Positions 1 through 64,000 of a stretch of DNA of 64,000 nt are shown here, piece by piece; position 1 is the first letter of the stretch; each line of letters opens with the position of its first letter. Source of the stretch: Pristiophorus japonicus. Its lineage: Eukaryota. The stretch lies in NCBI RefSeq assembly GCF_044704955.1, contig NC_091980.1:166966001-167030000 (forward strand), written 5' to 3'. The translations under genes and the position numbers were made by a program. A model generated the notes under the pieces. That model made no database searches and was not told the origin of the DNA. It saw only the letters and a list, made by a program, of their open reading frames with translations.

Positions 1-66
1 TGTTCTGGAAACACTGCCAGAGACAACTGAGGATCAGACTGGTTTCAAATTGTTGATGGCTAACTG

Positions 67-520
67 AAGAAAAAGACACATTTGCATTTATATAGCGCCT
101 TTCACAACCACTGGACATTTCAAAGTGCTATACAACCAATCAAGTACTTTTGGAGTGTAGTCACTGTTGTAATATAGGAAACGTGGCAGCCAATTTGTGT
201 GCAAGTGAGCTCCCACAAACAGCAATGTAATAATCACCAGATAATCTGTGTTTTTGTTATGTCGATTGAGGGATAAATATTGGCCAGGACACTGAGGATA
301 ACTCCCCTGCTCTTCTTAGAAATAGTGCCATGGGATCTTTTACGTCCACTTGAGAGAGCAAATGGGGCCTCGGTTTAACGTTTCATCGGAAAGACGGCAC
401 CTCTGACAGTGCGGCGCTCCCTCAGTATTGCACTGGAGTGTCAGCCTAGATTTTTGTGCTCCAGTCCTGGAGTGGGACTTGAACCCACAACCTTCTGACT
501 TAAGGCGAGAGTGCTACCCA
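67..520 (-). mobile_element. SacSINE1-like (Deu-domain) tRNA-derived SINE, near full length
   Basis: Minus strand has a tRNA-like head (GGTTCAAGTCCC B-box), the Deu-domain core (AAGATCCCATGGCACTATTT...GTCCTGGCCAATATTTATCCCTCAATC) and an L2-like tail (GGCGCTATATAAATGCAA). More than 20 copies or fragments occur in the window. Confidence 0.85.
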
Positions 521-639
521 ACATGGAGTGTTGACAAAATCACTTGGAAAAATGATCTAATTACTTGTACATTTTTGGGCATTGGTAAATTTTTAAATAT
601 ATGTATTTCTGTATGTATGTATATTACCAACAATCACCA

Positions 640-1140
640 GACTATCCATTGACTTGCGAACAAGGCTTTTGCTATGTGTGGATGATTGCATCAACATCGT
701 GGCCTTGATGATAACTTGGTTCGTGAGTGATGACATCTCGTTCCTTGCTGAAGCCTCCTTTCCTGACGATACCTTCCAGCATCTGCCCCGCCCAAACTGC
801 CATGGTGGCGATGCGACCCTTATCATCAAATCTCACCATGGCTTCTCCCTTCTAATCGCCCGTCTTTCTACCAACTCCATGTTTGAACCATGTTTCTTCC
901 AATTCTGGCCTCTTGTGCAATCCCCAATCCCTTCCCTCCACCATTGGCGGCCATGGCTTCAGCTGCCTATGCCCTATGTTCGGGAATTCCCTCTTTACAT
1001 CTATCTTCCTCTCTAGCTCTCTCTCCCTAAAACTTACCTCTTTAACCAAACTTTTGCTCATCTGACCTAATATCAGCTTATGGCAATTTTTTGTCTAAAC
1101 ACTCATCTGAAGCACCTTGGCATGTTTTACTCTGTTTAAA
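640..1140 (+). mobile_element. Internally deleted L2 LINE (APE endonuclease N-terminus joined to L2 3' end)
   Basis: ORF 654..1016 reads VDDCINIVALMITW...PRPNCHGGDATLII, a degenerate endonuclease start. From ~895 it matches the L2 3' ends elsewhere in the window. Confidence 0.7.
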
Positions 1141-1252
1141 GAAAAAAGAAAGACTTGCATTTATATAGCGCCTTTCACAACCTCAGGACGTCCCAATGTG
1201 CTTTACAGCCAATGAAGTATTTTTTGATGTGTAGGCACTGTTATAATGTAGG
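1141..1252 (-). mobile_element. SacSINE1-like SINE 3' fragment
   Basis: GAAAGACTTGCATTTATATAGCGCCTTTCAC... tail shared with the other copies. Confidence 0.8.
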
Positions 1253-1276
1253 CGCTACATAAATGAAAGTTGTTGT

Positions 1277-1378
1277 TGAAATAAAAACAGAAAATGCTGG
1301 AAATATTCAGCAGGTCGAGCAGCATCTGTGGAGAGAAGCAGAGTTAACATTTCAGGTTGATGACCCATCGTCTGAACG
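1277..1378 (-). mobile_element. Penelope-like terminal repeat fragment with degenerate hammerhead motif
   Basis: Minus strand reads CAGACGA-TGGGTC-ATC-AACCT-GAAATGTTAAC...GACCTGCTGAATATTTCCAGCATTTTCTG. Homologous to 15140-15272 and 41850-42072. Confidence 0.55.
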
Positions 1379-1654
1379 GAGTGCTTTTGCTGTTGAACGT
1401 TGTTTTCAGAGGTAGAGAGCTGATCTGAGAATGAGTGGAGTGACATGTACGCTACGTCTCAGGACTATACAAGGAGAGAAAATGATCACACCTAACGTGC
1501 TACCCAATGAACTGGTGATTATACTGATTATGTGGAGCTGACCGATCATGCTCACCAATCTCACAAACGTCAATTGCATGGACTGGTAATTGTACCATCT
1601 GGTTGATTGCACCCTGACTGGTTTCACTGACTAGTGATCACTCTGACTGATTGT

Positions 1655-2422
1655 CAGAATTTTCCTTCAACTAAATATTGGTAAGACCAAAGGCGTTTTC
1701 TTCAGTCCCCGCTGCAAACTCCGTTCCCCAGCCATATCTCCATGCTTCTCCCTGGCAACTATCCATTTGCAACCTTGGTGTCGTATTTAACCTCAAGTTG
1801 AGCTTCCGATCACACATCTGCCCCTGCCTCAGCGCATCTGCTACTGAAACCCTCGTCCATGCCTTTGATACCTCTAGACATGACTATTCCAACACTTTCC
1901 TGGCTGGCATCCCATCGTCCATCCTCCGTAAACTTCAGCTCATCCAAAACTCTGCTGCCTGTATCCTAACTCACACCAAGCCCTTCACCCCTGTGCTCGC
2001 TGACCTATATTGGTTCCCAGTCCGGCAGCACCTCAATTTTAAAATTCTCATCCTTCATTTCAAATACTTCCATGGCCTTGTCCCTCCCCATTTTTGTAAC
2101 TTCTTCCAGCCCCACAACCCTCCGAAATCACCGCACTCTATTCTGGCCTCTTGCGCATTCCCGATTTTAATCGCACCACCATTGGGGGCCTTGCCTTCAG
2201 CTGCCGATGCCTTAACCTCTGGTATTCCTGCCCTAAACCACTCCGCTTTCTACTTCTCTCTCCTTTAAGACGCTCCTTAAAACCTACCTCTTTGACCAAG
2301 TTTTTGGTCCTCTGTCCTAATATTTCCTTATGTAGCTTAGTGTAAAGGTTTGTAAACGCTCCTGTGAAGCACCTTGGGACATTTTACTACATTAAAGGCG
2401 CTGTATAAATGCAAGTGTTGTT
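1655..2422 (+). mobile_element. L2 LINE 3' portion
   Basis: ORF 1678..2268 (ETLVHAFDTSRHDYSNTFLAG...KLQLIQNSAACILT) is an L2 ORF2 C-terminus, followed by the 3' UTR and GTTG tail. Confidence 0.9.
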
Positions 2423-3142
2423 CTGATCACTGACCTATTGTCAGTACCGACTGACTAGTGATTACAAACAGACAATGGCACTGACTGGTTCATTGCACTG
2501 ACTATTGAAAAATTCCACTAACTGATAGCAGTAATAGATAATTTGTGTTCTATAACACCTTATCATGTGGTAAGATCTGGAAGGGCGGCATTCAATTAAT
2601 TTCTTTCAGATTACAGTGACTGGAATGTGAGCGGTGGTACTAAACAATCAGCACTGACTAGTTATGTTTGCATGTTTACCTTTCACAAGGTGAATGGCAG
2701 TAGTTCAGTTCATCTTTTCTGACCATATCACAAAACATGGCAACAAAGTTAAGTGGTTGCCAGCCATTTTTACAATCCCGAATCCAGGTTTAAATTTGCC
2801 TGCTAGCAACTGCATCAGCAGTCTGCATTCTATGCCTTTAATGTACAGAAACATCCCAAGGTGCTTCACACAGACATAATCCAAACAAAATGGCTGTTAA
2901 GCCAAAGGAGGAGATATTACAGAGGATGAGAGATGGGCCAAAGGAAGGGTCTTGCTACATGGGTGTCCATATTTATGTTGTGTTCTGAAAGTTTTTTTTT
3001 ACATTAACCATTTTGCACTGAGCGCAGTTGAGCAAGTGTGATGCAACTGATGGTTTGCAGTCATTAATGACCAGATCGTATCTGACATTGTGTAACTGAC
3101 TGTCTCGTACCTTGCGTACTTGCTGTGCTCCAAGGCTGTGAT

Positions 3143-3355
3143 CGGGGCCCAGGAGAGGCGTGAGTTCGGGGCCAGAAGATACGAGGGCCCAGGGGCAGCA
3201 CGGCCAGCCCACACAGCGATATGTATGCTCACTAGGCCCGTGCAGCAGAGCTGGTCTCCAGTCGTCTTGGGTAATCCTTGCCACTGGACCAAGACAGCTC
3301 TGTCAAGCCCGTATGGTGGCTGGTATGCAACGGCCACCACACGGTAAAAAAATCC
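3143..3355 (+). mobile_element. 5' part of short RTE-tailed non-autonomous retroelement
   Basis: Homologous to the head and body of the element at 11303-11722; GC-rich with two long hairpins. Confidence 0.65.
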
Positions 3356-3475
3356 AACTACTCCTTGTGGCAAATTCCACATTTTTACCACTCTGGGTAA
3401 AGAAATTTCTCCTGAGCTCTGTATTGTATTTATTGGTAACCTCCTTATACTTATGGCCCCTAGTTTTGGCCTCTT
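3356..3475 (-). mobile_element. CR1 LINE 3' fragment
   Basis: Minus ORF 3303..3515 contains KTRGHKYK...RRNFFTQ. Confidence 0.8.
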
Positions 3476-4819
3476 TTCCCCACCACACCTCCATCCCCTT
3501 AAAGAAAGCTCTCAACTGGTGATATTTGGATGAAATCTAATTAGCTTCGCTACTTAATGCTTCTTGATTTATTGTATCCCAGAATCATAGACACTGTAAT
3601 AGAAGGACACTATTCATGAACGTGAAGGTTTCTGACTTGGAGATCTCACTCTAATCTTTTTCTGCGCTTTCCTTGAACTTTTCAATATTGTTTCTCTTGA
3701 AGTCCTTATCTAATTCCCTCTGAAATGCTGTAATTGACACAGTTTCAACAGTCACTTGTAATACATTCCACATACAATAACCTTGTGTGTGAAAATTCCT
3801 TCTAATTTCACCTCTTTTTGCCTCTTAGACTAATCCCACATTTATGCCATTTATTGCCAATTCAAATAACAATCTTTCCCTGTTTGCCCTCTGAATGCTC
3901 CGATAATTTTAGGAATCTACCCCCCCCCCGCCCCCATGTTTCACCCTGAGTACCACCCCAGTGAATCTAAGATTGCACATTTTTCATGGCTCTAATATGC
4001 TTGCCTTCTCTCTCACTGCCTTGATAGTTTTCTGCAGCGTCTCACCCAGGTTTTGCAAATTGAAAGAAGCCCGACGCACTGCAGAGCAGACCTGCAGAGT
4101 TTCCTCGCGAGTTATGAGCCAATGCTGCAAGTGTGTAGCTTCAAAATTGCATCTTTTACATTCCGGTCTGGGTAGCTGCCCACTTAGCTGCTGGATTGCA
4201 GTGGATGGAGAGATGTGCAGACAATCAAACTGGCAGCTGTTCTCCATGAAGTGTACTATTGTGGCCCTTTGGCAATTTTAGATAGATGGTTTATTGGGCA
4301 ATTTATTGGTGAATCGCGGCCCAATACCTTCAGACCTGTAGCAATGCCAGAAATGACTGTCTTTTAGCGAGCCATGACAGAAAAGTTGTGTCAGCGTGTG
4401 GTTATTATAGTGAGAGTGTTTTACATTTTTCCTTCCCCATTTCCGTTAGTTATTCCCACACGGAGGTGCCCACATACAATGCACTGACTGAAGGAATTGC
4501 CATTGTTGATTTGAACCTCAAAGACAGGGGATGAGCACCTTGATTCTTGTAATGCTGCACCCTGGAAAGGTCTTCATTCCTTTAATGACATCAGTACATT
4601 GTTTTATTCGATTTCCCTGGTGCACTTTTCCTTTGTGTGGTTTTGTTCAAGAAAATAAATGTATCTAGTGCTGAAAGCCTGTCTCGTCATGATTGCCACA
4701 TATGGATACGGTTGTCATGGAGACTGGGGGAGGATGTTTTAGAGGGACAGGAACTTCCTGTCAGTTGTACTTTATGATCAGCATCTCTGCCGAGAATCTA
4801 AAACTGTATTTTTTTAAAG

Positions 4820-5078
4820 TTGTGCATTTATATCATGCCTTTCATGACCCAAAGTGCTTTATAACCAGTGGAGTTCTTTTGAAGTGCAGTCACTGCTGTA
4901 CTGTCGGAAATACAGCACAGCAAGCTCCCACGAACAAAAATGAGATACCTGACCAGTTAATCTGTTTTTAGTGATGTTGGTTGAGGGATAAATATTAGCC
5001 AGGACACTGGGGAGAACATATTTTTTTTAAATAGTGCCATGGGATCTTTTACGTCCTCCTGAGAGTGCAGACGGAGGC
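4820..5078 (-). mobile_element. SacSINE1-like SINE 3' half (5' half at 6110-6635, split by L2)
   Basis: Deu-domain sequence breaks at ~5078 and resumes at 6110 and 6487. Confidence 0.75.
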
Positions 5079-5079
5079 T

Positions 5080-6110
5080 CTACTTCACCACCACTGTTCT
5101 CGACCTTTCTACGATCTCTAAATTGTCAGATTGCTTGTCCGACGTCCAGTATTGGAAAAGCAGAAATTTTCTCCAATTAAATATTGCTTTTGGACCCCGC
5201 CACGAACTCCATTCCCTGGCCACTGACTCCATCCCTTTCCCTTGCATCTGTCTGAGGCTAAACCACACAGTTCAAATCCTAGTGTCATATTTGACCCTGA
5301 AATGAGCTTTCAACCACATATCCTACATTACAACAGTGGCTACACTCCAAAAGTACTTCATTGACTGTAAAGTGCTTTGAGACGTCCAGTGGTCATGAAA
5401 GGCACTATGTAAATCCAAGTCTTTATTTTTTCTTTTCGTAACTAAGACCGCCTATTTCCACATCTGTACCATCGCCTGTTTCCGCCCCTGTTTTAGCTCT
5501 TCTACTACTGAAGCTCTCATTGATACCTTTGTACCTCTAGACTTGACTATTCCAATGCACCCCTGGCTGGCTTCCCACATTCTACCCTACGTAAACTAGA
5601 GGTCATCCAAAACTCAGCTGCCTGTGTCCTAAATCGCACCAAGTCCCGTTCACCCATCAATCTTGTGCTCGCTGACCTACATTGGCTCCCAGTTAAGCAA
5701 CACCTCGATGTTAAAATTCTTACCCTTGTTTGCAAATCCCGCCATAGCCTCACCTCCTTATCTCTGTAATCTCCTTCAGCATCACAACTCCCCTAAATAT
5801 CTGCGCTCCTCTAAATCTGCCCTCTTGAGCATCCTTGATTATAATTTCTCAACCATTGGTGGCCATATCTTCAGTTGTCTATTCCCTAAGCTCTGTAATT
5901 CCCCCCCTAAACCTCTCCGCCTCTCTACTTCTCGCTCCTCCTTTAAGATGCTCCTTAAGACTTACCTCTTTGACCAAGCGTTTGGTCATCTGCCCTAATT
6001 TATCTTTGTGTGGCTCGGTGTCAAATTTCTGTCTTGTAACACTCCTGTGAAGCGCCTTGGGACGTTTCACTATGTTAAAGGTGCTATATAAATACAAGTT
6101 GTTGTTGTTG
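5080..6110 (+). mobile_element. L2 LINE 3' portion with a nested SINE tail (5324-5436)
   Basis: LSDCLSDVQYW...QLN and KTYLFDQAF motifs; ends GTTGTTGTTG. Confidence 0.9.
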
Positions 6111-6208
6111 GTTCAATGTCACATCCAAAAGACGGCCCCTCCAACAGCCCCCTCAGTACTGCACAGGAGTGTCAGCCTAGCTTGTGTGCCCAAGTATCTA
6201 GACCTTTC

Positions 6209-6486
6209 TGCCTTCATGAGCATCCCTGATTATAATCGCTCAACCATTGGTTGTTGCCTCGGCCCCAAGCTCTGGAACTACCTCCCTAAACCTCTCGGGT
6301 CTCTGCCTCTCTTTTCTCCTTCAATATGCTCCTTAAAACCTACCTCTTTGACCAAGTTTTCGGTCACCTGCCCTAATTTCTCCTTATGTGGCTCAGTGTC
6401 ACATTTTTTGTCTCATAATACTCCTGTGAAGCGCTTTAGAACGTGTCACTACGTTAAAAGCGCTATATAAATACAAGTTGTTGTTG
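6209..6486 (+). mobile_element. L2 LINE 3' end (second copy)
   Basis: Similar to 5820-6110; GTTGTTG tail. Confidence 0.85.
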
Positions 6487-6635
6487 GTTTAACGTCACAT
6501 CCAAAAGACGGCACCTCCGACAGTGCAGCACTCCCTCAGTACTGCACTGGTGTGTCAGTCTAGATTGTGTGCCCAAGTGTCTGGGCCTTCTGACTCAGGC
6601 GCGAGAGTACTACCCACTGAGCCACGGCTGACACC
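6487..6635 (-). mobile_element. SacSINE1-like SINE 5' portion
   Basis: Minus-strand tRNA-like head GTGTCAGCCGTGGCTCAGTGGGTAG. Confidence 0.8.
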
Positions 6636-6975
6636 TTCAGTCTGCTTCTGGCTGCAGATGACTTGGTTTGACGCAGTGTGAAATGACACTTCAGGATTTT
6701 CCCTCGTCTTCAATCGTACATCAACAGATGGGGAAGATCCTTAACATGAGTGGTTGCCCCCTCGCTGCCCTCATGTTCCTTTGGCTGGGGATGGGGGAAA
6801 CGGGACTGCAGGTCGAGCTCCATTCACCTGGGGCAGTCGTGTTCCCAAGGAGCAGTCCAACCTAGAATCAGGATGTGTGTTCAACAGAAAGTGTCGCTGT
6901 GAAAAGGTGCAGCTGAGAATTTGAGTTGCCGACACTGTTTGCCAACTAAATCTATCGTCTGGATTGACCCAACTC

Positions 6976-7432
6976 AGAAAGAAAGACTTGCATTTATTTA
7001 GCGCCTTTCACGATCACCAGACGTGCGTTACAGCCAATGAAGTACTTTTGGAGTGTAGTCACTGTTGTAATGTGGGAAATGCGGCAACCAATTTGCGCAC
7101 AGCAAACTCCCACAAACAACAATGTGATAATACCAGATAATCTGTTTTTTTTTGTAATGTTAATTGAGAGATAAATAATGGCCAGGACACTGGGGATAAC
7201 TCCCCTGCTCTTCTTCAAAATAGAGTCATGGGATCTTTTACTTCCACCTGAGACAGCAGATGGGGCCTCGGTTTAACGTCTCATCGAAAGACGGCGCCTT
7301 CGACAATGCAGCACTCCCACTGCACTGGAGTGTCAGCCTAGATTTATGTGCTCCAGTCCGTGGAGTAGAACTTGAATGCACAACCTTCTGACTCAGAGGC
7401 AAGGGTACTACCCACTGAGCCATAGCTGACAC
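6976..7432 (-). mobile_element. SacSINE1-like SINE, full length
   Basis: Head, Deu core and tail all present. Confidence 0.9.
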
Positions 7433-7764
7433 ATAATACCAAGAAGAAATGGGGTGGGGGTGGTGGGGGTCATAGGTAGAAAGTGAGTGAATCCCTGGAT
7501 CACTCATTAGCTCTAATGGTTGTTGTGTGAGATTAATACAAACCTGACAACACTCACCTGAATACTGCAAAGAGGCCAATCCTCAGTGTTTCATCAGCCC
7601 AGCCTTGAAACACTGCCTGTCATCTCACATTGCTATGAATTTCGCAGCTTCCCCTCCCCCGAAATAAATCCTGTCAACGCCTCCGACTTATGTCAGCTTT
7701 GAAACTTACTTGCAGGTTTGCGATAATTGTGTATCTTTTGAAATGTAAACTTGTCTTTCATCTG

Positions 7765-8082
7765 TTCTCTGTAGAGAAGATGTTTCAACTTGTGAGGGAG
7801 AGCGAAACTAGGGGCCATAAATATAAGATGGACACTAATAAATTCAATGGGGAATTCAGGAGGAACTTCTGTACCCAGAGAGGGGCGAGAATGTGGAACT
7901 CGCCATCACAAGGAATAGTTGCGGCAAATAGCATAGATGCTTTTAAAGGGAAGCTCGGTAAATACATGAGGGAGAAAGGAAGAGAAGGATATGTTGATAG
8001 GATGAGATGGGAGGAAGTTTGTGTGGAGCATAAACACTGGCATAGACCAGTTGGGCCGAATGGCCTGTTTCCGTGCTGTAAT
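7765..8082 (+). mobile_element. CR1 LINE 3' end
   Basis: ETRGHKYK...RRNFCTQRGARMWNS; GGGCCGAATGGCCTG 3' hairpin. Confidence 0.85.
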
Positions 8083-8244
8083 TCCCCACCCTTCCCCTAG
8101 CATCTACCTTTGCTGCTAGTATGGTGCTGACCTGTAACTCGTTCTCTCATTAACCTAAAACGAAACTTTCTGCATTGTTCTCCCCTCGTGAAGCACATGT
8201 TCCTTTTTAAAAATGAGGATGCTCTTGTTTGATGTTTTAGCTGA

Positions 8245-8545
8245 TAGATTGGTGTAGTAATGAACTATATCGACCAGGGCGGTCCAAAGTTCCATCTAAT
8301 CTATGCTGCATTGACCTGCTTGAGAACAACTGGCAGTTTGAGCCAGCACTCCTGTGTTAGGGAGAGGGGGAATAGTATCCTCCAGGATTCCTGGTCCTGA
8401 TCACCATCTAGTGACTCGTGTTGGAAGGAGCTTGCAAGTGAGGCTTTGGACAAGGGCAGAATTGGGACTTGCTGTGATGTTCCCCTCCAGTGTCTTGTCT
8501 CATGTAACTATGGATACTGGGGGCTGGCTCATGCCCGTGGGATTA
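8245..8545 (+). mobile_element. AmnSINE2-like SINE, degenerate
   Basis: CCAGGATTCCTGGTCCTGATCACCATCTAGTGAC...GCTGTGATG resembles the recalled AmnSINE2 consensus. Related copies at 26490, 40190, 57960 and 63030. Confidence 0.5.
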
Positions 8546-8587
8546 TAACTGATTACTGATCACTGATCACCAGGCAACAATCTAATA

Positions 8588-8755
8588 GAAAGCAGAACTT
8601 GCATTTATATAGCGCTTTTCACGACCTCAGTTGTTGTAATGTAGTAAATGTGGCAGCCAATTTGTGCAACGTAAGATCCCACATGCAGCAAAGAAATGAA
8701 TGACTCGATAATCTGTTTTGGGTGTTGGGTGAGGGATTAAGTACTGGTCAGCACA
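8588..8755 (-). mobile_element. SacSINE1-like SINE 3' fragment
   Basis: Tail plus partial Deu-domain. Confidence 0.7.
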
Positions 8756-8789
8756 AGCTATATTGATGCGTAAAAATACATCGAAGGTA

Positions 8790-9220
8790 GAACAAGGAAA
8801 CAGGCCATTCGGCTGTATCGGTGTTTACTCTCCACATCTGCAAATAGTTCTAGTCACATTTACTTATCCTGTTCTCGTATCCCTTCAATCCCATTTTCTT
8901 TACCCACCTATCCAATCTAATCTTCAATGTTGACCTTGTTTCTGCCTCACCCCTTCACCTTGGAAGTGAACTCCATGGCCTCGCAACTCTGTGTGTGAAG
9001 AGGTTTCTCCTGCCCTCTGTTCTAACTCTCTTACATTGAATCTTGTGTCTCTGGTCCCTCATACCAGACCCTTCAACGACTGCAAACCGTCTGCCGACAT
9101 CTGCCCTGTCCTGAGCTCTTGTACTTTTAAACACTTCTATCATATTGCCCGTAATATGTGTTGTTCGAATGAAAAAGAACCCAACTTTTCAAGCCTTTCT
9201 TCATATTCGTAGTTCCTCAG
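8790..9220 (-). mobile_element. CR1 LINE 3' fragment (old)
   Basis: Minus ORF 8955..9143: IEVFK...RRNLFTHRVARPWSSLP. Confidence 0.75.
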
Positions 9221-9424
9221 ACCAGACATTACACTGTAGCAGATTGGTCGATTCCCGACGTGCAGCTCCCACAGTCAGGGCCACTAATAAAAGGTTCACA
9301 TAACTATTCCTCACTCTCCCGTGGCAGCAGGGACTTTAACCGTGTCTCTTGATGTGCTACTGTTTCCGTCGCTGGATGGAAATCCCAATAAAAGCACTGA
9401 GTTATCTCCAGGTGGAATCCCTGC

Positions 9425-10240
9425 AGCATCTCACCATTAATACATTGGATATATGCTCACACCTACAATACATTGACCATGCACATGCGCACGCGCACAC
9501 TTACACCTGTCGCACCATCAGTACATTAGACAATTACACATACGCACATCTGTCACACCATCAATACATTCACCATACACACACACACCTGTCACACCAA
9601 TNNNNNNNNNNNNNNNNNNNNNNNNNNNNNNNNNNNNNNNNNNNNNNNNNNNNNNNNNNNNNNNNNNNNNNNNNNNNNNNNNNNNNNNNNNNNNNNNNNN
9701 NNNNNNNNNNNNNNNNNNNNNNNNNNNNNNNNNNNNNNNNNNNNNNNNNNNNNNNNNNNNNNNNNNNNNNNNNNNNNNNNNNNNNNNNNNNNNNNNNNNN
9801 NNNNNNNNNNNNNNNNNNNNNNNNNNNNNNNNNNNNNNNNNNNNNNNNNNNNNNNNNNNNNNNNNNNNNNNNNNNNNNNNNNNNNNNNNNNNNNNNNNNN
9901 NNNNNNNNNNNNNNNNNNNNNNNNNNNNNNNNNNNNNNNNNNNNNNNNNNNNNNNNNNNNNNNNNNNNNNNNNNNNNNNNNNNNNNNNNNNNNNNNNNNN
10001 NNNNNNNNNNNNNNNNNNNNNNNNNNNNNNNNNNNNNNNNNNNNNNNNNNNNNNNNNNNNNNNNNNNNNNNNNNNNNNNNNNNNNNNNNNNNNNNNNNNN
10101 NNNNNNNNNNNNNNNNNNNNNCACACACACCTGTCACACCAATACATTCACCATACACACACACACACACCTGTCACACCAAAACATTCGCCACACACAC
10201 ACACACACCATTAATACATTAGACAAACACATACATCTGT
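9425..10240. repeat. CA-rich minisatellite (~38-bp unit) spanning a 520-N gap (9602-10121)
   Basis: Unit CACCTGTCACACCAATACATTCACCATACACACACA appears on both sides of the N run. Confidence 0.85.
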
Positions 10241-11119
10241 GCATTGATCAAAAGGGCACCTTTCATGCCCGTGCTGAATTAGTGGGCTTCAATTCAGGAG
10301 CCGGGCCACATGGGAGTCTGGCTTGAATTTAGTGTGCTAACATGGAAGGGCGCCACACACAGGCCGTTCCTACAAAATCTGAACTGGGAGCGTACCGAAG
10401 TACAAAAGTGTCCTGGTGCACCCTTGGAGAGTGAACCTTGGAGCACTGCACCACCATTTGGTCCATCAGAAGTAGAACTCACGTTTCAAAGAATCTTGGG
10501 AATGACTCACAAAGCTTAAAGCAGATTGAGCTCGGGTTACCTTTTATCTCGTTTGAATAGTTTTGTTTTGAACACAGAACGATAATTTCATGGTCCGTGC
10601 ACAGCTGTGTGTGGGAGAAATAGAGCTGACAACACTATGCTGTTTTACCACTTGGCAGGCGCAGAGAGCCTGAAAGTTCAAGGCTGGGATGGTAGGAGAC
10701 TGAGTTGGTTCAGGGAGAATATGTGATGTCAGTAAATAAAAAACGATGAGAATTGTTCATTGACTTAACAGGGCAAGAGGGGGAAATCAGTGTCAAATTA
10801 TTTTAACAAATGAAATAAGCATTGTGGAAAGCAAGGGTGATTATGAGGGGAAATTCATTTTAATTAGGCAAATTTACAAATGGGATGGGGAAGGTCTTTC
10901 AAAAGGAGGAGGTAATGGAGTGAATGCAGGACTGAAATTAGAGGATGTGGCGCACTGAGATGCAAAGGAGACTTGCAAACCCCAGAGGTGGTGCGGAGAA
11001 GAGCCACAAAACTCATCTCTGGTGTCAGAGAGCAGAGTTTCTGAGGGAAGACTGGGGAAACTTGGACTATTCGGCCTTAAAAGGAGGAGACTGAGAGGTG
11101 CCATCACAGAGGCACGTAA

Positions 11120-11257
11120 GAAAGGAAGAAGGAACTTGTATTTATACAGCACCTTTCAGGACTCAGGACGTCCCAAAGTTCTGCACAAACAACAAAGTAC
11201 TTTTGAAGTGTAGTCACTGTTCCAGTGTGGGGAAATGTGGCAGCCAATTTGTGCAGA
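11120..11257 (-). mobile_element. SacSINE1-like SINE 3' fragment
   Basis: Tail match. Confidence 0.75.
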
Positions 11258-11302
11258 CCAAAAAGTCATTAAATGGTATTGAAAGGATACAAACTAAACT
11301 GG

Positions 11303-11722
11303 ATCATCATATCATCATCATAGGCGGTCCCTTGAATGAGGATGACTTGCTTCCACACCAAAAGGGATGAGTTCGCAGATGTTTCAGTGAAGGATCCGAT
11401 ATTCCAGTCTTGAACTCCAAGGGTGGAAGATGCCTGTGCGTGGATTTTTTTAACATGTGACCGTTGCACATCAGCCATCATACGGGCTTAACAGAGCTCG
11501 GCCTTTATCCAGTGGCAAGGGTTAACCAGGATGACTGGAGACCTGCTCTGCTGCACGGACCCAGTGCGCACACATATCGCAGTGTGGGCTGGCCTGTGCT
11601 GTCCCTGGGCCCTGGGCTCTTCTGGGCCCCGAACCCCCATTTGCCGCACCTCTGCCATGATCTCCCGTCGCTCCTCCGCCACAAACATTCGCCGCACCTC
11701 CGCACAATCTCTCACCGCTCCT
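11303..11722 (-). mobile_element. Short non-autonomous retroelement with RTE-type 3' tail, (ATG)n end
   Basis: 3' end TGGAAGCAAGTCATCCTC...GGGACCGCCTATGATGATG matches the tail of the RTE LINE at 38089-38623. No tRNA-like head. Confidence 0.75.
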
Positions 11723-11724
11723 CC

Positions 11725-11833
11725 TACATCACAACAGTGACTGCACTTCAAAAGTACATAATTGGCTGTAAAGTGTGTTGGGACATCCCAAAGTTAGGAA
11801 AGGCACTATAGAAATGCAAGTCTTTATTTTCTT
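11725..11833 (+). mobile_element. SacSINE1-like SINE 3' fragment
   Basis: Tail match. Confidence 0.75.
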
Positions 11834-12479
11834 TACTGCCTTTTATTTGTGCTTGCTCCTTCTCCAGAAGGTAACGTTATCTACTTCTACACTAAAATGG
11901 GCTGGAAGCGGAAGATTTTTAATTTCTGTTCATCTTACTATTAACAAATTTGCTATAATATTAGTTAATCTCCATTGGTGTTGCTCACACAAAAGTGTTA
12001 AATGTAAACAACAAACAATTTAACAATGTTTTGATTTCTTTTCAGAAGTTCTCCCACTCTTAGTTCCAGTTTTTCCACTACCCCTGACTCAGCACCACAC
12101 CTCACTCCAGCTTTAGATGCTGTTCCAGACCTAGGTTCTGCTGGTAGCTCCCTTCTCTCACTTCCTTCACTTTATAAAAAGGAAAAGTGGATACTTTAAT
12201 TACTTAAAAAAAACTCGGGTTGAAATTCCTTGAGCGCTATTTTTATCATTATTTAGATTGCTCTTGCAAAACTCCTGCATTTACTATTTTATCAAAATTG
12301 TTATCCCGTTCATTAAATGCAAAGCTTAATATAATTTCAACTCAAAAGATAATTGGCCAAAGTTTTTGCCATTCAGGGGTAAAGTCATAATTTAAACAAG
12401 TAGCAGCAGAATATAAAGATAAATGTAATTTTGCATACGGTTAACATATTTTAAGCTGGGGGCGGGCGTGGGGTAGAGA

Positions 12480-12847
12480 AAGAGAGTTTGTACAAAAGTA
12501 AACTAAGGATTACAAGCCAAATAAACTGTGATAGTAGGACAAGGGGACACAGGTTCAAGCTCATAAAAAGATTCAGAACTGATATTAAACAAGAATGAGA
12601 GATAGTGGAAGGAGAATAATACAGTAGTAGAAATCTGGAATTCTCCGCTCCCCGCCCCCCCAATAGTTGCGGATGCTGGAGGACATTTGGAGCTTTCAAG
12701 ACTGAGATCGATAGATTTATGTTGGGTAAGACTATCGAGGATATGGAGCTACAGAAGGTAAATGGAGTTGAGATACAAATCAGCCCTGATCTAATTGAAT
12801 GAGGGAGCAGGCTTGAAGGTCTGAATGGGCCTCCTCCTGTTCCTATG
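12480..12847 (+). mobile_element. CR1 LINE 3' end
   Basis: GGACAAGGGGACACAGG...GATACAAATCAGCC...GAATGGGCCTCCTCCTGTTCCTATG. Confidence 0.75.
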
Positions 12848-13095
12848 AGAATGGTGGAACTTTGCAATACGTGACTGTGACGTTGCCTTGGATCCCTTTT
12901 TGAGTTTAGTGATGTTAGTCACTCCCATAAGTGGTCTGAGCATGTTACTTTAATTGGAGTTTATAAAACATTATCTCTCAAATCTCAAAAGCAGTTCACG
13001 ACGATAAATTGCATTTGAAGTGCAGTTTGCACACAGTAGAATCCTAATAAAAAAATGTTATGACTGTTTAAAAAAAAATTGTAGTCAGTTAGTAT

Positions 13096-13570
13096 ATAAG
13101 AACATAAAAAATAGCAGGAGTAGGTCATACAGCCCTTCGAGCCTACTCTGCCACTCAATAAGATTATGGCTGATCTTCAACCTCAGCTCCACTTTCCTGC
13201 CCGATTCCCATAATCCCTTGATTCCTCTAAAGTCCAAAAATCTATGTCTTGGATATACACAACGACTCAGCACCCACAGCCCTTTGGGGTAGAGAATTCC
13301 AAAGATTCACAACCCTCTGAGTGAAGAAATTCCTCCTCATCTCAGTCTTAAATGGCCGACCCCTTATCCTGAGACTGTGACCCCAGTTCTAGACACTCCA
13401 GCCAGGGGAAACAACCTCTCAGCATCTACCCTGTCAATCCCCCTCAGTTTCAATGAGATCACCTCTCATTCTTCTAAACTCTAGACAATATAGGCCCAAT
13501 CTAGTCAACCTCTTGTAAGGAAACGCTCTCATCCCAGGGATCAATCTAGTGAACCTTCGTTGCACTGCCT
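13096..13570 (-). mobile_element. CR1 LINE 3' end
   Basis: TAAGAACATAA tail and typical CR1 3' UTR/ORF2 end. Confidence 0.85.
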
Positions 13571-14594
13571 GTACAACAACAACAGCTTGTATTTATATAG
13601 CACCTTTAACGTAGTGAAACGGCCCAAGGCGCTTCACAGTGTGGAGAATGATCAAAGGAGCTCTAACTGTGGTCAGCCTATGATGATGATGATGACTAAT
13701 TGTGGTGGTTGAAGGAGGAAAGTTGGTCAGGACACTTGAGAACTCCCTACTCTACTTTCAATAATGCCATGCGAACATTTACCTGGGCCATCAGACAGGG
13801 TCCCAGTTTAAGACTTTGTCTGAAGGGCAGCACTTCTGACAGTGCAGCACAGTACTATGCTGGTGTGTCTACTTAGTCTGGGCCATGGATCAGGATGAAG
13901 GTATTAAAAGTAGAATGACTGAGTTTGCAAATGAGCAGTGTGAGATGAAGATGCGAGTCCGAAAGTCAGTGAGATCGGCAGAGCCTTAGTAACTGGGCAG
14001 AAGAATGATTAATGGAGTTGAGTATCGGCATAATGTAATACGTTTTGATACTAAATATTACAATAGATCATTATATACGAAACAAGGAAAGGTGCTTTAT
14101 GTAAGAGGTTGGCAAAGAATTGCCACAGTAGATGGCAGCAGTTACAAAGTCAAATGATGGGACTTCTAAATAAAATAGAAATCCCGATTGTTACTGACAT
14201 TCCTACAAATAGGAGGACGATGTCCAGGTGTGATCTCAACCCTTAAGGAATAAGGGAAGCTATATCCATTCTCAAAAAAAAGATTTGTGATATGTATTGA
14301 AAGAAATAAAAAGTAAGGGTGTGCTGAAAGATGGGAGTGCCTAATAAGGGTAGAAAAACTGGTTATAAACTGAGGCAACCACAAACTAAACTTAGCATAA
14401 GGAATAACTTCACACTTTGAGTTAGGGGCCTTTTACTAATGGCCGGCTGCCCATCGCAGTAAACATGGGCTCAGTTGGAGTGTTGCCAATACGGGCGATT
14501 TACTTGCAGGTCTTGCGAGTTCTGGAAGTTTATTTTGATGTTTATGCTACATGCAAGAAATTCAGTTCTGTGCAAAGCTGCGATCTCAATGTGT

Positions 14595-15010
14595 CCACTG
14601 TGGCTCAGTGGGTAGCACACTCTGAGTCAGAAGGTTGTGGGTTCAAGTCCCACTCCAGGGAATTGAGCATAAAAATCTAGGCTGACACACCAGTGCAGTG
14701 CTGAGGGAGTGCTGCACTGTCGGAAGTGCCTACCATTTCATGTGGACGTAAAAGATCCCATGGCACTATTTTGAAGAAGAGCAGGGGAGTTATCCCCAGT
14801 GTCCTGGCCAATATTTACCCCTCAATCAACATAACAAAAATAGATTATCTGGTCATTATCACATTGCTGTTTGTGGAAGCTTGCTGTGTGCAAATTGGCT
14901 GCCCATATCCTACATTTCAACAGTGACTACTCTCCAAAAGTACTTCATTGACTGCAAAGCATTTTGAGATATCCGGTGGTTGTGAAAGGCGCTATATAAA
15001 TCCAAGTCGT
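14595..15010 (+). mobile_element. SacSINE1-like SINE with small internal deletion
   Basis: GTGGCTCAGTGGGTAG (A-box) and GGTTCAAGTCCC (B-box), Deu core, tail. Confidence 0.9.
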
Positions 15011-15139
15011 TCCTGCATGAGATGCGAGCATTAAGCATAACTTCTACAATTTTCCAGGCTTGCAAGGGGATTGCTAACCAGTGCATTGTTGCAGTTGACA
15101 ATATTTAACGGAGAATCGCATCATTTTTTGATTCAATAA

Positions 15140-15272
15140 AGAGTTCTGATCCAAGGTCATCGACCTGAAACATTAACTCTGTTGTTCGCTCCACAAATGC
15201 TGCCTGACCTGCTGAGTGTTTCCAGCATTTTCTGTTTTTATTTTAGATTTCCAGTGTCCGCAGTATTTTGTA
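15140..15272 (+). mobile_element. Penelope-like terminal repeat fragment with hammerhead-like motif
   Basis: AGAGTT-CTGATCCA-AGGTC-ATC-GACCT-GAAACATT-AACTCT: stems I and II intact, core mutated. Confidence 0.6.
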
Positions 15273-15524
15273 AAAGGAGAAGTGGGATTGATTGTTTTTC
15301 TTTTGTAATGTTGTTTGGGTCCCACATTACATTTATGATGTATAGTGTATATAGAACGCTATGGTGGTGAATGCACTTTACTGAGCAGAGGATCCTGGAA
15401 CCAAGGATCGACAGTGGTAGTTGTGTGTACTGCTATGTTACTGTCTGGTGCATTGGTTTCGATAGCCTGTTTGAGTGAATCTCCAGAGGGTTGATCACCA
15501 AGACCAGCTACTTCTAACTCCGTA

Positions 15525-16113
15525 GCCTTGCCCATCTCTGCCTCTACCTCCGCCCATCTGCTGCTTATACCCTCTACCATGTCAATTGATACCTCCAGAC
15601 TTGACTACTCCAATATTCACCTGGCCGGCCTCCCACCTTGCACCCTCTGTAAACTTGAGTTCTTCCAAAACTCTGATGCCCGCCCGTATCCTAACTCGCA
15701 TCAAATCCCGTTCACCCATCATCCCTGTGCTCGGTGACCTACATTGGCTCTCGATCTGACAATGGCTCGATTTTAAAAAAAAATTCAATCCCTCCATGTC
15801 CTTACCCCCCACTATCTCTGTAACCTCCTCCAGCCCTACAACCCTCCAAGATCTCTGTGGTCCTCCAATTCTGGACTCTTGCCATCCTCGATTTCCATCC
15901 CTCTACCATTGACCTAAAGCTCTGAAATTCCTTCCCTACACCCCTTGCTTCTCCCTCTTCATTTTAAGTCGCTCATTAAAAACTTCCTCTGAGCAAGCTG
16001 TTGGTTACCTGTCCTAATATCTCTATGTGGCTTGGTATCAGATTATGTTTGATAACGCTCCCGTGAAGCACCTTGGGACATTTTACTCAATTAAAGGTGC
16101 AAGTTGTTGTTGT
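15525..16113 (+). mobile_element. L2 LINE 3' portion
   Basis: TSRLDYSNIHLAGLP...KLEFFQNS; GTTGTTG tail. Confidence 0.85.
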
Positions 16114-16902
16114 CCTAGGTATGATTCTGTTGTGTTAAATTGGTGGTTCTTGCAATCTTGCTGACTCTGCTGGAAGGATAGTTGATTTCATGATTGGCTT
16201 TTTAACAGGGACTTGGGACTCAATTATCTCAGTGCTATCAGATTGGGATGGGTTGCATTTAATCCCTGTTGTTCGTTTCGCAGCCCATTGAACGGCAAGC
16301 ATGTGTAGAAGCTGACTAATGCCATGGGAGAGCCCCTACTAATTGCCAGGGTCGGCAGGATGGATCACTGTTCGTTGTGTAGTCCCACCCTCAGCTGAGA
16401 AGCTCCACAAATCCCCAGAAGCAGACCTTTTGACTTGTGTAAATAGTTGAAGGTGTGCAGAGGCCTGATAATGGGTTATTATTTAGATTAGAATAGAGAT
16501 GAATGCTGGGGGCTGTGCCTTTACGATACATCATTGTGACTGGCTTTAAAAAGCTGGAGCCAGGAAAGACTTTAGTGAGGACTGGTACTAATGCGACAGA
16601 GGCAGACAGACTAATTGTTGTTTCTGAAAGTGTGCCCTCCCTTGCTTTGTACCTTCACTTAACTCTTACAGTGCTGGTAGATAAGTTTAATACAATCTTC
16701 TGACTTTTGTTACTAACTAGAACTAGGTCAGGGAATCTCAACTATTTCCAATCCTTGTTAAGTGCACCTAAAGCAGTTTGCTAGTTTCTATTGAAAACTG
16801 CAAGAAGCAATTCAACTGATCCTCATTGCTCCAGACCACTATCTTCTGACGTTCTTTATCACTTTCATTGCAGTCTGTTGCAGTACCAAGCTTCACCTCG
16901 AG

Positions 16903-16944
16903 ATTTCTCTCTCCCACCCCATCTCTCTCTCTCTCTCTCTCTCC

Positions 16945-16977
<33 letters not shown>

Positions 16978-17406
16978 CCCTCCCCTCTCTCTCTCTCGCT
17001 CTCTCTCTCCCCTCTGTCTCTTGCTCCCTCGCTCTCCCCCCCCCTCTCTCTCTCCCCCCTCTTTCTTCCTCTTTCTCTCCCCCCTCTCTCCTCCTCTCTT
17101 TTGCTCTCTCCCCTCTCTCTCTCTCTCTCTCTTCCCCCCTCTCTCTTCCCCCCTCTCTCTTCCCCGTCTCTCTCTCTCCCCCTCTTTCTCTCTCTCTCTC
17201 CCCCTCTTTCTCTCTCTCTCTCCCGCTTTCTCTCCCTCTTTCTCTTTTCCCTCTCTTTCTCTTTCTCTCTCTTTCTCCCTCTCCTCCCCTGCCTCCCCTG
17301 CAACTTCTAACTTCCAAGTCCATCCAAAACTTAAGTCTCTTTCCCATACCATGGTCTTCTAGCACCCATCTAACATCCTGGATAGGAATACAAGAACATG
17401 CTTGTT

Positions 17407-17443
<37 letters not shown>

Positions 17444-17480
17444 CCTCTTTCTCCCTCTTTCTCTCTTTCTCTCTTTCTGT
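16903..17480. repeat. (CT)n / polypyrimidine low-complexity tracts (16903-17300 and 17408-17480)
   Basis: Directly visible. Confidence 0.95.
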
Positions 17481-17708
17481 TGCTACTTTTCTTGTTTCTC
17501 TCTATCTTATGATCATGGTCAGTACTTCACTAAATCTTTCTCTCTTGCTGAACCCAATTTTCAAACGCTACACACTTCTTTTTTCATATACCCTCATTAT
17601 GTTGAAATCAAGACTCATCGCACTATTTCCTACTCTTAACTCATTCTCTCTCAGGACCTCAAAACTTTGGACCTCCTCAGTCTTCCCTTCCTTGTACAAT
17701 CTATAATT

Positions 17709-18005
17709 AACAACAATAGCAACTTTTATTTATATAGCGCCTTTAACGTAGTAAAACGTCCCAGGGCGCTTCACAGGAGGGTTATAAGACAAAACAAATA
17801 AATGTGACACCAAGCCACATAAGAAGAAATTACAGCAGATGACCAAAAGCTTGGTTAAATATGTAGGTTTTAAGGAGCATCTTTAAGGAGGAAAGAGAGG
17901 TAGGGAAGTGGCAAGGTTTAGAGAGGGAGTTCCAGAGCTTGGGGCCCAGGCAGCTGCAGGCATGGCCACCGATGGTTGAGCGATTATAATCAGGGATGCT
18001 CAAGA
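17709..18005 (-). mobile_element. L2 LINE 3' end
   Basis: Minus ORF LSIPDYNRSTIGG...KTYIFNQAF; CAACAA tail. Confidence 0.88.
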
Positions 18006-18250
18006 AAACCTGCAAAAACCCAAGCTTGGCAGCACTTAGTCACTAGTTCCTGATTTAACTCATCTTATATTCTCTTCGCCCTTCATATGGTGGGCTTCAT
18101 TCTTCTCCAATAATAGCTAAACCTTTCTACTGCATTGCAGACATGATATTCACTGAGGGGGATTGGGAGAACAGTTTATCCAATAGGCGATGGGGCAATC
18201 TGGACTTGGGTTGACTAATGCATCGAATACAATAGTGATCTGAATTCTTG

Positions 18251-18888
18251 GGGCCTGAAATTGATGAAGGCCAAGGTCCGCCCAAGTGCCACCCAAAGTA
18301 CCTCCGACAGACCGGGCGGTACTTTGACAGGCAGATTCCTCTAAAAGAGGTGGCGGTACCGACCGGTGGCAAAATAACGGCTTACGCTGTCAATCTGGGC
18401 AGCAGCAGGCGAGAGGTCTCAATCTCGGCGGCAAATGCTCTTGCTGCCCAAGTGCCACCGAGGATGGAGTCGGGCCCAGGGAGGGTGGAAGAGCTGAAAA
18501 TAAAAAACATTACCAAAAAAAAAAACAATGGAACACCTTCAGGGGATTCCCATCCAGGTAAGTCGCTGTGAAAATAACATTTTAAATATGTTCACTAATC
18601 TTTTTTTCCCGTTCTTCACACCTACCATCGGGGTTAGACTTGCCTCCACGCAGCGGTTCCCCCTGCTGGCGCAGACTCCTGCCCACGCCAGTCTGGCATC
18701 TCAGCGGGTGGGAGACCACTTACGCTACTTGGCCACCAGAGGACGTCAGCGGGCGATTCCCGGCGGTACTCCCCTCCCGCCCGCTCCAGCCCACGTGGAA
18801 ACTGGGAGAGAGAGGCAACCGGAAGCAAAACTTTACTCGGCGGATGTCGACGGTGGCAGTGGGCGGTAAGGCCACCAATATCTGGCCC
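18251..18888. mobile_element. GC-rich MITE, Harbinger-like
   Basis: TIRs GGGCCTGAAATTG / CAATATCTGGCCC (11/13 match). Flanks TTG and ATG suggest a degenerate 3-bp TSD. Confidence 0.7.
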
Positions 18889-18964
18889 ATGGTCTTCCTT
18901 TGATCTTGGAGAAGCAATGCTGTTGATGGGCTGAGGGTGGAAGGGGACATCCTTAGGCCAACGT

Positions 18965-19392
18965 ACCATCGTACCAGATGAAACTGTTGACTTATGAAGA
19001 AAGGTTGAGCAGTTTGGGCCTATACTCATTGGAATTTAGAAGAATGAGAGGTTGTCTTATTGAAACATATAAAATACTGAGGGGGCTCGACAAGGTAGAT
19101 GCAGAGAGGGTGTTTCCACTCGTGGGGGAATCCAGAACTAGGGGGCATAGTTTAAGAATAAGTGGTTGCCCATTTAGAACTGAGATGAGGAGGAATTTCT
19201 TTTCTCAGAGGGTCGTAAATCTGTGGAATTCTCTGCCCCAGAGAGCAGTGGAGGCGGGTCATTGAATATATTTAAGGCGGAGATAGACAGATTTTTGAGC
19301 GATAAGGGAATAAAGGGTTATGGGGAGTGGGCAGGGATGGCAGAGCAGGCTGTGGGGCCAATGGCCTTCTCCTGCTCCTATTTCTTATGTAA
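18965..19392 (+). mobile_element. CR1 LINE 3' end
   Basis: ORF 18978..19265: LTYEERLSSLGLYSLEFRRMRG...NLWNSLPQ. Confidence 0.92.
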
Positions 19393-21280
19393 CACACAAG
19401 CTAAACTTTATATTCACATTTCAGAGTAAAAGTTACCATTTCTTGGGTGGAGAGAAATATGTGTTGATGCTCATGCTTGGCCCACTGTCCACCTCCTGTT
19501 TCTACTTATGGGTGAGTCCAGAACAAGGGGACATAAAGATATCCATTAACACCTCAAGTAAAGAATTTAGGAGAAATTTCTTAGGGAATGGTGAGAATGT
19601 AGGACTTGGAGTGGTTGAAGCAGATCGCATTGATGCATTTAGGAGAGGCTTGATGCATACATGATGGAGAAGGGAATAGAGGGATATGGAGGCAGGGTGG
19701 GAAGTGATAATTCTAGTGGGAGGGGACCCATGTGGAGTAAAAACATCGGCACCGACTAGTTGTGCCAAATGACCCCGTGTCACTGCTGTAGATTCTATAT
19801 AATTCTCTTGGCCTTGCCCCAGCTGCACTGGATTCAATTCTAGCATTTATTTCTCAGGTTAAAGTTGGAGTGATTGGTTCTGGTGAGCAGATGTAATCTT
19901 CCATCACTGTTTAAAAGCAGTGACTCCATTGAGGGAGTTCTCAGGCAGGTTCACAGTGCCTAGCATCTGGGTGACCATCAGGCATTTCCCCACCGGAGCC
20001 CGGGAAGCAGGGCAACAGCCTCTCAGTCAAGGAAGTGTATAGCACATGGATACAAGCACTGAAAAGATGTTGAGGGGAGGGTATCAGTTAAGGAGTAAGA
20101 AAGAATATCAGGATTATTACCAACAGGGAAACACCATTACGTAGATCAACCTTCCTTTCCCTTAATTTTCTTATATCCAGCAGACATAGTAACTGTTGGA
20201 CGAAAAAACGGCAAGATCCATCTAGTCCGTCCTCTACCATCCCGGTAGTCGCATGATACAACGATAATGGAGTTGTTGACCAATCATAGCAATCAATCTC
20301 TTATCAATTAGTCTGCAACAGACCCAGGCATGAGGTGAGGAAAACCCTAGTGGTGGAGAGCTTTGGGTACCATGGGTCCAAAGTTAGCTGTCCCTCCCGA
20401 GCACGCTACACTTGGCACATCTAATATCATCTAATTATCTCTTGAACCCATTGAACCTGTTTGCATCAATGGCTGTCCTTGTTAACTTGCACAGCTTTAC
20501 TACCTTGGATAAAGACGTTCCAGCTGATTTCCTTCTTATTCTTAACCTTCTCATTTTTAACTTGCATCTCCTGTTATTTGAACCCTTCAAGCAATGGTCA
20601 ATCAAGTCTGCGTCAATTTTGTTCATTCCAGATGGAATTCTGTTCAACATAAGTGACTACATTTACTGCTTGGGGGGAGCATCGCTTATAACTGGCAGTG
20701 ACCAAACAATCTGAACTTGAATTCATTTCAGTTGCCAAAGCCTTCAAAACAACCTGTGAATAACAGCTTCTCTACACAGTTGGGTCCAGCATTTGCATTT
20801 CCAGCGGCTGTTTCACATGAAAATAAGACCATTAGAGGAACTGTGACCTCGTCTTCACATTCTTCACGGGTCATGATCTAACAACATGCCCTTTTCAATT
20901 TACATATACTCAGAATTTCAACACTGTAAATGCTTCTTTTGCTTGAAGTTCTGAGCATCAAATTGAGGGAGTCTCTGGGTTTTGAACAAAGCGATTCTGT
21001 GGAAGAGCTCACTTTCTCAAATATTTGCATTCGCTGTGTGCTAAAAATGTACTGTTGGACTTTTCAACTGCTTGTTGGTAGGGTTTGTCTGAGCTTGTGA
21101 CAGTATCCTTTTTGCCTCAGACTATGAGTGATTCACATTGCAGCATGTTAAATACCAGAGTATGTCTGTTCAGAGATGTGAAACCACTGACTCCACAAAA
21201 CTGAAAATTAGCCTGTGGCAGTGCACAATATCTGGGTTTTGTTAAAGAGGATGTCTCAATATCTGATTCCTGGTTAAAGA

Positions 21281-21583
21281 TAAGAACATAAGAAATAGGA
21301 GCAGGAGTCAGCCATATGGCCCCTTGAGCCTGCTCTGCAATTCAATAAGCTCATGGCTGGTCGGATCTTGGCCTCAACTCCTCTTTCCTGCCTGTTCCCC
21401 TAACCCTTGACTCCCCTATGGTTCAAGAACCTGTTTGTCTCAGCTTTGAATATATTCAATGACTCAGCTTCCACAGCTCTCTGGGGTAGAAAATTCCAAA
21501 GATTCACGACCCTCTGAGAGAAGAAATTCCTCCTCATCTCCGTCTTAAATGGGCGACCCCTTATTCTGGAACTGTGCCCTCTG
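21281..21583 (-). mobile_element. CR1 LINE 3' end
   Basis: ORF 21400..21588: RGHS...RRNFFSQRVVNLWN; TAAGAACATAAGAA tail. Confidence 0.92.
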
Positions 21584-21739
21584 AGCAAATATTCGAGAAA
21601 ATGAGTTCTTCGACAGAATTGCTTTGTTCAAAACCCAGAGACTCCCTCAATTTGATGCTCAGAACTCCAGTGCAAAAGAGGAGCTCTCAATATCTGGGTC
21701 CTGGTTAAAGAGGGGGGTCTCAATATCTGAGTCCACAAA

Positions 21740-22965
21740 ATACCCCCAGCCTCCTGCATAATTTTCCGTCACACTGGAGTTTTATGATTTGGATGGCTTG
21801 GAGTACAGGGTGAAGTCTGATACCCAAGCGTTACTTCCACCAAGCCTACATCGCCCCAGTATAGTGTTGATGCCTGAGCCACTTCTGAGGATACACTGCA
21901 GTTTATACTCCAGGGTTGAGAAGCTAATAAAAGCTTGGGCCTCTTCAGAGGCTGGTCTGGGGATTGGAGTGGGAGTGGCAGTTGAGTAAGCTCAACAGGC
22001 AGCAGGCTGATTTGAAGGACCACGATGAATGATAGCACATTGCATCACCTGAAGCGTAGCTGACGGATACATCCCCATGAACCGAAGCATGACGAGCCTG
22101 CGCAGTACTAACATTTAGCAAAGCCAGACTGCGGAATTTGCAGGACTTCTCTCTCCCTCGAGTGTGGGCCCAGCTTGTGCAGTGGTGGTTGCTTTTCTCC
22201 AGGCAGGACCCATCAAAGCAGCGATCCTCTTTTCCAAGGGTGTCAGTGGCTGCACATTTGCCGGGCCACCTCCTGTTTTGAGTTCTTTCTCGTTTGTGTG
22301 CCAATTTCCTCTATAAAGATGAAAATATAACTTTTTAGAGAGAGTGTCTTTATGTTGGGTGGGACATATACAGCTGGTCACATTTACAATTGCAATTCCA
22401 TTGAATAAATGAAAATATTACTTACACTAACTACTTGACCAAAGTCCTGCCACTTCTTTTTGCACTGGTCTCCAGACCTGAGGGTTTCTTCCTTTCTTTG
22501 GGTGGAACTTTTATGTGACCTCTGCTGATGTCCAGCTCCTGCCATCTGATCTCAATCACAGTAACTGTGCCTCCACTTCATCCTGTAAGAAATTCTTGGA
22601 CCTTGCGCCGCGTTGCATCTTGTATTGCAGCCCCAATTTTTCCACTGAGAATTAAAGTTCTCACACACAACTGGCTGTTTAAAAATGGCCGAATGCAGAC
22701 CGGGAGCTGTATTGGGCATGTGCGCCCATAGGAATCACGTCAAAAACGTCCATTTTTTCTCGCGCTTGCGCAGAAGGGGTGACAGCATTTTTTCGGCGCA
22801 GATATTAGGCTCCACCCTCCGAGGCTACAGGACAGGCTGCGTGGCGCCAATTTCAAAAAATAGAGCAGGGAAACGTACTACTTTTTTTTGAGTAGTCGGG
22901 GCCAAGAAAAACGGGCGTAACTCTGGCAATATGCCAAAAAACGGCATTGGGGAAAATTGAGCCCC
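21740..22965 (-). mobile_element. PIF/Harbinger transposon relic (one terminus plus Myb/SANT-like gene; no transposase seen)
   Basis: Terminus GGGGCTCAATTTTCCCC on the minus strand at 22965, followed by a Myb/SANT-like gene. Left boundary uncertain. Confidence 0.75.
22150..22618 (-). pseudogene. Harbinger Myb/SANT-like DNA-binding protein gene, degenerate, two exons
   Basis: Exon 22618-22426 reads MQRGARSKNFLQDEVEA/VTVIEIRWQELD.../RSGDQCKKKWQDFGQVVS. A GTAAGT...TTTATAG intron spans 22425-22311. The next exon reads RKLAHKRERTQ/TGGGPANVQPLTPLEKRIAALMG. Slashes mark frameshifts. Confidence 0.8.
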
Positions 22966-22973
22966 ATGTTTGT

Positions 22974-23106
22974 GGGGTTGAATTTCCACAGGGATTCTCT
23001 CAATCATCCGCCGTTACCCCGGTAACAGTATTCCTCAATGGTCACTGCGGACCTTCGGCAAGCTGACGGCAGGCACTCCAGACAACTCCCATGGAAGTCC
23101 AAGCCC
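22974..23106. mobile_element. 133-bp MITE, Harbinger-like
   Basis: TIRs GGGGTTGAATTTCCA / TGGAAGTCCAAGCCC (12/15 match) with TGT TSD on both sides. Confidence 0.7.
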
Positions 23107-23159
23107 TGTGTGCTGATGAAAGTTTTTGCTATTTACCTTTGTTGGCTGCCAGCCTTCTT

Positions 23160-23700
23160 TGATATTATGGAAGTTATGCTAAACCTTTGTAAATACTGTT
23201 TGGGCCCCAGCTGGAGTATGGTGCCAATTTCTGTGCACCACACTTTAGGAAAGATTTCTAGGCCTTGGAGAGGGTGAAGAGGATGTTTATTAGAATGGTA
23301 CCAGGGATTAGGAACTTCAGTTCTGTGGAGAGACCAGAGAAGATTAAGGGGCGATTTAATAGAAGTATTCAAAATCATGAGCGGTTTTGATAGTGAATAG
23401 GGAGAAACTGTTTTTACTGGCAGGAGGTTCGGTAACACGAGGACACAGATTTAAGGTGATTGGCAAGTTATAAAAGAAAGAAAGACATTGCCTTTATACA
23501 GCGCCACGGGATGTCTCAAAGCGCTTTACGCCGATTGGGAATGCATTCAATAATAACTTTCAAAAGAGAATTTGATATATACTTGAAAAGGAAAACTTTT
23601 TCAGGACTATGGGGAAAGAGCAGGAGAGTGGTTCTAATTGGATAGCACAGGCCCAATGGGCCAAATGTCCTCCTCCTTTGCGGTATAATTCTGTATTTTC
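23160..23700 (+). mobile_element. CR1 LINE 3' portion with nested SINE tail (~23472-23530)
   Basis: Degenerate P.LEY..QF...H, RRLRGDLIEVFKI and TRGHRFK sequence. Confidence 0.8.
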
Positions 23701-24404
23701 TTCCTGATGAAATCCAAATTGCGTGTTGAGTGTAATCAAGCATTTTTTTTGTGATTGGAGCAGGTATAACTTGCTGTTATCATGTCCCACTCAGTCTTGA
23801 TGGTGTTTGAAGTTTTTGCAAAGCCCGGGTGAAAGAGTGCGTGCGGCCACCTTAAATGGAGTGTCGTTCTGCTTTCCAGGCATAGCTGCTGATAGCTTTA
23901 CAGAGAATGATTCCCTCTGTCTTGAGCCTCAGTGATAAAGAGGAAGAGGTGAAGAAAGGAGCCTCTGTCCGTTGTTGCGGCAGAGTTTGGTGGATGCTAG
24001 GGTTTGTTGGGCATGCCCAGTGCTTTCACAGATTGTTCCTGGCACAGCTAGCTTTCAATGAAGGGAGTCCGTCTGCTCTCCTCCCCTTGTCTTACGTGAC
24101 TGTCACTGGGTTTCAAAGTCATTCATTGTACATGAAGCCTTTTGAGAGGTTTCTGCATAATCCTTCCTTTTTCTTTGCCATGTCCATTTGTGGGACTGAG
24201 TTGGACAGTGCCCAGTTGGGACAGACAGCTCTCTATCTATCTCGGTTTGTCTTTGAGGTGAAGAGAATCGTAGAAATGATACAAATTGCAGCACAGAAGA
24301 AGAAACCCGAGATGTGCATGTCTTCCTTTTTAACCTTTGCAGTGTTTTGCAATACGGCAGTTTTCTGGGAATGTACATTAAGTTTTTACGTTCTCAATGT
24401 TCAT

Positions 24405-24625
24405 TAAATCCAATTGGGAATCAGGAGAAATTTCTTTATCCAGAGAGTGGGGAGAATGTGGAACTCGCTACCACAGGGAGTAGTTGAGGCGGATAGCCTA
24501 GATGCATTTAAGAGGAAGCTAGATAAGCATATGAGGGAGAAGGAAATAGAAGGATGGGAGATATCTTGTGTGCAGCATCAGCACCAGCACAGACCAATTG
24601 GATCAATCGACCTGTTTCTATGTGT
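24405..24625 (+). mobile_element. CR1 LINE 3' end
   Basis: IRRNFFIQRVGRMWNSLPQGVVEA. Confidence 0.85.
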
Positions 24626-25090
24626 AAAAAGAAAGACTTGGATTTATATAGCGCCTTTCACAACCACCGGATGTCTCAAAGCGCTTTACAGCCAATAAAG
24701 TACTTTTGGAGTGTAGTCACTGTTGTAATGTGGGAAACATGGCAGCCAATTTGCACACAGCTAGCTCCCACAAACAGTAATGTGATAATGACCAGATAAT
24801 CTGCTTTTGTTATGTTGATTGAGGGATAAATATTGGCCATGACACCAGGGATAATTCCCCTGCTCTTCTTCGAAATAATGCCATGGGATCTTTTACATCC
24901 ACCTGAGAGGGCAGACAGGGCCTCGGTTTAACATCTCATCCGAAAGATAGCACCTCCAACAGTGCAGCACTCCCTCAGCACTACACTGGAGTGTCAGCCC
25001 AGATTTATGTACTCAAGTTCCTGGAGTGGGACTTGAACCCACAACCTTCAGACTCAGAGGCGAGTGTGCTACCCACTGAGCCACAGCTGA
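24626..25090 (-). mobile_element. SacSINE1-like SINE, full length
   Basis: Head, Deu core and tail present. Confidence 0.9.
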
Positions 25091-25354
25091 TTCTATGTGA
25101 TGTTTGACTTTTGGAAGCATTGCACAGATGGCGTCCATGACTGCTTACCATTTCCCTAGAGGATTTTCTTGTTGCTTTAAAGTGAGTAGATGCGTGCTGT
25201 GATATGTTAGGTAGAAATCTGAATTGGACTATGTATGTAGGTTTTTGATCTGAGAGCATCGAGACTAAAAATTGAACTGAGGTAGGAGTGAGGAAAGTAT
25301 GACCGAGGACAAGTACCCACCTGAACATGCCACCGGTAGCAATCAACAATTTGC

Positions 25355-25730
25355 TTCTTGTCCTTATTTTCAAATCCCTTTATGGCCTTGTACCTCCCTA
25401 TCTCTAATCCCCTCCAGCCCCATATCCCCCCCCCCACCCTCCCCGAGATGTCTGCCCTCCTGAGCATCCCTGATTGTAATCGCTCAACCATTGGTGGCCG
25501 TGCCTTCTGTTGCCTGGGCCCCAAGCTCTGGAACTCCCTGCCTAAACCTCTCCACTTCTCTACCTCTCATTCCTCCTTCAAGATGCTCCTTAAAACATAT
25601 CTCTTTGACCAAGCTGCGCTAATTTCTACTTATGCGGCTTGGTGTAAAATGTTTAGCACATACTACTCCTGTGGAGTGCTTTGGGACGTTTCACTACGTT
25701 AAAGGCGCTATATAAATACAAGTTGTTGTT
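25355..25730 (+). mobile_element. L2 LINE 3' end
   Basis: LSIPDCNRSTIGGRAFCCLGPKLWNSLP...KTYLFDQA. Confidence 0.88.
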
Positions 25731-25959
25731 ATGAGCCAGAGTTCCTACGCAGTGGCGTAGATGTACTGCCTCATCGGACAGTGGACTGTGTCTGTGTAAG
25801 CTGAGGCAATACAATGAAGGGCCAAGGCCTATGTTGGAGGACATTGCAAAGTGTTCAACAGAAAAACTTGCATTTCTGAACCTCTCTGAATCACCTTGAA
25901 GGAATGGGCGTATAATGGTTCATTTCAAAATCCAGTGACTGTTACCTGAGAAGAGGCTG

Positions 25960-26272
25960 GAAAGAAAGAAAGACTTGCATTTATATAGCCCCTTTCAAGA
26001 CCACCGGACGTCTCAAAGCGCTCTCCAGCCAATGAAGTACTTTTGGAGTTTAGTCACTGTTGTAATGTGCGAAACGGGTCAGCCAGTTTGTGCACAGCAA
26101 GCTCCCACAAACAGCAATGTGGTAATGACCAGACAATCTGTTTTTTGTGATGTTGATTGAGGGATAAATATTGGCCAAGACCTGCTCTTCTTTGAAATAG
26201 TGCCATGGAATTTCTTTTACGTACACCTGAGAGGGCAGGCGGGGTCTCGGTTTAACGTCTGACCCGAAAGAC
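25960..26272 (-). mobile_element. SacSINE1-like SINE, 5'-truncated
   Basis: Tail and Deu core. Confidence 0.85.
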
Positions 26273-26489
26273 AAATGGTTAAGGGAAGGTTAGGCTTTGC
26301 CTGCACTCAAGGGAAATGGTCCAGGAGTATTTTGCTGAGCTTGCTGGTCATTTTCTTGCTATTCCAAGTTTTTAAAAAAGTTTGCTGCAAAGTTTAAAAT
26401 CAGAATCTGATCTCTTTCTCCGTCCTTTAAAGACTGCCCACTTTATTACCAATAATGTCGTTGTGCAAGGTCAGAGAGGAGCCTCTCCG

Positions 26490-26815
26490 TTCCCCTGGTG
26501 GTCCAATGGCTAAAGACCCCACGTAGAGCAGCACTGAGCCATACACACCAGATGTTTCCCGGTTTGATCCCTGTTCTGTGCTGGGTTAATTGGTCTCAGA
26601 GCCCCTGGGCTAAGGTGATTTTAAAAAAATCAAGAAAATGAGCTTGGATTCCTGCTCTTGATTTGTTGTCCAGCAACCTGTGTGTGTGGTGTGTATATCT
26701 GTGTGAAAGAGAGGGAGATTGTGTATTGGTGGGTTTTCTGGCTAAAGGCAAGATTAATTGTGATGCCACCCATCTTAAAACAGCCTGTTGACAGTCTCTG
26801 CCTGGGTTCACTGGT
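26490..26815 (+). mobile_element. AmnSINE2-like SINE
   Basis: tRNA-like head (GGTTTGATCCC), then TGTGCTGGGTTAATTGGTCTCAG...GCCCCTGGGCTA...GGATTCCTGCTCTTGAT...TGTGATGCCC. Confidence 0.6.
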
Positions 26816-27207
26816 GAAGAATGGTAGATGGAGTTAAGATACAGATCAGCCATGATCTGAATGAATGGCAAAACAGGTTAATGGGGCTTAATGGCCTCCT
26901 CCTGTTCCTGTGGGGGGAGGGGGAAAATTGTAATTTAAAAAAATTAAAAACTGAAACCAGTTATTCTCACACTGCAAATGTCAACCGTATGTTGAGCATC
27001 CCAGGGACCCCCTAACCTTAATGGGTGCAAGGCCACACGGTCCAGTAACACAAGAAGCCTGAGCCTCAGTTAGGCAGTGCAACCTATGGGAATTGAACAC
27101 TTCAAACTTGGAATGATTTCTGCCCCCACCCCAAGTCCGTGCGGATGTGACTGGGTCAGTGCGGAAATTTTGAGCTGCACAGTTATTTTTAAAAAACACA
27201 CAAAATC

Positions 27208-27524
27208 TCTTCTTCGAAATAGTGCAATGGGATATTTTACGTCCACTTGAGAGGGCAGACGGTTTAATATCTCATCTGAAAGATGGCACATCCGACAGTG
27301 CAGCACTCCCTCAGTACTGCACTGGAATGTCCGCTTTGAGTTTCTCGAGTGGGGCTTGAACCTACGACCTCTGACTCAGGCGAGATTGCTGCCCACTGAG
27401 CCACAGCTAAGACTAAACTGTGCAATAGCGACTACACTTCTAAAGTACCTCTTTGGCTTTGAAGTGCCTTAGGACGACCCAAGGTCATGAAAGACGCTGT
27501 GTAAATGGGAGTCTTTCTTTCTTT
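27208..27524. mobile_element. Two SacSINE1-like fragments (5' half on minus 27208-27410; tail on plus 27420-27524)
   Basis: Matches to other copies in opposite orientations. Confidence 0.75.
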
Positions 27525-28120
27525 AAATTAATGATCTGTATAAATGGCCAGTGTTTATCCCTTTTCATTTTGTGCTGATCTTTCACTTCAGGATGCTCTA
27601 ATGGTCGGGTGTAATTTTGGGTTACTGAATGGTAATCAATCAGGTAGGACACATTGATAAATTGCACACATTTCCTTATAATAACTTAAGTGTCAGCAGA
27701 GACTGCCTCTCAGAGATGCATGGCTTCCAGGCCGATCTGCGGTCCTGGCTCCCTACCCTTTGTGGACTTTCACAAGTAGGTGCTTCTCGGTCTGCAGGTT
27801 CTAATGGCTCCCCCTCGCCTCCCCCCACCCCCTGCAGCGACAGTTAGAAATAGGTGCAGACTCCTCTACCAGTCAATAATGAGCCTACTCTGCCCTGCGG
27901 GGACTCCCACGAGTAGGTGTAGGCATCTCAGTCTACAGGTTCTAATAGCTTCTGCCCTACAGGGACAGCCATAAGGAGTGGGATTAACATGCCCCTCCTT
28001 GTTAGGATAATTATGAGTTGAGTCAAACTAAAACTGGATTCTTTTCTGCAATCTTGTTTTCAACTTCTGTTTGCACTGATTGAACAATCTCAGCACAAGT
28101 AGGTATTGGGACAAGACATG

Positions 28121-29181
28121 GGGCTCAATTACTTGAAGAGTTACGCCCGTTTTTTGGGGGCCCAAGTGCGGCAAAAAAAAAATCTTCCAAGTTTCCCCAT
28201 TTGATTTCTTCATTTTGGCGCGGCCGAGCCTATCGTTTAGTTTTGGGGGTGGAGCCTTGATCTGCTCCAAAAAAATCAAATTGCCACAGTAATCAGGGAC
28301 ACAATGCGGGCTCAGGCTGCAAAGTGAAACATACAGCCAGCTCACAGCAACCTGCACAAGCACATTAAACATTGCAGCAACTTACCAAGCACAAGCACAT
28401 TACAGCAACTTACCTTCTTTAAACGTTTCCCCCACCCACCCCCCGATGCCGGTCCTGATCCCCGCTCCTGTCCCAGGCTGAATGGCCTCCTCCTTCCCGG
28501 TCACCGCACCTATCCCAGGCCGAATGGCCTCTCGATGCCGGCCCCCGCACCTACCCTAGGCTGAATGGCCTCCTCCCGATCCCTGCACCTATCCCAGGCC
28601 CTAGGCCGAATGGTCTGCTCTTGATCCCCGCACCTATCCCAGGCCGAATGGCCATCTCCCGGTCCCTGCATCTACCCTAGGCTGCATAGTCTCCCGGTCC
28701 CCGCACCTATCCCAGGCCGAATGGCCTCCCAATGCCTGTCCCCGCACCTACCCTGGGCTGCATAGTCTCCCAATCCCCACACCTATCCTAGGCCGAATGG
28801 CCTCCTCCTTCCCGGTCACCGCACCTAACTATACCCAAAATGCTTCCCACCCTCTCTCCCACTCTCTCTTACCTCTCCTGCTTCTGTTGCCCGGGCATCT
28901 GCTGTGCTGATTTCCTTAACTCACCAGAAGATTTTTCTACAGAGGCCATATATGCTGGCCTAACAAGAACTGGAGTAGCTCTGAGCTGGCCAAACTTGCC
29001 ACACTTGCCAGAATTGGCCCAGATGGCAGGGTACTTTCACTGAAAAAAAACCTAACCTAAAAAAATGGTAACTAACTGAGTTGGTGCAAATTGATTGGGA
29101 AAACTTGTATTTTTTAACTTAGGCCAAAAAAAGTGGCCTGTGCCAAAAAAACGGCGCAAATCACTGGGAAAAATTGAGCCC
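28121..29181. mobile_element. Non-autonomous Harbinger element (MITE) related to 21740-22965
   Basis: Perfect TIRs GGGCTCAATT / AATTGAGCCC, ATG TSD (28118-28120, 29182-29184), and subterminal similarity to the Myb-bearing relic. Confidence 0.85.
28440..28830. repeat. GC-rich tandem array inside MITE (~33-43-bp units, ~10 copies)
   Basis: CCCGCACCTATCCCAGGCCGAATGGCCTC recurs. Confidence 0.9.
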
Positions 29182-29273
29182 ATGGAATGGGAGGAAAATA
29201 TGGAAAGCAATCAATGAATCTGCCGCTAATATCATTTGACCATCGTAAGTCACCTGGTGTACGAGTGAATTTA

Positions 29274-30415
29274 CAACAACAACAGCTTGTATTTATATAG
29301 ATCCTTTAACATAATGAAATGTCCCAAGGTGCGTCACAGAAGTATTATGAGATAAAAAATTTGTCACCGAGCTGCATAATTAGAAATTAGTACAGGTGAC
29401 CAAAAGCTTGATCAAATAGGTATGTTTGAAGGAGCGTCTTGAAGGAGCAAAGAGAGGCGAAGAGGTTTAGGCAGGGAGTTCCAGAGCTTGAGTGGAGTGA
29501 TTATAATCAGGGATGCTCAAGAGGGCAGAATTAGAGGAGCACAGACATCTCGGAGGGTTGTGGGGCTAGAGGAGATTACAGAGATAGGGAGGGGCGAGGC
29601 CATGGAGGGATTTGAAAATAAGGATAAGAATTTTGAAATCAAGGATAAGAATTTTGAAATCATGGTGTTGCTTAACTGGAAGGCAATGTCGGTCAGTGAG
29701 CACAGGGGTGATGGCTGAGCGGGACTTGGTGCGAGTTAGGACACGGGTAGCCGAGTTTTGGATCGCCTCTAGTTTACGTAGGGTAGAATATGGGAGGCCA
29801 ACCAGGAATGTGTTGGAATAGTCAAGTCTAGAGGTAACAAAGGCATGGATGAGGGTTTCAGCAGCGGGTGAGCTGAGGCAAGGGTGGAGACTGGCGATGT
29901 TACGGAGGTGGAAATAGGCGGTCTTAGTTATGCTTTGGGTATGTGGTCGAAAGCTCATTTCAGGTTCAAATATGACACCAAGGTTGTGAAACAGTGTGGT
30001 TTAGCCCCAGACAGAAGTTGGGGAGAGGGATAGAGTCAGTAGCAAGGGAACGGTTTGTGGCGGGGACCGAAAACAATGGCTTCGGTCTTTCCAATATTCA
30101 GTTGGAGAAAATTTCTGCTCATCCAGAACTGGTTGTCAGACAAGCAGTCTGACAATTTTGAGACCGTGAAGGGGTCGAGAGAAGTGGTATTGAGGTAGAA
30201 CTGGGTGTCGTCCGTGTACATGTGAAAACTGACGCTGTGTTTTCGGAGGATGTTGCTAAGAGGCAACATGTAGATGAGAAATAGGAGGGGGCCAAGGATA
30301 GATCCTTGGGGGACACCAGAGATAACGATGTGGGAGTGGGAAGAGAAGCTGTTGTAGGTGATTCTCTGTTTACGATTAGATAGACAACAATGGAACCAGG
30401 TGAGTGCAGTCGCAC
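29274..30415 (-). mobile_element. L2 LINE 3' portion including RT motif; internal 21-bp tandem duplication at ~29620-29661
   Basis: ORFs MLPL...FHMYTDDTQ (YADD-like) and HAFVTSRLDYSN...KLEAIQNSATRVLT. Confidence 0.92.
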
Positions 30416-30889
30416 CCTTTACTGTACAAGTGTAGCATCAATGTATAAATGCACCCAGAATTGGAGCCCAAATTGGCGCCAGAGTAAAGCGGAGTGAGAC
30501 TCCCTGGAGGAGGGACACTCTTTGTTTCAGAGGCCAAGTTCTGGTTTTAAAAGCATGGATTCAAAACATGTTCAGCGTTGGTGCACAGCTAAAACTGCTT
30601 CACACGGACGCTCAACTTGTGTAAACGCACCCAAAGTTTTAGCAGCAGTTGTAATTCTAATTCTTCTGATCCTGGCTGCATCCATAGACTAAAGAAAAGC
30701 GAAGTCTCGGGGGACTTGTAAGTATTGAAGAAGGCCAACTCATAGTCTTATCATCACTCATACTTCTACCCTCCCAATAAGTTATAAACATAAATTCTGA
30801 CAGTAGACGGATATTATCTTAAATACACAAAATGTAGTGTAAAATAGTAACATCGGCTGTTACTAAATGAATTAAATGATTGATCGATC

Positions 30890-31990
30890 GATTGTTACAT
30901 GTTGTACTGAAAGTCGTGGCTCGAGTCTGTGAGGCCTCCGACACGAGAGGTGTTCTCTTTTTAGTGTGCTGAGCATGGGAGCCCGAGGCTTCACAAGGCC
31001 TGAACTACAATCGGCTGCCATTACCTGAAGTCCTTATGTCCAGGATCCACTCCCGTGTCTAAGACGGTGATGAGAACTCCTCTGCCGTCGTACGCTGAGT
31101 ACCGGGAGAGGAAAGATGCACGCCGGTCTCTTTCTTCAGTAAAAGAGTTATCGAGATGAGCAGCCACGACTCAACTCAGACTAATGTGCAGCTCGAGCTC
31201 CGGCTCAGGTTCGAGCTCCGGCTCAGGTTCTATTTCTCTCCTGTCCAGCAAGCCAGATCGAATGAACTGCTGGGCCGGATATGGCTCGTGGGCCGTATTT
31301 TTCCCACCACTGGGCTCGAAACTCACCCGCTCTTTAATGAGGAAGCTCCCAGAAACGGCAGGGACCCGATGTAACTGGATCTGTGCCAGAGTTACGCCGG
31401 GAGGCTGGCGGTACCCTCGCAGAATTCAGACAACACCTTTCACCCAATTGCATCAGTAAACAAAAGTAGCATTTTATAACTCCCAGGAATGAAAGCGTGA
31501 ATTAGTCGCTAAAGTTCCTTCAGAGACGAGTTGAGGCTAAAAACTCGCTGCAATTTTTTTTTTTAAGTTTGAAGTAAACAATCTTCCAATCGATTCGATT
31601 GTGCCAACTCTGAGTCATGCTGCCAATGGTGTTACTTTATATATTTAAAGTATTTATGTTATCATGCAATTATCTAGAAAGTTTGCAGAGATTTATGGAA
31701 ACTGAACCCACAAACTATGAGTTACTCACCTTTCACGTTGCAGTGACGGAGCAGAAACCGAGGTTTCGAGTGTCTTAACGACATATTGAGGCAGCAAGCA
31801 GCAGATTCAATTTGCTCGCCTCTGTTTGTAGTTTTGACTGCCCTGCTGCCTCGCGACAATGGCCCCCTCCTGGTGTTACGTGGGATGGGCCAACGTTCGG
31901 CCTCGAAGCCAGGCCTTGGCGTGCTGGATTAAATCCAATGGCGGGGCCGTATTTTGCTTGCCACTGATCTAACCCTTGCTGTACATGCGC
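30890..31990 (-). promoter_or_regulatory. CpG-rich promoter-like island around TPP2-like exon
   Basis: Visibly CpG-rich and not a recognisable repeat. CCAAT (31934) lies next to GGCGGGGC (31939). ACTACA motifs at ~31003 (+) and 31827-31832 (-). Three minus-strand splice donors. Confidence 0.45.
31025..31167 (-). pseudogene. TPP2: Tripeptidyl peptidase II exon-1 remnant (non-processed gene fragment)
   Basis: Minus strand encodes [33 protein letters not shown], versus recalled vertebrate TPP2 [40 protein letters not shown]. Ends GGACTTCAG|GTAATG. The start appears to be GTG, and there are several indels. Confidence 0.8.
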
Positions 31991-32009
31991 TGGGAGTGTT
32001 TGATGGGAG

Positions 32010-32510
32010 AATTACTCTGGATATAAAAGCACTGGAGAAGGTGCAACAAAGATTTACAAGGATGATACCAGAACTGAGAGGTTATAACTATAAGGAAAGA
32101 CTGAACAGGCTGGAGCTCTTTTCTCTCAAAGTGAAGGCCGAGTGGTGACCTGATAGAGATCTTTAAAATTATGAAGGGTTTGATAGGGTAGACGTAGGGA
32201 AGATGTTTCCACTTGTAGGGCAGTCCAAAACTGGTGGTCATAAATATAAGATAGTCACTATTAAACCCAATAAGCAATTCAGGAGAAACTTCTTAACTCC
32301 GAGAGTGGTGAGAATGTGGAACTTGCTAAGCTGAATAACAGATGCATTTAAGGGGAAGCCAGATAAAGTACAAGGGGGAGAATGGAATAGAAAGATATGC
32401 TGATTGGGTTAGATGAAATAGGATGGGAGAAGGCTCATGCGGAGCATGAACACTGGCATAGACCTGTTGGGCTGAATGGCCTGTTTCTTTGCTGTAAATT
32501 CTATGTAATT
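32010..32510 (+). mobile_element. CR1 LINE 3' portion
   Basis: DIKALEKVQQRFTRMIPELRGYNYKERLNRLELFSL. Confidence 0.9.
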
Positions 32511-33079
32511 CTGTTATTTAGCCCGTATTGCACTTAATCTGGGAACGCCAGATAGCACAGTATAGAGAGAACTTGAGTGCTTGATGCTGATTGCCTGTAC
32601 TGCTCCGTCCTCCAGCACTTACAGCTTTCTCCTAGTTAGCAGTTCATACAATAAAAATTGTAGAAGCAGCTTACCGTGAGCAGTGACATAGTTTGCAGCA
32701 AATGCCTCTGTTTACTGCCAGCAAGATGTCCCTACCCATTTCCCACAGGAAAACCCAGGGACATTGGATTCATTCCAAAACTCCAGTCACTTGTGCTTGA
32801 ATGCAAGTTATTGAAGAAGCAGTGGTGTGCTGAGAGGTGGCAGGTGCACATTTTATATTACGCTCTGGTTGCTTCTTTCCTGAGGATATTGGCAAATGCC
32901 TTTTCTTTTTGGGCAGTTTTGCATCCATACAAAGACATCCTGCATACCCACAGAATCCCAGCAAACTGTGCAGAGACACAAGGCTGCTCTGATTCACTGA
33001 ACACTGGCTTCTGTTGTTGGGGGAAGGGAAAGAGCTGCCAACATTCCCCTCACAAATATGTCCTGCCTGGCTTCTTGAA

Positions 33080-33395
33080 ACCCTTACCCTGCTGAATAAA
33101 CAGGGACTCTGTACAGTTACACACAGTGAATAATCCTTACCCTGCTGAATAAACAGGAACTCTATACAGTGACACAGTGAATAAGCCTTACCCTGCTGAA
33201 TAAACAGGGACTCTGTACAGTGACAGTGAGTAACCCTTACCCTACTGAGTAAACAGGAACTCTGTACAGTGACACAGTGAGTAACCCTTACCCTGCTGAA
33301 TAAACAGGGACTCTGTACAGTTAGTGAGTAGCCCTTACCCTGCTGAATAAACAGGGACTCTGTACAGTTACAGTGAGTGACCCTTACCCTGCTGA
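33080..33395. repeat. Minisatellite, ~47-54-bp unit, 6 full copies plus a partial
   Basis: CCTTACCCTGCTGAATAAACAGGGACTCTGTACAGT(GACA)nGTGAGTAA. Confidence 0.95.
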
Positions 33396-33653
33396 GCATT
33401 ACATTTCAGTGAGGATCCTTAAGGGCAATAAGTGGGTCCCAAGCCCTGGAAATTCAGCCCTCGAAGCCCAAGCAACTATTTGCTCATATTTTATTTTCTC
33501 ATTTGCCCTAATTAAATATTATACACATGAAAGTTTGGGAAAGCCTGCTTTTAGAGTTTTTGTCTCATTATGGGGCAAATCCTAAATCAGAACACCAAAA
33601 TCTGAAGTGTTAATAACTTCAAATAGATATATGCAATTCTATGGGAACATTGG

Positions 33654-33912
33654 TGTAATGTATTTGCTTCAAGAATTCATAGCAACACATTGCTATTAAG
33701 AATTAGTTGGTTTATTAACAAAGGTTTAATAATCGCTCTACACGTTACCAATTCATCTACAAGGCTCACAACTGCATACCTCATTGTGGATGATCTAGAC
33801 CCAACTGACTTGGGTTTTATTGACTCTTGTGAACATCACGTGACTGACTAATCTATTCACATTGCAACAGTTCCACAAACCTGTGAGCATGCTCATAGGT
33901 GCATAAATTACA
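33654..33912 (-). mobile_element. Solo LTR (259 bp)
   Basis: TGTAAT...ATTACA termini with perfect 5-bp TSD ATTGG; AATAAA on the minus strand. Confidence 0.85.
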
Positions 33913-34108
33913 ATTGGTTAAAACATTATACATGTCCTTCAGGATACAAGTTTGCACAGACCTGCCTAATGACGATGTGGGTCAGTATGTTTGCCTGAGG
34001 AACAAGACAACAGGTATGACTGGATGGAGAGTATCTTCTCTTCACTGAGTAAGCGATCTCCAGTTCATGCCCACAGCACAATACTGGCTGTAGTTCACCA
34101 GTACTGGG

Positions 34109-34317
34109 TGTTACGTATGTAAGCCTGTAAATACCATATCTAACCACCAGAGGGCTCATCCCCTGGAGTCCCAAGGGGTCCCACAATCCCTTGGGAGCAC
34201 CTGTATATAAGGAGGCCTCACAGGCTGGAGAGGCATTCTAAGATCTGTAATAAAGGACTACGGTCACACCTTACTTTGAGCTTGCAGTATCTAGTCTGAC
34301 TTATTCAAGATGTAACA
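34109..34317 (+). mobile_element. Solo LTR (209 bp), probably Gypsy-type
   Basis: TGTTAC...GTAACA termini, perfect 5-bp TSD CTGGG, internal TATATAA and AATAAA. Confidence 0.9.
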
Positions 34318-34521
34318 CTGGGCATGTCATTTAGAGAGGTCACGCAAATTGGGAAGTGAGAATAGTTACTTGAGAGCAGCAGGCAGTGAGAAAAGCTAGT
34401 TCGGGGCAGTTGTGAGTGCTTTTCTGAGTTTGGGATTAAATTGCTTGGTTGGGCATTATGGAGGCAATTTTACCCTGCGACTGTGCAACCAATGGGTGGA
34501 TAACATTTAATTTGCCAGCAA

Positions 34522-35856
34522 TTGGGAAAATGTTGGGAGTCCACTATTAAAGAAGCAGTAGCAGGACATTTGGAAAAGCAAAATACGGTCAGGCAGAGTC
34601 AATATGGATTTATGAAGGGGAAGTCATGTTTGACAAATTTGCTGGAGTTCTTTGAGGATGTAACAAACAGGGTGGATAAAGGGGAACCAGTGGATGTGTT
34701 GTATTTGGACTTCCAGAAGGCATTTGACAAGGTGACACATAAAAGGTTACTGCACAAGATAAAAGTTCACGGGATTGGGGGTAATATATTAGCATGGATA
34801 GAGGATTGGCTAACGAACAGAGAGTCAGGATAAATGGTTAATTCTCTGGTTGGTAACCAGTAACCAGTGGGGTGCCGCAGGGATCAGTGCCGGGACCCCA
34901 AGTATTTACAATCTATATTAATGACTTGGAAGAAGGGACTGAGTGTAATGTAGCCAAGTTTGCTGACGATACAAAGATGGGAGGAAAAGCAATGAGGAGG
35001 ACACAAAAAATCTGCAAAAGGACATAGACAGGCTAAGTGAGTGGGCAAAAATTTGGCAGATGGAGTATAATGTTAGAAAATGTGAGGCCATGCACTTAGA
35101 CAGAAAAAAAATCAAGGAGCAAGTTATTATTTAAATGGAGAAAGATTGCAAAGTGTCACAGTACAGAGGGACCTAGGGGTACTTGTGCATGAAACACAAA
35201 AGGATAGTATGCAGGTACAGCAAGTGATCAGGAAGGCTAATGGTATCTTGGCCTTTATTGCAAAGGGGTTGGAGTATAAAAGCAGGGAAGTCTTACTAAA
35301 GCTATATAAGGTATTGGTGAGGCCGCACCTGGAATACAGCGTGCAGTTTTGGTTTCCATATTTACGAAAGGATATATTTGCTTTGGAGGCAGTTCAGAGA
35401 AGGTTCACATGGTTGATTCCGGAGATGAGGGGGTTGACTTATGAGGAAAGGTTAAGTAGGTTGGGCCTCTACTCATTGAAATTCAGAAGAATGAGGGGTG
35501 ATCTTATCGAGACGTATAAGCTTATGAGGGGGCTTGACAGGGTGGATGCAGAGAGGATGTTTCCACTGATAGGTGAGACTCGAACTAGAGGGCACGATCT
35601 TAGAATAAGGGGCCGCCCATTTAAAAATTTCTTCTCTCAGAGGTTTGTGAATCTGTGGAATTCGCTGCCTCAGAGAGCTGGGACATTGAATAAATTTAAG
35701 ATAGAAATAGACAGTTTCTTAATCGTTAAGGATTTATGGAAGCGGGCAGGGAAGTGGAGCTGAGTCCATGATCAGATCAGCCATGATCTTATTGAATGGA
35801 GGAGCAGACTCGAGGGGCTGTATGGCCTACTCCTGTTCCTATTTCTTATGTTCTTA
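34522..35856 (+). mobile_element. CR1 LINE, RT domain and 3' end (frameshifted)
   Basis: QYGFMKGKSCLTNLLEFFE...YLDFQKAFDKV; FADDTK; ORF 35146..35763. Confidence 0.95.
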
Positions 35857-36021
35857 ATTACATCTCTTGGCTTGGTGAGCACCCAAATCAGCCAGCTGAG
35901 CATGCTGGAAGGGGATAGTCAGCGCAGTAGAATTTGTTATTGGGCGACTTGGAACTTGTGGCCTGGCCAAGGCCCATTGTCCAAAATAACACCCACGGTT
36001 TTAGAATGAGTGTGAAGACAA

Positions 36022-36726
36022 TGGCCCAGAAACCGCTGCCAAAATATCGGCAAGTTTAATGGCACTTGCCGTTATTAATATGTAAATTGTCCAGCAACTT
36101 GTGGTGAGGAAGTGATATGCTGTGAATTGCAATTCTCCACAGCTGCTGGACGATTTGTGCTGCTCTGCCGTTAGTCTTGCAAAAACGGCATCTCACCCTC
36201 AACCTCCCCGTGAGTTTTAAGAACTTGCTGGAGTTGCACAGTAAGCTCACTGTAGAAAGTTAGAGCTGATACCTAACAGCATAAGTACACTTTTAATAAT
36301 GTAGCAATTATTAATACAATGCCAAAAAACTTTCTGACTCAGAAAGCAAACCATTTAAACTATTGAGTCTCATTCCTGTGTGTAGCAAATTCTGCTTAGA
36401 AATTTAAATTTTTTAAATTTTAAATACTTCAATTTTTTTCTTATTTTTGCTCTTTTTTTTCTTCTCTCTTAATCCAACCTTTCTTTCCCTCTCAGATTTC
36501 TCTCTACCTGATTTGACTCTAATTCACCCTATTTCCTTCTCCGGAATTCCTGTTTCTTTCTCAATCCTTAAATCACGGTTGGTCCTGTCGTTCACCAAGG
36601 TCCCAGGTGGCCTGTTGCCAGTTAACAGTTTGCACTTCCAGCAAGTTGCAGGGCAAAATGTTTTTGAACAGAAAGATGCAGGAAAAAGTCGAAGGAGTTT
36701 GTCTTGCTCCAGCAAATTCTGGACCA
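36022..36726. mobile_element. MITE-like element, Harbinger-like termini
   Basis: TGGCCCAGAA / TTCTGGACCA termini; TSD not clear. Confidence 0.55.
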
Positions 36727-36764
36727 GTGCACTTCAGGACGTAACAATTAGGTATTGCGAAACT

Positions 36765-37525
36765 TCAGTAATGTGGGAAAAGGTAAGGTTATCCACTTTG
36801 GTAGGAAGAATAAAAAAGCAAATTATTAGTTAAATGGAGAGAGACTACAAAATGCTGCGGCACAGAGGGATCTGGGAGTCCTTGCACATGAAACACAAAA
36901 AGTTAGCATGCAGCTACAGCAAGTAATTAGGAAGGCAAATGGAATGTTGGCCTTTATTGCAAGAAAAGTAGGGAAGTCTTGCTACAACTGGAGTACTGCG
37001 TACAGCTTTGGTCTCCTTATTTAAGGAGCGATATATTTGCATTGGAGGCTGTTCAGAGAAGGTTCACGAGGTTGATTCCTGAGATGAGGGGGTTGTCTTA
37101 TGAACAAAGATTGAGCAGGTTGAGCCTATACTCGTTGGAGTTTAGAAGAATGAGACGTGATCTTATTGAAATGTATAAAATTGTGAGGGGACTTGACAGG
37201 GTAGATGCAGAGAGGATGTTTCCTCTCATGGGCGAATCTAGAACTAGGGGGCATAGTTTCAGAATAAGGGGTCGCCCATTTAAAATGAAAATGAGGAATT
37301 TCTTCTCTCAGAGGGTCATGAATCCTTGGAATTCTCTACCCGAGAGAGCTATTGAGGCTGGAGCATTGAATATATTTAAGGTGGAGAAAGACAGATTTTT
37401 GAACGATAAGGGAGTCAAGGGATATGGGGAACGAGCAGGGAAGTGGAGTTGAGGCCACGATCAGATCAGCCATGATCTTATTGAATGGTGGAGCAGGCTC
37501 GAGGGGCCAAATGGCCGACTCCTGC
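36765..37525 (+). mobile_element. CR1 LINE 3' portion
   Basis: ORF 36979..37452: LEYCVQLWSPYL...GERAGKWS. Confidence 0.93.
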
Positions 37526-37829
37526 TCCTATTTCTTATGCTCTTATGGTGGCGAGTGGGAACGGTGTATGAAGCTGAATGCTCCATTTTAAAGGCCTCCT
37601 CCATGACGTTCTTGCTGGGTAGGTTAAAATCCACCCCCGGGCTTTTTCCCATCAAAAATTTAAAAAAGTAACAGAACTTAAAACCTGAAAAGAAACTTTT
37701 TTTCCCCCCAAGATCATATGCTGCTGAGGCACCTTTGGAAATGGTGTAAACTGCACAGCTCACTGTGGGATCCGCCTTTAGCTGACAAGGTCATGAATGT
37801 GGGCAAAAACAAATCCAAGTGCAGGCATC

Positions 37830-38737
37830 CCCCTGAGACTGAGGGATGATCTGATCGAGGTCTTGAGTAAGGGATTCGATAGGGTAGATACGGAGACCCT
37901 TGTTCTGGTGGGACAATCCAGAACAAGGGTGCACAATCTTAAAATTAGGAAGGAAATCAGGAAGCACTTTTTCCACACAAAGGGTAGTGGAAATCTGGAA
38001 TTCTTTTCCCCCCAAAAGGCTGTGGATGCTGGGGGTCAATTGGAGCTTTCCAGTCTGAGATGGATTGATTTTTGTTGGGATTGGGCATTATCATCGTAGG
38101 CAGTCCCTTGAAATCGAGGAAGACTTGCTTCCACTCTAAAAGTGAGTTCTCAGGTGACTGTGCAGTCCAATATGGGAATTACAGTCTCTGTCACAGGTGG
38201 GACAGACAGTCGTTGAAGGAAAGGGTAGGTGGGGAGTCTGGTTTGCCGCACATTCCTTTCGCTATCTGCGCTTGCTTTCTGCATGCTCTTGGCGACGAGA
38301 CTCGAGGTGCTCTGCGCCCTCCCAGATGTTCTTCCTCCACTTTGGGCGGTCTTGGGCCAGGGATTCCCAGGTGCTGGTGGGGATGTTGCACTTTATCAAG
38401 GAGGCTTTGAGGGTGACCTTGAAACGTTTCCTCTACCCACCTGGGGCTCACTTGCCGTGTAGCAGTTCCGAGTAGAGCGCTTGCTTTGGGAATATCATGT
38501 CGGGCATGCGGATAATGTGGCCCACCCAGCAGAGCTGGTCGAGTGTGGTCAGTGCTTCGATGCTGGGGATGTTGGCCTGATTGAGAATACTGACGTTGGT
38601 GCGTCTGTCCTCCCAGGGGATTTGCATCAAGGGATATGGAGCAAAGGCGGATAGATGGGAGTTGAGATACAGATCAGCCATGATCCAATTGAATGCTGGA
38701 GTAGGATTGAGGGGCTGAATGGCCTACTGTTCCTATG
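37830..38737 (+). mobile_element. CR1 LINE 3' end split by an RTE insertion
   Basis: RLRDDLIEV...RKHFFHT...; resumes at CATCAAGGGATATGG after the RTE. Confidence 0.8.
38089..38623 (-). mobile_element. RTE-clade LINE 3' end
   Basis: QIPWEDRRTNVSILNQANIPSIEAL...WVGHIIRMPD...PKQALYSEL; (ATG)n tail; GCAT at both junctions. Confidence 0.9.
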
Positions 38738-39124
38738 GGAGGCTGAGGCCTTGAAGCAAAAATAAAAAAGAAGGTATCAAGGACACACAAGACAACTTTT
38801 ATAGCTAAATTTAATCATGTTATTGTGAAATATGTAAATTTAGAATTTTTTATTGTTATTGCCTCATTTCAGCCTCAAGAGGACAAAAGGGCACATGAAA
38901 ATTCTTTCCAGAAATATTTTGAGTGACCAGATTGGCTTGCCACCTGTCCAGGCCGGTTTTCTTGGCTGGTCATTCAGGATTAGTTGTTTTACAAAGACCT
39001 TGGTTCTCTTCTCGCTCTGTTCCTCACTTTTGCTTCGGCATTCCCCGACCCCTTCAGTTCTAATTTGCTCCTGTTTCATTTTGGGCTCTTCAATAAAGTG
39101 TGGCAGAAAAGTCTGATGCTACAG

Positions 39125-39450
39125 GAAAAGAAAGACTTACATTGATATTGCCCTTTTCACGACCACCGGACATCTCAAAGTGCATTACAGCCAATGGAGT
39201 ACTTTTGGAGTGTAGTCACTGTTGTAATGTGGGAAACGTGGCAGCCAATTTGCGCACAGCAAGCACCCACAAACAGCAATGTGATAATGACCAGATAATC
39301 CGATTTTTTAAATGTTGATTGAGGGATAAATATTGGCCAGGACACCGGGGATAACTCCCCTGCTCTTCTTCGAAATAGTGCCATGGGATCTTTTACATCC
39401 ACCTAAGAGAGCAGACAGGGCCTCGGTTTAACATCTTATTTGAAAGACGA
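39125..39450 (-). mobile_element. SacSINE1-like SINE, 5'-truncated
   Basis: Tail and Deu core. Confidence 0.88.
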
Positions 39451-40189
39451 GAGGAAAAAAAGTGAGAAACAGGAAGGCAGGTGCAGATTTGAAACATGGT
39501 CAAGTTTTAAAGAGCCATTCCCGACACCACTTTGAAGTGAAGGTACTGTCCAGCCATGGAGATGAATGGAAACAATACTGCGGCTTAAATCCCGCTGACT
39601 CCGCTCAAGGTTGTATCAAAGCAAAATCATCGGATGCAATCTGAGCTTATTCTTGAGCTGAACCATTGCAGAGCTGAAGAGCCAAAAGTAGTTTCTATTT
39701 TAAGCTGGTTATTTACTTTAGCTGTCTCCAACAGACTGAATAACATACTTCAGGGTCATTTGTGTGCAATTAGAACGTATCTGTCAAAAGTTGTATGGAG
39801 CAGACAATTGGCCAAAGCTGCAGCTGGGATCTTTTTTTTTTAAACCTTGCGATTTACATCATGGAAATGTACTTAATCTCTATGTATTCCAGATGTGGAA
39901 CCTCTGTATAAATGAGTAATAGTCTAATCACCAGTTTGCACAGTTACAGCTAAGTGACCTGAGCAGAGATATTTTCTGTTGCTTACACTTTTTCGGAATT
40001 CTACTTTGTAAACTTAGCTTGCTGTGTCCTCTTGAGCATAGATATAGCAGATCATTAGCAACTTGTTTCCTAGTCCCTCAAAACCGTGGCGTTCCACTTC
40101 CTTCCCTCCCTCAGTTTCCTCTTCCCTCCCTCCCTCAGTCTTCTCTTCTCTCCCTCCCTCCTGCAGTCTTCTTTCCCCTCCCACAGTCT

Positions 40190-40405
40190 TCTCTTTTGAT
40201 GACATCCTTTAGGTGTTGGCGAAGTCAGTATTCACTTACTGATTGATACCCTTTGGGTGCTGGTGGGGCCAGAATTCATTGACCATGTCCTCACCCAATC
40301 ACCCAATGGCCCAATAACCAGCAAGGCCGTGGGTTAGCAATCAAGTGCAGGAACCCTGGCCCATTTCTCCTCTCCCTAAATCAGGAGGCTGAGGCCAATT
40401 TCAGT
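40190..40405 (-). mobile_element. AmnSINE2-like SINE fragment
   Basis: GCAGGAACCCTGGCC...CTCCCTAA...GCTGAGGCCAATT. Confidence 0.5.
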
Positions 40406-41256
40406 ACTTGCATGGGTTCTTGTTCTTTTTCTTTCTCCTGTTTCTCTCTAACTTTCTCTTTTTTCACATTCTTTTTCTCTTGATGTATCCCTCGTATCTG
40501 TTTGTCTCTCATTTCTCTGCCTATCTTTTCTCTATCTGTGTTTGTACTTCTCTGTCTTCATCTCTCCCTCTTTCTATATCTGTCTCTGTCTATCTGTCTC
40601 CATCTCCGTCGTTATCGCTCTATCTCTGTGTGGAATTTATCCTGACCTTGCACTGCAGCAATGCTGCTTTCCGCTCCCAGGTATATAGCTACATTCCTAA
40701 TGGTACTTCCTTGGGGAGCTTGTGGGGGAAGGGGGGACGGGGGTGAGTGTGCACTCCCTGATGACCGTGAAGCACAAATAAGATGTTTAACCCGTGTCTT
40801 TGCTTTCTTGCTGTCAGCATTTTTTGTTCTCTTGCTCGCTTGCTCTCTCGGCTGAGGATAACCATATTAGTGGTAACCTGACACTGACTTGCACAGAAGA
40901 AAATCCTTTATTGTCTCCCCTGCAGCAGCTGTCAGTCATATCAACGGGCAAGGAATGAACCTGGAGACCGACCTTAAATTACTTTAAAATGCTTGTCTGT
41001 TATCTATTTAAAAGCATGTGATGTTCCCTTGCAAAGCTTTAACAGATTTAGTCACGCCATTCTGATAAGCTGAGTGAGAAGCAGGAATGTTGTGTTTGGT
41101 GTTGATTAACGTATTGGGAGTCAGGGTGGCAGGAATAAGAATTGTTTGGTGTGACAGGTATCTTTCTTGCACTTTTGTGGTTTTTATTCGAGCTGAGCTG
41201 CCACCTGCAACGACTGCAGTGCAGAATTGAAACATTTTCAAAAGGAATGTACTGCT

Positions 41257-41670
41257 GTGTCCCACTCCAGAGACTTGAGCACACAATCTAAGCTCTCCCA
41301 TTGCAGTACTGAGGGAGTTGCTGCACTATCTGAGAGTGCAGCAACTCTTTCGGATGAGACGTTAAACCGAGGCCCCGTTTGCCCCCTCGGGTGGGTGTAA
41401 AAGATCCCATGGCACTACGTTGAAGAGCAGGGGAGTTCTCCCCAGTTCTTTCTGCCCTGACCAATATTTATCCTTGAACCAACATCACTAAAACAGATTA
41501 CCTGTTCATTATCTGATTTGCTATTTGTGGGACCTTGCTGTGCACAAATTGGCTGCCACGTTTCCTACATTAGAACAGGGACTACATTTCCAAAGTGCTT
41601 GATTGGCTGTAAAGCGCTTTGGGACGTCCTGAGATTGCGAAATGCGCGGTATAAATACAAGTCTTTCGTT
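41257..41670 (+). mobile_element. SacSINE1-like SINE
   Basis: CTTTCGGATGAGACGTTAAACCGAGGCCCC...AAGATCCCATGGCAC, plus tail. Confidence 0.88.
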
Positions 41671-41849
41671 TTGTTTTCCAATCACACACGCACGCTAGCT
41701 TTGTTTAAAAAAAAAATTACTTGTCAAACCTTTAAGGGTGAGACGGGGTGATTCACAAAGCCTGTATCCACCCAGTGATGGATTGCCACAGCCCAGCTAT
41801 CCGGGTTCCCCAGAAAATGTGTGTCTAGCCCCTGTACTAGCGTCTGATG

Positions 41850-42072
41850 CCAGAAAACACTGAGCAAGTCAGGCAGCATCTGTGGAGAAAGGAAGAAGGT
41901 TAGGTTAACGTTTCAGGTCTGTGACCCTTGATCAGAATGTGGGTTCTGGCGAATAGTTATACCTGAAAATTGACATAATCTTTTCTCCCTTCGCAGATTC
42001 AGCCTGACCTGCTGAGTTTTCCAGCATTTTCCCTTTTTGTTGGAAGATTTCCAGCATCTGCAGTATTTTTCT
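41850..42072. mobile_element. Fold-back Penelope-like terminal repeat with two divergent hammerhead-like motifs
   Basis: Arms are inverted copies. The minus arm reads CTGATCA-AGGGTC-ACA-GACCT-GAAACGTTAAC; the plus arm reads CTGGCGA...CCTGAAAATTGAC. Confidence 0.6.
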
Positions 42073-42439
42073 TTCATTTCCATTTCCATTTATATATCGC
42101 CTTTCACAAACTCAGAACGTCACAAAGAGCTTTATACCCAAATGAGGTATTTTTGAAGTGTAATGAAGGAAAAGATACGGAAAAGATTCCCGCAGAACGC
42201 CAGCTTTAGTGATTCCTCCCCTCCCCTGTTCACCCCAATCCACAATCACTGCAATAAAGTTCAATGAATTGCATCACAGGATTTATATCCTCCAAATGCT
42301 ATATATCAATTAAAGCGTTAACTTAAAAAGAAAAACACCAATCCTGTTGTAACCCTGGGAGACTGTGTAGGCAGCTGGTTCATCTCTGGAACCAGGACTG
42401 GAATCCAGCTCAGGGGTAGTAGATGGAAGTCAAAGAAAA

Positions 42440-42622
42440 GAAAGAAAGAACTTGTATTTATACAGCGCCTTTCATGACCTCAGGACGTCCCAAAGCGCTT
42501 TACAGCTACTGAAGTACTTTTGATGTGTAGTCACTGTCGTAATGTAGGAAACGCGGCAGTCAATCTGCGCACAGCAATCTTCCACAAACAGCAATGAGAT
42601 AATGACCAGATATTGGCCAGGC
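42440..42622 (-). mobile_element. SacSINE1-like SINE 3' fragment
   Basis: Tail match. Confidence 0.85.
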
Positions 42623-43054
42623 CTCTCTATTGGCTGTAAAGCTCCAACAGAAATGTTTATGAGCTTAGTTCATGGTCACCATGAGCACACAGTGCAAAAC
42701 CTCCCTGTATTGGGAGTGACTTGACGTGCAATGGTTGGTCTGGCTCCAGAGATACAAACGGTGCTAAATGGGGAAATGCCACACCAGAAGGGGGTGCTGA
42801 GTTTTGGACAGAACATCTTTAACCGGCATCTAACTGCTCTACCAGTCCTGGGAATGTGTCATACTGGGTCAATGAATCAAAAAATTGCACCTCTGAGACC
42901 GAGTCCTCTTATTAATGTGCTCAAAGATACATCAGATGATATATATTTTTTTTAGAAATATATAGAAGGTAATGATTAGGATCATACAGCACAGAAGGAA
43001 GCCATTCGGCCCATTCTGTCTGTGCTGGCTCTTTGAAAGAGCTGTCCGTGAGGA

Positions 43055-43547
43055 CCGAGTGATTTTAATACCTAGGCCTCAGCTACATGGCGTGGTCAGC
43101 TGCTTGCTCGAAACGGGGGATAAAGCGGCAGGTGGGCGGGACTGGAAATTTAGGTGGCAGGAGGCCATTGGCTGGCAGGAGGCTAAGTCTCGATGAGCGG
43201 GTTTCGGGAGAGCCTCGCGAGAGGGAAGAGGGGGAGTCTGGGTCATAGGGGGCCCACGAGAAAAGTTTTTTAAAAATTACGTTAAATGGCCTCTTCTGGT
43301 CCCGCATCCTCTTTCCGCTGTCTTCACCCGCTCAGGCTAGAGTTAAAATTGGGGTCCGGGCCCAATGATATCACCTAACTCTGATCTGCCTATTTAAAGA
43401 AGGACCCCGGCGACCTCAGGCGGGTGCCTTTGCTGCCTGCTCAGAAGAGCAGATTTAGATTAAAGATGGCACGTACCAGATGGTTAAGTCACCGGATCAA
43501 TTTTAACTGCCTGCCTGGCTACCAGCAGGCCAGTTAATATCATCCCT
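43055..43547. mobile_element. MITE-like element
   Basis: Degenerate termini GAGTGATTTTAA / TTAATATCATCCC, internal GTTAAAATT motifs, GC-rich. Confidence 0.45.
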
Positions 43548-43904
43548 TATGTGTGTTTGGAAACTGGGATTTTGGTCTTTGAAGTCTTGTGACAGAAAGT
43601 TGAGAAGTTGGCAGCTGTTTTTGATGCCGACAATGCTGTGTGTTTTTTTACCAAACCAAGTTGGTAAGTTAATTGTTTCTGACCCTTCTCAGCTGTGCAA
43701 GATGTGAGACAGGCCGTGTCCTCACTGGCTGGCTGACGCACTCCAGAATCTCCACCAGGAAACTGTGCAATGCACTGGCCAGGCCACACACGAAGTTGCT
43801 CTGGTCACCATGACATCTGGTTGGTCATCCAGGCCCAAGAGGAGATACAGAGGAGAGCAATGAGGCTGTTCCCCAGTGTGAGGGGTCAGCTCTCGAGATC
43901 AGAT

Positions 43905-44530
43905 GAGTGAGCATTTAGAAATGTATAGGATAATTTTGTTAAAGACAAGGCTTGGCTGGTGTTTAATAGAATTTTTGGAAGAAGTGACTGATAGTGAGAG
44001 TGCAGTGGATGTAATGGATGTGCGATTTCAGAAGGCATTTGATATGATATCTTGCTAGGGTTGCCAACTCTGGTTGGACATATTCCTGGAGGTTTCATCA
44101 TATGACCAGCGACCCCCACCCCAACGCTCACGCCATTACTCGCCCGACAAGTCCACTCTTGCAGCCCTCCGCCCTTGCTCGCTGATTGGACAGCGAATAG
44201 ACTCTTCGCGATTGGATTGGATGATTCTTCACTGTCAGTCAAACACCCTTTTTCTCCAATCTCCAATATTTTTATAACTAATGAACAAAGTGTTCGGAAC
44301 ACTTTTTTTAATGCCCCCTATAATTTCTTTCTGGTTTGCTCACAGCAGTGTGCTGGAGGTTAGTCTTTAATTCCTTCCAGGGGTTTCCCTGGAGTCTCCA
44401 GGAATTAAAGTTGCCCCATGGCAACTCTATGTTTTGCAGAAGGTTTGTAACAAATATTAAACGGCTATGGTATAAAAGGCAATGTGCTAGATGGACACTA
44501 CATTGGCCGGTGGACAAGAAACAGCGGGCT
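43905..44530 (+). mobile_element. Old CR1 RT fragment split by hAT MITE
   Basis: LIEFLEEVT...VDV...FQKAFD upstream; continuation after 44437. Confidence 0.65.
44056..44429. mobile_element. hAT-like MITE
   Basis: TIRs TAGGGTTGCCA / TGGCAACTCTA; 8-bp TSD TATCTTGC / TGTTTTGC (6/8). Confidence 0.8.
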
Positions 44531-44964
44531 CGGATTGTTTCTGACCCTTCTCAGCTGTGCAAGATGTGAGACAGGCCGTGTTCTCACAGGCTGGCTGACG
44601 CACTCCAGAATCTCCACCAGGAAACTGTGCAATGCACTGGCCAGGCCACACACCTGGTCACCATGACATCTTGTTGGTGTCATGGCCAACTCCTGTTCCT
44701 ATGTTCCTGTCATGGAAAAACAACCAATGGGAGCATACACTGAAATGAAAGATGGTGAAAGAGTAGGTGAACAGAGACCTCAAGGGACAAATACAAGGTT
44801 CTAAAAATCTTACCACACATTGTTCAGTTGGTCGGTTTAAGTTTATTCTGGGTCAATTTCGGGTCACTGTCCACATCTCCCATAGGAGGCGTGATTGGAG
44901 AAGGGTTGGAAGTGGTGTAACCGGGGAGGTAGGGGAAGGGGGCTGTGCTGGGCCCACTTTTACT

Positions 44965-45206
44965 GTCAGTATATTCACACAAAGGGTGGCAGAAGGTTGG
45001 AAATCTCCCTCACAAGAAGCAGTAGGTGCTAGCTCCATTAATAATTTTAAATCTGTGATCGATGGATTTTTGCTCGACCAGGGTATAAAAGGATATGGAG
45101 CCAAAGCAGTTGGATAGAGGTTAAGATACAGAATAGCCATTATCTCATTGAATGGCGAATCAGGCGCGAGGGGCTGAATGGTCAACTCCTGTTCCTACGT
45201 TCCTAT
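44965..45206 (+). mobile_element. CR1 LINE 3' end
   Basis: FTQRVAEGWKSPSQ...GIKGYG; CCTGTTCCTA tail. Confidence 0.8.
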
Positions 45207-47157
45207 CATGGAAAAACAACCAATAGGAGCATACGCTGAAATAAAAGATGGTGAAAGGAATAGGCGAACAGAGATCTCGAGGGACAAATACGTAATTGCC
45301 TGAAAAGTGCAAGTGCTGGGAGATAAAACCATTATAAGTTCAACAGCATTGTGGATTTAATAAATGGGGCATAGGAACAGGAGTAGGCCATTGAGCCCCT
45401 CAAGCCTGCTCCACCATTCAATGAGATCATGGCTGAGATACGACCTAACTCCATATACCCGCATTTGGCCTATATCCCTTAATACCTTTGGATAATAAAA
45501 AGCTATCAATTTATCAATTTCCGATTTAAAATTAACAATTAATCTAGCCTCAATTGCCGTTTGCGGAGGAGGGTTCCAAACTTCTACCGCCCTTTGTGTG
45601 TAGAAGGAGTTTCCTAATTTCACTTCTGAAAGGTCTGGCTCTAATTTAGACTATGTCCCCTAGTCCTAGAATCCCCAACCAGTAGAAATAATTTCTATCC
45701 ACTTGATCTGTTTCCCTTAATATCTTGAAAATTTTGATCAGATCACCCCTTAACCGTCTAAATTTGAGGGAATACAACCCTAATTTGTGTAATCTCTCCT
45801 CGTAACTTAACCCTTGAGGTCCGGGTATCATTCTGGTAAACCTACACTGCACTCCCTCCAAGGCCAATATATCCTTCCTAAGGTGTGGTACCCAGAACTG
45901 TTCACAGCACTCCAGGTATGGTCTAACCAGGGCTTTGTATAGCTGCAGCATAAATTCTACCCCCCTGTATTCTACTTCTCTAGATATAAAGACCAGTATT
46001 CCATTAGCTTTTTTGATTATTTTCTGTATCTCTTCATGACATTTAATGATTTATGTACCTGGATCATCAAGTCTCTTTGGACCTCCACTGTTTTTAGCCA
46101 TTCACCATTTAAAAAGTACCCTGTTCTATGCTTTTTTAGGTCCAAAGTGGATGACCTCACATTTGCCTCCATTAAAATCCATTTGCCACAGTTTTGCCCA
46201 TTCACTTAATCTATCGATATCCCTTTATAATTTTATACTTTATCTATACTGCCTATAATGCCACCTATCTTTCTGTCTTTGGTAAATTTGGATATGTGAC
46301 ATTCTGTGCCATCATCTAAGTCGTTAATAAATACGGTGAATAGTTGAAGTCTCGACACAGATCCCTGTGGGACACCACTAGTCACATCCTGCCAATTAGA
46401 GTACCTGCCCATTATCCCTACTGCCTGTCTCCTGTCGCTCAGTCAATTTCCTAACCAGGTCAATAATTTGCCCTCAATTCCGTATCTTATAACTTTATCT
46501 GAACTTCCAGAAGGCATTTGATAAATAACATCCATAAACATTCCCCTGTCCACTACTTTAGTCACCTCCTCAAAAAATTAATCAGATTTGTCAGGCGTGA
46601 CCTACCTTTCACAAATTCATGCTGGCTCTCTGATCAACTGAAAATTTTCAAGATGTTGAGTCACCCTATCCTTAATTATAGATTCTAGCAATTTCCCGAC
46701 AACAGATATTGGGCTAACTGGTCTATAATTCCTTGGTTTCCCTCTCTCGTCATTCTTAAATAGCAGAGTGACATGCGCAGTTTTCCAAACTAAATGAATT
46801 GTACCTGAATCAAGAGAACTTTGGAAGATTATATTTGGGGCATCTGCAATGTTGGCTCACCTACTTCCTTCAAAACCCTGGGATGGAAATCATCTGGTCC
46901 TGGGGATTTATCACACTTTAGTGCCATTATTTTCTTCATTAGTTATTTTACTTACATCAACTTTTTGCGTCCCTGTCCCTGTTTCAATATTCCTTGGGAT
47001 TTCCAGCATGCTATCCTCTTCTTTTACTGTAAATGCTGACGCAAAGTAATTATTTAACATGTCCATCATTTCCTTGTTAGCATTGACAATATCACCGCTT
47101 TCAGTTTTTAAGGGGCCAACATTGCTGCTAACTACCCTTTATTCCCTAATATTATTT

Positions 47158-47859
47158 GGGGCCGAAATTCAGCCTCTCAATAAGGCCTGTTACCGCCGGA
47201 AAGCGATTTTTGGTCGACTGGCCGCCGCTCATGAAATTCTCATCGATGGTTTTTCTGGTGGTCCCCACTTTCGCCTCACTGCTGCTAAACCCTCCTAAGT
47301 ACATCACCGCTGATCTCCTGTGTCACAAGCAAAATTCACATAAAAAATCTTGCCACTGCCGCGCGGTGCCCCTGACAGTTTATTCTGTCGGTGCACTGTG
47401 TTTGCAGTGTGTGCAAAATGGCGGTGCGGCCGACATTAAAGGGGAAGGTGCACTGCCGCGGCCGCCATCTTATTTTTTTCGGCTGACTGCCAGGTCAGCC
47501 CGACAATTAAGACCGCGGTTCAGCCGGGCCGCCAACAGGCAGCCTGGCACAACCCTCCCTGGTGGCCCAGTGGAAAATAATCGCAGGGCTCGCAGTGGCT
47601 CTCCACTTTAAGTAAAGGGGAGAGACATGGTGACGCACCAGTGTGATGACTGACAGCGGCGGACAATCCGCCCACCCCTACTTCCTTGTGACCGATGATC
47701 TGCTCTCCGTCCCACTTCCGGCCCCATTATGACTGACTTCCACTCTGCTCGAAAAAAAAGACAAAGAGCTGAATTTCACGCAAGAGGCCACCGCGGCGGT
47801 GAAAACACGGGGAAAACGGTAGGTGCGACCTGTTTCCGGCGGAGGTGAAGTTCTATCCC
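47158..47859. mobile_element. GC-rich MITE nested in CR1, Harbinger-like
   Basis: Starts GGGGCCGAAATTC, ends GAAGTTCTATCCC; CR1 sequence continues on both sides. Confidence 0.7.
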
Positions 47860-48348
47860 TTTGTGTTGATTTGGATATCCCTTGCAAGTTTCTTTTCATA
47901 CTCCCTTTTGGTAGCTCTTACAATCTGTTTGGTGACACTTTGCTGTTCTTTGTATCTTTCCCATTGGCTGGGATCTGTGCATTTTACTATGCCTTCTCTT
48001 TTTGTTTTATGCTGTCCCTCACCTCTTTAGTCGTCCATGGCTGTTTTTTTTGGCAAGTAGAGCTCTTGCCCCTCATGGGCATAAACTGGTTCTGTATCAC
48101 CTTGAATTCTTTTTTAAACATCTCCCACTGATCTCCTGCCATTTCAGCCATTAACAGATTTGGCAAGTTTACTGTGTACAGTCTCTGGGGCCCACATTCA
48201 CCCCCGCTGGAAATGGGTCACACCTACCGTTTTTCTTGTGTTTTGGCAGCCACAATGGATATACAGTACCTCTTGTTATATCCTCTCTTATCATTGAAGT
48301 TATTTCATCCTTAATCACTAGGCTGCTCCTCCCCCACTGCCAGTTTCT

Positions 48349-48753
48349 ATAGGGGACCTCATGGAAACGTTTAAAATTCTGACGGGTTTAGACAGGTTAG
48401 ATGCAGGAAGAATGTTCCCAATGTTGGGGAAGTCCAGAACCAGGGGTCACAGTCTGAGGATAAGGGGTAAGCCATTTAGGACCGAGATGAGGAGAAACTT
48501 CTTCACCCAGAGAGTGGTGAACCTGTGGAATTCTCTACCACAGAAAGTAGTTGAGGCCAATTCACTAAATATATTCAAAAGGGAGTTAGATGAAGTCCTT
48601 ACTACTCGGGGGATCAAGGGTTATGGCGAGAAAGCAGGAAGCGGGTACTGAAGTTTCATGTTCAGCCATGAACTCATTGAATGGCGGTGCAGGCTAGAAG
48701 GGCTGAATGGCCTGCTCCTGCACCTATTTTCTATGTTTCTATGTTTCTATGTT
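48349..48753 (+). mobile_element. Young CR1 3' end nested in older CR1
   Basis: ORF 48361..48651 intact; (TTTCTATG)3 tail. Confidence 0.92.
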
Positions 48754-49784
48754 TCCCCATCCTTCCTGTAGACCTTATAACCGGGTATATTTAGTTCCCA
48801 ATCCTACCATCTTGCAGCCATGTCTCAGTAATGGCTGCCATGTCATACCCTCCAATGTGAATTTGTGCCTGCAATTCATTCAATTTATTCCTTATACTCT
48901 GTGCGTTTGTATAAAGAATGCTTATCGGGCCACACATCCCAGTCTGTCCTTCGGCCCTAATGTTTTACTCACTTGTTTCTTATTTCTCCCTCCTGGTTTA
49001 ATCACTTTATATCATTTAGTTTTCCCTTTACATGTAGTGCTAAAGCACAATTTCTGACTGTTACTCTACTCTCTTCCCTTGCGTTTGTTTTTGAACTAGT
49101 ATTTGCACTGCAATTTCCACCTGAGCCCTTCCCGCCCACATTTACAAGTTTAAAGTCCTTGTGACCGCCCTATATCCTTTCTGCTAGGATAATAGTCCCA
49201 GACCGGTTCAGGTAATAGATTTGCACAAGACAATGATTAGGCCACAAAATACTTAAAGCCACAGGGAACAACAAAGGTAGATTCATCAGGATGATACCAA
49301 GGATGGAAAACTATAGTCACAAGAAGACTTGAGATACTGGGACTAGTTCCACTGGAACAGAGAAAGTTAAGATAATTTGAAGAGGTTTTATTTTAATTAT
49401 GAAGGATTTTGATATGAAGAGGGAATGACTTTTTTCTGGTTGGGCTGTCAATGACATGGGTCATCAGTTTAAATAAAGTGAGGACGGAGGTTAACAAAAA
49501 CTCCTTTAAAGATGGGGTTGTTGTAATATGGAATGGTTGAGGTATATACCATTGCATATTTTAAACGGTTATATATTTGAAGCAGAGAGTGATGCAGGGT
49601 TGTAAGGAGAGCGTGAGACAGTGAGATTAGTTTTGATTGCTCTAACGCAAACCCAGTACAGCCATGATGAGCCGAATGGCTTCCTCTGTGGTGTAAATGT
49701 CTACAAGGAACAACTCGGGAAGGGGAGGGGATGGACAACGTGGGGGTTGTTGTTTTTTTGACAGACGTTTGTGCACATAATCTA

Positions 49785-49958
49785 AGCAGTGCTGAGGGGA
49801 GTTCTCCCAGTGACCTGGCCAACATTCATCCCTCGACCAACAGATGATCTGGTTATTATCACTTTGCTGTTTGTGGGAGCTTGCTGTGCGCAAATTGACT
49901 GCCTCAATTCCAACATTACAACAGTGACTACACTTCAAAAGTACTTCATTGGCTGTAA
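49785..49958 (+). mobile_element. SacSINE1-like fragment
   Basis: Deu-domain 3' part. Confidence 0.75.
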
Positions 49959-50645
49959 CAGATATTTTAAATGCACATTCTTTCATCCTTTCCTCTCTTT
50001 CTACTTTGGGTTGAGGATACCTCGCCGTCAGTGGGTCAGGACCAAGTCTGCAGACCCTTACTGGGTTCTTCCTCTGCTATGTGCTTTGATGCATCAACTT
50101 GCTGCACTGCTGGGCTGTCTGCTGCTGAGTTTCTGGAAACGACTGCCTATGCCAAATCTGCTGCAGGAAACAGCCACACAGGCCCATACTTTCTCGTTAA
50201 GAGTTGTGAAAGTGTTTATTAATCAGTGAAATCATTGATCACATCAACACCAGTCATTTATTCCATGATAAGAGTTCCCATCTCTCAAAACTCCTTTTTT
50301 CCCAGAGTTGTTGTTAGCTGGTGGCTGCCATTGTCAGCACTTCCTGTTATCCTTGGACACTTCCTGTTGTCTTTGGACCCTACCTTCCTTTCGTTTTCCT
50401 CTTGCTTCGTGCTGAACATCGTGGCCTTCCCTCTTGTATTATCTGGAAAGGCCTGATTTCCCCAAGTGTTTCCTGTTGGATTAAACAGTTGTACCCTGGT
50501 ACATGGAAGCTGCTGTCCCTTAAAGCAAAATAAATGCAGGCTCCGTGATTCCTCACTCACTGAGGGAGTTCAATGTGTAAGTTATTGTGTAGGTTGAGAC
50601 TGAAATAGGTGAATAAACTGGCGACTGACAACATTCCCATTGCTT

Positions 50646-51695
50646 CATAGAAACATAGAAAATAGGTGCAGGAGTAGGCCATTTGGCCCTTCGAGCCTGC
50701 GCCACCATTCAATAAGATCATGGCTGATCATTCCCTCAGTATCCCTTTCCTGCTTTCTCTCCATACCCCTTGATCCTCTTAGCTGTAAAGACCATATCTA
50801 ACTCCCTCTTGAATATATCCAATGAACTGGCATCAACAACTCTCTGCGGCAGGAAATTCCACAGGTTAACAACTCTCTGAGTGAAGAAGTTTCTCCTCAT
50901 CTCAGTCCTAAATGACCTACCCCTTATCCTAAGACTGTGTCCCCTGGTTCTGAACTTCCCCAACATCGGGAACATTCTACCCACACCTAACCTGCACCGT
51001 CCCGTCAGAATTTTGTATGTTTCTATGAGATCCCCTCTCATCCTTCTAAACTCCAATGTATAAAGGCCCAGTTGATCCAGTCCCTCCTCATATGTCAGTC
51101 CTGCCATCCCGGGAATCAGTCTGGTGAACCTTCGCTGCACTCCCTCAATAGCAAGAACGTCCTTCCTCAGATTAGGAGACCAAAACTGAACACAATATTC
51201 TAGATGAGGCCTCACCAAGGCCCTGTACAACTGCAGTAAGACCTCCCTGCTCCTATATTCAAATCCCCTAGCTATGAAGGCCAACATGCCATTTGCCTTC
51301 TTCACCGCTTGCTGTACCTGCATGCCAACCTTCAATGACTGATGAACCATGACACCCAGGTCTCGTCGCACCTCCCCTTTTCCTAATCTGTCACCATTCA
51401 GATAATATTCTGTCTTCGTGTTTTTGCCCCCGAAGTGGATAACCTCACATTTATCCACATTATACTGCATCTGCCATGCATTTGCCCACTCACCTAACCT
51501 GTCCAAGTCCCCCTGCAGCCTCCTAGTGTCCCCCTCACATCTCACACCACCACCCAGTTTAGTGTCATCTGCAAACTTGGAGATATTGCACTCAATTCCT
51601 TCATCCAAATAATTAATGTATATTGTAAAGAGCTAGGGTCCCAGCACTGAGCCCTGCGGCACCCCGCTAGTCACTGCCTGCCATTCTGAAAAGGA
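50646..51695 (-). mobile_element. Young 5'-truncated CR1 LINE with uninterrupted 290-aa ORF2 C-terminus (50736..51608)
   Basis: SKFADDTKLGG...RPHLEYCVQFWSP...RRNFFTQRVVNLWN; (CATAGAAA)n tail. Confidence 0.95.
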
Positions 51696-51714
51696 AGATG
51701 AGTGGAGAATGTGC

Positions 51715-52430
51715 TAACTCAACTATTCCCAGTACTCATCCCAACTCTAAATTATTCCCAATCCCAGTTGATAGATCAAATCATTAAAAGCTAGTAGACA
51801 GGTACAAAAGTAATCAAAAGTGCTAATGGAGTGCCGTCCTTTATCACAAGAATACTGTGTTCAGTTCTGGGCACTGCACCTCAGGAAGGTTATATTGGCC
51901 TTGGATATGGGGTGCAGCACAGATTCACCAGACTGATGGCTCAGAGGGTTTAGTTATGAGGACAGGTTTCATAAACTTGGCCTGTATTCCCCTAAGGATA
52001 GAAGATTAAAGCGTGATCTGATTGAGGTGTTTAAAATGTTAAAGGGATTTGATGGGTAGATATAGAGAAACTATTTCCTCTGGTGGGGGAATCAAGAACA
52101 AGGTCCTCTAAACTATTCCCAGTACCCATCACAGCACAAAACTATTCCCAGTACTCATCACCAATTTTCCTGTTAAGCCATGCGGCGGACTGGAGGTCCT
52201 GTGCAGGCCGGCTCACCGGCTTTTAAATGGATAGACCGTGCATGTGCGTAAATTTGAATGCGGCGTGCAATCTGTTAAAGAGGCCGCCCATCCAAAAATA
52301 TTAGAGGGAACAATGCCCATCGCGAAACTATTCCGACCATGCATCCCATCTTTAAACAATTTCCAGTATTCATCGCATCTCCTAAACTATTCTCATTGCC
52401 CATCACCGCTGATAAACTAATACCAGTGCA
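51715..52430. repeat. ~30-bp minisatellite (AAACTATTCCCAGTACTCATC) interrupted by a CR1 fragment (51770-52105) and a DNA-transposon end (~52160-52315)
   Basis: The unit recurs in three blocks; TTAGAGGGAACAATG is a hAT-like terminus. Confidence 0.65.
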
Positions 52431-52600
52431 TTAATTATATATTGAAAGAGTCAATATCGTTATTAAAGTCTATTTTAAAATGTCACACAATAATACAAAA
52501 TGACTAACTCTGACTGATTTCTTATTCCTGGTCCCCGGTCTGATGCTCAGGCTAACTGTAGCATTCTAAGCAACTCTGAAAGAGATGTGCTAACACCACA

Positions 52601-52703
52601 CATCATCATCATCATCATCATCATCATAGGCAGTCCCTCAGGTTCGAGGAAGACTTGCTTCCACTCCTGAGATGAGTTCTCTGGTGGCTGAACAGTCCAA
52701 TAC
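52601..52703 (-). mobile_element. RTE 3' tail with (ATG)n microsatellite
   Basis: (CAT)n-AGGCAGTCCCTC...GAGGAAGACTTGCTTCCAC matches the 38089 tail. Confidence 0.85.
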
Positions 52704-52944
52704 AAGGAATGAAACACAAGACCTTCCAGATCTGTATGTGCCTCAGTACCGTACAGCACATGCCTTTACTCACTGAGGGATCTGAGGAGCTTGTGGAGCT
52801 TATTTCACTTTTGTGGGGACTGGACAGTACAAGCCTCTTGCATGACCTGAAGAATATGACATTGTAGGTTTCTTTGGTTTAGTACAGACTCGTGATGCCA
52901 CAATTTGACACTTCCTCGGTGTACTGGCTGTGGGAAAGTAAGGG

Positions 52945-55900
52945 ATAAGAATATAAGAAATAGGAGCAGGAGTAGGCCTTTTGGCCACGAGCTTGCTCCG
53001 CCATTTAATAAGATCATGGCTGATCTGATGTTGGGTTCAGCTCCACTTCCCTGCCTGCTCCCCAAAACCCTTTACACCCTTAGCGCTCAAAAGACTATTC
53101 AATGACCCAGCCTCCACAGCTCTCTGGGCCAGAGAATTCCACAGATTTACAACCCTCCGAGAGAAGAAATTCCTCCTCATCTCAGTTCTAAATGGGCGAC
53201 CCCTTATTCTTAAACTTTGTCGCCTAGTTCTAGAATCTTCCACAAGGGGAAACATCCTCTCTGCATCTACCTTGACGAGTCCCCTCAGTATCTTATATGT
53301 TTCAATATGATCACCTCTCATTCTTCCAATGAGTATAGGCACAACCTGCTCAACCTTTATTCATAAGTCAACCCCTTCATCTCAGGAATCAACCCAGTGA
53401 ACCTTCTCTGAACAGCCTCTAATGCAAGTATATCCTTCCTTAAATATGGAGACCAAAACTGTGCACAGTACTCTCGGTGTGGCCTCACCAATACCCTGTA
53501 CAGTTGTAGCAGGACTTCCCTGCTTTTATACTCCATCCCCCTTTCAATAAAGGCTAACATTCCATTTGCCTTTCTAATTAATTTCTGTACCTGTATATTA
53601 ACTTATTGTGTTTCATGCACAAGGACCCCTAGGTCCCTCTGTACTGCAGCATTTTGTAATCTCTCTCCATTTAAATAATAATTTGCTTTTATATTTTTCC
53701 TCCCAAAGTGGATAATCTCACACTTTCCCACATTGCACTCCATCTGCCAAATGTTTGCCCACTCACTTAGCCTGTCTATATCCCTTTGCAGATTCTTTGT
53801 GTCCTCCTCATAACTTGCTTTCCCACCCATCTTTGTATCATCAGCAAACTTGGCTACATTACACTCGGTCCCTCCATCCAAGTCATTAATATAGATTGTA
53901 AATAGTTGAGCACCGATCCCTGTGGCACCCCACTAGTTACCGTTTGTCAACTGGAAAATGACCCATTTATCCCGACTCTCTGTTTTCTGTTAGTTAGTCA
54001 ATCCACTATCCATGCTAATATATTACCCCCAACCCCGTGAGCTCTTATCTTGTGCAGTAACCTTCTATGTGGCACCTTATCGAATGCCTTCTGGAAATCC
54101 AAATACACCACATCCACTGGTTCCCCCTTATCCACCCTGCTTGATACATCCTCAAAGAACTCCAGCAAATTTGTCAAACATGATTTCCCTTTCATAAAAC
54201 CATGCTAACTCTGCTTGACTGCATTATGATTTTCCAAATGTCCTGCTACTGCTTCCTTAATAATTGACTCTAGCATTTTCCCAATGACAGATGTTAAGCT
54301 AACTGGTCTATAGTTTCCTGCTTTCTGTCTCCTTTTTTAAATAGGGGCGTTACATTTGCAGTTTTCCAATCCACTGGGACCTCTCCAGACTCCAGGGAAT
54401 TTTGGTAGATTACAACCAACGAATTAATTATCTCTGCAGCCACTTCTATTAAAATCCTAGGATGCAGGCCATCAGGACCAGGGGACTTTTTCATCTTTAG
54501 TTCTATTATTTTACTGAGTACATTTTCTTTAGTGATAGTGATTGTTTCAAGTTCCTCCCCGCCCTAGAGCCCTTTGATTATCTATTATAGGGATGTTTTA
54601 GTGTCTTCTACCATGAAGACTGATACAAAATATTTGTTCAAAGTCTCTGCCATTTCCCTGTTCCTCATTATTAATTCCCCAGTCTCACTCTCTAAGGGAC
54701 CAACATTTACTTTAGCTACCCTCTTCCTTTTTATATACCTGTAGAAGCTCTTTCTATCTGTTTTTATATTATTTTTTTAGTCATCCTTTGCTATCTCATT
54801 ACACAGTACCAGATCTAAGATAGCATTGGTTCCACAACGTACTGTTCAAGGAAACCATCTCGGATACACTATGAACCCTTCCTCAAGGCTATCTTGGCCA
54901 ATTTGATTTGTCCAATCAATGTGAAGATTAAAATCGCCCATGATTATTGCTGTACGTTTCTTACAAGCCTCTATTATTTCTTGATTTATACTCTGTCCAA
55001 CAGTGTAGCTACTGTTAGTGGGCCTATAGATTATGCCCACCAGTGACTTCTTCTCCTTATTATTTCTTATCTCCACCCAAACTAATTCTACATCTTGATC
55101 TTCTGAGCCAATATCATTTCTCACTATTGCACTGATCCCATCCTTTATTAACAGAGCTACCCCACCTCCTTTTCCTTTCTGTCTATCCTTCCAAATTGTC
55201 AAATACCCCTGAATATTCAGTTCCCAGCCTTGGTCACCATGTGTAACCACATCTCTGTAATGGCTATCAGTTCATACCCATTTATTTCTAGTTGTGCCGT
55301 CAACTCATCTATCTTGTTACGAATGCTGCGTGCATTCAGATAAAGAGCTTTTAATTTTATTTTGTTACCATTTTTTTCCTGCTTTGACCCCACTTTCTGA
55401 TACACTCTTATTTTTATACATTCTGTCCCTTCATGTCGCACTCTGGTTATCATTTCCCGCACTGCTATCCTGCTTTATCGTCTCCTCCTTTCTCCTTGAC
55501 TTTTTAAATTTCCGCTCACTTGAACCCTCCCCCCTACTATTTAGTTTAAAGCCTTCTCTACAACCCTAGTTATTCGATTCGCCAGGACACTAGTTCCAGT
55601 TCAAGTGAAGCCCATCCCAACAGAACAGCTCCCTCTTACCCCAGTACTGGTGCCAATGTGCCAGGAATTGAAACCCATTTCTCCCACACCAGTCTTCGAG
55701 CTATGCGTTTATCTCTCTGATCTTATTTACCTTATGGCAATTTGCTCATGGCTCAGGTAGTAATCCAGAGATTATTACCTTTGTGGTTCTGCTTTTTAAT
55801 TTTGTCCCAAGCTGTTCCTACTCCCTCAGTAGAAACTCTTTCTTTGTCCCACCTATGTCATTGGTACCTACGTGGACCATGACAACTGGATTTTCCCCCT

Positions 55901-56720
55901 GCCACTCCAAGTTCCTCTCCAGCCCAGAGGAGTTTTCCTTAACCCTGGCAACACAGCCTTCGGGACTCTCGCTCTTGGCTGCAGAGAACAGTATCTATCC
56001 CTCTAATGATACTGTCCCCTACCACTACAACGTTTCTTTTTACTCCCCCCACTTGAATGGCCCTCTGTACCACGGTGCTGTGGTCAGTTTGCTCATCCTC
56101 CCTGCAGTCTCTGCTCTCGTTCACACAGGGAATAAGAACCTCGTACCTGTTAGACAATTGCAAGGGCTGAGGCTCCTCCATCACTACCTCCTGGGTCTCC
56201 ATATCTCCCTCACTCGTAGTCACACCCTCCTGTCCCCAACCACAGATCAAATTTGAATTATTTAACCTAAGGCGTGTGACTGCCTCCAGGAACACAGCTT
56301 CCAGGTAACTCTTATCCTTCCCTGATGTGTCACAGTGTTTGAAGCTTGGACTCCAGTTCATCAACACTGAGCTGAAGTTCCTTGAGCTGCAGACACTTAC
56401 TGCAGATGTGGTCGCTGTGGACCTCCATGGTGTCCACCAGCTCCCACATGCAGCAGCAGTAACACATCGTGCCATCTCTAATGTATTTAATTAATTAAGT
56501 TTTGAATGTTTGGTTTTAATCCCAGCTTTTAATTAAAACCAATGGCCAAGAAAAGAGAGAATAACTGACCAACCAATCACTTCCCTGCTTTCCTGTGATG
56601 TCACACTTGGATTCTTTTTAGTTCTGATCCTCCGAGGACAGTTGGTGCTGGTTGGGCCTAGCTCCTTTTATCTCCCGCTGGGCTGCAGGTTTCACGCTGT
56701 TTTCGGGCTCCTTTTATCTC
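52945..56720 (-). mobile_element. Near full-length CR1 LINE: ORF1 (zinc-finger/leucine-zipper + SGNH esterase) and ORF2 (APE + RT), degenerate, internal deletion near 54790
   Basis: ORF1: MWELVD...HICSKCLQLKEL and VVVVGDSIIRG. ORF2: LYLNARSIRNKIDEL...AITE, GDFN, KSPGPDGLHPR, DFQKAFDKV, FADDTK. 5' boundary approximate. Confidence 0.93.
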
Positions 56721-56779
56721 CTGTTTGGGGCTACATCTCCCTATATTCCGAATCATCGTATGCAATTTAATGGGTAGTA

Positions 56780-56970
56780 ACATAGGAACAGGAGTAGGCC
56801 ATTCAGCCCCTCGAGCCCGTTCCGCCATTCAGTAAAATCCTGTCTGATCTGTAAACGAACTCAATCGCCTAGGTTCCCTTGCCTACCAAAAATCTATCAG
56901 TTTCACTTGAAATTTTCAATTGACTCTCAGCCTCAACAGCTTTTTGGGAGAGAGTTCCAGATTTCCATTA
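56780..56970 (-). mobile_element. CR1 LINE 3' end
   Basis: ACATAGGAACAGGAGTAGGCCATTCAGCCC. Confidence 0.8.
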
Positions 56971-57959
56971 TCCTGAGACATCACCGCTGAAATTAAGCAA
57001 TTTCCAATGCAGAGCAGTTCTTCAGTCTCCACTGGAATGCAGGAAGACATGGATTCTATACAGTCTGTATTAAACATTAGTAAACCATGGACCAAATCCA
57101 ATCTCTAATGGACATTAGCAAGCGGTGGATTATATCCAGTCTTCTTGCATGTCAGTAAAGCATGGTCTGTATTCAATAAACCTTGGTTGGTAGTGAGCCA
57201 TTGCAGAGATCCAATGTCTCTTGGACATATCCAATTTCTGTTGAACCTTAGTAAGCCGTGGATCACGCACTATGTTCCCACCCTCCACATCAGCAAGCTG
57301 GAAGGAATACTCAGTTTTATTTTGTCATTAGTCAATAATGCTGAGTCCAATACAGGAAACCGCACCGCATTCGGCTATCAGATTCAAGATGTGTCCTTAG
57401 AATCCAGGAGAAAGTCATCCTTGTCGCCAACTTGAAATCATTCTGTCTCTTTATATGGCTAAGGAAGTATAAGGGATTTAATGGAGAAAACCCTCTATAA
57501 AAGAAGCCATTCCGCAAAAATATCCAAACAATGAACATTTGATCAGGAGATCTAACCAGCAGTTCACAAGATCGGTACAGACGAGAGATGTCAATTGACC
57601 CAACTCAGCTTATCCATTTGAAAGAACTTAGTCACCCCCCCAACACAGAGTTATATCATCCATTTTCTGAAATGATTCCAGGGTTTTACCTGCACCATGC
57701 TACCCTGAAGTCCATTCCATGTATTGATCACTCTTTGTGTGAAGAACAACTTCCTAACATGCTAAATTTGCTCTTCACTGGTCAGAACCTGTACTTTCTT
57801 GTCCTACTATCATGTTTCCGATTGAAGTAGTGTTCTGGCCATTAGAGAGGGGAGACCATTGTTCTCCACTCTATACTGAATCAATCAAGAAGTGATACCT
57901 TTATTACATTCTGTCTGCATTCACCATCGGCTCTGAGGGGAATTTGCTCCAACATGCCA

Positions 57960-58135
57960 AGCCGATCTCAGCCAGAATAGTAGCAGTAGAGTGCCACAAT
58001 CGACCTCGGTGCCCCTTGGCTGGATACGGAGAAAACCAACCATACTTGCCACTCCTGATGGCTCTCTAATAAGTTCCACTGTATGGAAACTAGACTGTGA
58101 TGCCCTCAGTGATCGAATAGCCTGCACATACTTAA
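57960..58135 (+). mobile_element. AmnSINE2-like fragment
   Basis: GATCTCAGCC...ACAATCGACCTCGGTGCCCC...CTGTGATGCCCTC...CGAATAGCCTGC. Confidence 0.55.
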
Positions 58136-58574
58136 GCAGAGAAATAACAGTTGGAAATATTATTGGAAAGATGCTTAACATTTGCACATGTTTTATTGAA
58201 GCCGTTAATTCATTTGATAACGGACCGAGGAAGATGTTGAGCATTCATTCACTAGTATCAGAAACGACCATTTCTGGACTTTGTGTCAAATTAAAAATTC
58301 CCAACCTTGTGTTTAAGTCCTTCTGTGACTTGATCTGTCCCTTTCTCTGTAATCTCCAGTGCTGCAAGTCAACCCCTCCCCTGAATTCTCCCTTCCTCTG
58401 ATCCCTGCCGCTTATGTAATCCCACCCCATTCCATTTCCTACACTCTCCCTAAACCACCTCCGCCTGAATACCTCCAAGACCCTACTTAAAACCCATCTC
58501 TGACCTCACCCCAAATATTTCCTTTGGGGATGCCACCTATTTTTTTTTCTTATGCCTCTGTGAAGCACTTGGAA

Positions 58575-59005
58575 TCATAGAATCCTACACCACAAAAGAA
58601 GACCATTTAACCCATCCTGCCTGTGCCAGCTCTTTGAAAGAGCTCTCCAAATTAGTCCCACTCCCCTGCTCTTTCCCCATAGTCCTGCAATTTATCCCCT
58701 TCAATTATTTCTCCAATTCCCTTCTGAAAGTTGCTATTGAATCTGCTTCCACCAGCCCTTCAGGCAGTGCATTCCAGATCATAACTCGCTGAGTAAAAGA
58801 ATTTCACCTCATCGCGCCACTGAGCCTTTTGCCAGTTATCTTAAATCTGTCTCTTCTGGTAACCGACCCTCCTACGACTTGAAACAGTTTCTCCTTATTT
58901 ACTCTATCAAAAACCTTCATAATTTTGAACACCTCTATTAAATTTCTCCATAACCGTCTCTGCTCTGAGGAGAACAATCCCAGTTTCTCCCATCTCTCCA
59001 TTTAA
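58575..59005 (-). mobile_element. CR1 LINE 3' end
   Basis: ORF 58804..59001: EKLGLFSSEQRRL...IEVFKIMK. Confidence 0.88.
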
Positions 59006-59011
59006 CTTTGT

Positions 59012-59232
59012 TAAAGAAAGAAAGACTTGCATTTATATAGCGCCTTTCACAACCACCGGCTGCCTCAAAGCGCTTTACAGCCAATGAAGTATTTTGGAGT
59101 GTAGTCACTGTTGCAATGTGGGAAAGCGGCAGCCAATTTGCGCACAGCAAATTCCCACAAACAGCAATGTGATAATGACCAGACAATCTGTTTTTGATGA
59201 GGGATAAATATTGACCAGGACACCAAGGATAA
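59012..59232 (-). mobile_element. SacSINE1-like SINE 3' half
   Basis: Tail match. Confidence 0.85.
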
Positions 59233-60704
59233 TGCTAGATAAATATGAGCTGCTTCACCCATGAAGAGCAGTAACTTGGTGAAGGTATTTGGAGGCCACT
59301 GGTTGCTCACGGAACCAACCTCTGCAGGAGAGGAGACAAACAGAAAGTGAACATATCGGTACCCAAAGGGTTAACCAGTGCTCTGAGCCCATCGTAAATA
59401 ATAGGCTTCACAACACTATGGAGACTGAGCTTATAACGAGGGATTGTGTTACTGTGAATAAGATGTGTTGGTGCACTCTAACCAAACTCTGAAATAATTG
59501 TGGTTCAGATACTTTGCCAACAGCTCGACTAATGAAATCAAAATATTTATTGAAAGAAACGTGGGCTCAAAATTGGCCTCGACTTACATGAGACTGTTTC
59601 CACTGGCGTTTGATGAGTGTAGCAGGCTCTGCCTCATGCTTTTTGGGGAATAAAATGTTTATTTTTGATTTTTTTTCCCCCGTTACTCGTAAATCGTGCT
59701 CGGTCAAATATTTAACTTTTTTTTTTCTTCCTCCCTCATCATCCCGGGGGGCTTCGTTACATAACTTTCCCCGTCCCTTTTCTACGGGAAATGTTAGCGG
59801 AGGAGAGCAAGGGCAGCCAGTGTGCTTGGCTTCCCAGTTAGCCTGTCCTCGCTATCGACAAACAAAATATTTTGCTAAGGAAGAGAAAGGCCATCGCAAT
59901 ATAGTGTTTGTCAGGGTAGTCATCTGTGTTTCTTTGTGTTGGCTGCCGATAGCGGGCCTCGTGTTTATATAAGGAAATCATTATGCTTGGCTCTCTCCAG
60001 GCCAGCAATTAACTTTTCCACTGGGACAAGAAACGAACATTCTTTGACTCCAAGCAAGTTGTTTAGCTGCCACTTGGGGGTCTGTCTAATCGTCCTGTAT
60101 TTGTTCAGCTGGGCCGTGCAGGGATTGGTTCCTGCAGGGACCAGGCTGCTCTGCTGCTGCTTTCATGCTGTTAATTAATCTCAATTCCAAGAGTTTCAAC
60201 AAGCGGGCTCTGCTTATATAACGACAGCACAAATCGTTCTTAATTGGGCCAAAATAGATCCTCGTTACTGTCTGCGGAGACTCGAGGAATATGGGGAGGG
60301 GGAAGAGGGCAGCCAAGGCGTTACAGGATGGAAACCTTTCTCAGCTGGCACGATCGCTGCCCACGATTAAATAGGCAGCCTTCCAGCAGAGACCCGCAGC
60401 AACTGTAACTGAGTCTATTGAGCAGCGCTCTGGAGCCTTTCCCGCCCCCCCCGTCAGTCCTTGTCCCCCTAGACCCTTGCTCTCGGTTCCCAGTCGGACT
60501 GCCCAAAGCAATCTGCTATAGCTGCATGTTCCGAGATGCACCATCAATGGCGTCAATTGTTACCCTCACTCCCCCCCCCCCCCCCTCGCCATTGAAGGCT
60601 GTTGCTTTAGTCACCGCTCACCCACGCCCCCAGAATTCTCTCTCGAAGGCATTTCCCGTGGCAATGTCCTTCCCTTCCCATCTTCAAACCAAAGAAAGGA
60701 AGTC

Positions 60705-61150
60705 AAAAACCTTGCATTTCTATAGCACCTTTCGCGACTTCAGAACATCCTAAGGTGCTTTACAGCCCATGAAGTACTTTTTTGAAGTTTAGTCACTGTT
60801 GCAAAGCAAAAAACGTGGCAGGCATTTTTCACATAGCAAGATCCCACAAAGAAAGCAATATGATAATGCTCAGATAATCTATTTTCGTGGTGTTGACTAA
60901 GGGATATATATGGGCCAGGACAACGGGAAGAAGACCCCTGCTCTTCAAAGTACTGCCATGAGATCTTTTACGTCCAAAGGGGGCCACAGTTTAACGTCTC
61001 ATCCGAAAGCCGGCACCTTCGGCAGTGCAGCACACCCTCAGTACTGCACTGGAGGGTCAGAATAGGTTTGAGCTCCAGTTTTTGGAGTGGGACTTGAATC
61101 CACGACCTTCTGACTCCCAAATCTAGAGCGCAAACAACTGAGCCAAAGCT
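60705..61150 (-). mobile_element. SacSINE1-like SINE, near full length
   Basis: Head, core and tail. Confidence 0.85.
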
Positions 61151-61485
61151 TCCAAATAAGCCTCTCTTTGACCATGCCTTTGGTCTACATCATCATTAAT
61201 TTTTCAACTTCTCTGCCTTATAACGAGGAGCAAGTAGATTGAGCCACTTGACTTATTTGGCTCTTATTTTTTTACCATGTTTTGCTCGATACGGTTTCAA
61301 TCTGCAGTCGAGCCGGGTAGGCTTGGGAGAGGGGTGCTGAGCATTTTTTGTGCATGGGCCCAAACCTGACCGAGCAGCCATGCTGGAAACAGCACTAAAT
61401 GTTACCCTTGTGCGCGGGGAATTACGTCCCAGCACGGACACCGTCTTTCACAGCCTTCACGTCAAAAATCCGGAGGGAAATTGGG

Positions 61486-61924
61486 CTCTGAGTCAGAACG
61501 TTGTGGGTTCAGGTCCCACTCCAGGGACTTGAGCACATAAATCCAGGCTGACACTCCAGTGCAGTGCTGATGGAGTGCTGCACTGTCAGAGGTGCTGCCT
61601 TTCGGATGAGACGTTAAACCGAGGCCCTGTCTGCTCTCTCTCTCTCTCGAGGCGTAACAGATCCCGTGGCACTATTTCGAAGAAGAGCAGGGGACTTATC
61701 CCCGGTGTCTTGGCCAATATTTATCCCGCAATCAACATAATGAAAACAGATTATCTGTTCATTATCACATTGATGTTTGTAGGGTTTTGCTGTGTTCTAA
61801 ATTGGCTGCCGCATTTCCTGCATTACAACAGTGACTACACTCCAAAAAGTACTTCATTGGCTGTAAACCGCTTTGAGACGTCTGGTGGTCGTGAAAGGTA
61901 CTATATAAATGCAAGTCTTTCTTT
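61486..61924 (+). mobile_element. SacSINE1-like SINE, near full length
   Basis: B-box-like GGTTCAGGTCCC, Deu core, tail. Confidence 0.88.
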
Positions 61925-62231
61925 AAGATGTTGCCAACCAACCTGTTCCCCCCCCCACCCCCTCCAAGTTGGACATATTTCTGAAGGTTTCTTCATGACC
62001 TCCCTCATCCAACTATCCCGTGCAGTCAAACCGCCTTTTTAACCCGCCTCCCCACCATCTGCAATATTTTTAAAACTAATAAACAAAAGTGTTCAAAGAA
62101 TATTTTTTACAAAAATCAATCTTCTTTTATCCTCTGGTTATTATCCAGGGGTTTCTCGCAGTAGTGTCCTGGAGACTACCGGCCAATGCTGGAACGTTGG
62201 AATCCGGGTTCTACAACAGGTTGGTGACCCG
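61925..62231. mobile_element. hAT-like MITE, same family as 44056-44429
   Basis: GTTGCCAAC...GTTGGACATATT...ATATTTTTA(T/A)AACTAAT...GTTGGTGACCC. Confidence 0.6.
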
Positions 62232-63029
62232 ACCCGCCCCGTTCCGTTTGCTTTCTGCCCGGTTGGCATTTGGCTCATCTCACACCCCCTCCCCCCTCTT
62301 GCTTGCAGCGCGCTGCGATTGTAGTACTTGGGGTTGTCAGGACGAAACCAGCGAGGAATCCGTCTGGACTGAAGGCAATGAGAGTGAGACACTTTCCGAA
62401 TGGTGCCTGTGTCTACCATAACCAATGCAGTTACTTAGTCAGCTTCTGATGTTTCTCGTCATTTCGGCAGTGCCTGTATAGTTTGGGGGGGTGCGGGGCA
62501 GATGTTTAAACCAAGCTGCACTGGCCCTTTTCTTTGAAGGCTTCAGACTCTTGTTAATTGCGAGAAATCGTTGCTGAATCGCACTGAAGGTCATGTCTTT
62601 TCTTTGGCTCGCGTTTCATTTTTAAACTCTGCTCAGCTGGTTTCCAGGTGCAGGGTGCTGGAGCTGTGATGCTGGAGTTAGACGGCAGCCGATCGCAAAG
62701 TGCTCCGACAAGCATTCCAGGCAGAGGCATGCTGACGTCATGGAAAGCGGCACTGCTCAGGTCCAACTGCCGCGGATTAATTACACAGCATCAGTTAGCC
62801 CTCACTGGAGCTTTTTGCCTTCACTACAGCCTTTCTGTGTTCTGGCACCTGTCAGCCTTGAGTTGTGTTTCTCAAGGGAAGATTTAACAGAGGGTAACCA
62901 GATCCTGGCATGTATGTATGGCGGGGGATTGAGGAAGGGGATTGAATCCAAGAAGGGTTGTTGTTCCTGAACACTGTTTTCTTCTTTCCTCCTCCTTGTC
63001 ACTGACTCCTTGCTGAGATATGATCCCAT

Positions 63030-63390
63030 GGGACCCATCAACCGCCCCCTCCCCCACCCGTCTCCCTCAAGCCGCCATTCTTCATTACTGAGCCTGGACG
63101 AGGAGCGCTCGTGTCCAATTTGACCACAGAGGCCATGACAGCTGAGTCTGATCCTGAGCTCACCAGACGTCTAGCCATGCTTGTTTGCAGCAGCCATTAG
63201 CGATCAGAAGCGTGAACCCTGGTTGTTTTTCATTTTCCTCCCTCCCTAGAACACCGAAGGTGAAGTCAGTTAGTAGCACACCTATCATCTTTGTGGCCAA
63301 CCCACCACGGACCAAGAATCAGGGACCTTCAGGATTGTTACCGTTCACTGTCACTTTGGACCATGGTATTATCCTTCGGGCTATTGGGCT
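63030..63390 (-). mobile_element. AmnSINE2-like SINE
   Basis: GCCATTCTTCAT...GAGCCTGGAC...TAGCGATCAGAAGCGTGAACCCTGG...ATCAGGGACCTTC. Confidence 0.55.
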
Positions 63391-63639
63391 AGCTGCAGAG
63401 GTCTCTAAATCGGAATTCGCGCTCATAGCTGAAATGAGCCCAGTGGGCTTATTCTCATTAAAGGCCCTTTGTTTATCACAGCGATGTTATTGAATCCACC
63501 TCGCCGGTGCCCCAGTTACCTCGAGACAGGCAGCACCGATCAGAGTTGGCCGCGAGTGTCCTGATTGACAGGAAGCAGGTAAACTCAGAGCCATACGTGC
63601 GACACCCTACAGGTTGAAGCCATGAGTTTCTGCCAGTAC

Positions 63640-63965
63640 AAGCATAGAAGATTAAGGGGTGTTTAAGATGATTAAAAGAATTGATCGGGTAGACAGAGAA
63701 AAACTATTACACTGGTTGGAGAATCCAGAACAAAGATAGTGGAAATCCGAATCTCTTCTCTCTCCACCCCCACCTATTCCCCTCGCCAATAAGCTGTTGA
63801 ATCTGGGGGTCAGTTGAAAATTTCAAAACGGAGATCGATCGATTTTTGTTAGGCTAGGCAAGGGTATTGAGGGTAGATGGAGTTGAGATACAGATCAGCC
63901 ATGTTATAATTGAATGACGGAACAGGCTCGAGATCCTGAACGGCCTACTCCGGTTCCTATGGTGC
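63640..63965 (+). mobile_element. CR1 LINE 3' end
   Basis: TAGAAGATTAAGGGG...GATACAGATCAGCCATG...GGCCTACTCC. Confidence 0.8.
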
Positions 63966-64000
63966 TTATTCAGCCAGTGCGATCTAATTTGTTCTACACA

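Follow-up and report, generated by a model that had tools for sequence, protein, structure and literature searches.

The remnant of a tripeptidyl peptidase II (TPP2) first exon found in the window, i.e. the whole 64-kb stretch of DNA that was analysed, very probably belongs to a 3'-truncated and decayed copy of a high-copy, non-autonomous hAT element, which carries the start of TPP2 together with the likely promoter and non-coding exon of an OASL-type gene. This copy, on contig C4, is of type B: an outer left end is followed by a segment B of about 500 bp, a fossil target of the TTCTAGCC type, an inner left end and TPP2. The homology unit common to other copies spans window positions 30725-31969, and all of the parts described here lie on the minus strand. 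The left 8-bp flank, GGTTAGAT (31967..31974), fits an nnnTAnnn target; its right-hand partner was lost with the 3' end of the element. The outer hAT left end, comprising the terminal repeat and a subterminal part (31836..31966), is common to a sister element that is devoid of TPP2. The captured 5' region of the OASL-type gene (31335..31835; source G000:C8:218471195-218470467, minus strand) comes next, with a stretch of about 240 bp containing two ISRE-like motifs deleted at 31780/31779. Within it, a likely non-coding OASL exon ends at 31730, with a GT donor at 31729-31728 and intron 1 beyond. The fossil target site (31313..31320) reads TTCGAGCC in the window copy and TTCTAGCC in most copies, and stands before the inner hAT left end (31251..31312), where the original TPP2-carrying element started. 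The captured TPP2 5'UTR (31168..31250), in which an 18-bp tandem duplication at 31193-31230 is private to this copy, leads into the decayed TPP2 coding exon 1 (31025..31167; donor G000:C10:91368999-91368838), whose catalytic-motif Asp codon lies at 31059-31057. A GT donor and the captured start of TPP2 intron 1 (30725..31024) follow, about 70 bp of the latter being absent from the donor gene, and homology ends at 30725. The right terminal repeat, searched for in the window, and the nested MITE of other copies are both absent from this one.

The identity of the remnant, proposed by the sequence-only reading, was borne out. Between 31167 and 31025, KKETG is encoded in one frame and the rest of the TPP2 N-terminus (27 residues) in the next, Drosophila TPP2 being the top PDB match (E 0.0034) and the shark TPP2 protein P0003 matching at E 2.5e-9. 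The Pfam S8 score, 16.7 bits, is below the cut-off of 21.8; exon 1 only is present, and not the full catalytic domain of a multi-exon gene. The retained splice donor is indeed there, as CAG/GT at 31025/31024, and the start of TPP2 intron 1 beside it agrees with the proposed DNA-level copying. When the whole 64-kb window was searched with P0003, the remnant was found and nothing else at E<=1, in accordance with the earlier statement that other TPP2 exons could not be spotted in the 31 kb downstream. The term "orphan", by contrast, does not hold: in a search of the 5.9-Gb genome with 541 bp around the exon, 1123 first-look candidates were returned, and all 40 that were scored match, one of them being the window copy and the others being 74-85% identical to it and spread over many contigs. 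As for a host gene, a Pfam scan of 110 of the 272 non-repeat frames in the window gave zero matches. Two minisatellites flank the region (window 28459-28827 and 33079-33396, with units of about 41 and 50 bp), and positions 9602-10121 of the window are N.

TPP2 and OASL as sources of the cargo

On contig C10, an intact 162-bp coding exon 1 heads a multi-exon TPP2 gene, 82-84% identical to shark TPP2 and without transposon ends; the closest named TPP2 proteins are those of sharks and rays. Copies of the element cover C10:91369064-91368088, none reaching beyond and five stopping at exactly C10:91368088. As read from these alignments, the founder took 977 bp of this gene, made up of 5'UTR, exon 1 and part of intron 1. 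The captured sequence reaches only 65 bp upstream of the ATG, so that the proposal of a captured promoter-plus-exon module stands as regards capture and fails as regards the TPP2 promoter, which is absent. TPP2 had also been taken to be single-copy, which is not the case here: a further TPP2-like gene with several exons, sharing about 60% identity with TPP2, lies at G000:C6:66.15-66.28 Mb (L037-L056). In seven cartilaginous fishes, its matching proteins bear the name "TPP2-like" (in one case plain TPP2); the gene has orthologs across sharks, rays and chimaera, and is probably an ancient paralog; our literature search found no paper on a TPP2 paralog in sharks. This gene has no DNA match to the element and is not the donor.

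The second source was reached through segment B, a search with which gave 105 candidates and one match devoid of any transposon end or TPP2 part, at C8:218471195-218470467, which is repeated nearly identically 100 kb away. Downstream of this sequence follows, on that strand, an OASL-type gene with NTase, OAS1_C and ubiquitin domain exons. The first coding exon of that gene begins at a splice acceptor (near C8:218469070) located 1.8 kb beyond an AAG/GTGAG donor (C8:218470854) inside segment B, and because this acceptor-led coding exon lies downstream of the B donor, segment B is interpreted as a promoter, a non-coding exon 1 and part of an intron 1. In the subfamily of the window copy (about 100 candidates), the second captured piece comprises some 730 bp of a likely OASL promoter and non-coding first exon. 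Since the window copy carries TPP2 and a likely OASL first exon, the element probably collected the starts of two host genes successively. CpG retention, at 58% in the TPP2 donor and 67% in the OASL donor, is in only modest excess over the means of the copies (45 and 42%, respectively), with one copy at 87%, which weighs against the reading adopted here.

The reverse direction, in which the transposon donated the OASL promoter region by exaptation, was also considered. The OASL region differs from the element consensus at 57 of 625 positions (9.1%), about as much as the copies do (median 8.3%), no more than 87 bp of the region is found in other OAS paralogs of the C8 cluster, and a family member sits inside intron 2 of this same OASL gene, all of which would suit a donation. 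However, the OASL homology begins at the very base after the left-end segment, precisely where the sister element also diverges, and such a start exactly at a module junction would rarely be expected from random truncation. The gene-to-transposon direction is favoured on this account. Moreover, no left end, TPP2 sequence or right end is left at the C8 source locus, no other source appeared among the 40 scored of the 105 candidates, and the intron of the TPP2 donor is equally distant from the element (8-9%). We therefore regard exaptation as clearly improbable and retain capture from the gene.

In the source, two motifs that fit an ISRE consensus stand 36 bp apart; 200 kb contained five matches, four of which are this pair and its duplicate, and 0.8 would be expected by shuffling. 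Both exon and ISRE function are read from the sequence, and the motifs may be regarded as candidate interferon-response elements. They lie in the stretch that is deleted from most B copies, including the window copy, at least one motif being kept in 8 of 12 distinct long copies. Spread of interferon-responsive elements by mobile DNA is known of the MER41 type. The shark element would resemble it in bearing interferon-response-like motifs to many sites, but here the motifs seem to have been taken from a host interferon-stimulated gene, and most copies have lost these putative motifs.

Around the source, at least five OAS/OASL genes and a fragment occupy G000:C8:218.42-218.61 Mb (L217-L236), where about 30 kb is duplicated in inverted orientation. 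This OAS cluster includes three family members of the C+E type, one of which is the intron-2 copy in the OASL gene mentioned above. The cluster also contains pieces of a retroviral-like protease, RNase H, integrase and zinc knuckle (G000:C8:218.501-218.504 Mb, L225).

Decay and coding potential

The lesions of the exon in the window are a change of ATG to GTG, a 17-bp deletion and two private 1-bp deletions. With a threshold of 14 missing bases, the 17-bp deletion was scored in 104 of the 120 copies spanning the site, and 14 of the other 16 miss 10-13 bases; it is family-wide, and the founder was therefore already frameshifted. The start site carries ATG in 90 of the 113 copies that cover it and GTG in the window copy alone, so that the GTG at 31167 is a decayed ATG. 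The frame that opens there remains open for 48 codons, the last of which spans the donor and precedes a TAA. Regarding the compensating indels described earlier, the open frame stands, whereas the lesions have different histories, the 17-bp deletion being shared by the family and the 1-bp loss that accompanies it being private; the second private loss shifts the final codons.

Decay of the copies is neutral. Outside CpG sites, they diverge from the consensus by 7.3% at the first codon position, 7.9% at the second and 8.8% at the third, and the window copy itself shows 5, 2 and 5 changes at these positions. For the C10 donor, the corresponding counts against the consensus are 3, 0 and 7 sites.

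That the window copy was recruited, either as a micropeptide or as an exon spliced into some new transcript, had been offered as an option, and a 48-codon open frame with a DTG motif and an intact GT, preceded in the same orientation by an OASL-derived exon and donor, could suggest it. Nevertheless, the ATG is lost, codon positions 1-2 hold 7 of the 12 substitutions, and the ISRE-like stretch is deleted. The open frame requires no selection, because, of 78 copies with a full exon, 11 likewise read through to D[TS]G in the start frame, and the donor GT, kept in 92 of 121 copies, is below the 84% expected under neutral decay. The peptide would also hold one residue only of the subtilase triad, which counts against a function. 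Among predicted proteins, the 48-aa frame found no candidate of comparable length, and a profile built from ten frameshifted copy frames had 0 matches in 1.84 billion representatives. Recruitment thus found no support and appears highly improbable: the open frame of the window copy is due to chance, the copy most likely makes no protein, and the locus is a dead copy of the transposon.

Termini, copy number and subfamilies

The TPP2 element is a non-autonomous hAT DNA transposon with terminal inverted repeats and 8-bp target duplications. Full copies start with the left end CAGTGGTGGGCAA and finish with the right end TTGCCCACCCCTG, which are complementary at 12 of 13 positions, i.e. short terminal inverted repeats, and both were found in 45 loci. 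At these 45 loci, the 8-bp flanks agree on average at 5.76 of 8 positions, compared with 3.41 after shuffling (maximum 4.02 in 2000 shuffles); no rows were dropped, and some were scored from the inner left end by mistake, which lowers the mean. The duplications differ from copy to copy, being perfect in 6 of 45 and agreeing at 6 or more positions in 28 of 45. Of the 45 left flanks, 38 have T at position 4 and 39 have A at position 5, which gives nnnTAnnn.

An 8-bp target of this consensus is described for the Buster family of hAT (PMC3517528), and the likeness to that family consists of the nnnTAnnn duplication and the short terminal repeats (PMC3517528). Unlike it, the shark element encodes no transposase and none was found for it: of 30 hAT-dimerisation (PF05699) loci fetched from 97 matches (752 candidates), none has matching ends. 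The Buster placement is therefore a tentative one, by target pattern.

Regarding abundance, a 34-mer of the right end has 718 matches within 3 mismatches in the genome and an exon 34-mer has 147 (donor gene included), the reversed controls giving 0 in both cases; the copy-number check by DNA search thus indicates a multicopy family with more than 700 right ends. Among 30 perfect right ends sampled, 25 have TPP2 sequence within 1.5 kb (two as a short intron piece only), other repeats break up four more and the remaining one is a sister element, and 192 of the 219 distinct loci examined contain TPP2 sequence. Rough extrapolations, from loci that were best-scoring or motif-selected and not a random sample, put the copies that have the 3' half of the exon at 270-550, those with any part of it at about 750, and the right ends at up to about 1800. 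The sister element (L371:891-1534) has the same ends and a different, GC-rich interior, which is possibly another captured gene start.

The 219 loci differ in their additional cargo, with segment B in 51, insert C in 62, insert D in 50 and insert E in 29; B, C and D are mutually exclusive, and 27 of the 29 E copies are of C type. Insert C (211 bp, L104:1262-1472; 987 candidates) and insert D (about 300 bp, CpG-rich, L186:1275-1560) share a single insertion point in the captured 5'UTR. Insert C carries what we take to be CCAAT, ZNF143-like and IRF-like motifs. Insert E (L137:1881-2024) stands in place of the exon's 3' half, and in several copies it contains an open frame of 48 codons; it had no match in Atlas, and its source was not found. 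Searches for the sources of insert C (30 loci inspected of 40 scored, among 987 candidates), insert D (81 and 103 candidates) and segment F (211 candidates) returned family members only among the loci inspected. A 21-bp minisatellite is expanded at one identical point of the exon in several copies (L183, L359, L367, L102), and at that same point other D copies (L349, L360, L364, L327) have in common an AT-rich sequence, inserted there over about 450 bp. Many copies contain, in their 3' part, a small nested MITE (about 170-190 bp; L238-L250) that has termini and an 8-bp duplication of its own; copies without it show a single 8-bp empty site, and filled sites also exist.

A segmental duplicate or decaying paralog of TPP2, also among the earlier options, would explain a DNA-level copy with an intron and might recall the second TPP2-like gene on C6, but the window is devoid of any other TPP2 exon, the donor homology is limited to 977 bp bounded by transposon sequence, full copies have transposon ends on both sides, and the C6 gene does not match the element, leaving this explanation with a negligible probability; it is refuted by the terminal repeats and the copy number. 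Helitrons have no inverted termini and produce no target duplication. Spread of the fragment by a Helitron or a retro-element, although the bat HelibatN3 amplified a similar 5' fragment to about a thousand copies (PMC4224331), has virtually no chance of being correct and is refuted for full-length copies by their inverted termini and 8-bp target duplications, the retained intron and the nested MITE site, empty or filled, with its own 8-bp duplication also opposing it.

Order of events and known systems

From a mechanistic point of view, we infer an order of events from parts that were observed (terminal inverted repeats, distinct target duplications, both sources, sharp junctions, family-wide frameshift and neutral decay). 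A Buster-type hAT would first have swapped its interior for 977 bp of TPP2, template switching or gap repair being the probable route, and a 17-bp deletion at a short TTTT microhomology would then have destroyed the frame in the founder. Transposase acting in trans would have spread the element, while sublineages shed intron sequence, acquired the nested MITE and took up more cargo (inserts C, D and E). One copy may then have inserted at the TTCTAGCC site, next to OASL sequence behind the left end of the sister element, either into an OASL-carrying sister or beside a sister at the OASL locus, after which the outer left end and the inner right end would have moved together as a composite of about 1.5 kb. 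One sublineage would have lost the ISRE-like stretch, and the window copy would finally have inserted on C4, lost its right end and its ATG, and partly regained a frame by chance.

The TPP2-carrying family is an unusually high-copy form of the known Pack-TIR kind. Indeed, two parental loci without transposon were identified (TPP2 on C10 and OASL on C8), capture was at the DNA level with an intron kept (up to about 745 bp of TPP2 intron 1), and transposition was repeated after capture, as indicated by the copy numbers and the distinct target duplications. The cargo of rice Pack-MULEs is chimeric, as it is in the shark element. Rice Pack-MULEs are also TIR elements with gene fragments and GC-rich 5' regions, but they belong to another superfamily and kingdom and represent many low-copy captures, versus one very-high-copy family in the shark (PMC8277862). 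Four multicopy Pack-TIRs were reported from 100 genomes (Tan et al., 2021; PMC8277862), a vertebrate example being hAT-N8_XT of Xenopus, which carries the 5'UTR of CAPSL. Such vertebrate elements resemble the shark family as non-autonomous hAT elements with a captured gene 5' end, distinct target duplications and a source on another chromosome, whereas the hAT-N8_XT example is on three chromosomes (PMC8277862). The shark element has no fewer than 718 right ends and includes a coding exon as well as a second capture of identified origin. The pipeline of Tan et al. (2021) demanded 90% identity, so that old families like the TPP2 element would escape it, and the word "shark" is absent from the main text of that paper (PMC8277862).

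HelibatN3, which consists of the NUBPL promoter, 5'UTR, exon 1 and intron 1 in bats, is the closest in cargo and scale, yet it is a Helitron (PMC4224331). Together with related bat Helitrons, it shares with the shark element a gene 5' fragment at about a thousand copies, sequential capture and a bias toward gene starts, but it is a rolling-circle element without inverted termini, whereas the shark element is of the cut-and-paste type (PMC4224331). We found no paper on a TPP2-carrying transposon or on a captured tripeptidyl peptidase exon, nor a usable substitution rate for sharks, and the supplements of PMC8277862 might list a related case.

A broader proposal, which we hold to be decidedly doubtful, is that this hAT lineage may be a serial collector of shark gene starts (TPP2, OASL and at least three more promoter- or exon-like cargos), whose long OASL copies would have spread working interferon-response elements, some of which would by now have brought neighbouring genes, or TPP2-antisense or chimeric RNAs, under interferon induction. 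Among the animal Pack-TIRs published so far, nearly all are single-copy, and in vertebrates the capture of gene starts at high copy number has been described for Helitrons; here, a cut-and-paste element made such captures repeatedly, and two donors mapped to the base provide a datable, stepwise record. In such genomes, gene annotation and read mapping will be misled by the hundreds of sequences that resemble TPP2 exon 1. As a second cargo source, the mapped OASL capture offers a direct test of whether DNA transposons redistribute host interferon-response motifs.
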